Assembly (NCBI GenBank): GCA_021161675.1
Contig: JAGHAF010000107.1
Coordinates: 1 to 59,567, forward strand
DNA: 59,567 nucleotides
Origin: Planctomycetota bacterium
GTDB taxonomy: Bacteria; Planctomycetota; Brocadiia; SM23-32
Reading direction: 5' to 3'
In this document: piece after piece, positions 1-59,567 of the stretch
Layout of the letters: every line of letters starts with the position of its first letter
Position numbering within the stretch: the first letter of the stretch is position 1
Position numbers and translations under genes: made by a program
The notes under the pieces: model-generated
Databases searched by the model: none
What the model was told of the DNA's origin: nothing
What the model saw: the letters and a program-made list of their open reading frames with translations, nothing else

Positions 1-2119
1 TAGCCCGGGGGCAAAATGCCTGCGCGGCTCCTGACCTTTTCCAGAAGGCTCTTCTCAGGAGCGCGCTTCTCATACTCCCGGATGAACTCGGCCAGTAATC
101 CCTCGTCGCCCTCCGCCGCCAGCAGGTCAACACAGGCGTAGGCGGCGGGCAGATAACCCGGATCGAGCCGGACCGCCTGTCGGTAAGCGGCAAGCGCGTC
201 ACGGGACCGCCCTTGCGCGTAACGCCGCCACAGCCCAAGCAGGTAATATCCCCGGGAGGAATCGGGGAATCGCGCCAGGTAGTCGGCGAACCGCCCGATG
301 ACTTCATCTCCCGAAAGCGCGGCAGGGGCCTCCAGAAGGCCGGCCAGCCCGGCCAGGCGTGGCGGAAGCCGGTCCCGCGCAAGTCCCTCCACCTCGGGGA
401 AACCGTCCCCCGCCTGAACGCTCGGGGGGACGGCGCAGAAAGCGCGCAAGAGTTGGAAGGGAGGCCCGTCCGCTCCCGCCTCCTCGAGCAGGCGGAGCGC
501 CTGCCGCCACTCGCCTTGCCTCTCCAAATCCGTGGCTTTCGACAGGGCGAGCCATTCATCCGGCCCGCCCCCCACCGGCGTGGCTTCGCCGGGCGCCATC
601 TCGAGTGACAATCGGGCGGCGGCCTCCTGCAACAGAACGGAGAGGGCGTCCTCCAGTTCTGACCAATCCGCCCCCCCTTCCGGCACGGTGCACTCCTCTT
701 TGAGCAGCCAGGTGGTTTCACCTTTCTCGATGAACACCAGCGACCACTTCCTGCGATTCAGCCCCGGCGAGTAAGTAAGCAACAGCAGATGGTTTGCCCC
801 GATTTTCTGCCGCAGCCGCTCCAGAGCGTCCCTGGTGGTGGGGCGGGCGCCTTGAGGCGCAGAGACGACTTTTAGTCGCGGGCAGAAAGACGCATGATAC
901 GCGACCAGCGCGCGCAGGGCGCGCCGCCGACCATCCGATAGGGGCCCGCTCGTCGGGCCGGCCGGATGCACGTAAATCAGCGTCTTGTGCCGGGGCGCGG
1001 GGGCCGATTCCTCTCCCGAACGATCCCGGCCTATCATGAACAACGGGACTATAGCCGCCGCCAGCAGCGCGACGGCCACCACCGTCCAGAGCATTGTCCA
1101 GGGCACCGCGCGCCACGAGCGCTCCTGCACTGAGGCGGGCCAGCCTATCTCGGCGGCGCACCCCTCGAGTTCGGCGAGGGCTTGCTGCGGGCCGGCGGGC
1201 CTGTCGGCGGGGTCCCTGGCCATGAGCCGGAGGACCAGCTTACGCAGTGGCTCAGGGATATCCACGTCCTGATAGCTAAGGGAGGGCGACGGCCCTGCCA
1301 CGTGATCAAGCATTATCTGCTGGGCGGCCTTCCCCTCGAACGGCGGCCTGCCGGCCAGCATCTGATACGCCACCACCCCGAGGGAGTAGAGGTCGGAACG
1401 TATGTCGGCTCGGCGTTGGTCCAGCGCCCGCTCGGGGGCGACGTAGAGCGCCGGACCGGACAGCCGTCCCTTGCCCGTGACCATCAGCCGATTCAGCGCC
1501 TCAGGGGGAGTGATCCGCGGATAGTCCAGGATCGCCGAGTCGTTGCTGTCAAGCAGGATTGTATGTGGGGTTATCTCGCCGTGGACGGCGCCACGCGCGG
1601 AGAGCGCCGCCAGCCCCCTGAGCACGCCCGCCATCAGGCGCATCGCGCGCTTTGGCTCAAGCCGACCCTCTTCTTCCAGCGCCTGCTCGAGCGAACTGGT
1701 TACCAGGTCGGTCGTGATGAAATAGCAATCCTTTAACCTCCCCATATCCATCAGTGGGAGGAGGTGAGCGCTTCGCGCCTGCGCCAGGGGCGCCACCAGG
1801 CGAAAGAGACGGGGCATCCATCCGGGCCGCTGCTCATCCAGCGAGGCGGGATAGACGCAGACGCGCACGTTGCCGCCCAGCTTCTTATGCCGGGCGAGGT
1901 ACTCGTAGTGGGTGGGGTGTTGGGCCAGCTTTTCCCTCAGGAGCGCTCCGCTGATCTTGCGGCCCCGGAACGGGTCATTCGCCTGGCCGGCGGCCTCTGG
2001 GCACGGGCTCTCTCCGAGCGGTCCGCCACAGATCGCGCAGAAAAGCGCGTCGGGGGCTGTTCCCCGCGGAGGCATGTAGGTGCGCCCGCAGGCCTGACAG
2101 TGTAGACTATCCTGATTCA
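1..2119 (-). CDS. Membrane-anchored Hanks-kinase-like protein, predicted pseudokinase (N-terminal zinc ribbon, TM helix, C-terminal TPR-like region); 3' end runs off the window
   Basis: The minus-strand frame is open from ATG at 2117-2119 to the window edge; it is absent from the ORF track because it is truncated. My translation starts MNQDSLHCQACGRTY..FCAICGGP (CxxC..CxxC). The kinase-fold motifs YVAPER and DLYSLGVVAYQMLAGRPPF are present. HRD reads HGE, DFG reads LDY, and there is no GxGxxG loop or VAIK lysine. TM segment: VPWTMLWTVVAVALLAAAIVPLFMI. Confidence 0.6.
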
Positions 2120-2216
2120 TGAGGAGGAATGTAGCCCAAAAGGCAGCCGATCACAACCCGAGCGGAATGCCAAACTGACAGAAACGAGGTGTGGCCGGGC
2201 GGAGAGGCTTGTCAAG

Positions 2217-2245
2217 TTGACAGGCAGGCGGCGTCGCCGTAGAAT
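2217..2245 (+). promoter_or_regulatory. Sigma-70-type promoter upstream of groES-groEL
   Basis: TTGACA (2217-2222), 17-nt spacer, TAGAAT (2240-2245), about 140 nt upstream of the groES ATG. Confidence 0.5.
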
Positions 2246-2382
2246 CTGTTGATTGCCTGCATGCCGCAGCAAAGCGTCTCAGTTGCGGTAATGCGGACAA
2301 GGGAAGGGCGGCGGCACGGCTTTTGCGTGATTTCGCCCCTATCATTGAACCTCAGTCTAACACTGTAACGGGAGGGTTACAC

Positions 2383-2673
2383 ATGCCCAATGTAAAGCCG
2401 CTTGGTGATAGAGTGCTAATCGAAAGGCTGGAGGCCGAGGAAAAGACCGCCGGGGGCATTGTTCTGCCCGACACGGCCAAAGAGAAGCCCAAGCAGGGCA
2501 AAGTGATTGCGCTGGGTCAGGGCAAGGAGTTGGATTCAGGCGAGAAGGCGCCCTTCCAGGTCAGCGTGGGAGACACGGTGCTGTTCGGTTCTTTCGCGGG
2601 GACCGAGGTAACGCTGGATGGTGAAAAATACCTGCTGATGTCCGAGGATGACATTCTGGCGATCATTGAATAA
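2383..2673 (+). CDS. groES: Co-chaperonin GroES
   Basis: [45 protein letters not shown] is a typical Cpn10 sequence. GGGAGG lies 7 nt upstream of the ATG at 2383. The track ORF begins earlier, at 2323. Confidence 0.95.
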
Positions 2674-2688
2674 GGGAGGAGTCGGCTC

Positions 2689-4311
2689 ATGGCCGCAAAG
2701 AAGATAACATTTGACGCTGAGGCCCGGGAGGCCATGCGGCGGGGGGTGAACCAACTTGCGCGGGCGGTCAAGACCACGCTGGGTCCCCGGGGCAGGAACG
2801 TTGTCATCGAGAAGAGCTTCGGCGCCCCCACCGTGACCAAGGACGGCATCGCCGTGGCAAAAGAGATAGAACTGTCCGACAACTTCGAGAACATAGGCGC
2901 CGAGCTGGTCAAACAAGCCGCCTCCAAGACAAGCGACGACGCCGGCGACGGGACCACGACCGCCACGGTCCTGGCGGAAGCCATCTTCGAAGAGTCCCTC
3001 AGGAACCTGGCCGCCGGCTGCGATGCCATGGCGCTGAAACGCGGCATCCAGAAGGGCGTGGCCGCGCTGGTGGCGGAGTTGGCCGAAATCTCACGTCCTG
3101 TCAAAGGCAAGGAAGAGATTGCATTCGTGGGCGCCATCGCCTCCAATAACGATATTGAGATCGGCAATCAGATAGCCGACGCCATGGAAAAGGTGGGCAA
3201 GGACGGCGTCATAACCGTCGAGGAAGGCAAGACGATAGAGACCACCGTCGAGCTGGTCGAAGGGATGCAGTTCGATCGCGGGTACCTGAGCCCGCACTTC
3301 ATAACGGATCGCGAGGAGATGGAGTGTGTGCTCGAGGACTGCACCGTGCTGCTGCATCAGGAGAAGATCAGCTCCGCGCAGGACTTCGTGCCGCTGTTGG
3401 AAAAAGCGTCCCAGTCCGGCAAGCCCCTGCTGGTCATCGCTGAAGACGTCGAAAGCGAATCTCTGGCCACCATGGTCATAAACAAGCTGCGGGGAGTTCT
3501 GCCCTGCTGCGCCGTCAAAGCGCCCGGCTTCGGCGATCGCCGAAAGGCCATGCTTCAGGACATCGCCGTGCTGGTTGGCGCGCAGGTGATCAGCGAGGAC
3601 CTGGGGCTTGAGCTCAAGTCAGTTGACCTCGCCGACCTGGGGCGGGCCAAACGGGTCGTCATCACCGCGGACGACACGACCATCATCGAAGGCGCCGGCT
3701 CCAGCGAAGAGATCCAGGGCCGTATCGCCCAGATACAACATGAGCTGGACACCACCACCAGCGACTACGATCGCGAGAAGCTCGAAGAGCGGCTCGCAAA
3801 ACTGGCGGGCGGCGTGGCGCAGATCAACGTTGGCGCGGCCACTGAGGTGGAGATGAAAGAGAAGCAGCACCGCGTCGAGGACGCGGTCCACGCCACCCGG
3901 GCCGCCGTCGAAGAAGGCATCGTGCCCGGCGGGGGCGTCGCGCTGCTGCGCGCCTCGAGGGCGCTGGATGGGATCAGCGCGGAAGGCGACGAAGCGGTCG
4001 GCGTTGACATACTGCGCCGCGCGCTTCGCAGACCGCTGATGCAGATCGCCGAGAACGCCGGACGGGACGGCGCCGTCGTCCTGGAGAAAGTGCGCGACGC
4101 CAAGGAGGACGCCTTCGGCTTCGACGCCGCGAAGGGCGAGTTCTGCGACCTGGTGGAACGCGGTGTTGTGGATCCAACCAAGGTCGTGCGCACCGCGCTG
4201 CAGAACGGCGCCAGCGTCGCGAGCGTTCTTGTCAGCACTGACGCAATAGTGGGCGAGTTGCCCAAGGAGAAAGATAAAGACAAGCAGCAACCCCCGATGC
4301 CTCCTTACTAA
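2689..4311 (+). CDS. groEL: Chaperonin GroEL (60 kDa)
   Basis: [54 protein letters not shown]..; 540 aa; sits 15 nt after groES. Confidence 0.97.
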
Positions 4312-4345
4312 TCGGAGGCCGTCAGCGTAACGCGTTGGACACGAA

Positions 4346-4382
4346 AGGCCCCACGCTCGATTCCGAGTGTGGGGCCTTTTTC
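4346..4382. terminator. Intrinsic terminator between convergent groEL and tex
   Basis: A 14-bp stem aggccccacgctcg / cgagtgtggggcct (1 mismatch) with loop attc, followed by TTTTT. It is A-rich on the left side, so it may work in both directions. Confidence 0.7.
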
Positions 4383-4451
4383 AGACGATCGGGCGGCGGC
4401 AGGAAGTAATGGGCGATCTCTGTAAACTGAGGAGCGAACGCGAATCGTGGG

Positions 4452-7067
4452 TCAGCCGCCCCGCTGCCCCCGTTTTTCGATATTGGCGAAGTCCAGGCCG
4501 TCGAGCAGCCCGCCCATTTTCTTCCCTTCTTTCCCTCCGGGCTTCTCTGCGGCATTTTCTTGCGCCTTTGTCAGGTTAGGCGATTTCGAATCTCGCCCTT
4601 GCAGTATTCGCTGTTGGGCCTTGGAGAGACGGCTTGCCATGGCGGCCTTTTGAACCCGGCGGCTGTCCCACCCGACGGTGCTCTTGGGGGTGCGCACGAC
4701 ACTTGCGGCGGCGGCGCCCGGTTTCCTGTCGGGGGCTCTTGCGACCTTTTGGGAAGGTTCTCGGCGCGAGGACGCTCGCTCCCTGTGTTTCTGCTTGGGA
4801 GGCTCAACTTCCTTCTTAGGCGCTCCCTTCTTACGGAGGGAGAGCGCGATCCGGGACTTCTCTTCGTCCACGCGAACGACCCGAGCCCTGATGCTGTCTC
4901 CGACGCAGACGACATCATATGGAGTCTCTACGAAGCCGTCCGCAAGCTCGCTGATGTGAATCAGTCCATCTTCGCCGACGCCTACGTCAACAAAAACGCC
5001 GAACTCCACGATGTTGCGCACGGTTCCCTGGAGCCACTGGTCGGGCTCCAGCTCGGCCAGTGTGAGTCTCTTCTTCAGCAGTACGGGGGCAGGCTCCTCG
5101 AGCCGCGGATCGGGCCAGGGGTGGATCATCTCGTCCACCACGTCTTTGAGGAGCAGGTAGTGAACGTCGAATTGCTTCTCCAGATCGGCAAGGCGAATCT
5201 CGGCGCGATGTTCCTGGAGCTTCTTCTTTCCCTCCTCGGTGGTCATATCTTCGATGGAAAGGTCCAACTGCTCACAGATCGCCTCCGCAACGGGATAGAG
5301 GTTAGGATGTATGCGCGTTACATCCAGCGGATTGCTGGAGGCTGGCGCCCGCACAAATCCAACCGCCTGGCGATAGCTTTCCTCATCCACCTTGGGCACG
5401 TCCCTGAGCTGACGCCTGCTCTTGAACGGGCCCTTATTCTCGCGCTCGCTCACGATCTGAAGCGCCTGCTCAGGGTCCAACCCCGAGATATAACACAGCA
5501 TGTTCTGCTGGACATTGTTCAGGTCCACGCCCACGCTGCAAACACACTCCTCTATAACCCGATGAAGGAGGACCCTTAGCATCTCGCTGTCCACGTCATC
5601 CACGTAGGACGGTGGGCACAGATCGCTCGGTTTGACCTTGATCAGTTCCGAGAGCGGATCGATCAGACGACGTCCCACGGCCACCGCGACGCGCTCGGAG
5701 CGCGTCATATCGGACAGTTCATTCTGCGCGGAGCGGCTGCGCGAGTACTCTTTCAAGCCGTCCTCGCAGATGACGGCGTAGCTCAGGTCATTGAAGCGGT
5801 CCTTGATAATATCGCTGAGCAAATCCTCCGTTTCTTCGACGGCGGCGCCCTGCCCGATGGCGGCCACCTCCAGCTTGTGTTCCTCTATCATTCGGACGAG
5901 CGTCTCGGTCGCCTCTTCGCGTTCGTCGCGCGGGGCGTGTGGGTAGATCGTCGTGGTCTGGAGCACGTTGCCCTGCTCGTCCAGCGCGGCCACGTTGCAG
6001 CCGGTGCGATAACCGGGATGAATCCCGAGGGTGCGGCGCGGCAGTGGACGAACCATCAGCCTCGATTTGACGTTGCGCCGGATGCTGTCGAGGGCATAGT
6101 CCGCGGCCTTCTGCGAGAACCCCCTCTCCACTTCTCTGACCAATACGCGGGCGAGCGTATTTTCGATGCTGTGTTTGATGCAGGCGACCATGAACTCGGT
6201 GCTGTTCAGGTTTTTCAGGTCCTTTCCCTGGTTGGTGAGCGCGGCGTCGCCCAACTCCGATGTCGTGCGGGAAAATTGAGCGGCCCCGCCGGGCAGGTAC
6301 AACTCGGCGGCGGCCTTCTGCATCTGTTCCAGAGGGGGCAGGACGCTGTAATCGAGGACTTTGCTACGCTTGCCCCGCAGGATCATCAACATGTGATACG
6401 GATGCAGCTCACCCACGCGTTCTCGGAAGTCGAAGTAGGACCTGAACTGGTGCACCAGTCGTCCCGGCAGCGAACGCTTGCGGCGGTGCGAGACGATTTC
6501 CCCATACTTCTTCAGCACTTCACGCTGCCGACCCCGATTGGTCTTTTCCTCGGCTATCCAGTCGCTGACGACACAAAAGGCGCCTTCCAGAACGCTTTCC
6601 ACGTCGGCAAGGCCTTCGGCCGTTCCCACGTAAGGCTCGGCCTCGGCCGCAAGGTCGGGGATGAACTCTTGCTGAGCGAACAGTTTCGTTGCGAGCGGCT
6701 CCAGCCCTTGTGCCAGCGCCAGCCTGGAGCGTGAACGCTTGCGCGGCCTGTACGGAACGTAATAGTCCACCAGCTCGTGGATGGTGCCCGCCTGCTGGAT
6801 TTGCTCTTCAAGCCCCTCCGGGAGCGCTCCCCGGTCCTGGAGTTTCTTCACTATCTTCACGCGTCGTCTTGCCAGTTTATCGAGCCGTTCTTTCTCCTCC
6901 AGCAAGTCGTAGAAGTCCTCGGCCTTCAGATTGGCGGCCAGTTCCTTGTGGTAGCGGAGGATGTACGGAATACTGCATCCAGATTCCAGCAACTCCAGGA
7001 TTCTCTGCACCTGTTCCACCGTCAGATGGTACTGGGATGCTACGCTCTTCAGGGCCTTCTCAGGCAT
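4452..7067 (-). CDS. tex: Tex-like transcription accessory protein (YqgF/RuvC-like, HhH and S1 domains) with a long basic C-terminal tail
   Basis: 871 aa. S1 domain: GTVRNIVEFGVFVDVGVGEDGLIHISELADGFVETPYDVVCVGDSIRARVVRVDEEKSRIALSLR. The N-terminal Tex-type helical region and central YqgF-like segment are also present. Confidence 0.85.
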   Translation of the reverse strand: MPEKALKSVASQYHLTVEQVQRILELLESGCSIPYILRYHKELAANLKAEDFYDLLEEKERLDKLARRRVKIVKKLQDRGALPEGLEEQIQQAGTIHELVDYYVPYRPRKRSRSRLALAQGLEPLATKLFAQQEFIPDLAAEAEPYVGTAEGLADVESVLEGAFCVVSDWIAEEKTNRGRQREVLKKYGEIVSHRRKRSLPGRLVHQFRSYFDFRERVGELHPYHMLMILRGKRSKVLDYSVLPPLEQMQKAAAELYLPGGAAQFSRTTSELGDAALTNQGKDLKNLNSTEFMVACIKHSIENTLARVLVREVERGFSQKAADYALDSIRRNVKSRLMVRPLPRRTLGIHPGYRTGCNVAALDEQGNVLQTTTIYPHAPRDEREEATETLVRMIEEHKLEVAAIGQGAAVEETEDLLSDIIKDRFNDLSYAVICEDGLKEYSRSRSAQNELSDMTRSERVAVAVGRRLIDPLSELIKVKPSDLCPPSYVDDVDSEMLRVLLHRVIEECVCSVGVDLNNVQQNMLCYISGLDPEQALQIVSERENKGPFKSRRQLRDVPKVDEESYRQAVGFVRAPASSNPLDVTRIHPNLYPVAEAICEQLDLSIEDMTTEEGKKKLQEHRAEIRLADLEKQFDVHYLLLKDVVDEMIHPWPDPRLEEPAPVLLKKRLTLAELEPDQWLQGTVRNIVEFGVFVDVGVGEDGLIHISELADGFVETPYDVVCVGDSIRARVVRVDEEKSRIALSLRKKGAPKKEVEPPKQKHRERASSRREPSQKVARAPDRKPGAAAASVVRTPKSTVGWDSRRVQKAAMASRLSKAQQRILQGRDSKSPNLTKAQENAAEKPGGKEGKKMGGLLDGLDFANIEKRGQRGG

Positions 7068-7147
7068 AACACACCGCTTGCAAACTCAGAATTGAAACAG
7101 GCAAGAATGTTGAATAGAAAAAAGGCAGGTCGCCGACAGGAAGTTCG

Positions 7148-7176
7148 ATTGTACGCCATCCGTTTTTACTTGTCAA
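7148..7176 (-). promoter_or_regulatory. Sigma-70-type promoter for tex
   Basis: On the minus strand: TTGACA (7171-7176), 17-nt spacer, TACAAT (7148-7153), about 80 nt upstream of the tex ATG. Confidence 0.5.
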
Positions 7177-7201
7177 CGGAAAGCGAGGGTCGGCATTCAG
7201 C

Positions 7202-8506
7202 TTAATTGTCCAGCAGCCTGCCGACATGCTCCAGGACGCATTCGGTGGCTCCCTGGCTGCGCAGGATGACGCCGCGGGCGGCCTCGCCCAGGCGACGCAC
7301 CTGCTCCGGATGATCCAGGAGCCGATCCGCCTGACGGGCTAACTCGGCGCGCCCCCGCACCGTCACCACGGCCTGGCTCTTCTCGAGCAGCTCCATCTCC
7401 GGGCGGAAGTTGCCCGTCAGCGGCCCCACCAGCACCGGTTTGCCCAGGGCCGCCGGCTCCATCATGTTCTGGCCGCCCCCCGGCGGCGCGAGGCTCCGGC
7501 CCACGAAGGCTATCGTGGCGAGCGAATAGCAGATGCTCAATTCCCCGATGGTGTCCAGGACAATGATGGAATCTTCGGGCGCGCTCTGGTGAGTGCTTTG
7601 CAGCGTCGTCTTGCGCAACACAGAGAACCCCCGCGCCTCCAGCGCGGAGACTACGGCGCTCGCCCTCTCGACGTGGCGGGGCGCGACGATCAATCGCAGG
7701 TCGCGGTGCCGGATCTTCAGATCGCGGTAGGCGGAGGCGAGGATGACTTCCTCCCCTTCGTGAGTGCTCCCGGCAACGATGACGGGCGCCTCGGAGACCA
7801 GGTTGAAGAGGCGCGCAAGGTAGCGCTTGCGCTCCGAGTCCACCTCCAGCTTCAGCGCGTCGTACTTGAGCGAACCGCAGCAATGAATCCGCTCCGCCGG
7901 CATGCCCGCGCTCTCAAAGCCCGCGGCGTCGTCCGGACTGCGGGCGCAGCATATGCTGACGGCATCCCACAGCGAAGAACGAAATCGGCGCAGGGCGCCA
8001 AGCATACGCCGGGACCGCTCGCCGATGCGCCCGTTGATGATTCCCACTGGAACCCGGCGGGCGCGGCACGCCTCCATGAAACCGGGCCACACCTCAAGCT
8101 CCACGAGCAGAACCACGTCGGGGCGCGTGCGCTCCAGGGCCTTCTCCACGCAGAATGAGAAGTCCAGAGGCATGTAGAAGACGACGCTGCCCGGGTAGAG
8201 ATGGCGGAGCCGCTCGGCGCCCGTGTCCGTATTGGTGGAGAAGACGATTTCCCATTCGGGCCTGAGCGTCTCGAGCCTGGCCACGAGGCGTCGAGGCACG
8301 GACGCTTCTCCCACACTGGCGCAATGGATCCAGAGGCGCTTCTGCCCCGCGGGAAGGCGGGGGCTGTGGCCGAGCCTCTCCCATATCCCCGCCCGGTAGC
8401 GGCGAGCGCGGGGAAGCTTCCAGAGCCAGTACGGCAGGAGCATTGCCCCCGCCGCGCCATAGATGCAGTTGAAGACCCACTTCATAATCAATCCCTCCGG
8501 GCTCAT
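7202..8506 (-). CDS. waaA: 3-deoxy-D-manno-octulosonic acid (Kdo) transferase
   Basis: 434 aa with an N-terminal membrane anchor, the motif LWIHCASVGEA and a GT-B-like C-terminal half. The window also carries lpxA and lpxC. Confidence 0.85.
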   Translation of the reverse strand: MSPEGLIMKWVFNCIYGAAGAMLLPYWLWKLPRARRYRAGIWERLGHSPRLPAGQKRLWIHCASVGEASVPRRLVARLETLRPEWEIVFSTNTDTGAERLRHLYPGSVVFYMPLDFSFCVEKALERTRPDVVLLVELEVWPGFMEACRARRVPVGIINGRIGERSRRMLGALRRFRSSLWDAVSICCARSPDDAAGFESAGMPAERIHCCGSLKYDALKLEVDSERKRYLARLFNLVSEAPVIVAGSTHEGEEVILASAYRDLKIRHRDLRLIVAPRHVERASAVVSALEARGFSVLRKTTLQSTHQSAPEDSIIVLDTIGELSICYSLATIAFVGRSLAPPGGGQNMMEPAALGKPVLVGPLTGNFRPEMELLEKSQAVVTVRGRAELARQADRLLDHPEQVRRLGEAARGVILRSQGATECVLEHVGRLLDN

Positions 8507-8556
8507 TCAGGATAACTCCTGGCTTGGGCCGGCTTCAAGCTCCCGGCGGCCTCTTC

Positions 8557-8585
8557 TTTACTACGCGAAAGCCGTTGGTTAGAAT
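8557..8585 (+). promoter_or_regulatory. Candidate promoter for the 8639 ORF
   Basis: TTTACT, 17-nt spacer, TAGAAT (8580-8585). Confidence 0.35.
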
Positions 8586-8638
8586 AGTGGATACGGAAAC
8601 CGGCCACTAATGCCCCGGCGCCTGGAGAAAAAGCGCGG

Positions 8639-9472
8639 ATGAGAGCCAAGCGGAAAGAACAAGAATTGCCTCCAATCTGTGGGAAAACGTTACACGATGT
8701 GCCCATCCCGGTAGTGGACATCCTGCGTGACAATCAGTTCGGCGCGGATATCCTCTCCCGATACTACGACCGGGTCATCACAGATTACGACGACAACCCG
8801 AACCTGCGGATATTCGTGACAGGTGACGGCGTGGTCTGCGGGTCGAATCCGTTTGCCTGTGTGCTGATCGACAGCATTGTGCGGCCACAATTCCGCCTGG
8901 CCACGCCGGTGGATTTGCAGGCGATCGCCGATTCGCAGGGGAAAGTCGCCGATCCGTTGAGCCTCCGGGGTTTTTACAAGGACGTGGCGTTGGCCCTGCG
9001 CTCTGTTAACGAGCCGAACGGCTACCAGGCCGAGAGACTGAGCGCGCAGGTAGGGCTCAAGATGGAGTTGCCCGTGCTAATCTGGTTGAGCGGGTTGGAG
9101 CTGGTCCGCGACACACGGAGCCCCTGCCAGCTTTCCTTCAAAGTGACAAAAGAGACACACTATTACACAGCTCCGATCCTGAAGGAGCCGTCTGGCCATT
9201 TCTCCGACAATATGGTGGACAGAAAAACGGGATTCCCCACTGCAATCCGCGGTGAAGGGCGCTATTTCTACAGCACCGACGAGGGGCTGTGCCGCGTCTA
9301 CGTCGGACGCGGCGGCTCGATAGACACCATCTGGGATGAATTGTCCAACAGCCAGCCGGACGGGCGCATCGTGCTGGTGGACAACCGGGCGCCGTCACAC
9401 AAGCTGCCGCAATTCCTCGCTCATCTCGACGAGGCCCAGAAATACCTGGAAGAGGACGAGGACATCTATTAG
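8639..9472 (+). CDS. Hypothetical protein with no recognisable domain
   Basis: A 277-aa ORF with GGAG upstream. It has no signal peptide, no TM segment and no motif I recognise. By eye its GC content is lower than that of its neighbours. Confidence 0.55.
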   Translation: MRAKRKEQELPPICGKTLHDVPIPVVDILRDNQFGADILSRYYDRVITDYDDNPNLRIFVTGDGVVCGSNPFACVLIDSIVRPQFRLATPVDLQAIADSQGKVADPLSLRGFYKDVALALRSVNEPNGYQAERLSAQVGLKMELPVLIWLSGLELVRDTRSPCQLSFKVTKETHYYTAPILKEPSGHFSDNMVDRKTGFPTAIRGEGRYFYSTDEGLCRVYVGRGGSIDTIWDELSNSQPDGRIVLVDNRAPSHKLPQFLAHLDEAQKYLEEDEDIY

Positions 9473-10590
9473 CGGATATGCTGCTCCATCCGGGGCGGGC
9501 GCTGGATTCGCCCGAGAGGCTCCGGCATCGGCGACGGGCGGACAAGGCAGAGATGAACTACGGCGCCGTCCTTGACCAGGGCCGTTCCTCTTGAGACTTT
9601 AGTCCACGCGTCCAGCAGACGGCCCTGTCCCGGGGTCGCGCGCCAGGTGAATTTCGCCTGCAGCGCGCTTCTGAGGAATCGCTCGGCATCATCCCTGACG
9701 CCACCTGGCGGTCTTTCCTTGAGTTCGGCGGGTCCTGCGATGCAGTCCAGCGCGTAGGACTCCAGCAGGCGTCGGCGGTGTTTGCGGAAGACCTCCGGGT
9801 TGCAGAAGATGTCCGCGCCCACCACGCGCCGCCCGCGCGCCACGACCATCCCCACGGCCTTCGGCCCCCAGTAGTCGGCGAATGCCTCTCGATAGCCCTT
9901 CAGCTTGCGCTGGACGGGTTCCGCATTCTGGATCGCGTCGAGGTCCTCCGTGGGCGCAGCCCCCGGCAGTTTTTCCCGATAGCTGTGCACGCTGGCCCAG
10001 ACCTGCTCCTGCGCCAGGTTTTGCACCGCTGCCGTGCGCACGCCGAGCGCTGCAACGCTCCCTTCCCCTTCGAACCGGGATGTCCCGCCGCTCCAGCGCC
10101 CTTTCTCGATGCAGTAGACCGGCAGCTCCACCCGCCCGCTGTGGGGCGCGAGCAGGACGTCGTCGCGCAGCGTGCGGTTCTGTTTGCCGCCGGTGACCAG
10201 GCCCCCCGCCAGCAGCAGGACGGGTCCGTCCCCATTGTTCCGCGCCAGGAGGATGGGCACGCTGCCGCCGCCCTTCTCGGTGATCTGAAGCGTGCCCCGG
10301 CGGGTCGCCTCCTCTGCCGAAAGGTAGTCGGTCGCATCCTCGACGCGCCGCGTCTCCACCAGGAAGACGGTCAGCCCGCGGTAGGTGTGGCCCGGGCTTA
10401 CCTCGAGCCGCCGGACCAGGCGGATAATCGGGTTGTCAGGCATGAGCATTCCCGGAGGCGGGGACGGGCGGATGTCGGTTTGGGAGCTGGTTGCGTCTTT
10501 CCCCCCCTCGAGATACGCCCCGCTGGCGGCGGCCGCCGCCACCAGGCAGCCCGCTACCGCCACGATTGAGGCGAGAATTGCCCTTCGCAT
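9469..10590 (-). CDS. Secreted or lipoprotein-like hypothetical protein, partner of the upstream VIT-vWA gene
   Basis: Signal-peptide-like N-terminus MRRAILASIVAVAGCLVAAAAASG. AAGGGGGAG RBS. Starts 3 nt after the VIT-vWA stop. Contains LLLAGGLVTGGKQNRTLRDD..YCIEKGRW. Confidence 0.65.
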   Translation of the reverse strand: MRRAILASIVAVAGCLVAAAAASGAYLEGGKDATSSQTDIRPSPPPGMLMPDNPIIRLVRRLEVSPGHTYRGLTVFLVETRRVEDATDYLSAEEATRRGTLQITEKGGGSVPILLARNNGDGPVLLLAGGLVTGGKQNRTLRDDVLLAPHSGRVELPVYCIEKGRWSGGTSRFEGEGSVAALGVRTAAVQNLAQEQVWASVHSYREKLPGAAPTEDLDAIQNAEPVQRKLKGYREAFADYWGPKAVGMVVARGRRVVGADIFCNPEVFRKHRRRLLESYALDCIAGPAELKERPPGGVRDDAERFLRSALQAKFTWRATPGQGRLLDAWTKVSRGTALVKDGAVVHLCLVRPSPMPEPLGRIQRPPRMEQHIR

Positions 10591-10593
10591 TTT

Positions 10594-12864
10594 CTACTCC
10601 CCCTTGGTTTTGAAGAATTCCTTGATCTGGTCAGGCGTCATCCTCTCCTTGCCTTCCTCGGCGGTGACGACGAGGGCCTTCTGGCCGATGACAACGACGA
10701 CGTTCTCCCCGAGCGCCAGGTAATGGGTCAGATGCGGCAGGGCGTCCAGGAGGTTGAAGTATGCATCGCTGCCCCACTTGATCTTGAGGGTTTCCATCTT
10801 TTGCGTGAACGCGGTGTCCACGTAGCTCTGGCCGAGCCGCGCGAAGGTTTTCTCTCCAACGCGATGCACGGTCGCCTGCTGGGCGCCTTCGGACACGACC
10901 TCGGCGGCCTTCCAGTCTTTGAGCTTTCTGCTGAAGGCCACGGCCTCGCCGCCGCCGACGCGCGCCGGGGCGCTCGAGGGGGCCAGCATCCGGTATTCGC
11001 GTTTGAGGGCATCCGCCCGATCCCGGGCTTCGGCGACGGGCCGGGCCATTTCCCCCCTGCTTTCGACCGGGACGCTGAGACCTCTGAGCCTCTGCTGCAC
11101 ACCGTTGCTGAGGATGCCGTGCCGCCGGTATGCCTCTTCGTTCTCCAGCACGAGATAGGAAGTGTAGGGGGTGGCTATACCGTATTCCTTGCTGAGGCGC
11201 ACGACCTCGTCCGTCAGTTCCTTCGACTCGCCGTGCAGCCTTATCTGGTCCAGCAGGTAGCCGATCTTGCGGCGCGCCCAGAGCTGGGGCAGGAACGCGT
11301 TGTCGGCCTCCTTCTTCGGGAAGGTGGCGTCGTAGATGAAACGCTTGTTCTGTCCCTGGATCGTGCCGCTGAGCCGCAGCGCAGTGTCTCCGGCGCCCGA
11401 GTAGCGGCCGAACGCCACCACCTGGCTGCCGCGGAACAGGTCGGGCAGATGCGGCGGATAGACGTCCCTGACCTCCACGTCTCCGTAGCGGAGCTTCAAG
11501 TTGGCCATGACGGGATAGCTGACCTTTCGGAAGAAGCTGGATATTTTTTCCTCGATCTGTCGGCCCGGCGCCACGTATTCGCTGTAGCCGCGGGTAGTTT
11601 CGGCGATGCGGTCCAGGAGCGGCACGTTCAGGTTCTGCGCTATGCCGAACGTGAAGACGCGGGTGTTGGACTGATTGGTCTCTTCGACTTTCGCTATGAT
11701 CTTGTCCGGCGTCTTGATTCCAACGGTCGGTTTGCCGTCGGTGACCAGCACGATCAGGTAGGGCCTCTCGCCCTTGGGGGCCATGCGGAGGGCTTCGAGG
11801 GTGGCGCCGCACAGGTCCGTGCCGCCGCGGGCCTCGAGGCCGTCCACCGTCTGCACCGCCTCCTCGACGGCCTCTTTCGTGGCCTTCCGAAGCCCCTCCC
11901 CATGGACGTCCACCGCGCTGCTGAACGTTATCAGCGCAAAACGATCGGCCGGATTCAGCGCCTTCAGGCAAAACTTGACCGCCTCGCGGGCGCTCTGGAT
12001 GCGGTTTTCCTCCTGCATGCTGCCGCTGGTGTCAATGACGAAGCAGACGTCCTTGGCCATGACCTTTTTCTGGGAGAGTTCCACGCGCGGGGAGATCATC
12101 AGCGCGAAGAAGCCGTCCTGGCCCTCCAGGCGGTGCGTGAGCAGGTTGAGCCCGAAGTCCCCCTTGCTGACGGTGTAGAAGAGGCGGAAGTCCTTGTCCA
12201 GGCGCGCGCCCTCCTGCTCGAAGCCGACCACTGCGTGGTGGTCGCTCTTGCGGCTGACGCCCACGTCGTGGCTCGGGCAGTAGACGCTCTTGATCGGCTG
12301 CTTGCTGTGTATGTCAACGGTGAGGGTGAAATCCTCGAGCACCTTCGATGCCTTATTGCCGGTCTTCAGCGGGAAGGTGTAGTCGTAGACCCCGCTGTCG
12401 AACGGTATCTGGTTCGTGTAGGAGACCTCCACCTTCACGGGCTTGTTGGGCAGAATGGGGAAGACGCGCATCTTCAGCAGGTTCGAGTCGAGGTATTCCA
12501 GCAGGCCGGGGTCGCGCATGCGCCGCACGATGTCTTCGTAGATGCGGCGGGCCTTCTCGGCCTTCACGATCTGGCCGCTCTGGCGCCTGCCGTCTATGAA
12601 CATGGCGAAGTCCGTGAGCGCGGCGCCCTTCGGGATGGGAAAGATGAAGGTGGCCTCCAGCCGGCGGTTTGTGGAGTTGAGGAACACCTCTTCGACCTTC
12701 GTCGTCGCCACGCCGTCTTGTATCTGCGCATTGACCCTGTGGCTGCGGATTGCCAGCGGAGGAAGGCCCTGCTGATCGGGCACGAGTATGCCGGTTGCCC
12801 CCGCAATCCGGCATATGGCAATGGCGGCCACCGCCACCAGGACGAACAGTTTTGCGCGTTGCAT
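10594..12864 (-). CDS. Secreted VIT domain plus von Willebrand factor A (vWA) domain protein
   Basis: The signal peptide MQRAKLFVLVAVAAIAICRIAG follows the ATG at 12864, with RBS AAGGGAG; the track ORF starts at a GTG at 12882. VIT-like N-terminus: SHRVNAQIQDGVATTKVEEVFLN. vWA MIDAS motif: DVCFVIDTSGSM. Confidence 0.85.
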   Translation of the reverse strand: MQRAKLFVLVAVAAIAICRIAGATGILVPDQQGLPPLAIRSHRVNAQIQDGVATTKVEEVFLNSTNRRLEATFIFPIPKGAALTDFAMFIDGRRQSGQIVKAEKARRIYEDIVRRMRDPGLLEYLDSNLLKMRVFPILPNKPVKVEVSYTNQIPFDSGVYDYTFPLKTGNKASKVLEDFTLTVDIHSKQPIKSVYCPSHDVGVSRKSDHHAVVGFEQEGARLDKDFRLFYTVSKGDFGLNLLTHRLEGQDGFFALMISPRVELSQKKVMAKDVCFVIDTSGSMQEENRIQSAREAVKFCLKALNPADRFALITFSSAVDVHGEGLRKATKEAVEEAVQTVDGLEARGGTDLCGATLEALRMAPKGERPYLIVLVTDGKPTVGIKTPDKIIAKVEETNQSNTRVFTFGIAQNLNVPLLDRIAETTRGYSEYVAPGRQIEEKISSFFRKVSYPVMANLKLRYGDVEVRDVYPPHLPDLFRGSQVVAFGRYSGAGDTALRLSGTIQGQNKRFIYDATFPKKEADNAFLPQLWARRKIGYLLDQIRLHGESKELTDEVVRLSKEYGIATPYTSYLVLENEEAYRRHGILSNGVQQRLRGLSVPVESRGEMARPVAEARDRADALKREYRMLAPSSAPARVGGGEAVAFSRKLKDWKAAEVVSEGAQQATVHRVGEKTFARLGQSYVDTAFTQKMETLKIKWGSDAYFNLLDALPHLTHYLALGENVVVVIGQKALVVTAEEGKERMTPDQIKEFFKTKGE

Positions 12865-13002
12865 ATTCGCTCCCTTCGTCACAGATTAACTCTTCGCTTA
12901 TGGCTGGGAACCGGCAGCAGCCCTTGCAACCGTCTTCTGCCCTATTAGACGCGCGGGCGCCGCCGAATGTTCGCCGCAGCCGCCAAAAGGCGCCACATGG
13001 GC

Positions 13003-13030
13003 TTGACAGCCCGCAAGCGTTTGGTATCGT
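13003..13030 (+). promoter_or_regulatory. Candidate promoter for the 13078 ORF
   Basis: TTGACA (13003-13008), 16-nt spacer, TATCGT preceded by TGG (extended -10-like). Confidence 0.35.
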
Positions 13031-13077
13031 GGCGCCGATCATTAGTCTGTTCACTTTGACGAAGGGGAAGCGCCGTC

Positions 13078-15246
13078 ATGAGCGCCCGGGAAACCACCAT
13101 CTCGAACGAGTCCCTCTCGCTCACTGTTGATGAAATGGGCAGGCTCGTCAGCCTTAAGAACCTCGAAACGGGGACGGAGTTCATTACGCACGCGCAAGCG
13201 GCCGAAGGCTGGCGAATCGTGGCGCCGGCGGGACGGTATCGCCTGGCGATCACCCACGCGTCGGAACAGAAGGACGCGCCGACGATTGCTGTAGAACAGA
13301 GCGAGGGTGGCCGGCGGCTGACAATCAGCTATGAAAGAATCTGGTTCGACAACGATAACAAACTGCGCATCAACCAGGAAAACCGATATCTGGACGTCAG
13401 GGCGAAGTTCGTCCTTACCATGCCCGATGACGCATCCGAGGTGAGTGCCACGATCGAACTCGACAACCGGAGCGAATGCGCGGTTGACGAGGTCGAGTTC
13501 CCGGTGCTGGCCGGCATGGGCGGCCTGGGAGAGAAGAAAGACTTCACCCTGTTCGAATACGGCAGTTATGCCGTGAAATGCGAAGACATCATTGAGAATG
13601 GCCTGCCGAATACGGGAGAGGAATCCGATCACTACGGTCGGGCCGTCCAGACCTGCATGTTCCCTACCATGCGTCTGGTCGGGGCCGAGGGGCATCACAC
13701 AACCGATCGCGGCGTCTGGCAGGACCTCTACGGCGAGGAGGAGGGTATCTATTTCGGCTATCACTGCCCGGAAATGACAAGGTTCGCGGCCAAGTTCGAG
13801 CATTTCCCCAAAGAGCACACGAATTGGCCCTCTCAGCATGACACCCCCCCCGATCATCCACGATACATCAGCTATTGGGGCCTGCACATGCCCCGGCTTC
13901 AGCCCGGGGAGCAGTGGTCGTCGCCCCCGGTGGTGGTCATGCCGCACCGGGGCCGGTGGCACGCCGGCGCAGAACGCTTCTCCGCATACTACAGGAGCGT
14001 CGGCTACGGCATCTGCAAGTCGCCTTCGTGGATGGAGAACTTCACGGGCTGGACGATCCTGCTGGGCAACACCTACATCGGCGAAATCTACCACGACTAC
14101 AAGAGCTGCGCCGACGAGATGATAAAGGACGCCGAGGTCACGGGGCTGAAGACGGTTTTCTACTACGGGCACACCAAACTCGGGGCGGAAGGGGCCGATT
14201 TCGACTGGGGACCGGCCGACGAGTTGGGAGGAGATGAGGGGTTCCGCAAGATGGTCGTGCGCCTGCATGCGGCCGGTCTAAGAATCATTCTGCTCGATCA
14301 CTTGCATCGCTACGTCAACAGCGAAATCCCGGAATTCACGGACCTGAACCTGGCGAAGTACCAGGTCGTTGAGCGCAATGGTCTTCCCGTCAGGCCGCGA
14401 TGGTGGAAAGAAACCGGACTCTCCTGCCTGTATCGCGAAGGCCCCACGCCGGCCTGGGCGGAGATGTGTCCGTATTGTGAAGAGTGGCAGGACATCTACC
14501 TCGACCACCTCGATCAAATGATAGAACTCGGAGTGGACGGCCTCGAGCTGGACTGCTTCAGCCCCACGTTCTGCCATGCCAAGGGGCACGGTCATGAGCC
14601 CGGGGCATGCACTGAAGGGCGGCAGCTTGAATTGCTCAAGAGAATCCGCGGGCACGTCGAAGAGCGTCAGCCGGAGTTCGCCATTATCCTTGAAACAGAC
14701 CGCGTCTTCACGCGCCAGTATGCCGACGGGTGGCTCTACCGTCTTGTGTCCGAGGAAAAGGACAAGGCCCTGCGGTTCATGTTCCCGGAAGTGCACAACC
14801 TGGTGGCCATGATTGGCAATTATGCGTATGATCGTGTGAACTACACGCTCCAGCTCGGCGTTGGCATTGACGTTCAGGTCAGCGGCATCAGGGCCACGGC
14901 GCTGAGGGCCTGTCCCGAGCTTGCGGAATACATCGGCGAGGTCAATCGTTTCAAGCTCAAGCACGCCGACATCTTCCTGGGTGGGACTTTCCGGGACGTT
15001 CTCGGCGCCGCTGTCCAGGCCGAAGACCTCCAGTATTCCGTCCTCCTCGGCGAGGACGGCCGCAAGGCCCTCGTGCTCAGGAACAACAGCGGTGAGCCGC
15101 AGGAGATCGAAGCCGGCTTCGAAGAGGCCCGAGAGGACAAGCGTCTCGTCCTGTGGCGCCCGTTCGCGGGTGAGAAGGCCGTCGCGTCCCAACCCGTGAA
15201 ACTCACGCTCCAGAACCACGAGGTGGCGGCGATCCTCCAGGTGTGA
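13078..15246 (+). CDS. Large hypothetical protein, possibly a TIM-barrel glycoside-hydrolase-like enzyme
   Basis: 722-aa cytoplasmic-looking ORF. The segments GLRIILLDH, GVDGLELDCFSP and FAIILETD resemble beta-strand-end motifs of (beta/alpha)8 glycosidases. The assignment is weak. Confidence 0.55.
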   Translation: MSARETTISNESLSLTVDEMGRLVSLKNLETGTEFITHAQAAEGWRIVAPAGRYRLAITHASEQKDAPTIAVEQSEGGRRLTISYERIWFDNDNKLRINQENRYLDVRAKFVLTMPDDASEVSATIELDNRSECAVDEVEFPVLAGMGGLGEKKDFTLFEYGSYAVKCEDIIENGLPNTGEESDHYGRAVQTCMFPTMRLVGAEGHHTTDRGVWQDLYGEEEGIYFGYHCPEMTRFAAKFEHFPKEHTNWPSQHDTPPDHPRYISYWGLHMPRLQPGEQWSSPPVVVMPHRGRWHAGAERFSAYYRSVGYGICKSPSWMENFTGWTILLGNTYIGEIYHDYKSCADEMIKDAEVTGLKTVFYYGHTKLGAEGADFDWGPADELGGDEGFRKMVVRLHAAGLRIILLDHLHRYVNSEIPEFTDLNLAKYQVVERNGLPVRPRWWKETGLSCLYREGPTPAWAEMCPYCEEWQDIYLDHLDQMIELGVDGLELDCFSPTFCHAKGHGHEPGACTEGRQLELLKRIRGHVEERQPEFAIILETDRVFTRQYADGWLYRLVSEEKDKALRFMFPEVHNLVAMIGNYAYDRVNYTLQLGVGIDVQVSGIRATALRACPELAEYIGEVNRFKLKHADIFLGGTFRDVLGAAVQAEDLQYSVLLGEDGRKALVLRNNSGEPQEIEAGFEEAREDKRLVLWRPFAGEKAVASQPVKLTLQNHEVAAILQV

Positions 15247-15618
15247 CGGGAAAGGGTGAAAGCAGGTGACCAACGGGGCGCACGGGCCGGCCTCATGTGA
15301 GCGGCGAGCGTCCTGTGTTTGGCGTCCCGTTCAACGAGAACACTTTGCAGGCAACGGCGCCGTAGGCGTGGAAATATAAAGAGACCATCGCGGGCGCAGA
15401 ATGCGGGATAAATTGTGAAGTTTGACCGCTGTGGCGCGCATCAATCTAAGCGGCAACGGCACAAAGGGAGAACGGTATAATCACTGGCTTTCCCCACGTA
15501 ACGTCGCGCTTGTCGTGCCGTAATGGTCTATTTCTGTGGATTCCCGCTTTTTTTGCGGGACATAGGGGACTCTGGGGACACATCAAATCCTGAAAACGAA
15601 TACAATAGGCTTACGCCA

Positions 15619-15705
15619 AAGGATGAAAGCACCGCGAGCGGCGAAGGATGAAGGACGAAGGATGAAATGAACGGCAACGGCAGAAGCAACGGCAGAGGCA
15701 AAACG
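15619..15705. repeat. Copy of the dispersed purine-rich repeat family (one arm only)
   Basis: aaggatgaaagc..gcgaaggatgaaggacgaaggatgaaatgaacggcaacggcagaagcaacggcagaggcaaaacg shares the GAAGGATGAAGG and AACGGCA units with the other copies. Confidence 0.6.
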
Positions 15706-15746
15706 TTCAGAGGTGGCGGCACGGCGCGCTGTGCCCTCGTTGCCCG

Positions 15747-15791
15747 ATGTCCGCTATGTCCTCAATGTCCGCTATGTCCGTTATGTCCCGA
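15747..15791. repeat. Tandem repeat, 9 bp x 5 (ATGTCCGCT-like)
   Basis: atgtccgct atgtcctca atgtccgct atgtccgtt atgtcccga. Confidence 0.8.
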
Positions 15792-15892
15792 AACGACTGT
15801 CAGACCGGGCCGATTGCAAAACGAACCCATTCTGTAGTATCTCCGCGCGAGGAGAGCGGTTGCGAGCCCATTCAAAACGTGGGGAACCGCAG

Positions 15893-15928
15893 TCCCATCC
15901 CGCAAAGTCGAAGCGGCGCGGGATGGGA
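15893..15928 (+). other. Stem-loop in the leader of the 15962 ORF
   Basis: A perfect 11-bp inverted repeat, tcccatcccgc (15893-15903) / gcgggatggga (15918-15928), with a 14-nt loop, 34 nt upstream of the ATG. Confidence 0.4.
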
Positions 15929-15961
15929 GCGAAATCTTACTGTTGCTGAAAGGTCAGCATT

Positions 15962-18466
15962 ATGAGCCAGGCCAGCGAAGAATGGACGTTTGAGAAGGCG
16001 AAGAAGATCTGGCAGCCGATGACCAAAGCGGTCCAGCACGTCGGCGTGCCGGGATACGAGTTCCAGACGGGCGTGATGTGGAACGGTTCACTCCTTATCG
16101 GCCCGACGAGCTTTCTCGACCTGGAGGGCATGCGCAAGGAGCTCGAGTACCTCGAGATGGGAGACCACTTCCTCTTTGTCACGGTCGGTTACGGCAACCC
16201 GATGAGGGTTTTCGATCGCAGTGGCATAGGAACCAGCACGTTCAAGCGCTACCTGGAGGACGGACACCTGCCAATCCCACACCTCGTGCTGCAAGACGCT
16301 GACCTCAGATGGCATCAGAGGGTGTTCGCGCACCTGCTCGAGCACGACCCGGCGGACGGTATGAGTCCCAAACCAGAGCACTGCCTGGTCGCCCATTCGA
16401 GATTTGAAGTGCAGAGCACGGGCGCAGAGCGACAAACTGCAAGGCTCTGGCTGCACTTCGGCGGTACGGAAGGGGTAGCGCTGGGCTACAAGCCACGGGT
16501 CGCTCCGGAGTTCACGGACGCGCTGGCGCACGAGTACGTGGCCCCGTTCGGGAAAGTGGATGGGAAGGTGCGCTACTGCGTCCCGTCTCCTGAAAAGGGC
16601 GAGATCGTAGTCCACGACGAGCTCGACTCCGTTCGAGGGGTTGGAGGCGCCGCAGAGAAGGTCATGGAGTGGCGGGTCGATCTCGAGCCGGGCGAGTCGG
16701 CGGCGCTGAAGCTCATCCTCCCCTACAGGCTCCTTTCGGAAGAGAAAGGCAGGCTCCTGGCCCAGCTCGACGACGAGAAGCTCTTTGAAGAGGTGAAGGC
16801 GTTCTGGCGGGAGGTGACTGAATCCCACGGTTCGATAACAACGCCCGACCCGTTCGTGAACGATTACGTCGCCGCGATCGCCGGCCAGATGGCCCAGCAG
16901 GTCGCCTGCCGGCAGGCGGCGAACATCTGGATGTACAAGACCAGCCCGAACCACTACGAGGGATACTGGCCCTGCAACGGCGCAAAGGCGCTGCCCGCTT
17001 TCGACCTGAGGGGGCTGAGGAAATACTCCGAACCTGTGCTTCAGAGCTTCGTTGACATCCAGTCCGATGACATTGGCGGCCTCGATAGAACCGCGATGGG
17101 GGGCGGAGAGAAGCTCGAAGGCGAACAGTACGACAAGAAACACGGCTTCATGGGCCTCTTCCCCGGATGGACGGCCAACCCGCTGCTGCTGAGCCACGGG
17201 CTCGGCATGTGGGCGCTGGCGACCCATTACAGGATCTACCGCGACGGCGAGTGGCTTGGCGAAGGGCCTGGCTCGCCCTTGCAGGCGCTTCTGGACGCGT
17301 TTGACTGGATCACCCACCAGCGCAAGGCGACCATGCGGGAGGAAGACGGCGAAAGGGTTCCGCAGTACGGCCTCCTGCCCCCCGCCTCCGCACACGACTG
17401 GTGCGCGGGATATGCCATAACTAACGACGCTTCCTGTATTTACGGTATGATTGAGACCGTCCGGCTCCTGCGCGAGCTCGCTCATCCCAGGGCCGAGGAG
17501 CTGGCCGGTGAGCTTGCGAGTTATCGCAAGGACTTCCGCGAAGCATACGTCAGGGCGCGCGACAGGGCCCAGAGCGTCCCACAGGCCGACGGCTCCGAGC
17601 TGCCCTACGTCCCGCGCGACGTTACGGAGATGGACTGGCGGGACGTAGACTGGACGATAACAGTGCTTGGACCCATGCGCGCAGGGAGTTGGGGCGCGTT
17701 CGACCCCCAGGACGAGTTGGTGGACCAGGCGCTCGCCTTCATCAAAGGCGGCATGCCAAAGGGCGAAGGGATATACATGATCAATGATCCTGATCCGGCG
17801 GGCCCTGGCGGCAACACGCATTCGCTGCTCATCGAAAGCGCCGACGCCAACTTCATGGACACATCGGGCCCTAAAGCCCCGGACAGGCACTACCATTGGA
17901 AACACTACGTAGAGTACGAAACCATGTGGCCTGTCGGCACGGATTTCTTCCTCCAGCGTGACGACATCGACGGCTTCTTCGAATGGCTTTTCAACAACCT
18001 CGCCGTGGTCCTGCACCACGACTGGCGGGTCGGAGTGGAATCGCTCGACGGCGTGCCCTCGTGCGCCCCCGGCGACGGGGAGCGCTGGCAGGCGATCCGC
18101 AACATGTTCGTCAACGAACGCGGTGGATATGATGGCTCAGGGCAATCGCTCTGGCTCTTGCAGGCCATCCCGCGCTGCTGGCTCAGGCCCGGCGACCGCC
18201 TCTCCGTCAAGCGGATCCGGTCGCGGTTCGGGGGGCCCGTTGACCTGGAGCTCGCCGTCGCCGACGACGGGGGCGTGGAGGTGTCAGCATCGTTTGACTT
18301 CGAGGTCCTGCCGGCTGAGATCAGGATGAGGCTCAGATCGGGCAGCGGCAGGCGGTTCGCCTCCGCAACCATAAACGGGGAGAGCGTGGCGGTGGCGGAT
18401 GACGATACCATCCAACTTCCCCGGCAGAAGAAGGGCAATTACATAATAAAGGGCAATTTCCAATAA
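15962..18466 (+). CDS. Large hypothetical protein, possibly an (alpha/alpha)6-barrel glycoside-hydrolase-like enzyme
   Basis: An 834-aa ORF with no signal peptide and Trp/aromatic-rich segments (GLFPGWTANPLLLSHGLGMWALATHYRIY). The fold assignment is only an impression. Confidence 0.55.
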   Translation: MSQASEEWTFEKAKKIWQPMTKAVQHVGVPGYEFQTGVMWNGSLLIGPTSFLDLEGMRKELEYLEMGDHFLFVTVGYGNPMRVFDRSGIGTSTFKRYLEDGHLPIPHLVLQDADLRWHQRVFAHLLEHDPADGMSPKPEHCLVAHSRFEVQSTGAERQTARLWLHFGGTEGVALGYKPRVAPEFTDALAHEYVAPFGKVDGKVRYCVPSPEKGEIVVHDELDSVRGVGGAAEKVMEWRVDLEPGESAALKLILPYRLLSEEKGRLLAQLDDEKLFEEVKAFWREVTESHGSITTPDPFVNDYVAAIAGQMAQQVACRQAANIWMYKTSPNHYEGYWPCNGAKALPAFDLRGLRKYSEPVLQSFVDIQSDDIGGLDRTAMGGGEKLEGEQYDKKHGFMGLFPGWTANPLLLSHGLGMWALATHYRIYRDGEWLGEGPGSPLQALLDAFDWITHQRKATMREEDGERVPQYGLLPPASAHDWCAGYAITNDASCIYGMIETVRLLRELAHPRAEELAGELASYRKDFREAYVRARDRAQSVPQADGSELPYVPRDVTEMDWRDVDWTITVLGPMRAGSWGAFDPQDELVDQALAFIKGGMPKGEGIYMINDPDPAGPGGNTHSLLIESADANFMDTSGPKAPDRHYHWKHYVEYETMWPVGTDFFLQRDDIDGFFEWLFNNLAVVLHHDWRVGVESLDGVPSCAPGDGERWQAIRNMFVNERGGYDGSGQSLWLLQAIPRCWLRPGDRLSVKRIRSRFGGPVDLELAVADDGGVEVSASFDFEVLPAEIRMRLRSGSGRRFASATINGESVAVADDDTIQLPRQKKGNYIIKGNFQ

Positions 18467-18474
18467 AGGCAGCC

Positions 18475-19269
18475 ATGAGTGACGAAAACGTGTTTCTCGA
18501 CGCTGAATATGCGCGGTTCTACGACTGGATGTGCGCCGCGCAGGAAGACGACATCCCGTTCTACCAACGTCAGGCGCAGCGCACGGGCGGGCCCATACTG
18601 GAGGTGGGTTGTGGGTCGGGCCGCCTCGCTATCCCCCTGGCCCGCGCCGGCTTCGAGGTGGTCGGGCTCGACTTCTCCGAGCAGATGCTCCAACATGCGC
18701 GGGACCGGGTGGCCCGGGAGCCCCCCGATGTCCGCGGGCGAATCACCCTCGTGCGAGGAGACATGCGAGAGTTCGACCTCGGACGCCAGTTCGGCAGTGT
18801 TTTTGTGCCCAATAGCTCCATATTCCACGTGGAGAGCCGTTACTCGCTAAGTCCCTGCTTCCGCGCGCTTTTCCACCATACCCGCCCCGGAGGGCGGACG
18901 GTCCTCGACTGCGTCGCGCCCGAACGTATGGCGAATCGTCAGGTTGGCGAAGTGAAAACTGTGCGCCGCGCGGTGAACCCGCAGACGGGGCTCGACACCG
19001 TGGAACTGAGCAGATGCGTGAGCATCAATTGGGTCACCCAGGTCGCGCTGATCGAACATACCTTCGTGGAGACAGATGACGAAGAAGAAAAGAAACACAC
19101 CTTCCGGCAGGAGTATCGCTGGCTGGACGAACAGGAGGGCGTGGAACTGCTGCGGCACGTGGATTTCCCGGAGGTGGAAACGCTCGGCGATTTCGATGGA
19201 AGCGGCTATACAGAGGACTCGCCCCGGCTGATACTGCTGGCCCACAGGCTGGAGCGGGACATACGCTGA
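18475..19269 (+). CDS. Class I SAM-dependent methyltransferase
   Basis: Motif I ILEVGCGSGRLAIPLARAGFEVVGLDFSEQML; 264 aa; starts 8 nt after the preceding ORF. Confidence 0.85.
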   Translation: MSDENVFLDAEYARFYDWMCAAQEDDIPFYQRQAQRTGGPILEVGCGSGRLAIPLARAGFEVVGLDFSEQMLQHARDRVAREPPDVRGRITLVRGDMREFDLGRQFGSVFVPNSSIFHVESRYSLSPCFRALFHHTRPGGRTVLDCVAPERMANRQVGEVKTVRRAVNPQTGLDTVELSRCVSINWVTQVALIEHTFVETDDEEEKKHTFRQEYRWLDEQEGVELLRHVDFPEVETLGDFDGSGYTEDSPRLILLAHRLERDIR

Positions 19270-19329
19270 GCCGTCGGCGCTCGCTGCGCGATGCGGTTCC
19301 TATTTCGCGGCGAACGGGCGCATAGCCTC

Positions 19330-19359
19330 TTGACAGAACGTGCCACGGCAGTGTAGACT
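19330..19359 (+). promoter_or_regulatory. Sigma-70-type promoter for the kinase gene
   Basis: TTGACA (19330-19335), 18-nt spacer, TAGACT (19354-19359). Confidence 0.45.
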
Positions 19360-19431
19360 CAAAGCGGCTTGCTCCCGGAGAAGCGCAGCGTGGGGCCTGG
19401 GCTTCCCCCAAAAGGCCAAGGGAGGGAGAAG

Positions 19432-20970
19432 ATGGCTCTGCCGCAGGAAACGCGCTGGGCGCGGCTCTCGGTCGCTCGCAAACTTCTCACTCGCGAGCAG
19501 CTCGACGCATGTTACCAGTTCCAGGCCGAGAAGCAGGAAAAAGGCTCCAAGCTACCTCTCTGGGACTGCGCGGTCTTGCAGCGCCTGCTCAACCAGAACG
19601 AGGCAGAGCAACTCCAAGACGAAGCGGGCGACGTTAACGCCGAGAAGCTGGGGGATTTCAGCCTCGTGCGCAAGTTGGGCAAGGGCGGAATGGGGGCTGT
19701 GTATCTCGGCGTCGGGCCGGATAAGCAACGCGCAGCCATCAAAGTGCTCGAGCAGCAACTGGCCAAGCAACGCAGTTTCCTGACCCGCTTCTTCCGCGAG
19801 GGAGAGGCCTCTATGAAGCTGGAGCACGAGAATATCGTGCGTGGGCTCGACATCGGTGAGGACGGGGGATACTACTTCTTCGCCATGGAGTACGTCGAGG
19901 GCAAGAGTGTCGCACAGCTCATCAACCAGGTGGGCTCCATAGCCTGGGAGCAAGGCACCCGGATCGTTCTGAAGGTGGCCGAAGCGCTTGCCTATGCGCA
20001 CGCCAACGGCCTGATCCACCGTGATATCAAACCGGAGAACATCATGGTGGCGCCTGGTGGCGTGGTGAAACTGATGGACCTTGGACTGGCCCGCCAGATG
20101 GACCTGGAAGTGACCAGGCTGACCCAGACCGGCACCGCCATGGGCACACCGTACTACATGGCGCCGGAACAGATTAAGGACGCCAAACGCGCCGACGAGC
20201 GCAGCGACATATATTCCCTCGGGGCTACCTGGTACCACATAGTCACCGGACAGGTGCCTTTCACGGGTGACACCTCTTACGAGGTGTTCCAGAAACACAT
20301 GAAAGAGATCGTCCGATCACCCCAGGCCGTGCGCGCCGACGTGCCCCGGGCGGTCTCAATAGTTATCGAGCGTATGCTCTCCAAGGAACCCGCCCGCCGG
20401 ATGCAAAGCGCCGAGGAATTGTGCGAGATCATCCGGTCCAAGTGCCTCGGCCCGCGCGACCTGCGCAAGGAATTGCAACTGGACGAAGTCCACGCGGACA
20501 AGCCAGAGTGGGAAGTGAAAATCATGGTGGCGGGCAACGAGGAGCGCAGGCGGCTCTCTCGCGCCGAGGTGCCCAAGCGCGTCAGGGCAAAAACGCTGAC
20601 CCGGGAGACGCCGACGCGGCGAATTGGGGATCACGGGCCATATCGGCCTGCACGGATGTTCCCGGACCTGGAGCGCCTTCTTCCATCCGATCGGCCTACG
20701 GTTGCGGCAGGACCTGCGCCCACCGGACCCCAGGTTCGCCGGACTAAGACGCGCCCGCCGGCAGGAAGCCAAAAACCCGGCGGCAGCATGCTCCACACCA
20801 TGATCCAGGACTACGACAAGGAAGAAAAGGCCTACCGCAAGAAGAAACGGATGGAGAAGTTGGCGCCCCTCCTTATCAAGTGCGCCATCCTGGCGGCCCT
20901 GGTTTTTCTCGCCCTCTGGTTCTGGCCGAAGATTTGGGGATTTCTTTCGGGGCTGATAGGCCCGTCCTGA
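19432..20970 (+). CDS. Ser/Thr protein kinase (Hanks type) with a C-terminal TM anchor
   Basis: LGKGGMGAVYLG, AAIKVL, HRDIKPENIMV, DLGLA, YYMAPE. C-terminal TM: LLIKCAILAALVFLALWFW. The ATG at 19432 is preceded by GGGAGGGAG; the track ORF starts at 19369. Confidence 0.87.
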   Translation: MALPQETRWARLSVARKLLTREQLDACYQFQAEKQEKGSKLPLWDCAVLQRLLNQNEAEQLQDEAGDVNAEKLGDFSLVRKLGKGGMGAVYLGVGPDKQRAAIKVLEQQLAKQRSFLTRFFREGEASMKLEHENIVRGLDIGEDGGYYFFAMEYVEGKSVAQLINQVGSIAWEQGTRIVLKVAEALAYAHANGLIHRDIKPENIMVAPGGVVKLMDLGLARQMDLEVTRLTQTGTAMGTPYYMAPEQIKDAKRADERSDIYSLGATWYHIVTGQVPFTGDTSYEVFQKHMKEIVRSPQAVRADVPRAVSIVIERMLSKEPARRMQSAEELCEIIRSKCLGPRDLRKELQLDEVHADKPEWEVKIMVAGNEERRRLSRAEVPKRVRAKTLTRETPTRRIGDHGPYRPARMFPDLERLLPSDRPTVAAGPAPTGPQVRRTKTRPPAGSQKPGGSMLHTMIQDYDKEEKAYRKKKRMEKLAPLLIKCAILAALVFLALWFWPKIWGFLSGLIGPS

Positions 20971-21080
20971 TCTGATCGCCCTCCGCCCGCCGTTCATGCG
21001 CTTCTCGGGGGGCCTCTTCGCACGTCTCCTCGCGCTCTTCGCTGGAAATGGAGCGCTGAAAGGCTATAATCACTATTCTC

Positions 21081-21155
21081 GCCAGCGTAGCTCAACGGTA
21101 GAGCACGGCTTTCGTAAAGCCGGGGTTGAGGGTTCGATCCCCTCCGCTGGCTCCA
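21081..21155 (+). tRNA. tRNA-Thr (anticodon CGU), CCA encoded
   Basis: Manual cloverleaf: acceptor stem GCCAGCG/CGCTGGC, D arm GCTC-AACGGTA-GAGC, anticodon arm CGGCT-TTCGTAA-AGCCG (anticodon CGT), T arm GAGGG-TTCGATC-CCCTC, discriminator T, then CCA. Confidence 0.92.
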
Positions 21156-21278
21156 TTTTTTCCCGTTCATGCATCTTGAGAAAGCGGCGTCTCGTCTTCC
21201 TCGCCGGCATGTATGACTTTATGCAACGCGCTTATAGAGCGCCGCGCGCCGAAAGTCAGCTCGGCAGGCCCGGGCTGT

Positions 21279-21308
21279 TTGTGCCCGAAGGCGGCGCGCA
21301 GGTATAAT
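21279..21308 (+). promoter_or_regulatory. Candidate promoter for mgtE
   Basis: TTGTGC, 18-nt spacer, TATAAT (21303-21308), about 50 nt upstream of the ATG. Confidence 0.3.
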
Positions 21309-21357
21309 CAGCGGCGATTCCCCGATTCCACAACCCCTCAGAACAGGTGGCGCTCGG

Positions 21358-22716
21358 ATGGGCGACTCGCAGGAAGAGAAAAGTCCGGCCAGTGCACTGG
21401 AAGCGTTGCGAGAGCGCCTCGAACAGGACGGCGTCTCCGCCAGCCGGGAACTGCTCGCGCGGGTGGAACCGGCGGACATAGCCGCGCTGCTGGCCGAACT
21501 CGATGCGGCGGAGCAGGTGGAGCTTTTCCGTGAGCTGGAGGTCGAGGTCCAGGCGGAAGTCCTGGGAGAGTTGGAGCGCCGGGACGTGCGTTCGCTGGCG
21601 GACGGCGCCGCCAAAAGCCTCAAAGCCGCGCTTCGAAAGATGGAACCCGATGAAGCGGTGGACGTGCTGGGGGCCCTCACGACCAAACACGCCGAGTCGC
21701 TGCTGGAAGAGCTGCCTCCCGATCAGGCCGCCGCCGCCGACATATTGCTGAAATACCCACCTGACAGCGCCGGCGGGCTGATGACCACCAGGTTCGTTCT
21801 TCTCGACGAGGGCATAACCGCCCGCGAGGCGATCGAGATCACCCAGCATAGCCGGGAAACGGAAACTGTCGCGCACCTTTTCGTCGCGGACGGTGACAAG
21901 CGCTTGCTGGGACATCTCTCGCTGGATCGCGTGGTGTTCGCCGCCCCGAACAGGCCCATAGCTGAGCTCTTGGAGGACTGTCCCCTTCGCGTGCGCCCGG
22001 AGACGGACCAGGAGGAACTTGTCCGCGCGGCGACCCGCTACGACCTGCACGTCATACCCGTCACTGACGAACAGGGCAGGATGATAGGCGTCGTGACAGT
22101 GGACGACATCCTTGAGGCCGCCGAGCACGAGACGGACGAGGACATGTATCGGATGGCCGGCACCGGGGAGCGGGACCCGGTGCACGCCAGCGCCGCCCGC
22201 AGCGCCCGGCTGCGGCTTCCCTGGCTGCTTCTGTCCGTCTTCGACGGCCTGCTCATGGCGTTCCTGGTCAGTCGGTTTACGGACGCGCTGAAGACCCAAG
22301 AACTGATATTCTTCATCCCCCTTATTCCCCTGATGGGTGGCCAGGTCGCCATCCAGGGCTCCACCATCGTGGTCCGCGCGCTGGCGCTCAATACGCTGCC
22401 CCGCACCAGGATGCTGCCATTCCTGAAGAAGCAACTGCTCATTACGCTTCTGCTTGCTGCGTGCTGTTCCCTGGCGACGGGGGTACTCGGGACGCTGTTA
22501 GTTGGCGCGCACTTTCAGATCATGCTGGCGGTCAGTCTGGCGGTGGCCGTGGCAATCGTTTTCGCCGGGATGCTCGGGATGATCTTCCCGTTTATTTTCA
22601 ACGCGATCGGGATCGATCCGGCGGTAAGCTCAGGGCCTTTCATCACGATGCTCAGCGACTTCTTTTGCGTCGGCATATACCTGACGCTGGGCGCCATGCT
22701 GGCCTCTCCGGTATAG
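21358..22716 (+). CDS. mgtE: Magnesium transporter MgtE
   Basis: 452 aa. N-terminal MgtE-N region, then a CBS pair (VIPVTDEQGRMIGVVTVDDIL), then a C-terminal 5-TM domain (GGQVAIQGSTIVVRAL..GPFITMLSDFFCVGIYL). Confidence 0.9.
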   Translation: MGDSQEEKSPASALEALRERLEQDGVSASRELLARVEPADIAALLAELDAAEQVELFRELEVEVQAEVLGELERRDVRSLADGAAKSLKAALRKMEPDEAVDVLGALTTKHAESLLEELPPDQAAAADILLKYPPDSAGGLMTTRFVLLDEGITAREAIEITQHSRETETVAHLFVADGDKRLLGHLSLDRVVFAAPNRPIAELLEDCPLRVRPETDQEELVRAATRYDLHVIPVTDEQGRMIGVVTVDDILEAAEHETDEDMYRMAGTGERDPVHASAARSARLRLPWLLLSVFDGLLMAFLVSRFTDALKTQELIFFIPLIPLMGGQVAIQGSTIVVRALALNTLPRTRMLPFLKKQLLITLLLAACCSLATGVLGTLLVGAHFQIMLAVSLAVAVAIVFAGMLGMIFPFIFNAIGIDPAVSSGPFITMLSDFFCVGIYLTLGAMLASPV

Positions 22717-22717
22717 C

Positions 22718-24511
22718 TCAGTCGCCCGTCTCGTCCCTGCGGACCAGGTTGATGAACGCCTGCCTGTCATGCATCTCGACGATGGCTTCCCTTTCACATA
22801 TGGCGACTATGCGCCGCTGGCCCTCTGCATCCCGGCAGACGGGCAAGCAGTCGTAGTCATAGTTGCCCATCGTCTCCCAGGCGGAAAGCAGGTTCTGCTG
22901 CGGCTCCAGGTCTACCGCTTCGGGCTCCAGCAGATCGCCGATCCGCACAACGGCGCCGCTCGTGGCCGGCTCCGCCTGAGACAAGCCGGCCGCCACGAGG
23001 CCGCCCAGCGTGACGATCCCGCGCAGGATTCCGTCTTCATCGGCAACGGGGAAAGTGCGGTTCTCGGACGTTTCCACCTGGTCGGCGGCCTCTTCGATGA
23101 GCATCTCCGGAGACAGCGCCACGAAGTTGCGGTCCATGATGTCTGCCACTTTCAGCCCCTTCAGAAGGGCAAAATCCATGCCCCTGTGCAGACGCCGGCC
23201 CTCCCGCGCCAGCCGGCGGCTGAAAGCCGACTCCGGCTCGAAAAGCTCCGAGACCTTCAGGCTGATCACACAGCCGATCATCAAGGGAAGAATCACGGAG
23301 TAGTTCTGACACAACTCGAACGTGACCAGGATCGCCTGCAAGGGCGCGCGCATAGTCGCTCCCATCACCGCCGCCATGCCAACCACCACGTAGGCCGACG
23401 TGGATGCGATCGGTAGGCCCAACTGCCCGGACAGGCTCCGGGCGAAGAAAGCCCCCAACGTTGCGCCGGTGAACAGCGCCGGCGCGAATACACCACCGCT
23501 CACCTTCGATCCGAGCGCCACCGAACAGAGCAGAGGCTTTAGCAGCGCCAACAGAAGCAGCAATCTGAGAGAATACTCGGGCTCCCGCAGCAGCTTCTGG
23601 ATCACGTCGTGCCCCGTGCCCAGCGCCTCCGGCCGCAGCCAGCCCACCAGGCCGACTGTCAGCCCTCCGAAAAGCGCCAGCGCGCGCCAATCGGACAGCA
23701 AGCGGCCCATCAAGTCCTCGGTCGCGAATATGAGCTTTATGAAATATACCGCGGCCAATCCGCAGACTACCCCCAGGACCGCGAACATCGCGTAGTCAAG
23801 CGCTCCGAAATGGAACTGCTCCGCAGCAATGGCATATTCGGCGACGTCTCCCAACACTGCGCGGCGGGTCAGCATAGCCGCGAACGAAGCGACGATTAGC
23901 GGCAGCAGGGCGGCCGTGGCGGCGCTGCCCAGGATCAGTTCCGCGCTGAAGACCGCTCCGCCGATGGGGGCGCCGTACTCGGCGGCCAGCCCCGCCGCCG
24001 CGCCCGCCGCCACGAGAACACGCAGATTCCCCACTCCCATCTTGAAATGGCGTCCCAGCGCGCTGCCCACGGCGGCGCCCGTCTGCACGACCGGGCCTTC
24101 CATGCCCAGCGGCGCGCCGACCCCGATGGACAGCGCGGTAGCCACAGTCTTCAGCGCGATCAGGCGCGCCCGAATATGCCCCGCGCCGCGTCCCACGGCA
24201 TCCATCACCCGGCCGATGCCCGATCCCGCCGCCTCGGGGGCCCAACGGCGCAGCAGGTAGGCGACCGCCAGGAAAACCGCCGCCGGCTCCAGCGCCAGGC
24301 GCCAGTCCAGGCCCGATGGCAGGGGCCCGTCGCCGGCGCCGATCCCGAAGAAAAGATGGACATTCAGAAAGCCTATGAGCCAATGGACCAGGAGAGCCAT
24401 CAGAGCCGCCGCCACGCCGATGATCGCGGCCAGCGCGATGGTCGTGGTCACGGCCGAGCTCTCGGCGCGGGGTGGGATGATCTTCCGCATCAACTGCCTG
24501 ACGCTCTCCAC
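22718..24511 (-). CDS. ClC-family chloride channel / H+-Cl- antiporter with a C-terminal CBS pair
   Basis: 597 aa with GSGIGRV, GMEGPVVQTGAA and GGVFAPALF selectivity-filter-like motifs and a CBS region (FPVADEDGILRGIVT). GTG start with GGAGG 6 nt upstream. Confidence 0.9.
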   Translation of the reverse strand: MESVRQLMRKIIPPRAESSAVTTTIALAAIIGVAAALMALLVHWLIGFLNVHLFFGIGAGDGPLPSGLDWRLALEPAAVFLAVAYLLRRWAPEAAGSGIGRVMDAVGRGAGHIRARLIALKTVATALSIGVGAPLGMEGPVVQTGAAVGSALGRHFKMGVGNLRVLVAAGAAAGLAAEYGAPIGGAVFSAELILGSAATAALLPLIVASFAAMLTRRAVLGDVAEYAIAAEQFHFGALDYAMFAVLGVVCGLAAVYFIKLIFATEDLMGRLLSDWRALALFGGLTVGLVGWLRPEALGTGHDVIQKLLREPEYSLRLLLLLALLKPLLCSVALGSKVSGGVFAPALFTGATLGAFFARSLSGQLGLPIASTSAYVVVGMAAVMGATMRAPLQAILVTFELCQNYSVILPLMIGCVISLKVSELFEPESAFSRRLAREGRRLHRGMDFALLKGLKVADIMDRNFVALSPEMLIEEAADQVETSENRTFPVADEDGILRGIVTLGGLVAAGLSQAEPATSGAVVRIGDLLEPEAVDLEPQQNLLSAWETMGNYDYDCLPVCRDAEGQRRIVAICEREAIVEMHDRQAFINLVRRDETGD

Positions 24512-24547
24512 CGCAGGCCTCCGACGAGAGATAAATGACCTGTGCGG

Positions 24548-24575
24548 ATTGTATCAGAACGAGAAAGGACGGCAA
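24548..24575 (-). promoter_or_regulatory. Candidate promoter for the ClC gene
   Basis: On the minus strand: TTGCCG (24570-24575), 16-nt spacer, TACAAT (24548-24553). Confidence 0.35.
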
Positions 24576-24613
24576 CAATCCTCCCGCCAGGGCGCGGCCC
24601 GGGCCGCTTCCAC

Positions 24614-24642
24614 TTGACAGCGCATCAGGCGGTAAATAGAGT
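24614..24642 (+). promoter_or_regulatory. Sigma-70-type promoter for the 24696 ORF
   Basis: TTGACA (24614-24619), 17-nt spacer, TAGAGT (24637-24642). Confidence 0.45.
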
Positions 24643-24695
24643 GCTCTGGTTCGTTTTCCCTCTGCATATTGACGTTCACTCAATGGAGGTCGAGG

Positions 24696-25535
24696 ATGGC
24701 TGACGGCAAGATGCCTGTTGGAGTGTGGGGCGGATGCACCCCTGAAGGGGCTAAAGCGCCCGCGGAACTCGGAATCACCACGGTGCAGCTCAGCGTGCCG
24801 TGGCCGGAGGCGCGCACGGAACAGAACGCCAGGATGGTCAGAGAAGCTTACGCAGAGGCCGGCGTTGACATCTCGATAGTGTTCTGTGGCTTCGAGGGGG
24901 AGAGTTACAAGACAATCCAAATAGTGCGCGAGACCGTGGGCCTGGTCCCCCCGGCCACCCACTTGGAGCGGGTCCAGGACGCCAAAGACATAGCTGATTT
25001 CGCGGCATGGGTCGGCGCTGAGGGCATTGGGATTCACATAGGCGCTGTGAGCGAGGATTGGGACTCCCCCGATTTCGCGCGGATCCTGGCGGATGTCAAA
25101 GAAGTTGCGGACCACTGCGCCGCTCGCGGCATAACCATGAACCTGGAAACCGGACAGGAAACCGCAAAGACGCTGCTGCACCTGCTGGAATCGGCCGGGC
25201 GGGACAACCTGTTTGTGAACTTCGATCCGGCCAACATGATCCTCTACGGCAGCGGAGAGCCCCTGGAGGCGCTCCGCCTGGTAGGCGACTACGTCAGGAG
25301 CTGCCACTGCAAAGACGCCGTCTGGAGCGACGACCCCGGCAACGTCTGGGGCGTGGAGACCCCCCTTGGAGAGGGCGACGTCAACATGCGCCAGTTCGTC
25401 GCCACCCTGGATGAGCTGGGCTACACGGCCCCGTTGACCATCGAGTGCGAGATATCCGGCGCAGACAAGGCCGGCCACATTACCAACGCAATCCAACTCC
25501 TCAAAGACATCAAGAAGGACCTCGGAATAGAATAA
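24696..25535 (+). CDS. Sugar phosphate isomerase/epimerase (xylose-isomerase-like TIM barrel)
   Basis: NLETGQE, VNFDPANMILYG, HCKD and LTIECE metal-site-like motifs of the AP-endonuclease-2/xylose-isomerase-like family. The ATG at 24696 has GGAGG upstream; the track ORF starts at a TTG at 24669. Confidence 0.75.
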   Translation: MADGKMPVGVWGGCTPEGAKAPAELGITTVQLSVPWPEARTEQNARMVREAYAEAGVDISIVFCGFEGESYKTIQIVRETVGLVPPATHLERVQDAKDIADFAAWVGAEGIGIHIGAVSEDWDSPDFARILADVKEVADHCAARGITMNLETGQETAKTLLHLLESAGRDNLFVNFDPANMILYGSGEPLEALRLVGDYVRSCHCKDAVWSDDPGNVWGVETPLGEGDVNMRQFVATLDELGYTAPLTIECEISGADKAGHITNAIQLLKDIKKDLGIE

Positions 25536-25570
25536 GGCGTAAGCGTTAACCGTCCCGCTCAGCGGGACTG

Positions 25571-25655
25571 AGCACGCAGAGACGCCGAAGGACGCAGAGA
25601 AAACATGGGGGAACAACCTTTCATCATCTCTTTGTCGTTCTCCGTGCCTGCGTGG
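25571..25655. repeat. Degenerate copy of the dispersed palindromic repeat family
   Basis: Purine arm gcacgcagagacgccgaaggacgcagagaaaac and pyrimidine arm cctttcatcatctctttgtcgttctccgtgcctgcgtg; the outer cacgcag/ctgcgtg are complementary. Confidence 0.45.
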
Positions 25656-25669
25656 TGAGAAGCGCCTGA

Positions 25670-27136
<1,467 letters not shown>

Positions 27137-27228
27137 ACGACAACGGGGGACTGTAGGCGGATAGGCGATAGGCACGACAACGGCGGCTTGACCTGCAGAC
27201 TGGCGTGAAACGCGCGTATGTTTGCGCG

Positions 27229-27257
27229 TTGACAGGTGATATCGGGCGATTTATAAT
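27229..27257 (+). promoter_or_regulatory. Perfect-consensus sigma-70 promoter, 177 nt upstream of hisA
   Basis: TTGACA (27229-27234), 17-nt spacer, TATAAT (27252-27257). Confidence 0.6.
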
Positions 27258-27434
27258 TCGCCCGGTTCCGACGGGCCGTCCTGGAGTAGTTCTTCGAGAG
27301 CATCGGCGCCGTCGAGCGGTTGCGTTCGAGCCCGAATCCCGGCAGATCACGCTTCCGACCGCAGGAATTCTCCTCTGTGCTCTTGGCGCGCGTGATTCCG
27401 ATTCCTGAATCTGAACTGGGAAACTCAGCCTATC

Positions 27435-28187
27435 ATGCTGCTGTATCCGGCCGTTGACATAGCCAAAGGCAGGTGCGTGCGGCTTCTGCAGGGCCGGCCG
27501 GAGGATGAGACGGTCTACTACGAGAACCCGGTGGAAGCCGCCTTGCACTGGGAGAAGCTCGGCGCCAGGGCGCTTCACGTCGTTGACCTGGACGGCGCTC
27601 TCGCCAGGGGTGACAACGCCGGCGCGGTCGAGCAGGTGCTGGCGCGATGCCGCGCGCCCGTGCAAGTGGCCGGGGGGCTGCGCAGCGCCCCGGCGGTGCG
27701 GCGCGTCCTCGATGCGGGCGCCACGCGGGCCGTGGTGGGCACGCGGGCCGCGAGGGATCCACAGTGGGCGCGAGAGTTGTGCGAGGAGTTCCCGGATCGC
27801 ATTGTGATCGCCATAGACGCCCGCGAGGGACGCGTTGCGGTGGAAGGATGGAAGGAGACCACGGACATGAGCCCCGTGGAATTGGCCGAGCAACTGGCCG
27901 AGAGCCGCCCGGCGGCGTTCCTTTACACGGACGTGATGCGCGACGGGATGCTCAGCCGCCCGCACTTCGAAGGGGTGGAGCGGCTGCTGGAGGCAAGCAG
28001 CGTCCCCGTGATTGCGTCGGGCGGGATATCGTGCCTGGATGACATTGCGCAACTTGGCCGGTGCGGGGCCGATGCGGCAGTGGTCGGCAAGGCATTGTAC
28101 GAGGGCGCGCTGGAACTTGGGGCGGCGCTGCGGATAGCCGCGGACCATCCATCAAGACTTCAGCCTTCACCTGTGAGCCTGTGTTGA
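27435..28187 (+). CDS. hisA: ProFAR isomerase HisA
   Basis: MLLYPAVDIAKGRCVRLLQG..HVVDLDGA..VQVAGGLRS..YTDVMRDGML..VIASGGIS..VVGKALYEG. Confidence 0.9.
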   Translation: MLLYPAVDIAKGRCVRLLQGRPEDETVYYENPVEAALHWEKLGARALHVVDLDGALARGDNAGAVEQVLARCRAPVQVAGGLRSAPAVRRVLDAGATRAVVGTRAARDPQWARELCEEFPDRIVIAIDAREGRVAVEGWKETTDMSPVELAEQLAESRPAAFLYTDVMRDGMLSRPHFEGVERLLEASSVPVIASGGISCLDDIAQLGRCGADAAVVGKALYEGALELGAALRIAADHPSRLQPSPVSLC

Positions 28188-28262
28188 GTTGTTGAGGGAC
28201 GCCGGCCTTAGCGACTCAGCAACCTAAGAACTTAGCAACCTGGCAACTATAGGAGATGATAA

Positions 28263-30296
28263 ATGGCTGATAGAAGCCCTTCCAACATCTGCAACGTCGC
28301 ACTTGTCGGACACGGCGGCGTGGGAAAAACCACCTTCGTGGATAACGCGCTCCACGCGTGCGGACTGGCCAAGCGCGCCGGCGACGTAGGCGAGGGCACC
28401 TCGCTGAGCGACTATGATCCGGACGAAAAGGAGAACCAGTTCTCGATACAGAGCACGGTGTTTAACTTCGAGGCCGAGGGAAGGACGTTCAACCTGATAG
28501 ACACGCCCGGCTACCTGGACTTCGCCGGGGCGACGGCGGCCGTGCTCCCGGCGGTTGAGAGCGCCGTGATCGCCGTGAGCGCCCGGGAGGGAATCCAGCT
28601 CAACACGCACCGGATGTGGGAGGCTGCCGGCAAGCAGGGACTGGCGCGCATGATCCTGGTGACGCGCCTGGACAGCGACAACGTGCAGTTTGAGAGGCTC
28701 CTGGGAGATATCCGGGAGAGTTTCGGCAACCGCTGCCGGCCGGTATTCCTTCCCGTGGGAGTGGGCTCCGATTGCAGCGGCGTCGTCAACGTACTGCAGG
28801 CCGGCGATGCGCCCGAGGGCGTCGTGGGCGATTTCGCCGCCGCCGGCCAGCAGGTGAGAGAATCCATCATCGAGAGCAATGACGAACTGATGGAGAAGTA
28901 CCTGGAGGGCGAGGAGGTCGGCCTGGCCGAGCTGATGGAGACCCTGGGCCGGGCCGTGACTGAGGGCACGCTTGTGCCGGTGCTTTGCTGCGCGGCGAAG
29001 AAAGAGATCGGCGTCAGGGAGACGATAGCGTTCCTGGCCGCGTGTGCGCCTTCCGCGGCGCAGGGGGTGGCGCGCAGCGCGCTGAACGCCGCGGGAGAGC
29101 AAATCGAGCTCGCCGCCGATCCAAAGGGCGCGCTCTGCGCCCGAGTATTCAAGGTTACGACCGACATGCACGTGGGCAAAGTGGTCTATCTGCGCCTTTA
29201 CAACGGCACACTCGGCGCCAATTCCACAATTCGCCTGTCCCGCACCGGAAAGGACGTGAGACTGGGGCACATCTATACGATCTATGGCGCGGAGCAGAAA
29301 GAAGTGCAGCAGGCGGCGCCGGGGGACATCATCTCCGTCACCAAGATCGAGGAGCTTCAGTTAGGCGACACCCTTTGCAGCCCGGAGGCGCCCCTTACGC
29401 TGCCTCAGATGGACTTCCCCAGCCCACTGACGTCGCTGACCGTCGAGTCGCAGAGCCGGGAGGACGAGGAGAAGATCAGCACGGGCCTTCGCGGACTGGC
29501 GGAGGGCGATCCCACCTTCCAGATTCGACGCGAACAGCACAGCAACGAGCTTGTCATCACCGGCATGAGCAACCTGCACCTGAATATCATGCTCGCCAGG
29601 CTGAAAAGACGCTATGACGTCTCCGTGTCCACCCGCACGCCGGCCATCCCCTATCTCGAAACGATCACCCGGAAAGCAGAAGGCCACTACCGGCACAAGA
29701 AACAGACGGGAGGGCGCGGCCAATACGGGGAGGTCTATCTGCGGGTAGAGCCGAATGAGCGCGGAGAGGGTTTCGAGTTCATCGACGAGATAAAGGGCGG
29801 CGTAATACCGAGCCAGTTCATACCGGCCGTCGAGAAAGGAATCCGCGAGACGTTGCAGGACGGCCCCCTGGCGGGATATCCCGTGGTGGATTTTAAGGCG
29901 GCGGTTTATGACGGCAGCTTCCACACCGTAGACTCCTCCGAGGCCGCGTTCAAGATCGCCGGCGGCCGCGCCTTCCGGGAGGCGTATCTGAACGCCGGGC
30001 CCGTCCTGCTCGAACCCATCGGCGAGATCGAAGTGTTCGCCCCCACTGAATTCATGGGAGACATCACCGGCAGTCTGACCGGCCATAGGGCGCGTATTCA
30101 GGGGATGGACCAGCAGGGCCCGATGCAGGTGATCCGCGCCGACATTCCAATGGCGGAGGCGCAGCGTTACAACGCAGAACTGAAGAGCATGACGGGCGGG
30201 GAGGGCACTTTCAGCCTGAAGTTCGCCTATTATCAGGTCGTGCCCCCACAGCTCCAGAGCGAGATCATCGCCCGACAACAGCAACAGAAGGATTGA
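28263..30296 (+). CDS. Elongation factor G family paralog with atypical GTPase motifs
   Basis: 677 aa, alignable with EF-G through domains II-V (KVTTDMHVGKVVYLRLYNGTL; GQYGEVYLRVEP; AEAQRYNAELKSMTGGEG). G1 is GHGGVGKTT, G3 is DTPGY (Tyr in place of the catalytic His), and G4 is TRLD instead of NKxD. Confidence 0.85.
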   Translation: MADRSPSNICNVALVGHGGVGKTTFVDNALHACGLAKRAGDVGEGTSLSDYDPDEKENQFSIQSTVFNFEAEGRTFNLIDTPGYLDFAGATAAVLPAVESAVIAVSAREGIQLNTHRMWEAAGKQGLARMILVTRLDSDNVQFERLLGDIRESFGNRCRPVFLPVGVGSDCSGVVNVLQAGDAPEGVVGDFAAAGQQVRESIIESNDELMEKYLEGEEVGLAELMETLGRAVTEGTLVPVLCCAAKKEIGVRETIAFLAACAPSAAQGVARSALNAAGEQIELAADPKGALCARVFKVTTDMHVGKVVYLRLYNGTLGANSTIRLSRTGKDVRLGHIYTIYGAEQKEVQQAAPGDIISVTKIEELQLGDTLCSPEAPLTLPQMDFPSPLTSLTVESQSREDEEKISTGLRGLAEGDPTFQIRREQHSNELVITGMSNLHLNIMLARLKRRYDVSVSTRTPAIPYLETITRKAEGHYRHKKQTGGRGQYGEVYLRVEPNERGEGFEFIDEIKGGVIPSQFIPAVEKGIRETLQDGPLAGYPVVDFKAAVYDGSFHTVDSSEAAFKIAGGRAFREAYLNAGPVLLEPIGEIEVFAPTEFMGDITGSLTGHRARIQGMDQQGPMQVIRADIPMAEAQRYNAELKSMTGGEGTFSLKFAYYQVVPPQLQSEIIARQQQQKD

Positions 30297-30341
30297 GACG
30301 GCAATCAAGCAGTCCTCCCGTTTTTGCGAAGGAGGCGCCCT

Positions 30342-30869
30342 GTGACCACAGAAGCGAAGGTAATCGTCGTAATGGGCAGCGATTCCGACCTGCCGATCGT
30401 GGAGGAGACGATCAACGCGCTCGATCAGATGGAGGTCCCCTTCGAGGTCCACGTCATCAGCGCCCACCGTTCGCCCGATGCGCTGGAGGAACTGGTGAGG
30501 GAGGCCCGGTCCGGTGCGGCACAGGTCATTATTGCGGTCGCCGGCGGGTCTGCGCACCTGGCCGGCGCGCTGGCTGCGCGCACCGCGCTGCCGGTCATCG
30601 GCGTTCCTGTGCCCACGGACGTGATGGGCGGCGTTGATTCTCTGCTTTCGACCGTCCAGATGCCCTCGGGGGTCCCGGTGGCCTGCATGGGGCTCGGGGC
30701 GTCGGGCGCCCGCAATGCCGCCGTGCTCGCCGCGCAGATCCTGGCCGCAGCGCAGCCGCGCTACCGGGAAGTCCTCTACCGGCTCAAAGAGCGACAGGCC
30801 CGGCAAGTAGAGCATCAGGATCAGAATGTCCAGCAGTGGTTGAAGGACCGGCGGCAGGCGCAGAGATGA
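30342..30869 (+). CDS. purE: N5-carboxyaminoimidazole ribonucleotide mutase PurE
   Basis: VIVVMGSDSDLPIV..HVISAHRSPD..IIAVAGGSAHLAG..PVIGVPV. GTG at 30342 lies 6 nt after GAAGGAGG; the track ORF starts at 30324. Confidence 0.9.
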   Translation: MTTEAKVIVVMGSDSDLPIVEETINALDQMEVPFEVHVISAHRSPDALEELVREARSGAAQVIIAVAGGSAHLAGALAARTALPVIGVPVPTDVMGGVDSLLSTVQMPSGVPVACMGLGASGARNAAVLAAQILAAAQPRYREVLYRLKERQARQVEHQDQNVQQWLKDRRQAQR

Positions 30870-30919
30870 AAGCCCCGCGTGGGCTGCGCAGGGCGCAGGG
30901 AGTCGCTGTTGTCGAGTGT

Positions 30920-30948
30920 TTGCAAATGAACCGGCGCCGGGGAATAAT
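30920..30948 (+). promoter_or_regulatory. Candidate promoter for the nitroreductase gene
   Basis: TTGCAA, 17-nt spacer, AATAAT. Confidence 0.3.
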
Positions 30949-30976
30949 GTAAGATAGACTCTGGAGGTACGGACTG

Positions 30977-31476
30977 ATGGATTTTTACAAGGTTATCAAG
31001 GGCCGGCGCAGCGTGCGCGCCTATCGGAGCGCGCCGGTCGAAGAGGAGAAGCTGCGGCGCATCCTGGATGCGGCCCGGCTTGCGCCGAGCGCGGCGAACC
31101 GGCAACCGATCCGCCTTTATGTCATCCGTGACGACGGATTGCGTCACGACCTGCTTCAGGCCTATTCTCAGCAGTGGTTCGCGGACGCTCCGGTGATAAT
31201 ATGCGCCTGCCACCGCGCCGGCGAGGCTTGGCGCCGGTCCGATGGGAAAAGCTACGCCGACGTGGACCTGACCATTGCCATGGACCACCTGGTGCTGGCC
31301 GCCGCCGCGGAAGGGCTCGGCACGTGTTGGATCGGTGCGTTCAAGCCGGCGGTGGTGCGGCGGATTCTCCAGATACCGGAGGAGCTGGAACCCGTCGCGC
31401 TCACGCCCCTGGGCTATCCTGCCGAAATGCCTTCCCCCACGCCCAGAAAACCCCTGGATGAGATCGTAGAGTACCG

Positions 31477-31480
<4 letters not shown>
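30977..31480 (+). CDS. Nitroreductase family protein
   Basis: RRSVRAY..LRRILDAARLAPSAANRQP..CWIGAF; 167 aa. Confidence 0.85.
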
Positions 31481-35514
<4,034 letters not shown>

Positions 35515-35564
35515 ACCGTTGTCTTTGTCGTTCAATTCATCCTTCATCCTTCTGCCTTTATCCT

Positions 35565-36014
35565 TCAGAACTGCCCCTCGCTGTCCAGGAGCAGCGTCAC
35601 GGGACCATTGCCCACCAGCTCCACTTCCATGTTGGCCTGGAACCGTCCGGTCGCAACTTTCACACCCCGCTCTCTTAGTTTCTGCGCCACGTCTTCGTAC
35701 AGCTCTTCGGCCAACGCTGCAGGGGCGGCGTGGCTGAAGGACGGACGGCGGCCCTTGCGGCAGTCGCCGTAGAGGGTGAACTGTGAGACCAGCAGCACCT
35801 CGGCGCCAACGTCGAGCACGGACAGATTCATGCGGCCCTCCGAATCGTCGAGCGCACGCAGCCCGGCGATCTTGCGCGCCATGTAGTCGGCGGCCTGGCG
35901 ATCGTCATCCTCCCCAACGCCCAGCAGCACCAGCAGCCCCCGGCCGATCCTGGCGACCTGCCGCGCGTCCACTCTGACCTCCGCCCGCGAGACTCGCTGA
36001 ACGACGGCTCTCAT
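35565..36014 (-). CDS. dtd: D-aminoacyl-tRNA deacylase
   Basis: MRAVVQRVSRAEVRVD..GLLVLLGV..SQFTLYGD..GRRPSF; 149 aa. Confidence 0.93.
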   Translation of the reverse strand: MRAVVQRVSRAEVRVDARQVARIGRGLLVLLGVGEDDDRQAADYMARKIAGLRALDDSEGRMNLSVLDVGAEVLLVSQFTLYGDCRKGRRPSFSHAAPAALAEELYEDVAQKLRERGVKVATGRFQANMEVELVGNGPVTLLLDSEGQF

Positions 36015-36923
36015 TCACTCCTCCTGAGCGATCTGAATGAGCTTTCGGTGCATCGAGGGCAGGCTCTGCCGGTGATCGACGCGGAAGTTGAACCCCTCCC
36101 CGCCGAGCGACACCGGGCGGCGCACTACGTTCTTAGCGGGGCGGAAATAGTAATCCTCCACGTCCCGGCGCAGGTCGAAGGAGGCCGTATAGAGCGGCGC
36201 CACCGGGTGTCCCAGGTTTCGGCTCATGCTGAGGGCCTTCAGGAAGACCTCTGGCAGGATAACCGCGGAGCCGAAGTTCAACAGCACGCCGCCGCTCATG
36301 CCGCAGACCGTCTCGATGTAGGTTTCGAAGTCCCGGTGGGAGGCGGCCCCCGTCTTCGCGCCGTCGAAGGTGGGATGCTGATGAACGATGTCCGTGCCTA
36401 TCGCCACGTGGACGGTGGCCGGGATGCCCATCTCGAAGGCGCCGGCGAGAACACTGTGGCTGCGGTGCGGCAACTGTTCTGTGCTGATGCGCCGGCCGAC
36501 GGCCTTGCCGAATCCCTCGCCGGTGGCATTGACGGTCTCGTTGATAAACCGGCCGGTTTCCTCCGCCATGCCGAAGGAGCCGTCTTCAATGCCGGAGGCC
36601 ACGTCTTCGCTGGTCTCTCCGATCAGGGCGATCTCGAAGTCATGGATCACGCAGGCGCCGTTCATGGCCACGTGTGAGACGAAGCCGCGCTCCATCAGGT
36701 CCCTTACCACCAGGCCGAGGCCGCATTTGATCACGTGCGCGCCGAACTGCAACAGCACCGGCCGCCCATCCCGCGCGGCATTAGAGATATGCCGGCACAG
36801 CCGCCCGAACTCCTCGTTATCCCACGCCACGCGGCTCTGGTCAGGATGGACGAAATCCTCCAGGCTGACCAGGTTCTTCCTTTCAGCGATGGGATAGGTT
36901 TTCAGTTTGCTCCAGTCTATCAT
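36015..36923 (-). CDS. Hypothetical protein, possibly deoxyhypusine-synthase-like (DHS-like NAD-binding fold)
   Basis: 302 aa. LQFGAHVIKCGLGLVVRDLMERGFVSHVAMNGACVIHDFEIAL and GGVLLNFGSAVILPE recall DHS-family segments. Assigned from memory only. Confidence 0.4.
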   Translation of the reverse strand: MIDWSKLKTYPIAERKNLVSLEDFVHPDQSRVAWDNEEFGRLCRHISNAARDGRPVLLQFGAHVIKCGLGLVVRDLMERGFVSHVAMNGACVIHDFEIALIGETSEDVASGIEDGSFGMAEETGRFINETVNATGEGFGKAVGRRISTEQLPHRSHSVLAGAFEMGIPATVHVAIGTDIVHQHPTFDGAKTGAASHRDFETYIETVCGMSGGVLLNFGSAVILPEVFLKALSMSRNLGHPVAPLYTASFDLRRDVEDYYFRPAKNVVRRPVSLGGEGFNFRVDHRQSLPSMHRKLIQIAQEE

Positions 36924-37070
36924 CTATCTTTCCTCTTGCTACGGTAGCCGCGTCCTTTACAATAGGCTCGGATAGATTATACGGGCGTTTGGAAAACCGA
37001 ATCAAGACATATGTGCGGGTCCCGTTGAGCCGGTTCCCGCCATTGTGCGCTTCCCGAACAGGATTGCGGT

Positions 37071-38477
37071 ATGGCCAAGAAGCCGAGGGTCTTGATCGTG
37101 GACGACAAGGCGAGCATGTTGAAGATGCTCTCCGAGTTGCTCTCCCAGGACTACGAGATCACCACGTGCGACTCTGCGCCCGCAGCTCTCAGGAGGGTGA
37201 GCGCAGCCCCTCCCGACGTGGTCCTCAGTGATATCCGCATGCCCGGGATGGACGGCATGGAGCTGTTGCAGACCATCAAGGAACGCTCGCCTAACACTGA
37301 GGTGATCCTAATGACCGCCTACGCCACGGTCGCGCAGGCGGTGACGGCCGTCAAGGAGGGCGCTTACGATTATCTGACCAAGCCTTTCGAGCCGGACGAG
37401 CTGGAAATCACGCTGGAGAAAGCGGTGGAGCGCAAGCAATTGCGCGAGCAGACCCGTATCCTCAAAGAGCAGGTCGAAGAGAAGTACGGCTTCCCCAACA
37501 TAGTGGGCAAGAGCGAAGCAATAAAGCAGGCCTTCGATCTGGCTCGCAAGGCCGCCGACTCCGACACCACCGTCCTGCTGACGGGGGAGAGCGGCACGGG
37601 CAAAGAGCTTTTCGCGCGCGCCATTCACCATGCCAGCGCGCGCCGCAACCGGCGCTTCGTCGCCATCAACTGCGGGGCCATGCCTAAGGACCTGATCGAG
37701 AGCGAGCTTTTCGGCTACGTCAAGGGCGCCTTCAGCGGGGCCTCCAGGGACAAGCTCGGCCTGTTCATGGAAGCCGACGGGGGCACACTCCTCCTGGATG
37801 AGATTACCGAACTCAGTCCCGACCTCCAGATCAAGATCAACCGCGCCATACAAGAAAAGGAAATCCGCCGGGTGGGGGACACCACGGACATCCCGGTGGA
37901 CGTGCGCATCATCGCCTGCACGAACCGCAACCTTGCGGAGGCCATGAAAACGGGACAGTTCCGGGAAGACCTCTATTATCGTCTCAATGTCTTCCCCATC
38001 GAGCTTCCGCCGCTCAGGGAGCGTCTCGGAGACGTCAACCTGCTGGTGGAGCACTTCTTGAAAGAATTCACACGTTCAAAGCCAGAAGATTACGAAGTCA
38101 CACCCGCCGCGATGAAACTGCTGATGAACCACCAATGGCCGGGCAACGTGCGCGAGCTTCAGAACGCCGTGGAGCGGGCTGTCGTGCTGGCGGAGGACGG
38201 CAGGCTCACACCTGCGCTGTTCCCCTTCATCGAGTCGGCCGCAAAGGAGTCGGATGCCGAACTCTCGGTTCTCCTGGCGCTGCCATATCGTGAGGCGACG
38301 GACCGCCTGGTTGATAGCTGCCGGCGACAGTACCTGGAGGGAGTGCTCAGGGAGTGCAACGCCAACGTAACCAGGGCGGCCGAGCACGCCGGCCTCGAGC
38401 GCGAAAGCTTCCACCGGCTGATGCGCCAATACGGCATCGACCGCGAGAAGATCAAACGAGGGCTCAGCGAAGGCTAA
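37071..38477 (+). CDS. Sigma-54-dependent response regulator (NtrC family: REC, AAA+, Fis-type HTH)
   Basis: VLIVDD..SDIRMPGMDG; GESGTGKELFARAIH; GYVKGAFSGA (GAFTGA-like); WPGNVRELQN; C-terminal HTH NVTRAAEHAGLERESFHRLMRQYGI. Confidence 0.9.
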   Translation: MAKKPRVLIVDDKASMLKMLSELLSQDYEITTCDSAPAALRRVSAAPPDVVLSDIRMPGMDGMELLQTIKERSPNTEVILMTAYATVAQAVTAVKEGAYDYLTKPFEPDELEITLEKAVERKQLREQTRILKEQVEEKYGFPNIVGKSEAIKQAFDLARKAADSDTTVLLTGESGTGKELFARAIHHASARRNRRFVAINCGAMPKDLIESELFGYVKGAFSGASRDKLGLFMEADGGTLLLDEITELSPDLQIKINRAIQEKEIRRVGDTTDIPVDVRIIACTNRNLAEAMKTGQFREDLYYRLNVFPIELPPLRERLGDVNLLVEHFLKEFTRSKPEDYEVTPAAMKLLMNHQWPGNVRELQNAVERAVVLAEDGRLTPALFPFIESAAKESDAELSVLLALPYREATDRLVDSCRRQYLEGVLRECNANVTRAAEHAGLERESFHRLMRQYGIDREKIKRGLSEG

Positions 38478-38516
38478 GCCGGCCGCCCCCGAGAAATCCG
38501 CCCTGAAGTTCCCGGC

Positions 38517-39233
38517 TCAGAAGTCCGTCTGCAACTGCCGCAGCTTCTCGTCCGGGCCGATTACTACGAGGATATCCCCCTGTTCGATCACATCCTCTGC
38601 GTGGGGCAGGTCATTGACGTGGTATTGCATCTGGCCGTTCCCGTTAGAGCCCGGGGCGGGTTCAAGGGACTTGATGGCCACGATGTTGAGGCCGTAGGTG
38701 TTGCGGAAGTCCAGTTGCTGGAGAGTCTTGCCCACGAATTCGGGTTGCGCTTTTAGCTGGGCCAGCGCGTGATTGCTGGTAATGGGGGCGATGACCTGGA
38801 TGCCGGGCATCATGACCTTCTGCGCCACCTGCCGGGCCATCTCGTTCTCCAGGCTCAGGATAGTGTCCAGCCCCATGGCCTCCAGTATCTGGGCCTGGTT
38901 CTGGTCAATGGCGCGGACCCATATTTCCTCCACGCCGAGCCGCTGCAAAACGGCGGTTACCAGGAGGCCGGCCTCGATATTGCGCCCGATGCACACAATG
39001 GCCAGGTCTGTCTGAGCCAGGTTGAGCTTCTTGACGGCGAACTCATTGGTGGCATCCAGGCACACGGCCCTGGATACTCGCTGGTCCGCCTGCTCAACAA
39101 GTTGCTTATCGGAGTCCACGGCCAGCACGTCCGCGCCCATTTCGGCCAGCCGGATGGCCAGCCCAAGGCCGAAGCGTCCGAGGCCGAAGACGGCCACCCG
39201 CCGCATCCCTTGTTTGCCTTGCTGGTTGTTCAT
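38517..39233 (-). CDS. trkA: TrkA/KtrA-type potassium uptake regulatory protein (RCK N and C domains)
   Basis: Rossmann motif VAVFGLGRFGLGLAIRLAEMGADVLAVDSD; C-terminal RCK-C with GDILVVIG. Confidence 0.8.
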   Translation of the reverse strand: MNNQQGKQGMRRVAVFGLGRFGLGLAIRLAEMGADVLAVDSDKQLVEQADQRVSRAVCLDATNEFAVKKLNLAQTDLAIVCIGRNIEAGLLVTAVLQRLGVEEIWVRAIDQNQAQILEAMGLDTILSLENEMARQVAQKVMMPGIQVIAPITSNHALAQLKAQPEFVGKTLQQLDFRNTYGLNIVAIKSLEPAPGSNGNGQMQYHVNDLPHAEDVIEQGDILVVIGPDEKLRQLQTDF

Positions 39234-39246
39234 CTATGACCTCGAC

Positions 39247-40050
39247 TCAATGTTTTCTCTTGCTCTCCAGGTAACGTCCGTGCGGACCTTCCTGGGAGCG
39301 CCGCAGGAACTCCACCAGGTAGAGCGTCTCCGGGCTGGTGTTCGCATCGTTTTCCAGCTTCGCGTACATGCGTGATCGGTTCAACTGCCGCATTCGGTAG
39401 ATGGCCTTGTAAGCATCCCAGAGACCCTCGATTCCTTCCTGCTGGTAGCCGGCGCGCTGCAGGCCGATTTCATTGACGCCCCGGACACGCGCAGGATTGC
39501 CCTCCACGATCATGAAGGGCGGCACGTCATGCACAATGCGGCTCAGGCCGCCGACGTAGGCCTGTTTCCCCACGGTGACGAACGGGTTCAGCGCCGCCCC
39601 GCCCATCAGCTTCGCGCCGCTCTCGATGTGGCAATGCCCGCCCAACAGCACGCCGTTGACCAGTATGACGTCGTCCTCCAGCACGCAGTCATGCCCCACG
39701 TGGCTGCAGATCATCAAGTAATTGCGATTGCCAATGCGGGTCAGGCCGTTGCCGGTGACGGTTCCGGTGTTGACGGTGACGAACTCGCGAAAAACGTTGT
39801 CCTCCCCGATGATCAGCCCCGTATCCTGGCCGTGGTACTTCAGGTCTTGCGGCGCCGTGCCGAGCACCACGTTCGGATGCAGAAGATTATTGGCGCCCAG
39901 GGTGGCGTGGCCTTCAATGTGGCAGTTGTGTCTGATGCGGCAGTTATCACCGATGGTTACGTTCGGGCCGACGTAGACATAGGGTCCGATCTCGACGTTT
40001 TTTCCGATCTGAGCGCCGCTTTCAACCACGGCGGTAGGATGTACTCTCAC
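39247..40050 (-). CDS. lpxA: Acyl-ACP--UDP-N-acetylglucosamine O-acyltransferase
   Basis: MRVHPTAVVESGAQIGKNVEIGPYVYVGPNVTIGDNCRI hexapeptide repeats, plus PQDLKY. Confidence 0.93.
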   Translation of the reverse strand: MRVHPTAVVESGAQIGKNVEIGPYVYVGPNVTIGDNCRIRHNCHIEGHATLGANNLLHPNVVLGTAPQDLKYHGQDTGLIIGEDNVFREFVTVNTGTVTGNGLTRIGNRNYLMICSHVGHDCVLEDDVILVNGVLLGGHCHIESGAKLMGGAALNPFVTVGKQAYVGGLSRIVHDVPPFMIVEGNPARVRGVNEIGLQRAGYQQEGIEGLWDAYKAIYRMRQLNRSRMYAKLENDANTSPETLYLVEFLRRSQEGPHGRYLESKRKH

Positions 40051-40066
40051 TGAAGCCTCTCCCTGT

Positions 40067-41395
40067 TTAGATAGCGCTCGCTTCCACGACCATGAAACTC
40101 ATCTCTGCTTCACACGCCAGCTCTCCGTCCACAGAACCTCTAGCTCTGACATGGGCGGACCTGGACCGCACCCGCATGGCCTCAACCTCCAGGATAAGCT
40201 GGTCACCCGGCTCCACAGGGCGGCGAAGCTTGACGTTTTTCATGCCCACCAGCAGGCAGACTTTGCCGGTGTGCTCCAGCTTGCGCAGCAACAGAAGCCC
40301 TGCCGTCTGCGCCATGGCCTCAAGCTGCAGAACGCCAGGCAGTATGGGGTAGTCCGGGTAGTGGCCCTGGAAGTAGGGTTCGTTGATGGAGCAGTTCTTC
40401 ACCGCCACGATCCTGCTCTCACCTTCGATGCGCAACACCCGATCCACCATCAGGAATGGGTAGCGATGCGGCAGCACACGGCGGATTTCCTGCACGTCCA
40501 GGTATTCCTCGCGGCCCACCCCTTCTTCCAGCAGTTGATGGAGTCGCCTGGTGAGGGCGGTGTTCAGTTCGTGTCCACTGCGGATCGCCATAATCCTGGC
40601 CTGCAGGTCCACCTTGAGCAGCGCGAGGTCGCCCAGCAGGTCCACCACTTTGTGGCGCACCGCCTCGTCGGGAAACCTGAGCGTGGCCGGCTCCCCGCTG
40701 AGCGGGCGTTTTATGGCGCCGTCCCTGCACAACAGGAATGCGTTCTCGTCGGTGACGCCGCCGCCGATGGAGAGCTTCTGGAACTGCTCGTAGTCATCCT
40801 CCAGGCCGAAGGTACGCGCCGGCGCCAGTTCCGCCATGTAGATTTCCGGGTCCAGGCGCATAGTGAAGACTTCCGTCGGGTGGTAGCCTTCGTCAAAGTC
40901 CAGCACGTAGCTGATTGTGAACTCGTCTTCCTGGGGCAGCGCGACAATGGTCGCCTCACCCCGTGGGATAGAGATAGTCTCTTGGAGCTGGAGCGTGGGC
41001 CGCTCAGCGCTTTGCTCTTCTATCCCCGCTTCCTGGAGCGCCTCGGCGAACTGGAGTGGACAGCCGCCCATTGCGGGCAGCTCAGAAGCGTCCAGCTCGA
41101 TCATCAGGTTATCCACCCGCAGCCCGGCGCAGGCGCTGAGCAGGTGCTCGACCGCGTTGACCTCCACGTCGTTCCAACTCAGGGCCGTGCAGCGGTAGCC
41201 CTCGCTGAGCGCCTCCACGCCGGTGGGCACGACCGGACTGTCCGGCAGATCGATCCGCCGGAACATGTAGCCGGTGTCCGCCTCTGCGGGAAGCAGGTTG
41301 ACCGTCACTTCCTTCCCGGAGAACAATGCGCTGCCGTGCAGCTCGACCGGCTTGGAGATGGTGGTTTGCTGACGCGCCATTTCACTTCGCTTCAA
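40067..41395 (-). CDS. lpxC/fabZ: Bifunctional UDP-3-O-acyl-GlcNAc deacetylase / 3-hydroxyacyl-ACP dehydratase (LpxC-FabZ fusion)
   Basis: The N-terminal LpxC part carries QTTISKPVELHGSALFSGKEVTVNL..VEHLLSA. The C-terminal FabZ hotdog part carries LPHRYPFLMVDRV..FQGHYP..PILPGVL. Confidence 0.92.
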   Translation of the reverse strand: MKRSEMARQQTTISKPVELHGSALFSGKEVTVNLLPAEADTGYMFRRIDLPDSPVVPTGVEALSEGYRCTALSWNDVEVNAVEHLLSACAGLRVDNLMIELDASELPAMGGCPLQFAEALQEAGIEEQSAERPTLQLQETISIPRGEATIVALPQEDEFTISYVLDFDEGYHPTEVFTMRLDPEIYMAELAPARTFGLEDDYEQFQKLSIGGGVTDENAFLLCRDGAIKRPLSGEPATLRFPDEAVRHKVVDLLGDLALLKVDLQARIMAIRSGHELNTALTRRLHQLLEEGVGREEYLDVQEIRRVLPHRYPFLMVDRVLRIEGESRIVAVKNCSINEPYFQGHYPDYPILPGVLQLEAMAQTAGLLLLRKLEHTGKVCLLVGMKNVKLRRPVEPGDQLILEVEAMRVRSRSAHVRARGSVDGELACEAEMSFMVVEASAI

Positions 41396-42005
41396 TAGGA
41401 CCGGAGTAATCGGCGTTGAGCCGCTCTATGATGGCGGCGCTGATGTCCAGCTCAGGGCTGGCGTAGAGGACCTCCGTCGTGGCCAGCAGCAGGTTCTGCT
41501 CGGCGCCCCCCGTCTGGCTGGTGTCGATGGTCTGTTTCTTCAGCACCAGGCTCAGGTCGTTCTCTTCGGCATAGCTCTTGACGGCGTCGCTTATGTTCTG
41601 GAAGACGAGACGGGCGGATTTGTTGTGGTGCGCGGTGATTTTGGTTTCGAAGTCACGGTTGACTTGCTGCAGCTTCTGGATGGCTTCGGCGACCTGGCGC
41701 TTCTTTTCGGTCTGCTCCTTCGTGCCGGGGGGCAGGCTGTCGTAATCGTTCTTCAGGACCTGCGCCTGTTCGGTCAGCTTTGCCAGCGTTGTCTTAGCGT
41801 TCTGCAGCAGTTGCATCCGCTCCTCGGCGGCGTCCTGCCATTGCTTGCTCTTGGAGAGGACCTTCTGCATGTCCACCACGGCTATGCGCAGGCCGGCGGG
41901 GGCGTTCTGCGCAGAGCTATCCTCTGCGGCGAGAGCTATCCAGGCGGCGCAGCAGATGATCGCAACGGCGATGACGAGGAACTTGACGTTGTGATTAATT
42001 CTCAT
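41382..42005 (-). CDS. skp: OmpH/Skp-family periplasmic chaperone
   Basis: Signal peptide followed by a coiled-coil-rich 207-aa protein (IAVVDMQKVLSKSKQWQ), located between bamA and lpxC/fabZ. Confidence 0.8.
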   Translation of the reverse strand: MRINHNVKFLVIAVAIICCAAWIALAAEDSSAQNAPAGLRIAVVDMQKVLSKSKQWQDAAEERMQLLQNAKTTLAKLTEQAQVLKNDYDSLPPGTKEQTEKKRQVAEAIQKLQQVNRDFETKITAHHNKSARLVFQNISDAVKSYAEENDLSLVLKKQTIDTSQTGGAEQNLLLATTEVLYASPELDISAAIIERLNADYSGPIEAK

Positions 42006-42066
42006 TGACGGTGTTCCTTTCTAACAGGTTGACAAGATCAATACTTTGAGCGAAGGGCGGGCCAGC

Positions 42067-44466
42067 TCAAAACCTACGCTCTGTGCCGAGGATGAAATTG
42101 AAGCTCTGGGTTTGGTCCCCGGGTTCTTTCTTAAGCGCCGTGGCAAGGTCCAACTCGAGGGTGGCCGGCCCCAGAAACGCCATCTGCCAGCGAAGACCCA
42201 CTCCCGCCGACACTCGCAGCTCGCCCCAGCCGCTCAGCACGTCTGCCGCGTCTTCCTGAACGTTACCGGTATCCATGAATCCCACCAGGCGCACCCTGTC
42301 GTCCGGGGAGATGGGCAGGCTGTAGTCCACCGAGCCCACCAGCATTGACTCGCCGCCGACTTGCTTCCCGGTGACGGGGTCCACCGGCGAAACGCCTTCA
42401 AATTCGAACCCGCGCAGCGTGCTGATTCCGCCCGCGTAAAGACGTTCAAAAGTTGGCGTCCGGTTGCCGCTCCATGCGTTCACCAGGCCCAGTTGCCCAC
42501 GCACGCCGATTACATGTTTGTGCCTGCCGCGCTCCTCGTGCACAGTCCAATATTTTGCCCCTTTCAGGGTGAGCCTGGCAATTTCGACGTCGCCTGCCGC
42601 CAGCTCCACCTGGGCGTTTGCGCTGTATCCCTCGCTCGGGCTGAAACGATTGTCCCGGTGGTCAATCGTGGCGCCAAGGCGCACGTAGGGCTTGGCGTGG
42701 CTGCCCTTGTCACGCTGCACTTGCCCCGGGGCGCCCACGTCCACGTTGTCAATGTCGATGCTCTCGTAGCCCACGGTGACGCTGCGTCGCAAGAACGGGG
42801 TCAGCCGCCGGCCAAGCGTGAAACTGAGGCCGGAGCGCACCTCGTCGAATTCGTTTCGCACAATGCCCCGGGAGTAGAGGTCCGCCCCGAAGCTGTAACG
42901 CGTATTGCCCACGGCCGGTTCGTAGAAGGACAGGGAGTAATCCGAACGCTCCGTGCCCGCCTGGAGCACCAGGCTCATGCTCTGCCCCGCCCCGCGGAAG
43001 GCGTTGCCGCGCCACAGGTCGTTCCAGCTCGACGGCCAGTTGGAAATGTCGAAATTCTGCTCGGTGATGGATATCTCGCCCAGCAGGCCCGTCTCGCTCC
43101 CGACGCCGGCGCCCAACATCAGCCGCCCGGTCGGGCCCTCCTGGACCTCCACCACGGCGTCCCGCAGTGCGCCCTCGTCGGGTTCGAGCGTGATCTGGAC
43201 AGGCCTGCCGGAACTGGTGTCGAAGAAGCCCGTGTTTATCAGCAGGCGTTCGCTTTCTTCCAGTCTGCTTTTCCTGGCCCTCTCGCCGGGATAGAAGGCC
43301 AGGTTGCGCCGGATCACTTTCTCGCGGCTTTTCGTCAGTCCTTTGATCCTTATGCGGCGGATGTAAACCGGTTCGCCTTCGTTGATGCGGAAGCGCACGT
43401 CGACGCGGCCCGTCTCTGGCGTGAAGGTTGTCGCCGCCACCAGGTTGCCCTTTCGCGGGCTCACGTCCATGTGGCCCTGCTCGGCGTAAAGGTCGGCGAT
43501 GGTCCGCGCGGACCCGTCCAATTTGCTCTGGCAGTAAGGCTCTCCGGGGAACAGCGATATCGCCGCGAGCAGCTCTGAATCGCGGAACAGTTTGTTGCCT
43601 TCGAACCGGACGTTCGCCACCCGATAGAGGGGCCCTTCGTCGATTTCCACCTGGAGGGTGACTTTCCGCATGTCGTCGCCGAACACGGGGCTGCCGCTCA
43701 CTGCCACGTCCAGGAATCCCTTGTCGCGATAGAAAGCCGCCAGCCGGACCATGTCCCCCTGGAACACCTCGCTGTCAAACCATCCATGCCTGAACCATCG
43801 CAGCAGCCCGCGCTTCTTGCTCTCCATGTTCCGGCGCAGCTTCTTGTCCTTGAAGCTCTCGTTGCCGCGGAAGGTGATCCTGCGCACGAAGGCGCGCGCC
43901 CCCTCGGATATGTAGAAGGTGAGCCGCCGCTCCTGTTCGCTCAGGACGGTGAAAGTCCCTTTCGCCGAGGCCGCGGCGTATCCCATCTTTCGGTAGGCGA
44001 GCCCGATCCTTTCTTCCACCGCCCGCACGTCCGAAGGGGTCACGGCGCCGCCTGGCTCGACGCCGGCGAGCGCGGCCAGCCGGGGCGCCGAGAGGCGCTC
44101 GTTGCCTTTGAACTGTATGTCGGTCAGGATTATCCGCTCCCGGAGCTGAAGTGTCAGTTGGACGCCTCCCTCTTCCGCGGGTTCGACCCGATAGGAGATG
44201 CTGCCCAGCTTCGTCGTCTCGTTCCATTCGCTTATCGTCTTCTTCAGCGCCTCGGCGTTGAAGGCCATCCCCGTCTTGAGCCCCAGGGCGTCGAGGATTT
44301 GTTGCTCGGAGAGCAGCTCGTTGCCCTGCACGGTGATTCTGGTCACGCCCCTGCGGGAGGCGGCGCCGTCCTCTGCAAGAGCCGCCGTGCAACACAGCAT
44401 GCCGCAAAGCAGGAGGAGCGCGAGCGAACGACGATTCGATTGGATGGCACACAGTTCTTGTATCAT
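42067..44466 (-). CDS. bamA: Outer membrane protein assembly factor BamA
   Basis: 799 aa with a signal peptide, repeated POTRA units (ITVQGNELLSEQQIL.., IQFKGNERLS.., ITFRGNESF.., VRFEGNKLF.., IRIKGLTKS) and a C-terminal beta-barrel ending in ..GTERRF. Confidence 0.92.
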   Translation of the reverse strand: MIQELCAIQSNRRSLALLLLCGMLCCTAALAEDGAASRRGVTRITVQGNELLSEQQILDALGLKTGMAFNAEALKKTISEWNETTKLGSISYRVEPAEEGGVQLTLQLRERIILTDIQFKGNERLSAPRLAALAGVEPGGAVTPSDVRAVEERIGLAYRKMGYAAASAKGTFTVLSEQERRLTFYISEGARAFVRRITFRGNESFKDKKLRRNMESKKRGLLRWFRHGWFDSEVFQGDMVRLAAFYRDKGFLDVAVSGSPVFGDDMRKVTLQVEIDEGPLYRVANVRFEGNKLFRDSELLAAISLFPGEPYCQSKLDGSARTIADLYAEQGHMDVSPRKGNLVAATTFTPETGRVDVRFRINEGEPVYIRRIRIKGLTKSREKVIRRNLAFYPGERARKSRLEESERLLINTGFFDTSSGRPVQITLEPDEGALRDAVVEVQEGPTGRLMLGAGVGSETGLLGEISITEQNFDISNWPSSWNDLWRGNAFRGAGQSMSLVLQAGTERSDYSLSFYEPAVGNTRYSFGADLYSRGIVRNEFDEVRSGLSFTLGRRLTPFLRRSVTVGYESIDIDNVDVGAPGQVQRDKGSHAKPYVRLGATIDHRDNRFSPSEGYSANAQVELAAGDVEIARLTLKGAKYWTVHEERGRHKHVIGVRGQLGLVNAWSGNRTPTFERLYAGGISTLRGFEFEGVSPVDPVTGKQVGGESMLVGSVDYSLPISPDDRVRLVGFMDTGNVQEDAADVLSGWGELRVSAGVGLRWQMAFLGPATLELDLATALKKEPGDQTQSFNFILGTERRF

Positions 44467-45827
44467 TGGTAATCCGCTGGTTCCTTGGCGCGAGGTTCAA
44501 AGCGCAGATATCTCTTCTGGAACGACAATGGGACGATGCCGGTCGGGCCGTTGCGTTGCTTGGCCACGATCAGGTCGGCCTTTGCCCCGGCCGTATCTTC
44601 GTCTGGAGCATCGGTATCCAGGTGTGGGCGGTGCAGCAGTATGACGACGTCGGCGTCCTGTTCGATCGCCCCGCTTTCGCGCAGGTCGCTCAGGCGGGGC
44701 TGGCGCCGATCCTGCTCGACCCGTCTGCTGAGCTGGGAGAGGGCCAGCAGAGGGACCTCCAGCTCCCGGGCGATTGCCTTGAGTCCTCTGCTTATCTCGG
44801 CCACCTCCGTGGCCCGGTTTTCCTGCTGCCGGGTCGCTGTCATCAACTGCAGGTAATCCACCACTATGAGGCAGACTTCGTGCTGATGGCACAATCTGCG
44901 GGCTCTCGCCCGCAGGTCCATGATCCGCAGGGCGGGTGAGTCGCTGATATAGAGGGGAAGATCAACCAGTTCGTCAATGGACGTCTCCAGCCTCTCCCAT
45001 TCCTTGTCGGAAAGCGTGCCGCGGCGGAAATTGTGCGTGTCCAGCCTGTTGTGGATGCACAGGAAGTTACTCACTATCTGTTGGGCGGGCATCTCCAGGC
45101 TGTAGAGGGCGGCGGGCTTGCGTTGAGTCGCGCAGACGTTGTGCAATATGTTCAACGCCAGGCTCGTCTTGCCCATGCTGGGACGGGACGCCAGCACGAT
45201 GAGCTGACCGGATTGGAAGCCGTTCGTCCTGTTATCCAGGTCAATGAGCCCGGTGGCCAGGCCGCTGAGCTGTCCCGGATTTTGATGCAGCTCTTCCAGG
45301 CGCGCCACTATGCTCTGGAGCACCGCATTGATCTCTTGGACCTGCGTACGTTCCTTCTGGGCGCGCACGGCCAGTATCTGCGCCTCCGCCTCGTCCAACA
45401 GGTCTTCGACGTCCCGGCTATGGTCCCGCGCCCCTTTCTGCGCCCTGGCGGAGACCTCGATCAGCCGCCGGCGGATGGCGTGGTTGCGGACGATTTCTAT
45501 GTAGTATTCCACGTTCGCGCTGGTGGGGACGGCCTCCATCAGTTCCGCCAGATAGCCTACCCCGCCAACTTTCTCCAGCTTGTCCTGGCGGGACAGCTCG
45601 TCCCGCAGCAAGATCAGGTCAACGGCGTTGTTCTCATAGGAAAGCTTCAGGATGGCCGAGTAGATATCCTGGTGCGCCAGCTTATAGAAACTCTCCGCGT
45701 AAAGCTGCTCGCGGGCCATGTAGAGGGCTTCCGCCGAGAGAAGCATGGAGCCGATCACGCCCATTTCGGCCTGGAGGTCGTGCGGCGGCACACCGGGCGC
45801 ATTGCTCAGATCGCCTGTTTCGGTCAT
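44463..45827 (-). CDS. dnaB: Replicative DNA helicase DnaB
   Basis: PPHDLQAEMGVIGSML; Walker A ASRPSMGKTS; VVDYLQLM; SQLSRRVEQ. The start is taken at ATG 45827. The 41 extra N-terminal residues of the track ORF are the translation of a repeat element. The stop overlaps the bamA start (ATGA). Confidence 0.92.
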   Translation of the reverse strand: MTETGDLSNAPGVPPHDLQAEMGVIGSMLLSAEALYMAREQLYAESFYKLAHQDIYSAILKLSYENNAVDLILLRDELSRQDKLEKVGGVGYLAELMEAVPTSANVEYYIEIVRNHAIRRRLIEVSARAQKGARDHSRDVEDLLDEAEAQILAVRAQKERTQVQEINAVLQSIVARLEELHQNPGQLSGLATGLIDLDNRTNGFQSGQLIVLASRPSMGKTSLALNILHNVCATQRKPAALYSLEMPAQQIVSNFLCIHNRLDTHNFRRGTLSDKEWERLETSIDELVDLPLYISDSPALRIMDLRARARRLCHQHEVCLIVVDYLQLMTATRQQENRATEVAEISRGLKAIARELEVPLLALSQLSRRVEQDRRQPRLSDLRESGAIEQDADVVILLHRPHLDTDAPDEDTAGAKADLIVAKQRNGPTGIVPLSFQKRYLRFEPRAKEPADYQ

Positions 45828-45858
45828 CACACCGCTTGGGGCTGGGGGGGGAAAAAAC

Positions 45859-46015
45859 AGGAGGTAGAAGGATGAAGGGCGAAGGTAAAACAGAGATATC
45901 CAATATCGAAGGATGCCGCGAGCGTCCCTTGAACATCCCGAGTTGAGCATTCGATATTGGACATCTTCGTCCTCTTTCTGCCGTTGTCGTTCAAATTCAT
46001 CCTTCTGCCTTCATC
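45859..46015. repeat. Largest copy of the dispersed palindromic repeat family (between rplI and dnaB)
   Basis: Purine arm aggaggtagaaggatgaagggcgaaggtaaaacagagatatccaatatcgaaggatg. Pyrimidine arm cattcgatattggacatcttcgtcctctttctgccgttgtcgttcaaattcatccttctgccttcatc. The inner 16-bp arms gatatccaatatcgaa / ttcgatattggacatc have 1 mismatch. Confidence 0.75.
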
Positions 46016-46022
46016 ATTGTTG

Positions 46023-46496
46023 TTACTCCTCGTCTTCCTTTTCCGCTTCGGTTTCCATTGCGACCCTGACCATGATATTCACGCGCACGTCGGGATGGAG
46101 CATTACCTCCACCTCGTAGTCACCGACCTCTTCGATAGAACGGGGGAGGCTGACGCTGCTGGGACGTATGCCCTCAAAGCCGCTCTCCTCCAACTTCGCG
46201 ACGATCTCGCGCGGACCGACGGAGCCGAACAAATGCCCCTGCTCGGTGGAACGCGCCGTCACGTAGCAGAGGAACCCTTCCAGAAGCTCGGCCTGCCGGT
46301 TGACTCGCTCAAGCTCTTCCTGTTCACGTTGCTTTCGCGCTTCGGTGGCGCGTTCGACCTCCGCCAGGTTCTCGCTCGTGACGCGCACGGCGATTCCCTT
46401 CGGCAAGAGGTAGTTGCGGGCGTAACCTTCCGCGACCTCCACCACCTCACCCAGGTGTCCAAGGTGCTCTACCTCCTTGCGGAGCAATACTTCCAT
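46023..46496 (-). CDS. rplI: 50S ribosomal protein L9
   Basis: MEVLLRKEVEHLGHLGEVVEVAEGYARNYLLPKGIAV. Confidence 0.93.
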   Translation of the reverse strand: MEVLLRKEVEHLGHLGEVVEVAEGYARNYLLPKGIAVRVTSENLAEVERATEARKQREQEELERVNRQAELLEGFLCYVTARSTEQGHLFGSVGPREIVAKLEESGFEGIRPSSVSLPRSIEEVGDYEVEVMLHPDVRVNIMVRVAMETEAEKEDEE

Positions 46497-46511
46497 CTTC
46501 GTCCCTTCCCG

Positions 46512-46985
46512 TTAGAACGGTATCTCGTCGTCGGTCACGTCGAACCCCTCTTCAGGGGGTCCCGGAGCGGATTCCTGCCGCTGCGGGGGGGCGGCGCTCT
46601 GGCGTCGGGGCTGATTGCCTTGCTGGGAACGGGGAGCCTGGCCGCCGCCACCGCCGCTCCTGCCTCCAATGAACTCGAAATTGGTGGCCACCACCCGGAG
46701 CCTGCTGCGCTTGCCTTCTGCCGTCTCCCAGCTATCGTATTGCAGGCGGCCCTCCACGAAGATAGGGCTGCCCTTTGTCATGTATTCGCTGATCACCTCC
46801 CCGCGGCGTCCCCACATGACGACGTCCACAAAGCAGGGCTCTTCCTTCTGCTCGCCGGTCTTGGTCGTATAGCTGCGGTTGGTGGCCAGACCGAACTCGC
46901 AGACGGCCGCGCCGCTGGGAGTGTAGCGCAGCTCGGGGTCCCGCGTCAGGTTTCCCATAAGGAACACGCGATTAAGATTAGCCAT
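46512..46985 (-). CDS. ssb: Single-stranded DNA-binding protein
   Basis: MANLNRVFLMGNLTRDPELRYTPSGAAVCEFGLATN.., a Gly/Gln/Pro-rich linker and an acidic tip DDEIPF. Start at ATG 46985; the track ORF is extended to 47168. Confidence 0.93.
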   Translation of the reverse strand: MANLNRVFLMGNLTRDPELRYTPSGAAVCEFGLATNRSYTTKTGEQKEEPCFVDVVMWGRRGEVISEYMTKGSPIFVEGRLQYDSWETAEGKRSRLRVVATNFEFIGGRSGGGGGQAPRSQQGNQPRRQSAAPPQRQESAPGPPEEGFDVTDDEIPF

Positions 46986-47025
46986 GGTTTCCCCCCTTTG
47001 CTGGTTCAAAGGTAAAGGCCGGTGC

Positions 47026-47526
47026 TTAGGCTTGCGTCTCCGCCTCTTCAGCTTCGAGTTCTTCCTCCTCAGCGTCGGCGTCTGGCGCCGCGGCTTCGAT
47101 ATCTTCCTCTTCAGTTTCGAGCTCTTCCCGTTCGGCTTCCTGGGGCGCCGGTTCGGGTCCGGCCGCATCGGCCTCCTCGGTCCCCCCCAGTATTTCGCCC
47201 TCCTGGGTGTAGAGTTCGCCGACTGGCTCGCTTTGCTTCTCGGCGCGCAGGATCAAAACCCTGAGCAAGTCCTCGGACAGATGCACGTCGCGGCGCAGCT
47301 CGTCTATGGCGGAGCCTTCCGCGCGGAAATACACGAGAATGTAGGTCCCGCGTTTGGCCTTCTGGATGCGGTAGGCCAGCTTCTGCTCGGCCCATTTCTC
47401 AATCCGCAGTATCTCGGCGCCCCGCCGCTTCAGCAATGCGACGATTTTCCGGATGATCTCCGAGAATTCAGAGCCACTCGTTCTGGCGTCCACTACGAAC
47501 ATGGCTTCATAAAGGTTATCTGCCAA
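47026..47526 (-). CDS. rpsF: 30S ribosomal protein S6 with an acidic C-terminal tail
   Basis: LYEAMFVVD..LAYRIQKAKRGTYILVYF. TTG start 7 nt after GGAGGA. About 60 aa of Glu/Asp/Ala-rich tail. Confidence 0.88.
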   Translation of the reverse strand: MADNLYEAMFVVDARTSGSEFSEIIRKIVALLKRRGAEILRIEKWAEQKLAYRIQKAKRGTYILVYFRAEGSAIDELRRDVHLSEDLLRVLILRAEKQSEPVGELYTQEGEILGGTEEADAAGPEPAPQEAEREELETEEEDIEAAAPDADAEEEELEAEEAETQA

Positions 47527-47583
47527 GACTTATTCCTCCGTTTGTTCCTATTAGGTCTGACGCTACCGGCGGGGTATTTTCTA

Positions 47584-48162
47584 TCACGAACTCGACTCGT
47601 TGTCCAGCTTACGGTTATAGCGTGTCATGGCGGCGTCTATGCCTTCCCTGCTCCAGAGGAGCGCCGCGTCGGCGGCCCTGTCGATCATTTCTTCTACGGC
47701 GGCGCCTTCGCGCTCCCCGAACGGGCTAAGCACGAAGTCACGCAGCGCAATCCCCTCCGGACACGGACCGATGCCCATACGGAGCCTGGGGAACTGCTCC
47801 GTCTGCAGCGCCCCGATCAGTGACTCGAGCCCTTTATGGCGTCCGCTCGAACCATCCCGGCGCAGCCTGAGCTGTCCCAGAGGCAGGTCGGCGTCGTCCA
47901 GAATTACGAGCAATTCGTGCGGCGCCACATCGTAGAGCTTCAGCAGTCGCGCCACCGGCGGTCCGCTTCGATTCATGTATCCCAGAGGGCGGAAGAGCAG
48001 AACCTGGCCGCATCTGGCCAGCGCTCCGTTGCCGCCGTAATCCTGGTCGCGCGCCTGCGGGACGCAGCGGCGGGCAATCTCACCCACGGCCATCCAGCCG
48101 GCGTTGTGGCGGGTGTCCCGATACTCGGGACCAGGGTTGCCCAGGCCGGCGACTACTCTCAC
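47584..48162 (-). CDS. pth: Peptidyl-tRNA hydrolase
   Basis: MRVVAGLGNPGPEYRDTRHNAGWM..GYMNRSG..DDADLPLG..RLR..GSSGRHKGL. Confidence 0.93.
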   Translation of the reverse strand: MRVVAGLGNPGPEYRDTRHNAGWMAVGEIARRCVPQARDQDYGGNGALARCGQVLLFRPLGYMNRSGPPVARLLKLYDVAPHELLVILDDADLPLGQLRLRRDGSSGRHKGLESLIGALQTEQFPRLRMGIGPCPEGIALRDFVLSPFGEREGAAVEEMIDRAADAALLWSREGIDAAMTRYNRKLDNESSS

Positions 48163-48213
48163 AGGACGCTCCCGATAGGCTACAGGACTCCCGACAAGGA
48201 CTACTCATCGGCG

Positions 48214-48894
48214 CTATTCTGACTCTTCCGCAGATGCTTTGTCTTCGGCCTCTGCGCCAATCCGCTCGGGTTCGAGCAGCAGTTCTTCGGGCGCCAGCTC
48301 CGCCTCTTCTTCGACCTCGGATGGCGGCAGCACGGTGAGAATCACTGTCTCCCCGCCGGCGACCACCGAGACACCAGGCGGCAGGTCCAGGTCGGCCACG
48401 GTAAGGTTATCAGCGATATTGAGGCCGGAGATGTCCACCGTGATCTTCTCGGGAATGGCGCTGGGCAGGCACTGGATGCGTAACTCGTGCTGGACGATTT
48501 CCAGAACGCCGCCTTCGCTCACCCCCGGCGCCTCTCCCCGGGTCGCGACGGCCACGGCGACCTCCACACTCTCGCTCAGCGAGATGCGCGTCAGGTCCAC
48601 GTGCAGTATTTCGTCGCCGAAGGCATCGTATTGGACTTCAGTTATCTGGGCGTCTTCCAGGCGGCCGTCCCAGCTGACCTGCACGATAAGCTCCCGCCTT
48701 TCCAACAGTTCCGCCACGGTTTCTTTGTGGAGGGTGAGCAGCACGTTTGGGCCGCCCCGCCCATAGAGGACTGCGGGCGCCAGTCCCTGCCTGCGGAGCC
48801 GGCGACACGCCCTTGAACCGGACACTTCCCTGGGGCTTGCTTCTACTTGAGGTATTTCCATGGCTTTGCTCTGGTCGGGTGGAGGAGTTGCCAC
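48214..48894 (-). CDS. rplY: 50S ribosomal protein L25 / general stress protein Ctc
   Basis: RRLRRQGLAPAVLYGRGGPNVLLTL.. with a beta-barrel C-domain and an acidic tail, located upstream of pth as is usual. The start is uncertain (GTG 48894 or ATG 48861). Confidence 0.85.
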   Translation of the reverse strand: MATPPPDQSKAMEIPQVEASPREVSGSRACRRLRRQGLAPAVLYGRGGPNVLLTLHKETVAELLERRELIVQVSWDGRLEDAQITEVQYDAFGDEILHVDLTRISLSESVEVAVAVATRGEAPGVSEGGVLEIVQHELRIQCLPSAIPEKITVDISGLNIADNLTVADLDLPPGVSVVAGGETVILTVLPPSEVEEEAELAPEELLLEPERIGAEAEDKASAEESE

Positions 48895-49044
48895 AATCGC
48901 GCGCTGCCTTCCCTATCCCCCGGGGCGAAAATGGCGCGCCTTGCGCAGCAAAAAGTTGCGCAAATGGATCAATACGTCACAACGGGAAAGCATTGGGATT
49001 GGCACGCACACGTCCCGGGCGGGCACGCTTCTATTTGAGTGACC

Positions 49045-49073
49045 CTTATAGCACATCGCTTCAAACCTGTCAA
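49045..49073 (-). promoter_or_regulatory. Sigma-70-type promoter for rplY-pth
   Basis: On the minus strand: TTGACA (49068-49073), 17-nt spacer, TATAAG (49045-49050). Confidence 0.5.
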
Positions 49074-49180
49074 CGTTCGCTCGGCGCGCGATGGCGCCCC
49101 AAAGCCGCCTGCCTCCCCGCCTGTGGTGTGCAACGGCCGCGGCGTTCTTCGACACTGACTGTCCCTTCATCCGCCACACT

Positions 49181-50413
49181 TCATCGTTTTACCTTTCCCT
49201 TGATCCATTCCTTGATGCGCGTAGGCATGGAGGGCGCCACCTCGACGGCGTCGTGGGGACAGACCTCCGCGCAGCAGTAGCAACTGATGCAGCGAGCGCG
49301 ATTCACGTGATAGGTCCGGCTTTCTTCGTCGAAGAAGATGGCCTTGCTGGGACAGTTACGCTCGCACTCGCCGCATTGGCGGCAGATATCCTGATTGATC
49401 CTTGCATACGTTGTATTGAACGCGCTTATGAAGCGGCGGACCAGCCATCGTGGCACAAGGTCAGCGGCGAGCGTGGCTGCGTAAGTCGGCGGCCTGGCGA
49501 AGTTCGTCGGAGCGAACGCCGCTGCCGGCTCGCCGACGACCTGTATCTCCTCCGGCGCCGCGACGCCCAATCCCCTTTGCGCGCAGCGCGCCAGCAGGGG
49601 CACTTGCAGCGGGGCGAAGCCCATCACCTGCGCGCAGAAACTGTCCACCGCCACCGGGTCGGCCCCCGCCGCCACGAGCCCAACCCTCCGCAGCGCCCCG
49701 TTGGAGGGCCCTCGCCCTTCCATCCCCACTACGCCGTCTATAACCGCCACGCTGCGCGGCAGTGCGGCGTAGAGGTCACACAGCGCCGTGGCGAACTCGT
49801 CGGGGCGGGGGGCCAGCAAATGGAGGTTCTTCTTCGCTGCGCCCGGCACGAGCCCCAGCAGGTTCTTCACCGCGCCGGTCATGTAGGTCAAAAGGTGCGT
49901 CTTCAGCTTGGCGACGGAGACGATCAGGTCGAACCTGTCCAGGTTCGCCGGCAGGGGGATGTCCTTGAAGATCACGGACCCCTCCGAGCGCAAGGTCCGG
50001 CGCGGCTGCTGGTCCACGTTGTAGACCTCGGCCCCGATCTCGCCGGCGACCGCTTCCATGCCGGAACGCTCCAGCGCACGCGCCGTGGAGCCGTGGCCAA
50101 GCGAGCCACAGGAGTCTCCGATGGCGATCCGACAGCCGAAATCCGCGATCAATATCTCCCCCAGCGCGCGGACCACGCCCGGATGTGTATTGACGTGGGC
50201 CTCCGGCCCCTGCCAGCTGGAAAGCACATTCGGCTTCAGCAGAACGCGCTCCGCTTCGGCGAATACGCGCTGGAGGTCGGGCAGCGCCCCGATGCACTGC
50301 TGGACGGCCGCCCGCAGGTTAGATTGATTGTAAGTGACGCACCGGGCTGCGCTTATCAACGCGCCGCCGCCCGGAAGCGACCTCCCGGAACGAGTGACAC
50401 TATCTGCCGACAT
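49181..50413 (-). CDS. DUF362-type protein with a C-terminal 2x[4Fe-4S] ferredoxin domain
   Basis: VLLKPNVLSS..HPGVVRALGE..KLKTHLLT..VIDGVVGMEGRGP (DUF362-like), then CRQCGECERNCP and CISCYCCAEVCP. The start is uncertain. ATG 50413 was chosen because the longer track ORF (to 50662) overlaps atpC. Confidence 0.7.
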   Translation of the reverse strand: MSADSVTRSGRSLPGGGALISAARCVTYNQSNLRAAVQQCIGALPDLQRVFAEAERVLLKPNVLSSWQGPEAHVNTHPGVVRALGEILIADFGCRIAIGDSCGSLGHGSTARALERSGMEAVAGEIGAEVYNVDQQPRRTLRSEGSVIFKDIPLPANLDRFDLIVSVAKLKTHLLTYMTGAVKNLLGLVPGAAKKNLHLLAPRPDEFATALCDLYAALPRSVAVIDGVVGMEGRGPSNGALRRVGLVAAGADPVAVDSFCAQVMGFAPLQVPLLARCAQRGLGVAAPEEIQVVGEPAAAFAPTNFARPPTYAATLAADLVPRWLVRRFISAFNTTYARINQDICRQCGECERNCPSKAIFFDEESRTYHVNRARCISCYCCAEVCPHDAVEVAPSMPTRIKEWIKGKVKR

Positions 50414-50522
50414 TATTCCTGCCCTGGGGTAACCGCAAAAGAGCATTCTACCCGGCGGGGGCGACGCGCGCATCCGAAAGCGCATCGCAGTCGCCGCGCC
50501 GTAGAGGCACTGAGGGACTGGA

Positions 50523-50918
50523 TCATTCCACGCCGGCCACTCGAAGCCGGTTGGCGGCGCGGGCCAGCGCTGCGAGGGCGCGGGCCTCGTCAATCTCTTC
50601 CGCCCGGCGCCGGAGGCGTTCCTGCGCGCGCTTTCGGGCCTGCCGCGCCCTTTCCACATCAATCTCGGAGACCTTCTCCGCCGTGTCCACCAGCACTGTC
50701 ACGCGGTTCTGAAACACCTCCGCGAAGCCCCCCGTTGTGGCAATGTCGAGCGATTCGCCGGACAGGTCCACGCTGATACGCCCCATCGCCAGACTGGACA
50801 CCATGGAGACGTGACGCGGGAGGATGCCCAACTGCCCGCCCTCGCCCGGCAAGAGCACGTGTTGGACGTCTTGCGCATCGAGCACCGTCCGTTCTGGCGT
50901 GATGACTTTGATTCTCAT
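50523..50918 (-). CDS. atpC: F1 ATP synthase subunit epsilon
   Basis: MRIKVITPERTVLDAQDVQHVLLPGEGGQLGILPRHVSMVSSL.. with a C-terminal helical hairpin. ATG at 50918, 10 nt after the atpD stop. Confidence 0.9.
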   Translation of the reverse strand: MRIKVITPERTVLDAQDVQHVLLPGEGGQLGILPRHVSMVSSLAMGRISVDLSGESLDIATTGGFAEVFQNRVTVLVDTAEKVSEIDVERARQARKRAQERLRRRAEEIDEARALAALARAANRLRVAGVE

Positions 50919-50928
50919 GGTCGCTTTC

Positions 50929-53290
<2,362 letters not shown>

Positions 53291-53301
53291 CTTTCTCCTA
53301 C

Positions 53302-53421
53302 GGGAAAGGATGAAGGATGAAGGCGGAAGGAAATGCAGAAGACAAAAGGGTGAAGGATGAAGCTTGCGCGCAGAGCTTTGCCGTTGTCTTTGCCGTTAAT
53401 TTCATCCTTTATCCTTCTACC
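53302..53421. repeat. Full palindromic copy of the dispersed repeat family at the atpA|atpG junction
   Basis: gggaaaggatgaaggatgaaggcggaaggaaatgcagaagacaaaagggtgaaggatgaag / ctttgccgttgtctttgccgttaatttcatcctttatccttctaccc. It overlaps the last 4 codons of atpA. Confidence 0.75.
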
Positions 53422-55082
53422 CTGGCGCCATCGGCGCCCGCGGTGGCGACGAAAGATTTCCTGAACTCTTCGATCGCTTCCTCAAGCTTCTGTTGCGTTT
53501 CTTCGTCCAGTCTTCTGGTCTCGGCAATTCGGACGGGGATGCCGGGCCTTTCGCTTCGGATAAAGGCCAGGAATTCCTCGCCGAACCGTTGCACTTCCTC
53601 GACAGGGATGTCCCGCAGATGCTCCTGGACGCCGAGGTAGATGATGAGGACCTGGTATTCGACGGGCATTGGGACGTACTGGTCCTGCTTGAGCAGTTCG
53701 GTGAGCCTCTCGCCGCGGGCGAGCTGTCGCTGAGTGGCCTCGTCCAGTTCGGTGCCGAACTCGGCGAACGCCGCCATCTCGCGGTATTGGGCAAGCGAGA
53801 GCTTCAGTTCCCCCGCCACGCTTTTCATGGCGGGTATCTGCGCCGCGCTGCCGACGCGCGAGACGCTGGTCCCCACGTTCATGGCGGGCCGTATCATCTT
53901 GTGGAACAGGTCGGCCTCCAGGAATATCTGCCCGTCGGTGATCGAGATCAGGTTCGTGGGAATGTAGGTTGAGATGTCTCCGGCCTTGGTTTCCACAATG
54001 GGAAGGGCGGTGAGGGAGCCGCCGTCGGCGATTTCCCGGCCGCTGATGTCCTCCCCGCAGTGGGCGCACACCTTCGCCGCTTTGAGCTCTTCGAGGTTCT
54101 CCTCGGTGGGGGGCAGGGGCGTGAGCAGCCCGCAGGAGGGGCATATCTTCCCGTCGCTGGATTTCATCGCCCTTTCCAGCAGCCGGCTGTGCAGGTAGAA
54201 GATGTCCCCCGGATATGCCTCCCGGCCGGGCGGGCGCCGCAGGAGGAGCGATATCTGGCGGTAGGCCTCGGCGTGCTTGGAGAGGTCGTCGAAGGCGACC
54301 AGCGCGTGCCCGCCGCGCTCCATGAACTCCTCGCCGATGGCGCAGCCGGCGTACGGCGCCAGATACCACTGGGGCGCCGGCGCCGTCGCAGTGGCGGCGA
54401 CCACGACGGTCTTGTTCATCACGCCCTCGCGCTCGAAAGTCTCAACGATGCGGGCGATGGAGGCGTTCTTCTGCCCGATCGCCACGTAGATGCAGACGAC
54501 GTCGCTCGCGCGCTGGTTCAGGATGGCGTCCACGACGAGGGCGCTCTTACCGGTCTGGCGGTCGCCGATGATCAGCTCGCGTTGTCCCCGCCCGATGGGC
54601 GTCAGCGCGTCCACGATCTTATAGCCCGTGTGGAAGGGCTCCTTGACTGGTTGTCTCTTGACGATGCCTGGCGCTACGCGTTCGACCGGACGGTATCTTT
54701 CCGTCTCGATCGGGCCCCGGCCGTCCAGGGGCCTCCCGACGGCGTCTATGACCCGTCCCAACAGGGCATCGCCGACGGGGATGCTGGCGATCCGGCCGGT
54801 GCGTTCGACCTGGTCCCCCTCTTTGATCAGCTCGTCCTTGCCCAGCAGGACGCAGCCCAGGTTATCCTCCTCCAGGTTCATCGCGATGCCGATAACGTCG
54901 TGGGGGAACTTGAGCAGCTCCATTGCCTGGCACTGGCGGATGCCGTAGACGCGGGCGATGCCGTCCCCGACTTCGAGGACGGTTCCCACCGCGGCGAAGC
55001 CACCCGCTTGCGTTTCCGCCTGCAGCGCCCGCCGAATGATGGAACTGACTTCTTCCGGCCTCATAGATGTCTCATCCGCCAT
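53409..55082 (-). CDS. atpA: F1 ATP synthase subunit alpha, with a Cys4 insertion
   Basis: Walker A GDRQTGKS; [10 protein letters not shown] ... [34 protein letters not shown]. 557 aa, versus about 500-515 aa as I recall for typical bacterial alpha subunits. The extra sequence is [18 protein letters not shown] between LLERA and GSLTALP. Confidence 0.95.
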
Positions 55083-55617
55083 ATGCCATTCTCTCCCTTG
55101 CTTGCTTCAGGCGTCCACGCAGGCTCCCGTCGTAGAACAGGTCGCCCATCCGCACCTGGAAGCCCGCGATCAGTGACTCACTCACTTGCTCGTCCAGGCG
55201 GACGTGCTGACCGGTGATTGATTCCAGTTTCTTCACGATGCCCATTCGCTGCTCCTCGCTCAGCGGCGCCGCGCTGGTTACGCGCGCCTCGACTATGCCC
55301 AGGCGGCGATCAACCTCCTCCGCGAAGCCGTCCGCCACGTGCGCCAGGATGGACATCCGTTTCTTGTGGATCAGCAAGTCGAGCAGGCGGGCGCTCAGGT
55401 CCGAAAGTCCCAGCTCCGCGCTTATCCCGCGCAGCAGGGCCTGCTTCTCGGCCCTGCTCTTGCGGCCGGCCACGGCGAAAGTGCGCAGCTCGGCGCTGTC
55501 CTCGAATGCCCGCGCCAGGGTCCGCAGCTCGCCGCGCACCCGCCGCAGCGCGCCGCTTTCCTCGGCGAGGTCCGCCAGCGCTTCGGCGTATCTACGGCTG
55601 ATTATCGTCGCTCTCAC
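55072..55617 (-). CDS. atpH: F1 ATP synthase subunit delta (OSCP)
   Basis: A 181-aa helical protein: [14 protein letters not shown].., C-terminal ..[21 protein letters not shown]. It sits between atpF and atpA and overlaps both. Confidence 0.85.
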
Positions 55618-56384
55618 TGCTGCGCCTCGGGTCCTTTGTCGCCCTCGAGGGACATCTGTTCAATGCTCTCCCGGACGAGCCTTTCGTGGTCATCCTCGGT
55701 CAGTTCGCGCCTCAGCAGCTTTTCGGCCACCAGTGTGCTCAGGTCGGCGACCTCTTCGCGCAGGCTTGTCCTGGCGCGGCGCAGCTCCTCCCGGAGTCGC
55801 TCTTGCGCGTCCCGTCTTAGGCGGTCCGCCTCGCGCCGCGCCCTCTCCACGATCTGTTCGCCCTGCTGGTCGGCCCGTTCCTGTGCTTTCTCGATGATTC
55901 CCGCGCGCTCCGAATGTATCTGCCCGAGTTCCCGGCGCCTCTGCTCGACCAGGTCTGCGGCCCGCCCTTCCCGGCGTTCGGCCTCGTCAAGTTGCTCTCT
56001 GACGCTGCGGCGTCTCTCGTCCAGGAAGGCGAGCAGCGGATCCCACAGAAACCCGTACATGACCATGAGGAGAATGGCGAAGTTCAGACACTGAAGGATG
56101 AGCGTATAGTTGACGTTGATGATCTGGCCCTTTGCGGCGAGGAGGCTCTTGAGCACGCTGGCCGCCTCTTTCTGGGTGACGGGGTCCGCACGGATGTGCT
56201 TCGGGTCTTCGGCGTAGGCCTGCTGACGCACCTCGTTCAGTTTTTGCTGAAGGACCCCTGTCACGCGCTCCGGGTATTGCGGCCGCGAGTCAGCGACGAA
56301 ATCTGTGATCATCACGGCGACCGTGACCGCGTAGAGGACCCCAATGATCACCAGGCCCTTCCTGGCGCCGGGCTTTATGTGCAC
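55614..56384 (-). CDS. atpF: FO ATP synthase subunit b with an N-terminal extension
   Basis: The canonical b part begins at about residue 93: NVNYTLILQCLNFAILLMVMYGFLWDPLLAFLDERRRSVREQLDEAER.., followed by a long charged helix. Residues 1-92 add another TM helix (GLVIIGVLYAVTVAVMITDFV). Confidence 0.8.
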   Translation of the reverse strand: MHIKPGARKGLVIIGVLYAVTVAVMITDFVADSRPQYPERVTGVLQQKLNEVRQQAYAEDPKHIRADPVTQKEAASVLKSLLAAKGQIINVNYTLILQCLNFAILLMVMYGFLWDPLLAFLDERRRSVREQLDEAERREGRAADLVEQRRRELGQIHSERAGIIEKAQERADQQGEQIVERARREADRLRRDAQERLREELRRARTSLREEVADLSTLVAEKLLRRELTEDDHERLVRESIEQMSLEGDKGPEAQQ

Positions 56385-56430
56385 GGGACATTCTCCCCTA
56401 TAATTGTCGGGCGTTGCGATCGGAAGGTTT

Positions 56431-56700
<270 letters not shown>

Positions 56701-56716
56701 TTATCGGCTGATTCTA

Positions 56717-57484
56717 TCAAATGAAAAAAATCAGGATGAATGCGATCACAAAGGCGTAAATGCACGTGGACTGGCTCACCGCCCCGCCCACGAGCATCAC
56801 GCGCATCAGTTGGTTGTTAGCTTCTGGCCTTCTGGCCGTTCCCTCACAGGCGCCTCCCGCCGCGACGCCGGCGCCGAACCCAGGCCCTATGGCGCCCGCG
56901 CCGATGCAAAGGCCAGCTGACATGGCGCTGACGGCCGCAACTGGATCATTGCCGACGTATTTTTGAAACTGCTGTGCGAAAGCGAGGACTACCGCTATCA
57001 CCAGCGCGAACACCGCGGGGCTGCTCGCCAGGCCCTGCCCGAGCAACATCATGATGGTCACGTGTCCACGCGTGCGCGGATTGCGGCCGATCCCTGCGGC
57101 GGCGCGGGCGCCCGCCACACCGGCCCCAACGCCGGAACCGACGGCGCCAAGGCCCATGGCCAGTCCGGCGCCCAGAAAGGCGCCCATTGCCTCGGCGCAT
57201 GGCACGGGCGTCAGAAAGATCAGCACGAAGGCCATCACCAGCGCAAAAATGCCGCTCGTCTCCGCTACGGCCTGCCCCACCAGCATGACCCTTGTCAGGT
57301 CTCCGGCGGCGGAAGGCTGCCGCGAGATGGCGTCCACCGTGGCGGCGGCATTATAGCCCTCGCCAACCCCGGCGCCAATCGCCCCGAGCCCCATGGCCAG
57401 ACCGGCCCCCAGGTACTGGGTCATCCGCATAAAAGGCGCCCAGTCAATGTTCTGCGCCGCGACGCTAAGCCAATCTCCACTCAA
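56717..57484 (-). CDS. Triplicated (three-hairpin, 6-TM) c-subunit proteolipid of the F-type ATP synthase
   Basis: A 255-aa ORF with a TTG start 6 nt after GAGGAG. It has three tandem c-like units. Helix-1 motifs: GLGAIGAGVGEG, GLGAVGSGVGAG, GAGAIGPGFGAG. Loops: SRQP, GRNP, ARRP. Helix-2 motifs: GQAVAETSGIF, GQGLASSPAVF, GGAVSQSTCIY. Only unit 1 has the carboxylates (E42, E75). Confidence 0.85.
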   Translation of the reverse strand: MSGDWLSVAAQNIDWAPFMRMTQYLGAGLAMGLGAIGAGVGEGYNAAATVDAISRQPSAAGDLTRVMLVGQAVAETSGIFALVMAFVLIFLTPVPCAEAMGAFLGAGLAMGLGAVGSGVGAGVAGARAAAGIGRNPRTRGHVTIMMLLGQGLASSPAVFALVIAVVLAFAQQFQKYVGNDPVAAVSAMSAGLCIGAGAIGPGFGAGVAAGGACEGTARRPEANNQLMRVMLVGGAVSQSTCIYAFVIAFILIFFI

Positions 57485-57557
57485 CGTGCACTCCTCTATG
57501 CGGTTACAAAGAAGCCTTTTACGCTTCCGCCCAGTAAAACGACAGATGAAGCGCGAC

Positions 57558-57650
57558 GGGGAAAGGTAGAAGGACGAAGGGAGAAGGTTGAATCATGAAT
57601 GGCGCCGAGACGCTCTCGTTAGCTTTTCCTTCATCCTTTTGCCTTATCTT
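57558..57650. repeat. Full palindromic copy of the dispersed repeat family at the atpB|c junction
   Basis: ggggaaaggtagaaggacgaagggagaaggttgaatcatgaatggcgcc / gctctcgttagcttttccttcatccttttgccttatctt. It abuts the atpB stop codon. Confidence 0.7.
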
Positions 57651-58562
57651 TCATTCCCGTATCTGCACCGCCGTGTAGGCCAGCGCCAGCATGGCGAACA
57701 CAAACGCCTGCACCAATCCAATGAAGAATCCGAAAAACGGTATCAGAATCAGCGGGATCCCAATGTAGAGAATCAGGTGTGACACAACCGTCAGGATCAC
57801 AAACCCGCCGAAGATATTCCCGAACAACCGGAACGGGTGGGAAATGCTCTTGCCCAGCTCCCCCACCACGTTTAGCGGCGCCATCACCACGTTGGGCACC
57901 CTCCCGCGCTGCAAGGCGAACAGGAGGACCATCACGGATAGGGCTGCCAGCAGCCCCGCCGCCAGGCCGCCGCCCACCTTCCGGGCGACGCTCGCCTGCG
58001 CGAAGGAGCGCGCGTAGCCCGAAATAAGCAAGTAATTCAGCCATGCGCCGAGTACCAGGAAAACCACGCCGACACCTTTGGTTATCGGCCGGTCCCCCGG
58101 GAAGCTGGGCTCAAAGAAGCTCCACAGCCACTCCCGAAAGCCCTTGACCCGGATGGCCGATATGTGAACCACAAAGAACACGATCAGCGCCAGCCCCAGG
58201 GGGGTGTTCAGGTCCTGCGTGGGGCAATAAAACCCCGGCCAGCCAAGCGCCGCCAGAACATTCGGTATCGTGCCGATAACGTTGGAGAACAGGACGAAAA
58301 GGAAAAGCGTGATGATGAACGGCAGGTATTTGCGGCCGTGCTCCTTGCCCAGTGTGCTGTCACAGAGGTCCTCGAAGAACTCAGTCACCATCTCGAAGAT
58401 AACCTGCAGACGCCCGGGCGCGCGCTCCAGGCGCCGCGCCACCAGCAGGGCCAGCGTTATCAGGATAGCCATCACCAACCACGAGTTGTACAACGTGGCG
58501 ACGTTGAACCCCTCGAAGGGCAATCCCCATATCTGAACCGGCGCGTTCGGTATTATGTCCAT
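57651..58562 (-). CDS. atpB: FO ATP synthase subunit a, with an internal insertion
   Basis: 303 aa. The conserved Arg motif is SHPFRLFGNIFGG, and PTQDLNTPLGLALIVFF is also present. About 65 extra residues with two hydrophobic segments lie between FFEPSFPG and APLNVVGELGK. Confidence 0.9.
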   Translation of the reverse strand: MDIIPNAPVQIWGLPFEGFNVATLYNSWLVMAILITLALLVARRLERAPGRLQVIFEMVTEFFEDLCDSTLGKEHGRKYLPFIITLFLFVLFSNVIGTIPNVLAALGWPGFYCPTQDLNTPLGLALIVFFVVHISAIRVKGFREWLWSFFEPSFPGDRPITKGVGVVFLVLGAWLNYLLISGYARSFAQASVARKVGGGLAAGLLAALSVMVLLFALQRGRVPNVVMAPLNVVGELGKSISHPFRLFGNIFGGFVILTVVSHLILYIGIPLILIPFFGFFIGLVQAFVFAMLALAYTAVQIRE

Positions 58563-58700
58563 CTTACCTCACCCATCCTTTTTCTTCCTTCTGTCGTTCG
58601 CCCCCTGCCGCCTCTCTCCTTTCTGTCTCCTGTCTGCTCCCTGCCTCCTGTCGCCATCCTGCCTCCTGCCACCTGCCTCCTGCCTCCTGATTCCTGGCTG
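58563..58700. repeat. Pyrimidine-rich (purine-rich in mRNA sense) low-complexity repeat tract at the atpI|atpB junction
   Basis: ccatcctttttcttccttctgtcgttcg.. then reiterated ctgcctcctg units (ctccctgcctcctgtcgccatcctgcctcctgccacctgcctcctgcctcctg). It is in frame with the atpI 3' end. Confidence 0.65.
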
Positions 58701-59061
58701 TCAGCTCCGTCGCAACGATAGCGACGTTCATCACGAGCAATCCCCCGGCCGTCGTCCAGGGGGAAAACAGCCCGCTCAGCCCGAAAGCAAGCCCCAGGGC
58801 CGCCCCGCTCAACAAGTAGCCCGCAAGGCGCAGACGGACGAGCCGGGCAGCGTCAGGCCGGCCCCGCATCGCCCTGTACCGCAGGGAGAACCGCAGAATG
58901 CTCACGATGGCGCCCAGCAGCAACCCGAGGGCGGCCGCCCTGCCCCATAGCAGGTAGAGAGCCACGGCGCCGCACAGGGAAATGACCTGCGCAAGCCTCA
59001 ACGCCCGCTGCCAGAAACCCGACACTTCATCCTGCTGCGTTGCAGGCGACATAGCGCTCAC
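58564..59061 (-). CDS. atpI: ATP synthase protein I (AtpI-like) with a repeat-derived C-terminal tail
   Basis: Hydrophobic 4-helix-like core (VISLCGAVALYLLWG, LGLLLGAIVSIL, LAGYLLSGAALGLAF, GGLLVMNVAIVA), located upstream of atpB. ATGA overlap with atpZ. The tail QEAGGRWQEAGWRQEAGSRQE.. is encoded by the repeat. Confidence 0.6.
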   Translation of the reverse strand: MSAMSPATQQDEVSGFWQRALRLAQVISLCGAVALYLLWGRAAALGLLLGAIVSILRFSLRYRAMRGRPDAARLVRLRLAGYLLSGAALGLAFGLSGLFSPWTTAGGLLVMNVAIVATELTARNQEAGGRWQEAGWRQEAGSRQETERREAAGGERQKEEKGWVR

Positions 59062-59324
59062 TCGCGTTCTGATTCCGCACTGTGTTCGTTGTCACTATCG
59101 GCCTGCGGCTGGACGGCCTTCATCACCATGCGGTAAACCGCAAGCATCCCCCCGCCGATTCCCGCGGCGGTCAGGGCAATGGTGAAAAGCGGCTCCGTGC
59201 CCAGCCATCTATCCAGGTAGAAGCCCGCCAGCAATCCGCCCGCTACGGCGCCGACCATGATAAGGCCGAGTTGCCCCACCATGGTCAGGATGACCAGAAC
59301 GTCTTCCCTGCCCTCGGACGGCAT
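59058..59324 (-). CDS. atpZ: AtpZ/AtpR-like small membrane protein (ATPase_gene1 family)
   Basis: Two TM helices: LVILTMVGQLGLIMVGAVAGGLLAGFYLDRWLGTEPLFTIALTAAGIGGGMLAVYRMV. The ATG at 59324 lies 4 nt after GGGAGGA. The longer track ORF (to 59396) would include the promoter -10 box. Confidence 0.7.
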   Translation of the reverse strand: MPSEGREDVLVILTMVGQLGLIMVGAVAGGLLAGFYLDRWLGTEPLFTIALTAAGIGGGMLAVYRMVMKAVQPQADSDNEHSAESERE

Positions 59325-59386
59325 AAAATCCTCCCAGGCCGGCAAACGCGGCGGGCACGACAGGCCGCACGGCCTACAGAAATGGT

Positions 59387-59415
59387 ATTCTGACACACCA
59401 GCCCCAACTTGTCAA
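59387..59415 (-). promoter_or_regulatory. Sigma-70-type promoter of the atp operon
   Basis: On the minus strand: TTGACA (59410-59415), 17-nt spacer, CAGAAT (59387-59392), about 60 nt upstream of the atpZ ATG. Confidence 0.5.
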
Positions 59416-59567
59416 AACCAAGGAGTTTCTTTGCCACAAAATGGCGCCCGCCCTGCGCCGGGGCCGGATGCGCGAGGGCGGGGAATAGATGAAAATCCGG
59501 CGGTATTTGACACCAGAGACGATTCGTATTACCTTCTCGCGAATCGTGCTACGCCCACCGGGTCATA

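Follow-up and report, generated by a model that had tools for sequence, protein, structure and literature searches.

The α subunit of the F1 ATP synthase encoded in the window (the whole stretch of 59,567 nucleotides that was analysed, from a Planctomycetota bacterium) carries an insertion with four cysteines, which probably forms a structural Zn(Cys)4 ribbon on the outer face of α and possibly a docking knob. From the alignments and the predicted structure we infer metal binding, zinc as the bound metal, and a docking or stabilising role. A structural role is more likely than one in catalysis or sensing. The initial annotation had already described the segment as a Cys4, zinc-ribbon-like insertion in F1 α, and as a description this is borne out by the translation, the alignments and the conservation of the segment throughout a clade of related proteins.

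The atpA gene is located on the minus strand (positions 53409–55082) and encodes a protein of 557 amino acids, assigned from its open reading frame, Pfam domains and PDB matches. The three domains of AtpA, namely the N-terminal β-barrel, the α/β nucleotide-binding domain and the C-terminal helical domain, are all recognised (ATP-synt_ab_N, PF02874; ATP-synt_ab, PF00006; ATP-synt_ab_C, PF00306) with E values of 1e-15 to 3e-75 and with every score above the gathering threshold, and the closest PDB matches are α chains (E about 1e-200). The P-loop GDRQTGKS is present; its residues G173–K179, as well as R398, which is aligned with the arginine-finger position, are invariant or nearly so in the alignments. 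All tests of AtpA membership thus agree that the product is a genuine F1 α subunit. The copy in the window, which lies among ordinary housekeeping genes, is a normal chromosomal one.

The segment that attracted attention covers amino acids 306–354 (54021–54167, minus strand). The translation matches exactly the 49 residues that the initial annotation had placed between two conserved blocks, and the codons confirm the spacing CxxC-21-CxxC given there, with the cysteines in positions 314, 317, 339 and 342. Alignment with diverse AtpA sequences, which had been proposed for delimiting the insert, narrows it to 40 residues. In HMMER comparisons with the α subunits of Bacillus PS3 and Caldalkalibacillus the query aligns in two blocks, 6–312 and 353–544, which are contiguous in the targets, and the net insertion relative to the Bacillus-type α is therefore 40 residues (amino acids 313–352; 54027–54146, minus strand); MAFFT places the gap block at 312–351. 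The excess length of this α is about 55 residues, to which the insert contributes 40 and a C-terminal tail about 12, so the claim that the insert makes up most of the excess holds as well.

The insertion point is located between ...LLERA and GSLTALP, and the linker from LLERA to SLTALP is 50 amino acids long in the window protein. The solved α subunits of Bacillus PS3 and Caldalkalibacillus thermarum (PDB 2qe7, 5hkk and 4xd7) are 57–63% identical to it and have the same domains, P-loop and conserved motifs, but their linker consists of 10 residues and contains no Cys. The linker is likewise 10 amino acids long in Carboxydothermus and Phycisphaerae, and 21 in E. coli AtpA (sequence taken from the annotated genome), in agreement with the lengths of about 10 for the Bacillus type and about 20 for E. 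coli given in the initial annotation. A still longer linker of 57 amino acids is found in P0220, an α subunit from another uncultured lineage. E. coli and P0220 have the insertion point in common with the window protein, but their sequences there are unrelated to its insert and Cys-free, so that no metal site would be expected in them. Judged from these sequences, the loop between LLERA and SLTALP is an indel hotspot, and the unrelated insertions that it accommodates in E. coli and P0220 fit a solvent-exposed loop.

In a search with the full-length protein, 33 protein clusters (two of them fragments) stand clearly apart as a clade with 68–82% identity and lengths of 553–591 amino acids, whose named members are Candidatus Brocadiia or Planctomycetota bacterium. 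The best α subunits outside this clade show about 60% identity, are about 502 amino acids long with a 10-residue linker, and belong to several phyla, including other Planctomycetota. The length of the insert is exactly 40 in all 33 clade members, and the insert is absent from all eight aligned outgroup subunits, other Planctomycetota among them. Altogether, the 120 aligned proteins comprise 86 with a short linker, 33 with the Cys4 insert and one with an unrelated long insert. At the DNA level, a hand-made degenerate pattern recovered the insert in 12 metagenome-assembled genomes (MAGs), which are GTDB species representatives labelled Brocadiaceae, Brocadiia or Planctomycetota, and a second pattern that left the Cys unspecified recovered five metagenome contigs. 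No genome named as one of the described anammox genera matched the first, strict pattern; a further match to it, in Arachnia, was a chance match in an unrelated frame and was rejected.

Loss of the Cys in orthologs had been named as evidence that would speak against the annotation. None of the orthologs found lacks any of the four Cys, which are present in 33/33 clusters, 12/12 MAGs and 5/5 metagenome contigs. Two of these counts put the Cys4 pattern beyond chance: first, the 33 clade proteins were chosen by overall similarity and not by Cys content; second, the five contigs were found without requiring Cys. In the 48-column alignment of the module nine columns are invariant, comprising the four Cys, G311, D345, G354, G355 and S356. 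Strong conservation within the clade is also seen in K312, P315, G318, T321-P-L-P-P325, E328, E331, L333, position 334, A336, R/K337, H341, G343, I346 and S347, so that about 15 positions of the insert in addition to the Cys are conserved over the 33 clusters. This distribution would correspond to a single origin of the module in the ancestor of an uncultured clade of Planctomycetota, the records of which are labelled Brocadiia or Brocadiaceae and come from marine sediment and vent samples.

The module has been retained together with other peculiarities of the ATP synthase operon, namely a rotor of fused c3 and c1, a longer b subunit and an insertion in γ. The whole F-type operon (50523–59396, minus strand; assigned by Pfam and synteny) has the order atpZ-like (PF09527), atpI-like orfX (a membrane ORF), a, c3, c1, b, δ, α, γ, β, ε, and the position of the α gene between δ and γ is kept in related loci. 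The c3 gene (56717–57484, minus strand) encodes a fused triple-hairpin c subunit, recognised by three ATP-synt_C stretches in Pfam, with only one ion-binding carboxylate across its three hairpins. The adjacent c1 gene (56431–56676, minus strand; Pfam ATP-synt_C) encodes a single-hairpin c subunit with a Na+-type motif and 85–91% identity in related loci. The b subunit is a two-span, longer form, and γ has an insertion (amino acids 193–222) at the site of the chloroplast and cyanobacterial insertions. The initial annotation had suggested a survey of lineages for the co-occurrence of the insert with the triple c gene; the insert, c3, c1 and the operon order occur together in the window and in all seven related loci that reach far enough for the comparison (L003, L004, L005, L006, L010, L011 and L012).

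The selection acting on the insert was estimated from 13 coding sequences by the Nei-Gojobori method. The dN/dS ratio is about 0.32 for the insert (0.34 when the Cys codons are left out), 0.12 for the core nucleotide-binding domain and about 0.2 for the N- and C-terminal domains. The insert is therefore under purifying selection that is looser than in the core domain; its rate of change exceeds that of the core about 2.5-fold, which argues against a tightly co-evolving interface. These values bear on the reading of the insert as a functionless, lineage-specific expansion of a loop in an indel hotspot, whose Cys are kept for the folding of the peptide or for no reason. On the one hand, unrelated insertions occur at the same loop in E. 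coli and P0220, the insert changes faster than its surroundings, and neither a partner nor a function has been identified for it. On the other hand, its length is fixed, the four Cys and about 15 further positions are conserved over 33 clusters with an overall identity of 68–82%, dN/dS is well below 1, and the insert is strictly co-retained with the rest of an unusual operon. A fixed length and about 20 conserved positions would hardly be expected of a neutral expansion, and we regard this reading as unlikely.

In terms of the alternative that we prefer, a structural Cys4 ribbon, the conserved positions fall into distinct parts of the module, which were assigned from the alignment and, for the two knuckles and the helix, also from AlphaFold2 models. 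Knuckle 1 (C314-P-S-C317-G318, consensus CPxCG; 54129–54143, minus strand) has C314 and C317 in 33/33, P315 in 29/33 and G318 in 30/33 clusters. It is followed, after the first hairpin, by the turn T321-P-L-P-P325 (54108–54122, minus strand), the five residues of which are conserved in 32, 28, 29, 32 and 26 of the 33 clusters, respectively. The next part is a short acidic helix (amino acids 327–334, consensus xENVEELE; 54081–54104, minus strand) that is seen in both AlphaFold2 models; E328 is conserved in 28/33, E331 in 27/33 and L333 in 29/33, and position 334 is Glu in 27/33 and Lys in the window protein. Knuckle 2 (C339-A-H-C342-G343, consensus CxHCG; 54054–54068, minus strand) has both Cys in 33/33, H341 in 26/33 and G343 in 29/33, and is followed by the invariant D345. 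The insert carries a net charge of −4 on average, and there are on average 0.5 aromatic residues per module.

The AlphaFold2 model of α, calculated from the alignment of 120 sequences, has a mean pLDDT of 81 and a pTM of 0.84, and within the insert the pLDDT values per block of ten residues are 93, 75, 82 and 91. According to DSSP, knuckle 1 (pLDDT 93) forms the turn between strands 311–313 and 320–322, and knuckle 2 is located between single-residue β-bridges at 338 and 345, in a region with pLDDT of 82 (block 331–340) and 91 (block 341–350). A short helix spans positions 330–336, and the entry and exit strands are at 307–308 and 351–352. Folding of the 48-residue module alone yields the same secondary-structure elements with a pLDDT of 75. 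The insert is thus confidently modelled as a two-knuckle ribbon with adjacent ends. The initial annotation had also considered a common loop without metal geometry; the segment is indeed lineage-wide, yet the model predicts this ribbon with confidence. Outside the insert, the α model can be superposed on solved α subunits with a TM score of about 0.94 (normalised to the target), leaving the insert as an unaligned extra, and a Foldseek search with the whole model recovers α subunits only.

Considering the alignments together with the model, the insert would be a small, independently folding Cys4 module with knuckles of the zinc-ribbon or rubredoxin-like type. Its ligand is most probably a single structural Zn2+, which would be clamped by the CPxCG and CxHCG turns of two β-hairpins. 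The module would take the place of the short turn that leads, in the nucleotide-binding domain of α, from the long helix after Walker B to the next core β-strand. Pairing of the entry and exit strands would allow an addition of 40 residues to sit on a rigid motor subunit and leave the core undisturbed. In the RecA-like sheet of F1 the C-termini of the strands converge on the nucleotide and, in β, on the 'catch' loop of γ. By this topology the turn with the insertion should lie on the outward side of the domain, at the edge away from the nucleotide pocket, and such an outward position fits the tolerance of the loop to unrelated insertions. The module would then project from the outer surface of the α3β3 ring, one per α and three per enzyme, as a stabilising decoration, and the conserved TPLPP turn together with the acidic helix could form a docking surface.

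Comparisons with known metal-binding folds point weakly in the same direction. When the modules of the 33 clusters were scanned against Pfam, sub-threshold matches were almost all to zinc-ribbon or zinc-finger families, such as Zn_ribbon_3 (32/33), DZR (32/33) and Zn_Ribbon_1 (30/33). No zinc-ribbon model of Pfam attains its gathering score, the best being Zn_ribbon_3 (E 2e-5, 23 bits against a cut-off of 27); sub-threshold scores are usual for such short modules, and failure to reach the threshold is therefore weak evidence either way. A profile of the module compared with PDB sequences gave, at E values of at least 0.03, Nop10, the MCM zinc finger, the zinc extension of Thermus L24, L33 and the LID of adenylate kinase. 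Foldseek with the isolated module model gave nothing significant (best E 0.7), and the top of its non-significant list consists mostly of Cys4 folds, namely MCM, rubredoxins, rubrerythrin, ribosomal zinc ribbons and ChsH2. The insert therefore seems to resemble only Cys4 metal folds, and weakly so.

The likeness to zinc ribbons (Zn_ribbon_3, DZR, Zn_Ribbon_1, the N-terminal zinc finger of MCM, Thermus L24, Nop10 and the LID of adenylate kinase in Gram-positive bacteria) lies in the two CxxC(G) knuckles, which are about 20 residues apart and the first of which occupies a β-hairpin turn. These ribbons are also small insertions in, or extensions of, larger proteins, and their metal is structural, as it is in the Cys4 site of the LID of Gram-positive adenylate kinases. 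The insert differs from them in its clade-specific inter-knuckle linker, with the TPLPP turn and the acidic helix, and in matching the families below their curated thresholds only. Clade-restricted additions tied to α are known from mycobacteria, where the C-terminal extension of α hooks γ, and from Euglenozoa, where p18 is a separate PPR protein bound outside α; neither of the two, unlike the insert, is a metal-binding insertion in the nucleotide-binding domain as proposed here. The nearest analogies would be the LID of adenylate kinase, as an example of a structural Cys4 insertion, and elaborations of α confined to one clade, such as the mycobacterial tail and euglenozoan p18.

No free-standing homologue of the 48-residue module was found in a profile search of 1.84 billion representative proteins, which returned only partial matches to unrelated proteins with CxxC repeats and thus no free-standing donor. 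AtpA of the clade itself is missing from the results of this search, presumably because it was clustered at 50% identity with insert-free representatives, and similar inserts in other AtpA lineages are for that reason possible. A query of 97 amino acids (the insert with its flanks) against a set of 5.8 billion proteins gave only short AtpA fragments with about 50% identity, which is consistent with matches to the conserved flanks only; the 49-residue insert alone gave no candidate sharing words with it in the protein set.

The presence of four invariant thiols in organisms that live in anoxic sediments and at vents also invites the question, raised as a possibility in the initial annotation, of whether the Cys4 site is a regulatory switch, in which oxidation (disulfide formation with release of the metal) or the availability of metal would tune ATP hydrolysis or synthesis through the conformation of α. 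Zn(Cys)4 sites are able to act as redox switches, and the analogues would be zinc-thiolate redox switches and the thiol switch in chloroplast γ, where Cys likewise occur in a lineage-specific insertion of an F1 subunit. The same operon also has other features that look regulatory, such as the γ insertion. However, the chloroplast switch is a single disulfide-forming Cys pair in γ, beside the contact between rotor and stator, whereas here four Cys are found in α and, by the fold topology of F1, far from γ; moreover, a Cys pair of the chloroplast redox type is absent from the γ insertion. The topology also suggests that the loop is remote from the nucleotide site, there is no obvious route from an external knob to rotation, and the CPxCG/CxxCG signature of the knuckles is typical of structural sites. 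No thioredoxin-like partner is present among the operon genes according to their Pfam assignments. The thiols themselves are the sole support for a switch of this kind, which seems improbable.

A bolder possibility is that the knob serves to control or tether an unusual F-type ATPase with a hybrid rotor and probable Na+ coupling. It would act either as a docking site on the F1 exterior or as a zinc-thiolate switch, responsive to redox state or metal, through which ATP hydrolysis is gated in the anaerobic Planctomycetota of sediments. Docked partners could be inhibitors, hibernation factors or metabolic enzymes; no partner protein for the insert was identified within the operon. This proposal is speculative and we consider it rather doubtful; if true, whether through switching or docking, it would represent a new mode of F1 regulation via a non-catalytic subunit.

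It is far less probable that the module is an Fe(Cys)4 centre of the rubredoxin type, with electron transfer as its task on the ATP synthase. The CxxCG...CxxCG knuckles are common to both, and rubredoxins and rubrerythrin are among the non-significant Foldseek matches with TM scores of about 0.5. Rubredoxins, however, have a conserved aromatic core, and because the module has almost no aromatic residues a rubredoxin proper is rejected; in addition, the spacing between the Cys pairs is 21 residues against about 29, and the rubredoxin family of Pfam is not among the 25 listed families that matched the largest numbers of modules. To our knowledge, no electron-transfer role has been described for F1. 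Finally, an assembly insertion, which the initial annotation had named as possible counter-evidence, an intein or another mobile element is rejected. A near-identical sequence is present in three metagenome runs (two from hydrothermal vents and one from sediment) whose independently assembled contigs cross 54021–54167 with no indels or joints. The insert is in frame with a gene-like GC content (0.68 against 0.65 for the gene), occurs in the 33 protein clusters as well as in 17 other loci, and is fixed in the whole clade. An intein would need more than 40 amino acids, the Pfam scan gave no significant match to intein or transposase families, and the search of 1.84 billion representatives found no free-standing copy.

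Few known proteins are as conserved as the α subunit of F1, and additions to it that are confined to one clade have more than once proved regulatory, as in the case of euglenozoan p18 and of the mycobacterial tail, which now provides a rationale for a drug target. A functional knob would give new access to the tuning of rotary ATPases in anaerobes that are limited in energy. Even as no more than a structural staple, the module would be a clean molecular synapomorphy for an uncultured lineage of Planctomycetota and a natural example of a rigid motor that tolerates the insertion of a domain. The insert is of moderate interest alone and gains interest from the distinctive operon to which it belongs. 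It marks a whole operon unlike that of the textbook F1Fo, with its fused c3, Na+-type c1, two-span b and γ insertion. A literature search for zinc or Cys insertions in α and for the ATPases of anammox bacteria yielded no report of a strictly conserved metal-binding module on α, and the paper on Kuenenia reports two c ORFs in F-ATPase-1 and no α insertion. Searches for a published account of the position of this loop in F1 yielded nothing of use either. The four-cysteine module of α therefore appears to be undescribed.

Just downstream of the operon there is an ORF that we take to encode ribosomal protein L25. The other genes in the window are ordinary housekeeping genes, encoding GroEL, Tex, KdtA, EF-G, ProRS, LpxC-FabZ, BamA and DnaB.

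Two c-subunit genes lie in the F1Fo operon, a fused one, c3 (56717-57484, minus strand), which encodes three c hairpins, and a single-hairpin one, c1 (56431-56676, minus strand). In c3 the helix-2 Glu is kept by hairpin 1 only (AVAETSGIF), its place being taken by Ser in hairpin 2 (GLASSPAVF) and by Gln in hairpin 3 (AVSQSTCIY). The c1 product carries GVGEG and AVSESTGIY; such a motif, in which a second carboxylate is present, is of the Na+ type and occurs in the c subunits of Ilyobacter and Fusobacterium. Both genes are retained in all seven of the related loci (those of other genomes whose atpA carries the Cys4 insert) that reach as far as the c genes. Judged from these motifs, the residue pattern suggests a hybrid rotor that would have a low ion-per-ATP ratio and could possibly be Na+-coupled.

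The b subunit (55614-56384, minus strand; 256 aa) carries, ahead of the canonical membrane span (aa 93-115), an additional hydrophobic span at its N-terminus (aa 10-27) and some 65 further residues. This extension is kept in the related loci, where tblastn matches begin at aa 3. The gamma subunit (52367-53290, minus strand) has an insertion at aa 193-222, about 22 residues more than the gamma of Caldalkalibacillus. The insertion is located at the site of the cyanobacterial and chloroplast regulatory insertion, but the regulatory Cys pair is absent from it.

Alpha extends past its canonical end by a C-terminal tail of about 12 aa (aa 545-557; 53409-53447, minus strand), and the longer homologues among the alpha proteins with the Cys4 insert (up to 591 aa) suggest tails of up to about 45 aa. 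The tail is poorly conserved, and its pLDDT is below 50. In the 120-protein alignment, the very loop that holds the Cys4 insert, between LLERA and SLTALP, is also enlarged in P0220, an AtpA of another uncultured lineage; the insertion there is about 47 aa long, Cys-free and unrelated in sequence.

Two small membrane ORFs precede atpB on the minus strand. The more upstream one (59058-59396) matches PF09527 (ATPase_gene1, AtpZ-like). The other (58564-59061) lacks a Pfam match; its conservation in the related loci, at 45-60% identity, makes it probably AtpI-like. Directly downstream of atpC lies a gene for a protein with DUF362 and two [4Fe-4S] ferredoxin domains (49181-50662, minus strand); the plus strand holds a longer ORF here (49091-50776), which is probably spurious. 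Elsewhere the window encodes an LpxC-FabZ fusion protein (40067-41395, minus strand) and two Ser/Thr protein kinases (19369-20970 and 34258-35514, both plus strand), which are usual for the phylum.

Follow-up and report, generated by a model that had tools for sequence, protein, structure and literature searches.

A conserved three-hairpin c subunit with a single ion site in a planctomycete F-type ATP synthase operon: a likely component of a hybrid rotor ring

The number of ion sites in the rotor of an ATP synthase fixes its ion/ATP ratio, which decides both the smallest usable gradient and the ATP yield per ion, and this ratio is critical for anaerobes that live near the thermodynamic limit. 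What, then, is the role of a c subunit that has three hairpins and a single ion site, encoded in a complete F-type operon next to an ordinary c subunit? The gene in question lies on contig JAGHAF010000107.1 of a Planctomycetota bacterium, in a stretch of 59,567 nucleotides that was analysed as a whole and is called the window below. A preliminary description made from the letters of the window had read the gene as three c-subunit hairpins fused in frame, functional rather than decaying, with one surviving ion-binding carboxylate.

Profile searches bore out the in-frame fusion. Pfam ATP-synt_C gave three separate, non-overlapping matches on the 255-aa protein (E 2.3e-41; 140 bits against a cutoff of 24), TIGR01260 scored 100 bits (cutoff 44), and the F0F1 c models were the best NCBIfam matches, with three matches each. 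Besides these above-threshold scores, the protein carries the Gly-rich helix 1 and the polar R-Q/N-P loop of F-type c subunits. An AlphaFold2 (AF2) model built from an alignment of 23 sequences (pLDDT 91.5, pTM 0.86) contains the six helices that had been expected, all of them long (residues 15-55, 57-90, 97-134, 136-173, 181-218 and 220-254) and predicted to form three hairpins with short helical linkers of 6-7 residues each. The start position is the sole uncertainty: an AGGAG Shine-Dalgarno sequence lies 7 nt 5' of the TTG start, and some gene calls begin at M19, giving 237 aa and leaving the hairpins unaffected.

Anaerobes often have tandem c genes (PMC13343851) and the window is a metagenome-type contig, both of which would suit a reading of the ORF as three tandem c genes joined through an error in sequencing or assembly, or as a degenerating duplicate. 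We give this reading practically no chance. Several independent assemblies (NCBI, ENA and JGI contigs) contain exactly this protein and the architecture is uninterrupted in 22 of 22 aligned orthologs, so that the fused ORF is not an assembly artefact. These orthologs are 66-80% identical to the window protein, share its residue pattern and contain no stops or frameshifts; those named are Brocadiia/Planctomycetota MAGs. Related multi-hairpin genes are present in the complete genomes of cultured bacteria. Moreover, dN/dS is ~0.1 for each hairpin of the fused subunit (0.09-0.11 for hairpin 2), which places the ion-less hairpins under constraint equal to that on hairpin 1. Together with the confident AF2 model and its short helical linkers, these results rule out an artefact or a decaying gene: the three-hairpin gene is real and under constraint.

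Table 1. Features of the F-type operon and of the three-hairpin c gene (positions in the window)
Feature	Position	Strand	Details and evidence
Complete F-type operon	50523-59396	minus	canonical order, delta included; Pfam
Promoter-like site	59387-59415		
ATPase_gene1	59058-59396	minus	Pfam
AtpI-like gene	58564-59061	minus	Pfam
a subunit (atpB), 303 aa	57651-58562	minus	stator Arg in HPFRLFGN; Pfam ATP-synt_A
Translation start region, three-hairpin gene	57485-57500	minus	AGGAG, then weak TTG start
Three-hairpin c subunit gene	56717-57484	minus	255 aa from TTG; stop codon 56717-56719; ORF list, Pfam, AF2, orthologs, dN/dS
Hairpin 1, residues 21-92	57209-57424	minus	E42 (57359-57361) and E75 (GAG; plus-strand CTC at 57260-57262) retained; alignment, codons
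Hairpin 2, residues 97-170, ion-less	56975-57196	minus	A121 at helix-1 position; S154 (57023-57025) replaces Glu; then S155, P156, F159
Hairpin 3, residues 183-255, ion-less itself	56720-56938	minus	A205; Q238 (CAG; plus-strand CTG at 56771-56773); S239/T240/Y243 (56756-56770) retained
Monomeric c, 81 aa	56431-56676	minus	E29, E62, S63, T64, Y67, the complete two-carboxylate Na+ signature; Pfam, NCBIfam
b	55614-56384	minus	Pfam
delta/OSCP	55072-55617	minus	Pfam
alpha	53409-55082	minus	Pfam
gamma	52367-53290	minus	Pfam
beta	50929-52341	minus	Pfam
epsilon	50523-50918	minus	Pfam

The operon context was also as previously described, with the three-hairpin gene 3' of atpB and 5' of the 81-aa c gene (Table 1). 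The operon opens with the AtpI-like gene and ATPase_gene1, an order common to loci L001, L003, L005 and L010, and alignment revealed a lineage-specific insertion of 71 aa in the a subunit. The order atpB, multi-hairpin c, one-hairpin c, b recurs in six further distinct operons from at least two phyla, and a monomeric c lies directly 3' of the multi-hairpin gene in every operon examined. The window's 81-aa monomer, which is 91% identical to the monomer of locus L001 and 76% to that of Desulfosarcina, is presumed to be the ring partner of the three-hairpin subunit. Multi-hairpin genes start with TTG or GTG, or with ATG lacking a Shine-Dalgarno sequence, whereas monomeric c genes start with ATG preceded by GGAGG or AGGAG; these weak and strong signals would be consistent with a low stoichiometry of the multi-hairpin subunit. 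Between the two c genes we found no terminator-like site and no Rfam match to a regulatory RNA.

Other assignments fit the gene less well. TIGR03322, the model for N-ATPase c, reached 129.3 bits summed over the three hairpins against a cutoff of 130.85, and the operon has delta and the canonical F-type order, whereas N-type operons run beta-epsilon-Q-R-a-c-b-alpha-gamma without delta; an N-ATPase c was therefore rejected. An archaeal-type triple K was likewise rejected (NF004913, 59.4 bits against a cutoff of 211, with F0F1 c models scoring far better), as was orthology to the F-ATPase-1 c genes of Kuenenia stuttgartiensis, which are two one-hairpin c genes, both with Glu (PMC2936114).

We then compared the ion sites hairpin by hairpin in an alignment of the three hairpins with the window's 81-aa c and the c subunits of Ilyobacter tartaricus and E. 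coli. E75, S154 and Q238 align with the E65/D61 position, and E42, A121 and A205 with the helix-1 Q32 position. The helix-2 carboxylate is thus kept in one of the three hairpins only, as E75 of hairpin 1, and the helix-1 Glu is Ala in hairpins 2 and 3; on both points, and on the codon positions of E75 and Q238, the preliminary description was exact. The motif order of the protein is [E..ETS..F][A..SSP..F][A..QST..Y]. Both hairpin 1 and the 81-aa monomer carry the full two-carboxylate Na+ signature, from which motif alone Na+ specificity is predicted. The same set of residues (E32/E65/S66/T67/Y70) is found in the c subunit of Fusobacterium nucleatum (PDB 3ZK1), which differs in having one hairpin and a homomeric c11 ring in which every site is active. 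In that ring the ion site lies at the subunit interface, where the neighbouring subunit contributes Ser66 and the Val63 carbonyl, and Glu65 is hydrogen-bonded by Ser66 and Tyr70 (PMC3692424). Similarly, the ProAD rule has [S/T][S/T/Q]xxY supplied by the preceding hairpin (PMC11738941 supplement).

At the hairpin 1/2 and 2/3 interfaces every liganding side chain is gone: the Glu positions are occupied by A121/S154 and A205/Q238, and the Tyr positions by F80 and F159; T76, S77 and F80 of hairpin 1 look toward the dead interface with hairpin 2. By contrast, hairpin 3 keeps S239, T240 and Y243, which in a ring complete the Na+ site of the next hairpin, so a full ligand set is present where a preceding c or hairpin 3 meets hairpin 1, and where hairpin 3 meets a following c. 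The losses obey the interface rules known for Na+ sites, and only the two internal interfaces are dead.

This pattern is conserved. The 23 sequences show no variation at E42, E75, T76, S77 and F80 of hairpin 1, S155, P156 and F159 of hairpin 2, and Q238, S239, T240 and Y243 of hairpin 3. Position 154, Ser in the window protein, is Thr in 90% or more of the orthologs, and the Ser and Gln substitutions pointed out earlier are in this sense conserved. Because dN/dS is low in every hairpin and the substituted residues vary little or not at all among the orthologs, the site losses are supported as specific ones, in line with the earlier view of a functional gene. A related pattern appears in the 120 closest clusters, which are phylogenetically non-independent. 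When Tyr70 of hairpin i was set against Glu65 of hairpin i+1, both were present in 46 cases and both absent in 303, Glu65 occurred without Tyr70 in 2 and Tyr70 without Glu65 in 0; these counts are inflated by common ancestry, and the pattern is weak in wider, more divergent representatives. Glu in the first hairpin together with Tyr in the last was found in 119/120 of these proteins.

The retention of E42 and E75 in hairpin 1 and of S239, T240 and Y243 in hairpin 3 points to insertion of the protein into a ring beside Glu-bearing hairpins, most likely those of monomeric c. We therefore consider it likely that the 255-aa protein is a proteolipid of a Na+-coupled F1Fo ATP synthase rotor, in which it would take up three adjacent ring positions, most likely in low copy (probably one) and together with several 81-aa c subunits, giving a hetero-oligomeric hybrid rotor like the one whose structure is known from Acetobacterium woodii (nine c2/3 and one c1). 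Every site of a Na+ c ring lies between two hairpins, one giving the helix-1 Glu or Gln and the helix-2 Glu, and the preceding one giving Ser66, Thr67, Tyr70 and a backbone carbonyl. Hairpin 1 would contribute E42 and E75 to a normal site shared with the preceding subunit, and hairpin 3 would contribute S239, T240 and Y243 to a normal site shared with the following subunit. The protein would thereby fill three hairpins of circumference with one ion site, each copy taking two consecutive sites out of the ring, and the smaller number of sites would lower the Na+/ATP ratio; purely as an illustration, a ring of 11 hairpins would have 9 rather than 11 sites and a ratio of 3.0 rather than 3.67. A point against this mechanism is that, owing to the two consecutive ion-less positions, ~98 degrees of an 11-hairpin ring would have to be driven by a single ion. 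Work on a fused ring of Bacillus PS3 showed that a pair of impaired sites does less harm when the two are adjacent (PMC8809890), which fits the clustering of dead sites in one polypeptide. What we infer here is that fused subunit and monomer share one ring, along with the copy number, the size of the ring, its coupling to Na+ and the physiological gain; the interface logic of the retained residues strengthens the case for a mixed ring with a lower ion/ATP ratio.

To our knowledge, the A. woodii ring, with one site in eleven missing, is the only characterised bacterial F-type ring that lacks a site. Its c1, the 'V-type' c of the F/V-hybrid rotor ring (PDB 4BEM), was the best PDB match to the 255-aa protein in both sequence (4bem_J, E 4e-29) and fold (Foldseek E 6e-8). 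In A. woodii, as in Clostridium aceticum, c1 is encoded in an F-type operon right after atpB and before a one-hairpin c. It too consists of fused hairpins of F-type sequence, with motif order [Q..ETS..F][Q..QTT..Y]: the first hairpin keeps the Na+ site, with an identical ETSGIF, and the last has Gln for Glu and keeps S/T-T-x-x-Y (QTTGIY in A. woodii, QSTCIY in the window). However, c1 has two hairpins (four TM helices, ~18 kDa) and one ion-less position, whereas the window protein has three hairpins, six helices and two such positions in a row, and in its additional middle hairpin the carboxylate is replaced by Ser/Thr and not by Gln. The ligand on helix 1 also differs, being Glu (the two-carboxylate type) in the window protein rather than Gln, and Ala in its dead hairpins. 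A. woodii ATP synthase is the only solved case of such a ring, with nine one-hairpin c (c2/3) and one c1, and this hybrid ring is capable of ATP synthesis (PMC9171764).

The residues retained in hairpins 1 and 3 are equally compatible with a rotor in which the three-hairpin subunit stands alone or in several copies, since hairpin 3 (S239, T240, Y243) of one copy and hairpin 1 (E42, E75) of another could make a complete site. Four copies, for example, would give 12 hairpins and 4 sites, with V-ATPase-like gearing, and two kinds of enzyme would then come from one operon, a normal one with c only and one of low ratio, which would either spend ATP mainly to pump Na+ or depend on a high sodium-motive force. 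Precedents exist among V-type and archaeal enzymes. The triplicated archaeal A-type proteolipid, K of Methanocaldococcus jannaschii (NF004913), likewise has three fused hairpins and fewer sites than hairpins; it keeps two of three sites and its ring is made from K alone, but it belongs to an A1Ao enzyme and an archaeal operon, whereas the window operon is F-type with OSCP. The eukaryotic V-ATPase c/c'/c'' and the four-helix NtpK of Enterococcus hirae, which are structural neighbours of the AF2 model at 16-24% identity, consist of a duplicated hairpin in which two hairpins share one carboxylate, and hence have a lower ion/ATP ratio; these, however, are two-hairpin proteins of V-type enzymes, in rings solely of such subunits. 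Nevertheless, we think such alternative rotors unlikely. The monomeric c gene sits directly downstream in every operon examined, the translation signals of the multi-hairpin gene are the weaker ones, and Brandt et al. (FEBS J 2016) reportedly saw no ring form from A. woodii c1 alone. The A. woodii ring, moreover, is a mixture of nine one-hairpin c and one c1, although V-type and archaeal rings of multi-hairpin subunits only do exist and even synthesise ATP, with accepted archaeal hairpin numbers of 1, 2, 3 or 13 (PMC9171764).

As a pre-formed arc of three hairpins within the ring, the subunit might instead have been selected for a structural task, nucleating ring assembly or fixing the hairpin number, in which case site loss would be a tolerated side effect and not a matter of gearing. 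The presence of the assembly-type genes AtpI and ATPase_gene1 in the operon speaks for such a role, as does the variable number of middle hairpins in related proteins (3, 4 or 5 hairpins in total) between end hairpins of constant character. A tolerated loss would be expected to drift, whereas the dead interfaces show specific substitutions under strict conservation (Q238, T/S154, and F80 and F159 for Tyr), with the ion-less hairpins as constrained as hairpin 1. In addition, A. woodii rings still form without c1. We accordingly rate an assembly role as improbable, and return to the hybrid rotor as the preferred reading.

Is the window gene a one-off? The preliminary description knew of no triplicated one-site c in a bacterial F-type operon, and our full-text literature search indeed turned up no account of a bacterial F-type c with more than two hairpins, although an earlier mention in Brandt & Muller 2015 (Biol Chem 396:1031, 'Hybrid rotors...') is possible. 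The gene is nevertheless no singleton: F-type c genes with 3, 4 or 5 hairpins and one or two sites are plentiful in public data, and make up a large family of multi-hairpin subunits without description in the literature searched. Four- and five-hairpin versions occur in Desulfobacterales, including cultured Desulfosarcina variabilis ('AtpE4', 324 aa) and Desulfatitalea alkaliphila (WP_246911839.1, 404 aa), in the same operon slot; the same search returned no experimental or descriptive paper on them. They share the end logic of the window protein (E...F in the first hairpin, QST..Y in the last), their first hairpins form one clade with that of the window protein (90% bootstrap), and their monomeric c shares 75-76% identity with the 81-aa c of the window. 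They differ in having Gln, not Ser/Thr, in the middle hairpins, in keeping a second site in some versions (pattern EQQE), and in Fo genes that lie apart from the F1 genes. The number of middle hairpins varies across the family while the end hairpins keep their character, and ten three-hairpin representatives (50%-identity level) all scored best with F0F1 c models. A scan of GTDB genomes with peptide patterns gave only three loci, all in Brocadiaceae/Brocadiia MAGs, and the taxonomic breadth therefore rests mainly on protein searches.

The earlier appeal to A. woodii atpE1 as precedent holds for the best PDB match and the shared operon position, but not, it seems, for descent. In a neighbour-joining tree of 37 hairpins, a distance-based tree on 73 columns only, the family hairpins and their monomers excluded A. 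woodii c1/c2 in 97% of 200 bootstraps, which suggests that the fusion arose independently and that c1 is an analogue, not an ortholog. A. woodii c1 is from Firmicutes, whereas the window family spans Planctomycetota and Desulfobacterota. We tentatively propose, as a generalisation that may well not hold, a large class of F-type hybrid rotors in anaerobic Planctomycetota (Brocadiia) and Desulfobacterota, with an origin independent of A. woodii c1, in which a polypeptide of 3-5 hairpins would interrupt a Na+ c ring of otherwise normal build with 2-4 ion-less positions in a row.

If so, the hybrid-rotor principle would be widespread, modular and apparently convergent. A dead sector of ~100-160 degrees per turn and an ion/ATP ratio near or below 3 would follow, and natural rotors with so long an unpowered arc would challenge simple one-ion-one-step views of Fo. 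They would also provide a natural test of torque generation and storage in Fo, with a gear tunable through the number of middle hairpins, and cultured D. variabilis and D. alkaliphila, with their longer versions, offer experimental access. In public annotation, multi-hairpin c genes carry the plain label 'ATP synthase F0 subunit C', and pipelines predicting ion/ATP ratios from c sequences discard or miscount them. The ProAD treatment of c/K subunits allows 'two or more' hairpins and gives logos for one and two only (PMC11738941), and a published stoichiometry predictor drops c sequences above 250 aa.

The F-type ATP synthase operon of the window is complete on its minus strand, as read from the ORF list and Pfam, and its fused c subunit starts at a TTG codon with AGGAG upstream. 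Three Pfam ATP-synt_C matches (E 2e-41) fall on this ORF; the best NCBIfam models, those of F0F1 c, likewise give three matches, and AlphaFold2 (23-sequence alignment; pLDDT 91.5, pTM 0.86) predicts six long helices that pair into three hairpins, the linkers being 6-7 residues long. When the three units were aligned with the 81-aa one-hairpin c encoded next to it (the monomer), Ilyobacter tartaricus c and E. coli c, the carboxylate position (E65/D61) was occupied by E75, S154 and Q238 in units 1, 2 and 3, and the helix-1 ligand position (Q32) by E42, A121 and A205. The monomer carries the full two-carboxylate signature (E29, E62, S63, T64, Y67). The preliminary description, which had read three in-frame c hairpins with the ion carboxylate in the first only and the helix-1 Glu turned to Ala in the other two, and had anticipated three profile matches and six helices, is therefore confirmed in full, since the ORF, domain, alignment, codon and AlphaFold2 results agree; its codon coordinates were exact.

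ATP synthase operon of the window and associated features
Feature	Coordinates	Strand	Basis
Promoter match (sigma-70-like)	59387-59415	minus	
ATPase_gene1	59058-59396	minus	Pfam
AtpI-like gene	58564-59061	minus	Pfam
a subunit (atpB)	57651-58562	minus	Pfam
Insertion in a subunit	57885-58100	minus	
Non-coding spacer	57485-57650		
255-aa c-like ORF	56717-57484	minus	ORF list, Pfam
81-aa c	56431-56676	minus	Pfam
b	55614-56384	minus	Pfam
delta/OSCP	55072-55617	minus	Pfam
alpha	53409-55082	minus	Pfam
Insertion in alpha	54024-54165	minus	
gamma	52367-53290	minus	Pfam
beta	50929-52341	minus	Pfam
epsilon	50523-50918	minus	Pfam
DUF362 protein	49181-50662	minus	

The identical protein is recorded in contigs from NCBI, ENA and JGI assemblies, the only difference between gene callers being the start (TTG or internal M19). 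All 22 orthologs (225-258 aa, 66-80% identity; the named ones are 'Candidatus Brocadiia', Brocadiaceae or Planctomycetota MAGs) keep the three-hairpin architecture uninterrupted, and E42, E75, T76, S77, F80, S155, P156, F159, Q238, S239, T240 and Y243 are invariant among them. Of the two site substitutions, whose conservation the preliminary description had proposed checking, Q238 is fixed; at position 154, where the window has Ser, at least 90% of orthologs have Thr. Rough dN/dS values (Nei-Gojobori, against two orthologs, synonymous sites being near saturation) were 0.13-0.17 in hairpin 1, against 0.09-0.11 and about 0.10 in hairpins 2 and 3; constraint on the ion-less hairpins is therefore at least as strong as on the ion-binding hairpin. 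This excludes decay and mis-assembly and supports the earlier argument for a functional gene; with the same protein in three sets of assemblies and every ortholog uninterrupted, a frameshift or assembly artefact is very improbable.

What, then, would such a subunit do in a ring? In Fusobacterium nucleatum c, the ion is bound by Glu32 and Glu65 of one subunit, the adjacent subunit gives Ser66 O-gamma and the Val63 carbonyl, Glu65 is hydrogen-bonded by Ser66 and Tyr70, and a water ligand is held by Thr67 (PMC3692424); under the ProAD rule, [S/T][S/T/Q]xxY of multi-hairpin subunits comes from the preceding hairpin (PMC11738941 supplement). Judged by its residues, the loss pattern of the fused subunit is coherent with this Na+ c-ring geometry, in which the ion lies between two hairpins. 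Hairpin 1 retains E42 and E75 and needs S/T/Y partners from the preceding ring neighbour, while hairpin 3 retains S239, T240 and Y243, available to the following one. Both internal interfaces have lost all their ligands, with T76/S77/F80 opposite A121/S154 between hairpins 1 and 2, and S155/P156/F159 opposite A205/Q238 between hairpins 2 and 3. Across the best 120 clusters of a protein search, Tyr70 of one hairpin coincided with Glu65 of the next in 46 cases and both were absent in 303, Tyr70 occurred without Glu65 in 0 and Glu65 without Tyr70 in 2, counts that are inflated by shared ancestry; 119 of these 120 have Glu in the first hairpin and Tyr in the last. The EQQQ and EQQE architectures (residues at the carboxylate position, hairpin by hairpin; at least 2 in the set) differ as the interface rule predicts, a hairpin preceding a Glu hairpin reading QTT..Y and one preceding a Gln hairpin QTP..F. 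From these interface residues and the Tyr70/Glu65 pairing, the protein therefore appears built for a ring position between Glu-bearing hairpins.

We infer that the ring takes up the fused protein as a minority subunit, because multi-hairpin genes start with TTG or GTG, or with ATG lacking a Shine-Dalgarno sequence, and monomer genes with ATG plus GGAGG/AGGAG, and because of two analogies: the A. woodii ring, with one c1 (its two-hairpin c) and nine monomers (PMC9171764), and C. aceticum, where two c genes are laid out likewise and the enzyme depends on Na+ (PMC7911925). Given these start signals and analogies, rings containing several copies of the fused subunit, or built of it only, seem unlikely. 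As a minority subunit, each fused copy would occupy three ring positions and contribute one site. To illustrate, a ring of 11 hairpins like known Na+ rings, a size assumed here for the window, with eight c and one fused subunit would have 9 sites, giving 3.0 rather than 3.67 Na+/ATP and about 98 degrees between sites across the fused subunit. The lower ion/ATP ratio would raise the ATP yield per ion and require a larger sodium-motive force; in reverse mode, a larger gradient would be attainable from ATP. In single-chain c10 of Bacillus PS3, the activity loss from two impaired sites was smallest when they were adjacent (PMC8809890), which gives a kinetic reason to gather the dead sites within a single polypeptide. 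That the role is mainly structural, in ring-sizing, we consider marginally less probable still than the multi-copy rings.

The closest solved structure by both sequence and fold is A. woodii F/V-hybrid ring subunit c1 (4bem_J, sequence E 4e-29; Foldseek E 6e-8, target TM-score 0.81), followed by V-type four-helix proteolipids; none of the 41 Foldseek matches at probability 1.00 was a six-helix proteolipid, all having one or two hairpins. With c1 reading [Q..ETSGIF][Q..QTTGIY], the window protein resembles the c1 design plus an extra dead middle hairpin.

Relatives are abundant. The protein search gave 1,196 matches at E <= 1e-10, and its best 120 clusters comprised 23 with three hairpins and one carboxylate site, 43 with four and one, 41 with four and two, 9 with five and one, 2 with five and two, 1 with five and five, and 1 with six and one. 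Four- and five-hairpin clusters of named source are mostly from Desulfobacterales, and two come from cultured species: the 324-aa 'AtpE4' of Desulfosarcina variabilis (complete genome CP159846) and the 404-aa WP_246911839.1 of Desulfatitalea alkaliphila. These cultured species make experimental work on assembly, stoichiometry, ion specificity and benefit feasible. When 1.84 billion cluster representatives were scanned exhaustively, 2,008 matched at E <= 0.001 (78 at E <= 1e-30); the 150 proteins listed among them included 17 clusters with three hairpins and one site, 12 with three hairpins and two sites, and forms with 7, 8, 11 and 15 hairpins. F0F1 c models scored best for all ten three-hairpin representatives tested. 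The loci fetched were three operons of the Brocadiia type, a 4-hairpin relative within that lineage, those of Desulfosarcina and of a Desulfobacteraceae MAG, and an unrelated 5-hairpin form with Glu throughout; in each, atpB is followed by multi-hairpin c and then by a one-hairpin c of 81-89 aa. The all-Glu form, P0081 (L012 5001-6305), lies inside an F-type operon with the monomer gene next. The forms with seven or more hairpins (P0250, 631 aa; P0172, 968 aa; P0168, 1139 aa; P0179, 524 aa) have a carboxylate in all hairpins except the first of P0168, where the position falls in an alignment gap, and may be whole or half rings as a single chain.

In a neighbour-joining tree (37 hairpins, 73 columns, distance method, 200 bootstraps), hairpins cluster by their position in the protein. 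First hairpins of Brocadiia and Desulfobacterales form one clade (90% bootstrap), middle hairpins group more weakly (48%), and last hairpins fall near monomeric c; together with their monomers, the hairpins of this family form a group that leaves out A. woodii c1 and c2 (its one-hairpin c) and I. tartaricus c (97%). Allowing for the short alignment and the distance method, the tree suggests a single ancestral fusion common to both phyla, via descent or transfer, later duplication of the middle hairpin, and an origin separate from Firmicute c1. The window and Desulfosarcina monomers are 76% identical. In P0010, a 4-hairpin relative of the window's own lineage (L011 800-1825, 341 aa, pattern ETTQ, 58% identity), the two middle hairpins cluster with window hairpin 2, which indicates recent duplication of a dead middle hairpin. 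The earlier interpretation is supported with two corrections: a fused c with one site is not unique, multi-hairpin relatives with 3, 4 and 5 hairpins being abundant and known also from cultured Desulfobacterales, and the c1 precedent, which stands for operon slot and best PDB match, is probably an analogue rather than an ortholog.

Hybrid F/V rotors are known, as are archaeal proteolipids of 2, 3 or 13 hairpins (PMC9171764), and ProAD recognises in general terms c/K subunits with 'two or more' hairpins, whether or not these carry sites, its logos covering one- and two-hairpin forms only (PMC11738941). Our full-text literature search, whose scope did not extend to Matthies et al. 2014 and Brandt & Muller 2015, found no description of a bacterial F-type c with at least three hairpins; a Desulfatiglans paper mentions only 'two to four atpE copies' (PMC13343851). 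The fused c is not general among anammox bacteria, as the two c subunits of K. stuttgartiensis F-ATPase-1 are both ordinary one-hairpin forms (PMC2936114). Public databases already list the window gene, under the annotation of an ordinary subunit C.

An insertion of about 71 aa (residues ~155-226) with two hydrophobic stretches lies in the 303-aa a subunit, immediately ahead of the stator-Arg helix (HPFRLFGN). An alignment covering the Brocadiia-lineage operon L001 and Desulfobacterales found it shared with L001 and lacking from the 224-aa Desulfobacterales a subunits, and it is therefore independent of multi-hairpin c as such; the a subunit of L010, a second related operon, is 303 aa by length. 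A stretch of about 40 aa (residues ~306-353) is inserted in F1 alpha (557 aa); its CPxCG...CxxCG resembles a Cys4 zinc ribbon, and there is a weak match to Pfam Zn_ribbon_3. The insertion is kept in the L001, L010 and L011 alphas (558-568 aa) and missing from the ordinary 506-aa alpha of L012. A metal-binding insertion in F1 alpha, putative as it is, would be unusual. In the b subunit (256 aa; orthologs 249-267 aa) the ATP-synt_B domain begins at residue 94, leaving an N-terminal extension of about 90 aa.

The junction between atpB and multi-hairpin c seems to tolerate insertions: the non-coding spacer is 166 nt in the window and 12 nt in L010, and in the related MAG of L001 a 124-aa PDDEXK_3 (nuclease-fold) gene (5083-5457) lies between atpB and three-hairpin c. 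In the window, atpC has as its neighbour a gene for a DUF362 protein containing a 4Fe-4S dicluster domain, and L010 has a shorter DUF362 gene upstream of its orthologous operon, a recurring neighbourhood that may or may not be meaningful. Finally, the sigma-70-like promoter match (TTGACA and CAGAAT 17 nt apart, plus a TG extension) overlaps the GTG codon annotated as the start of ATPase_gene1, so the true start of this gene is probably further downstream.
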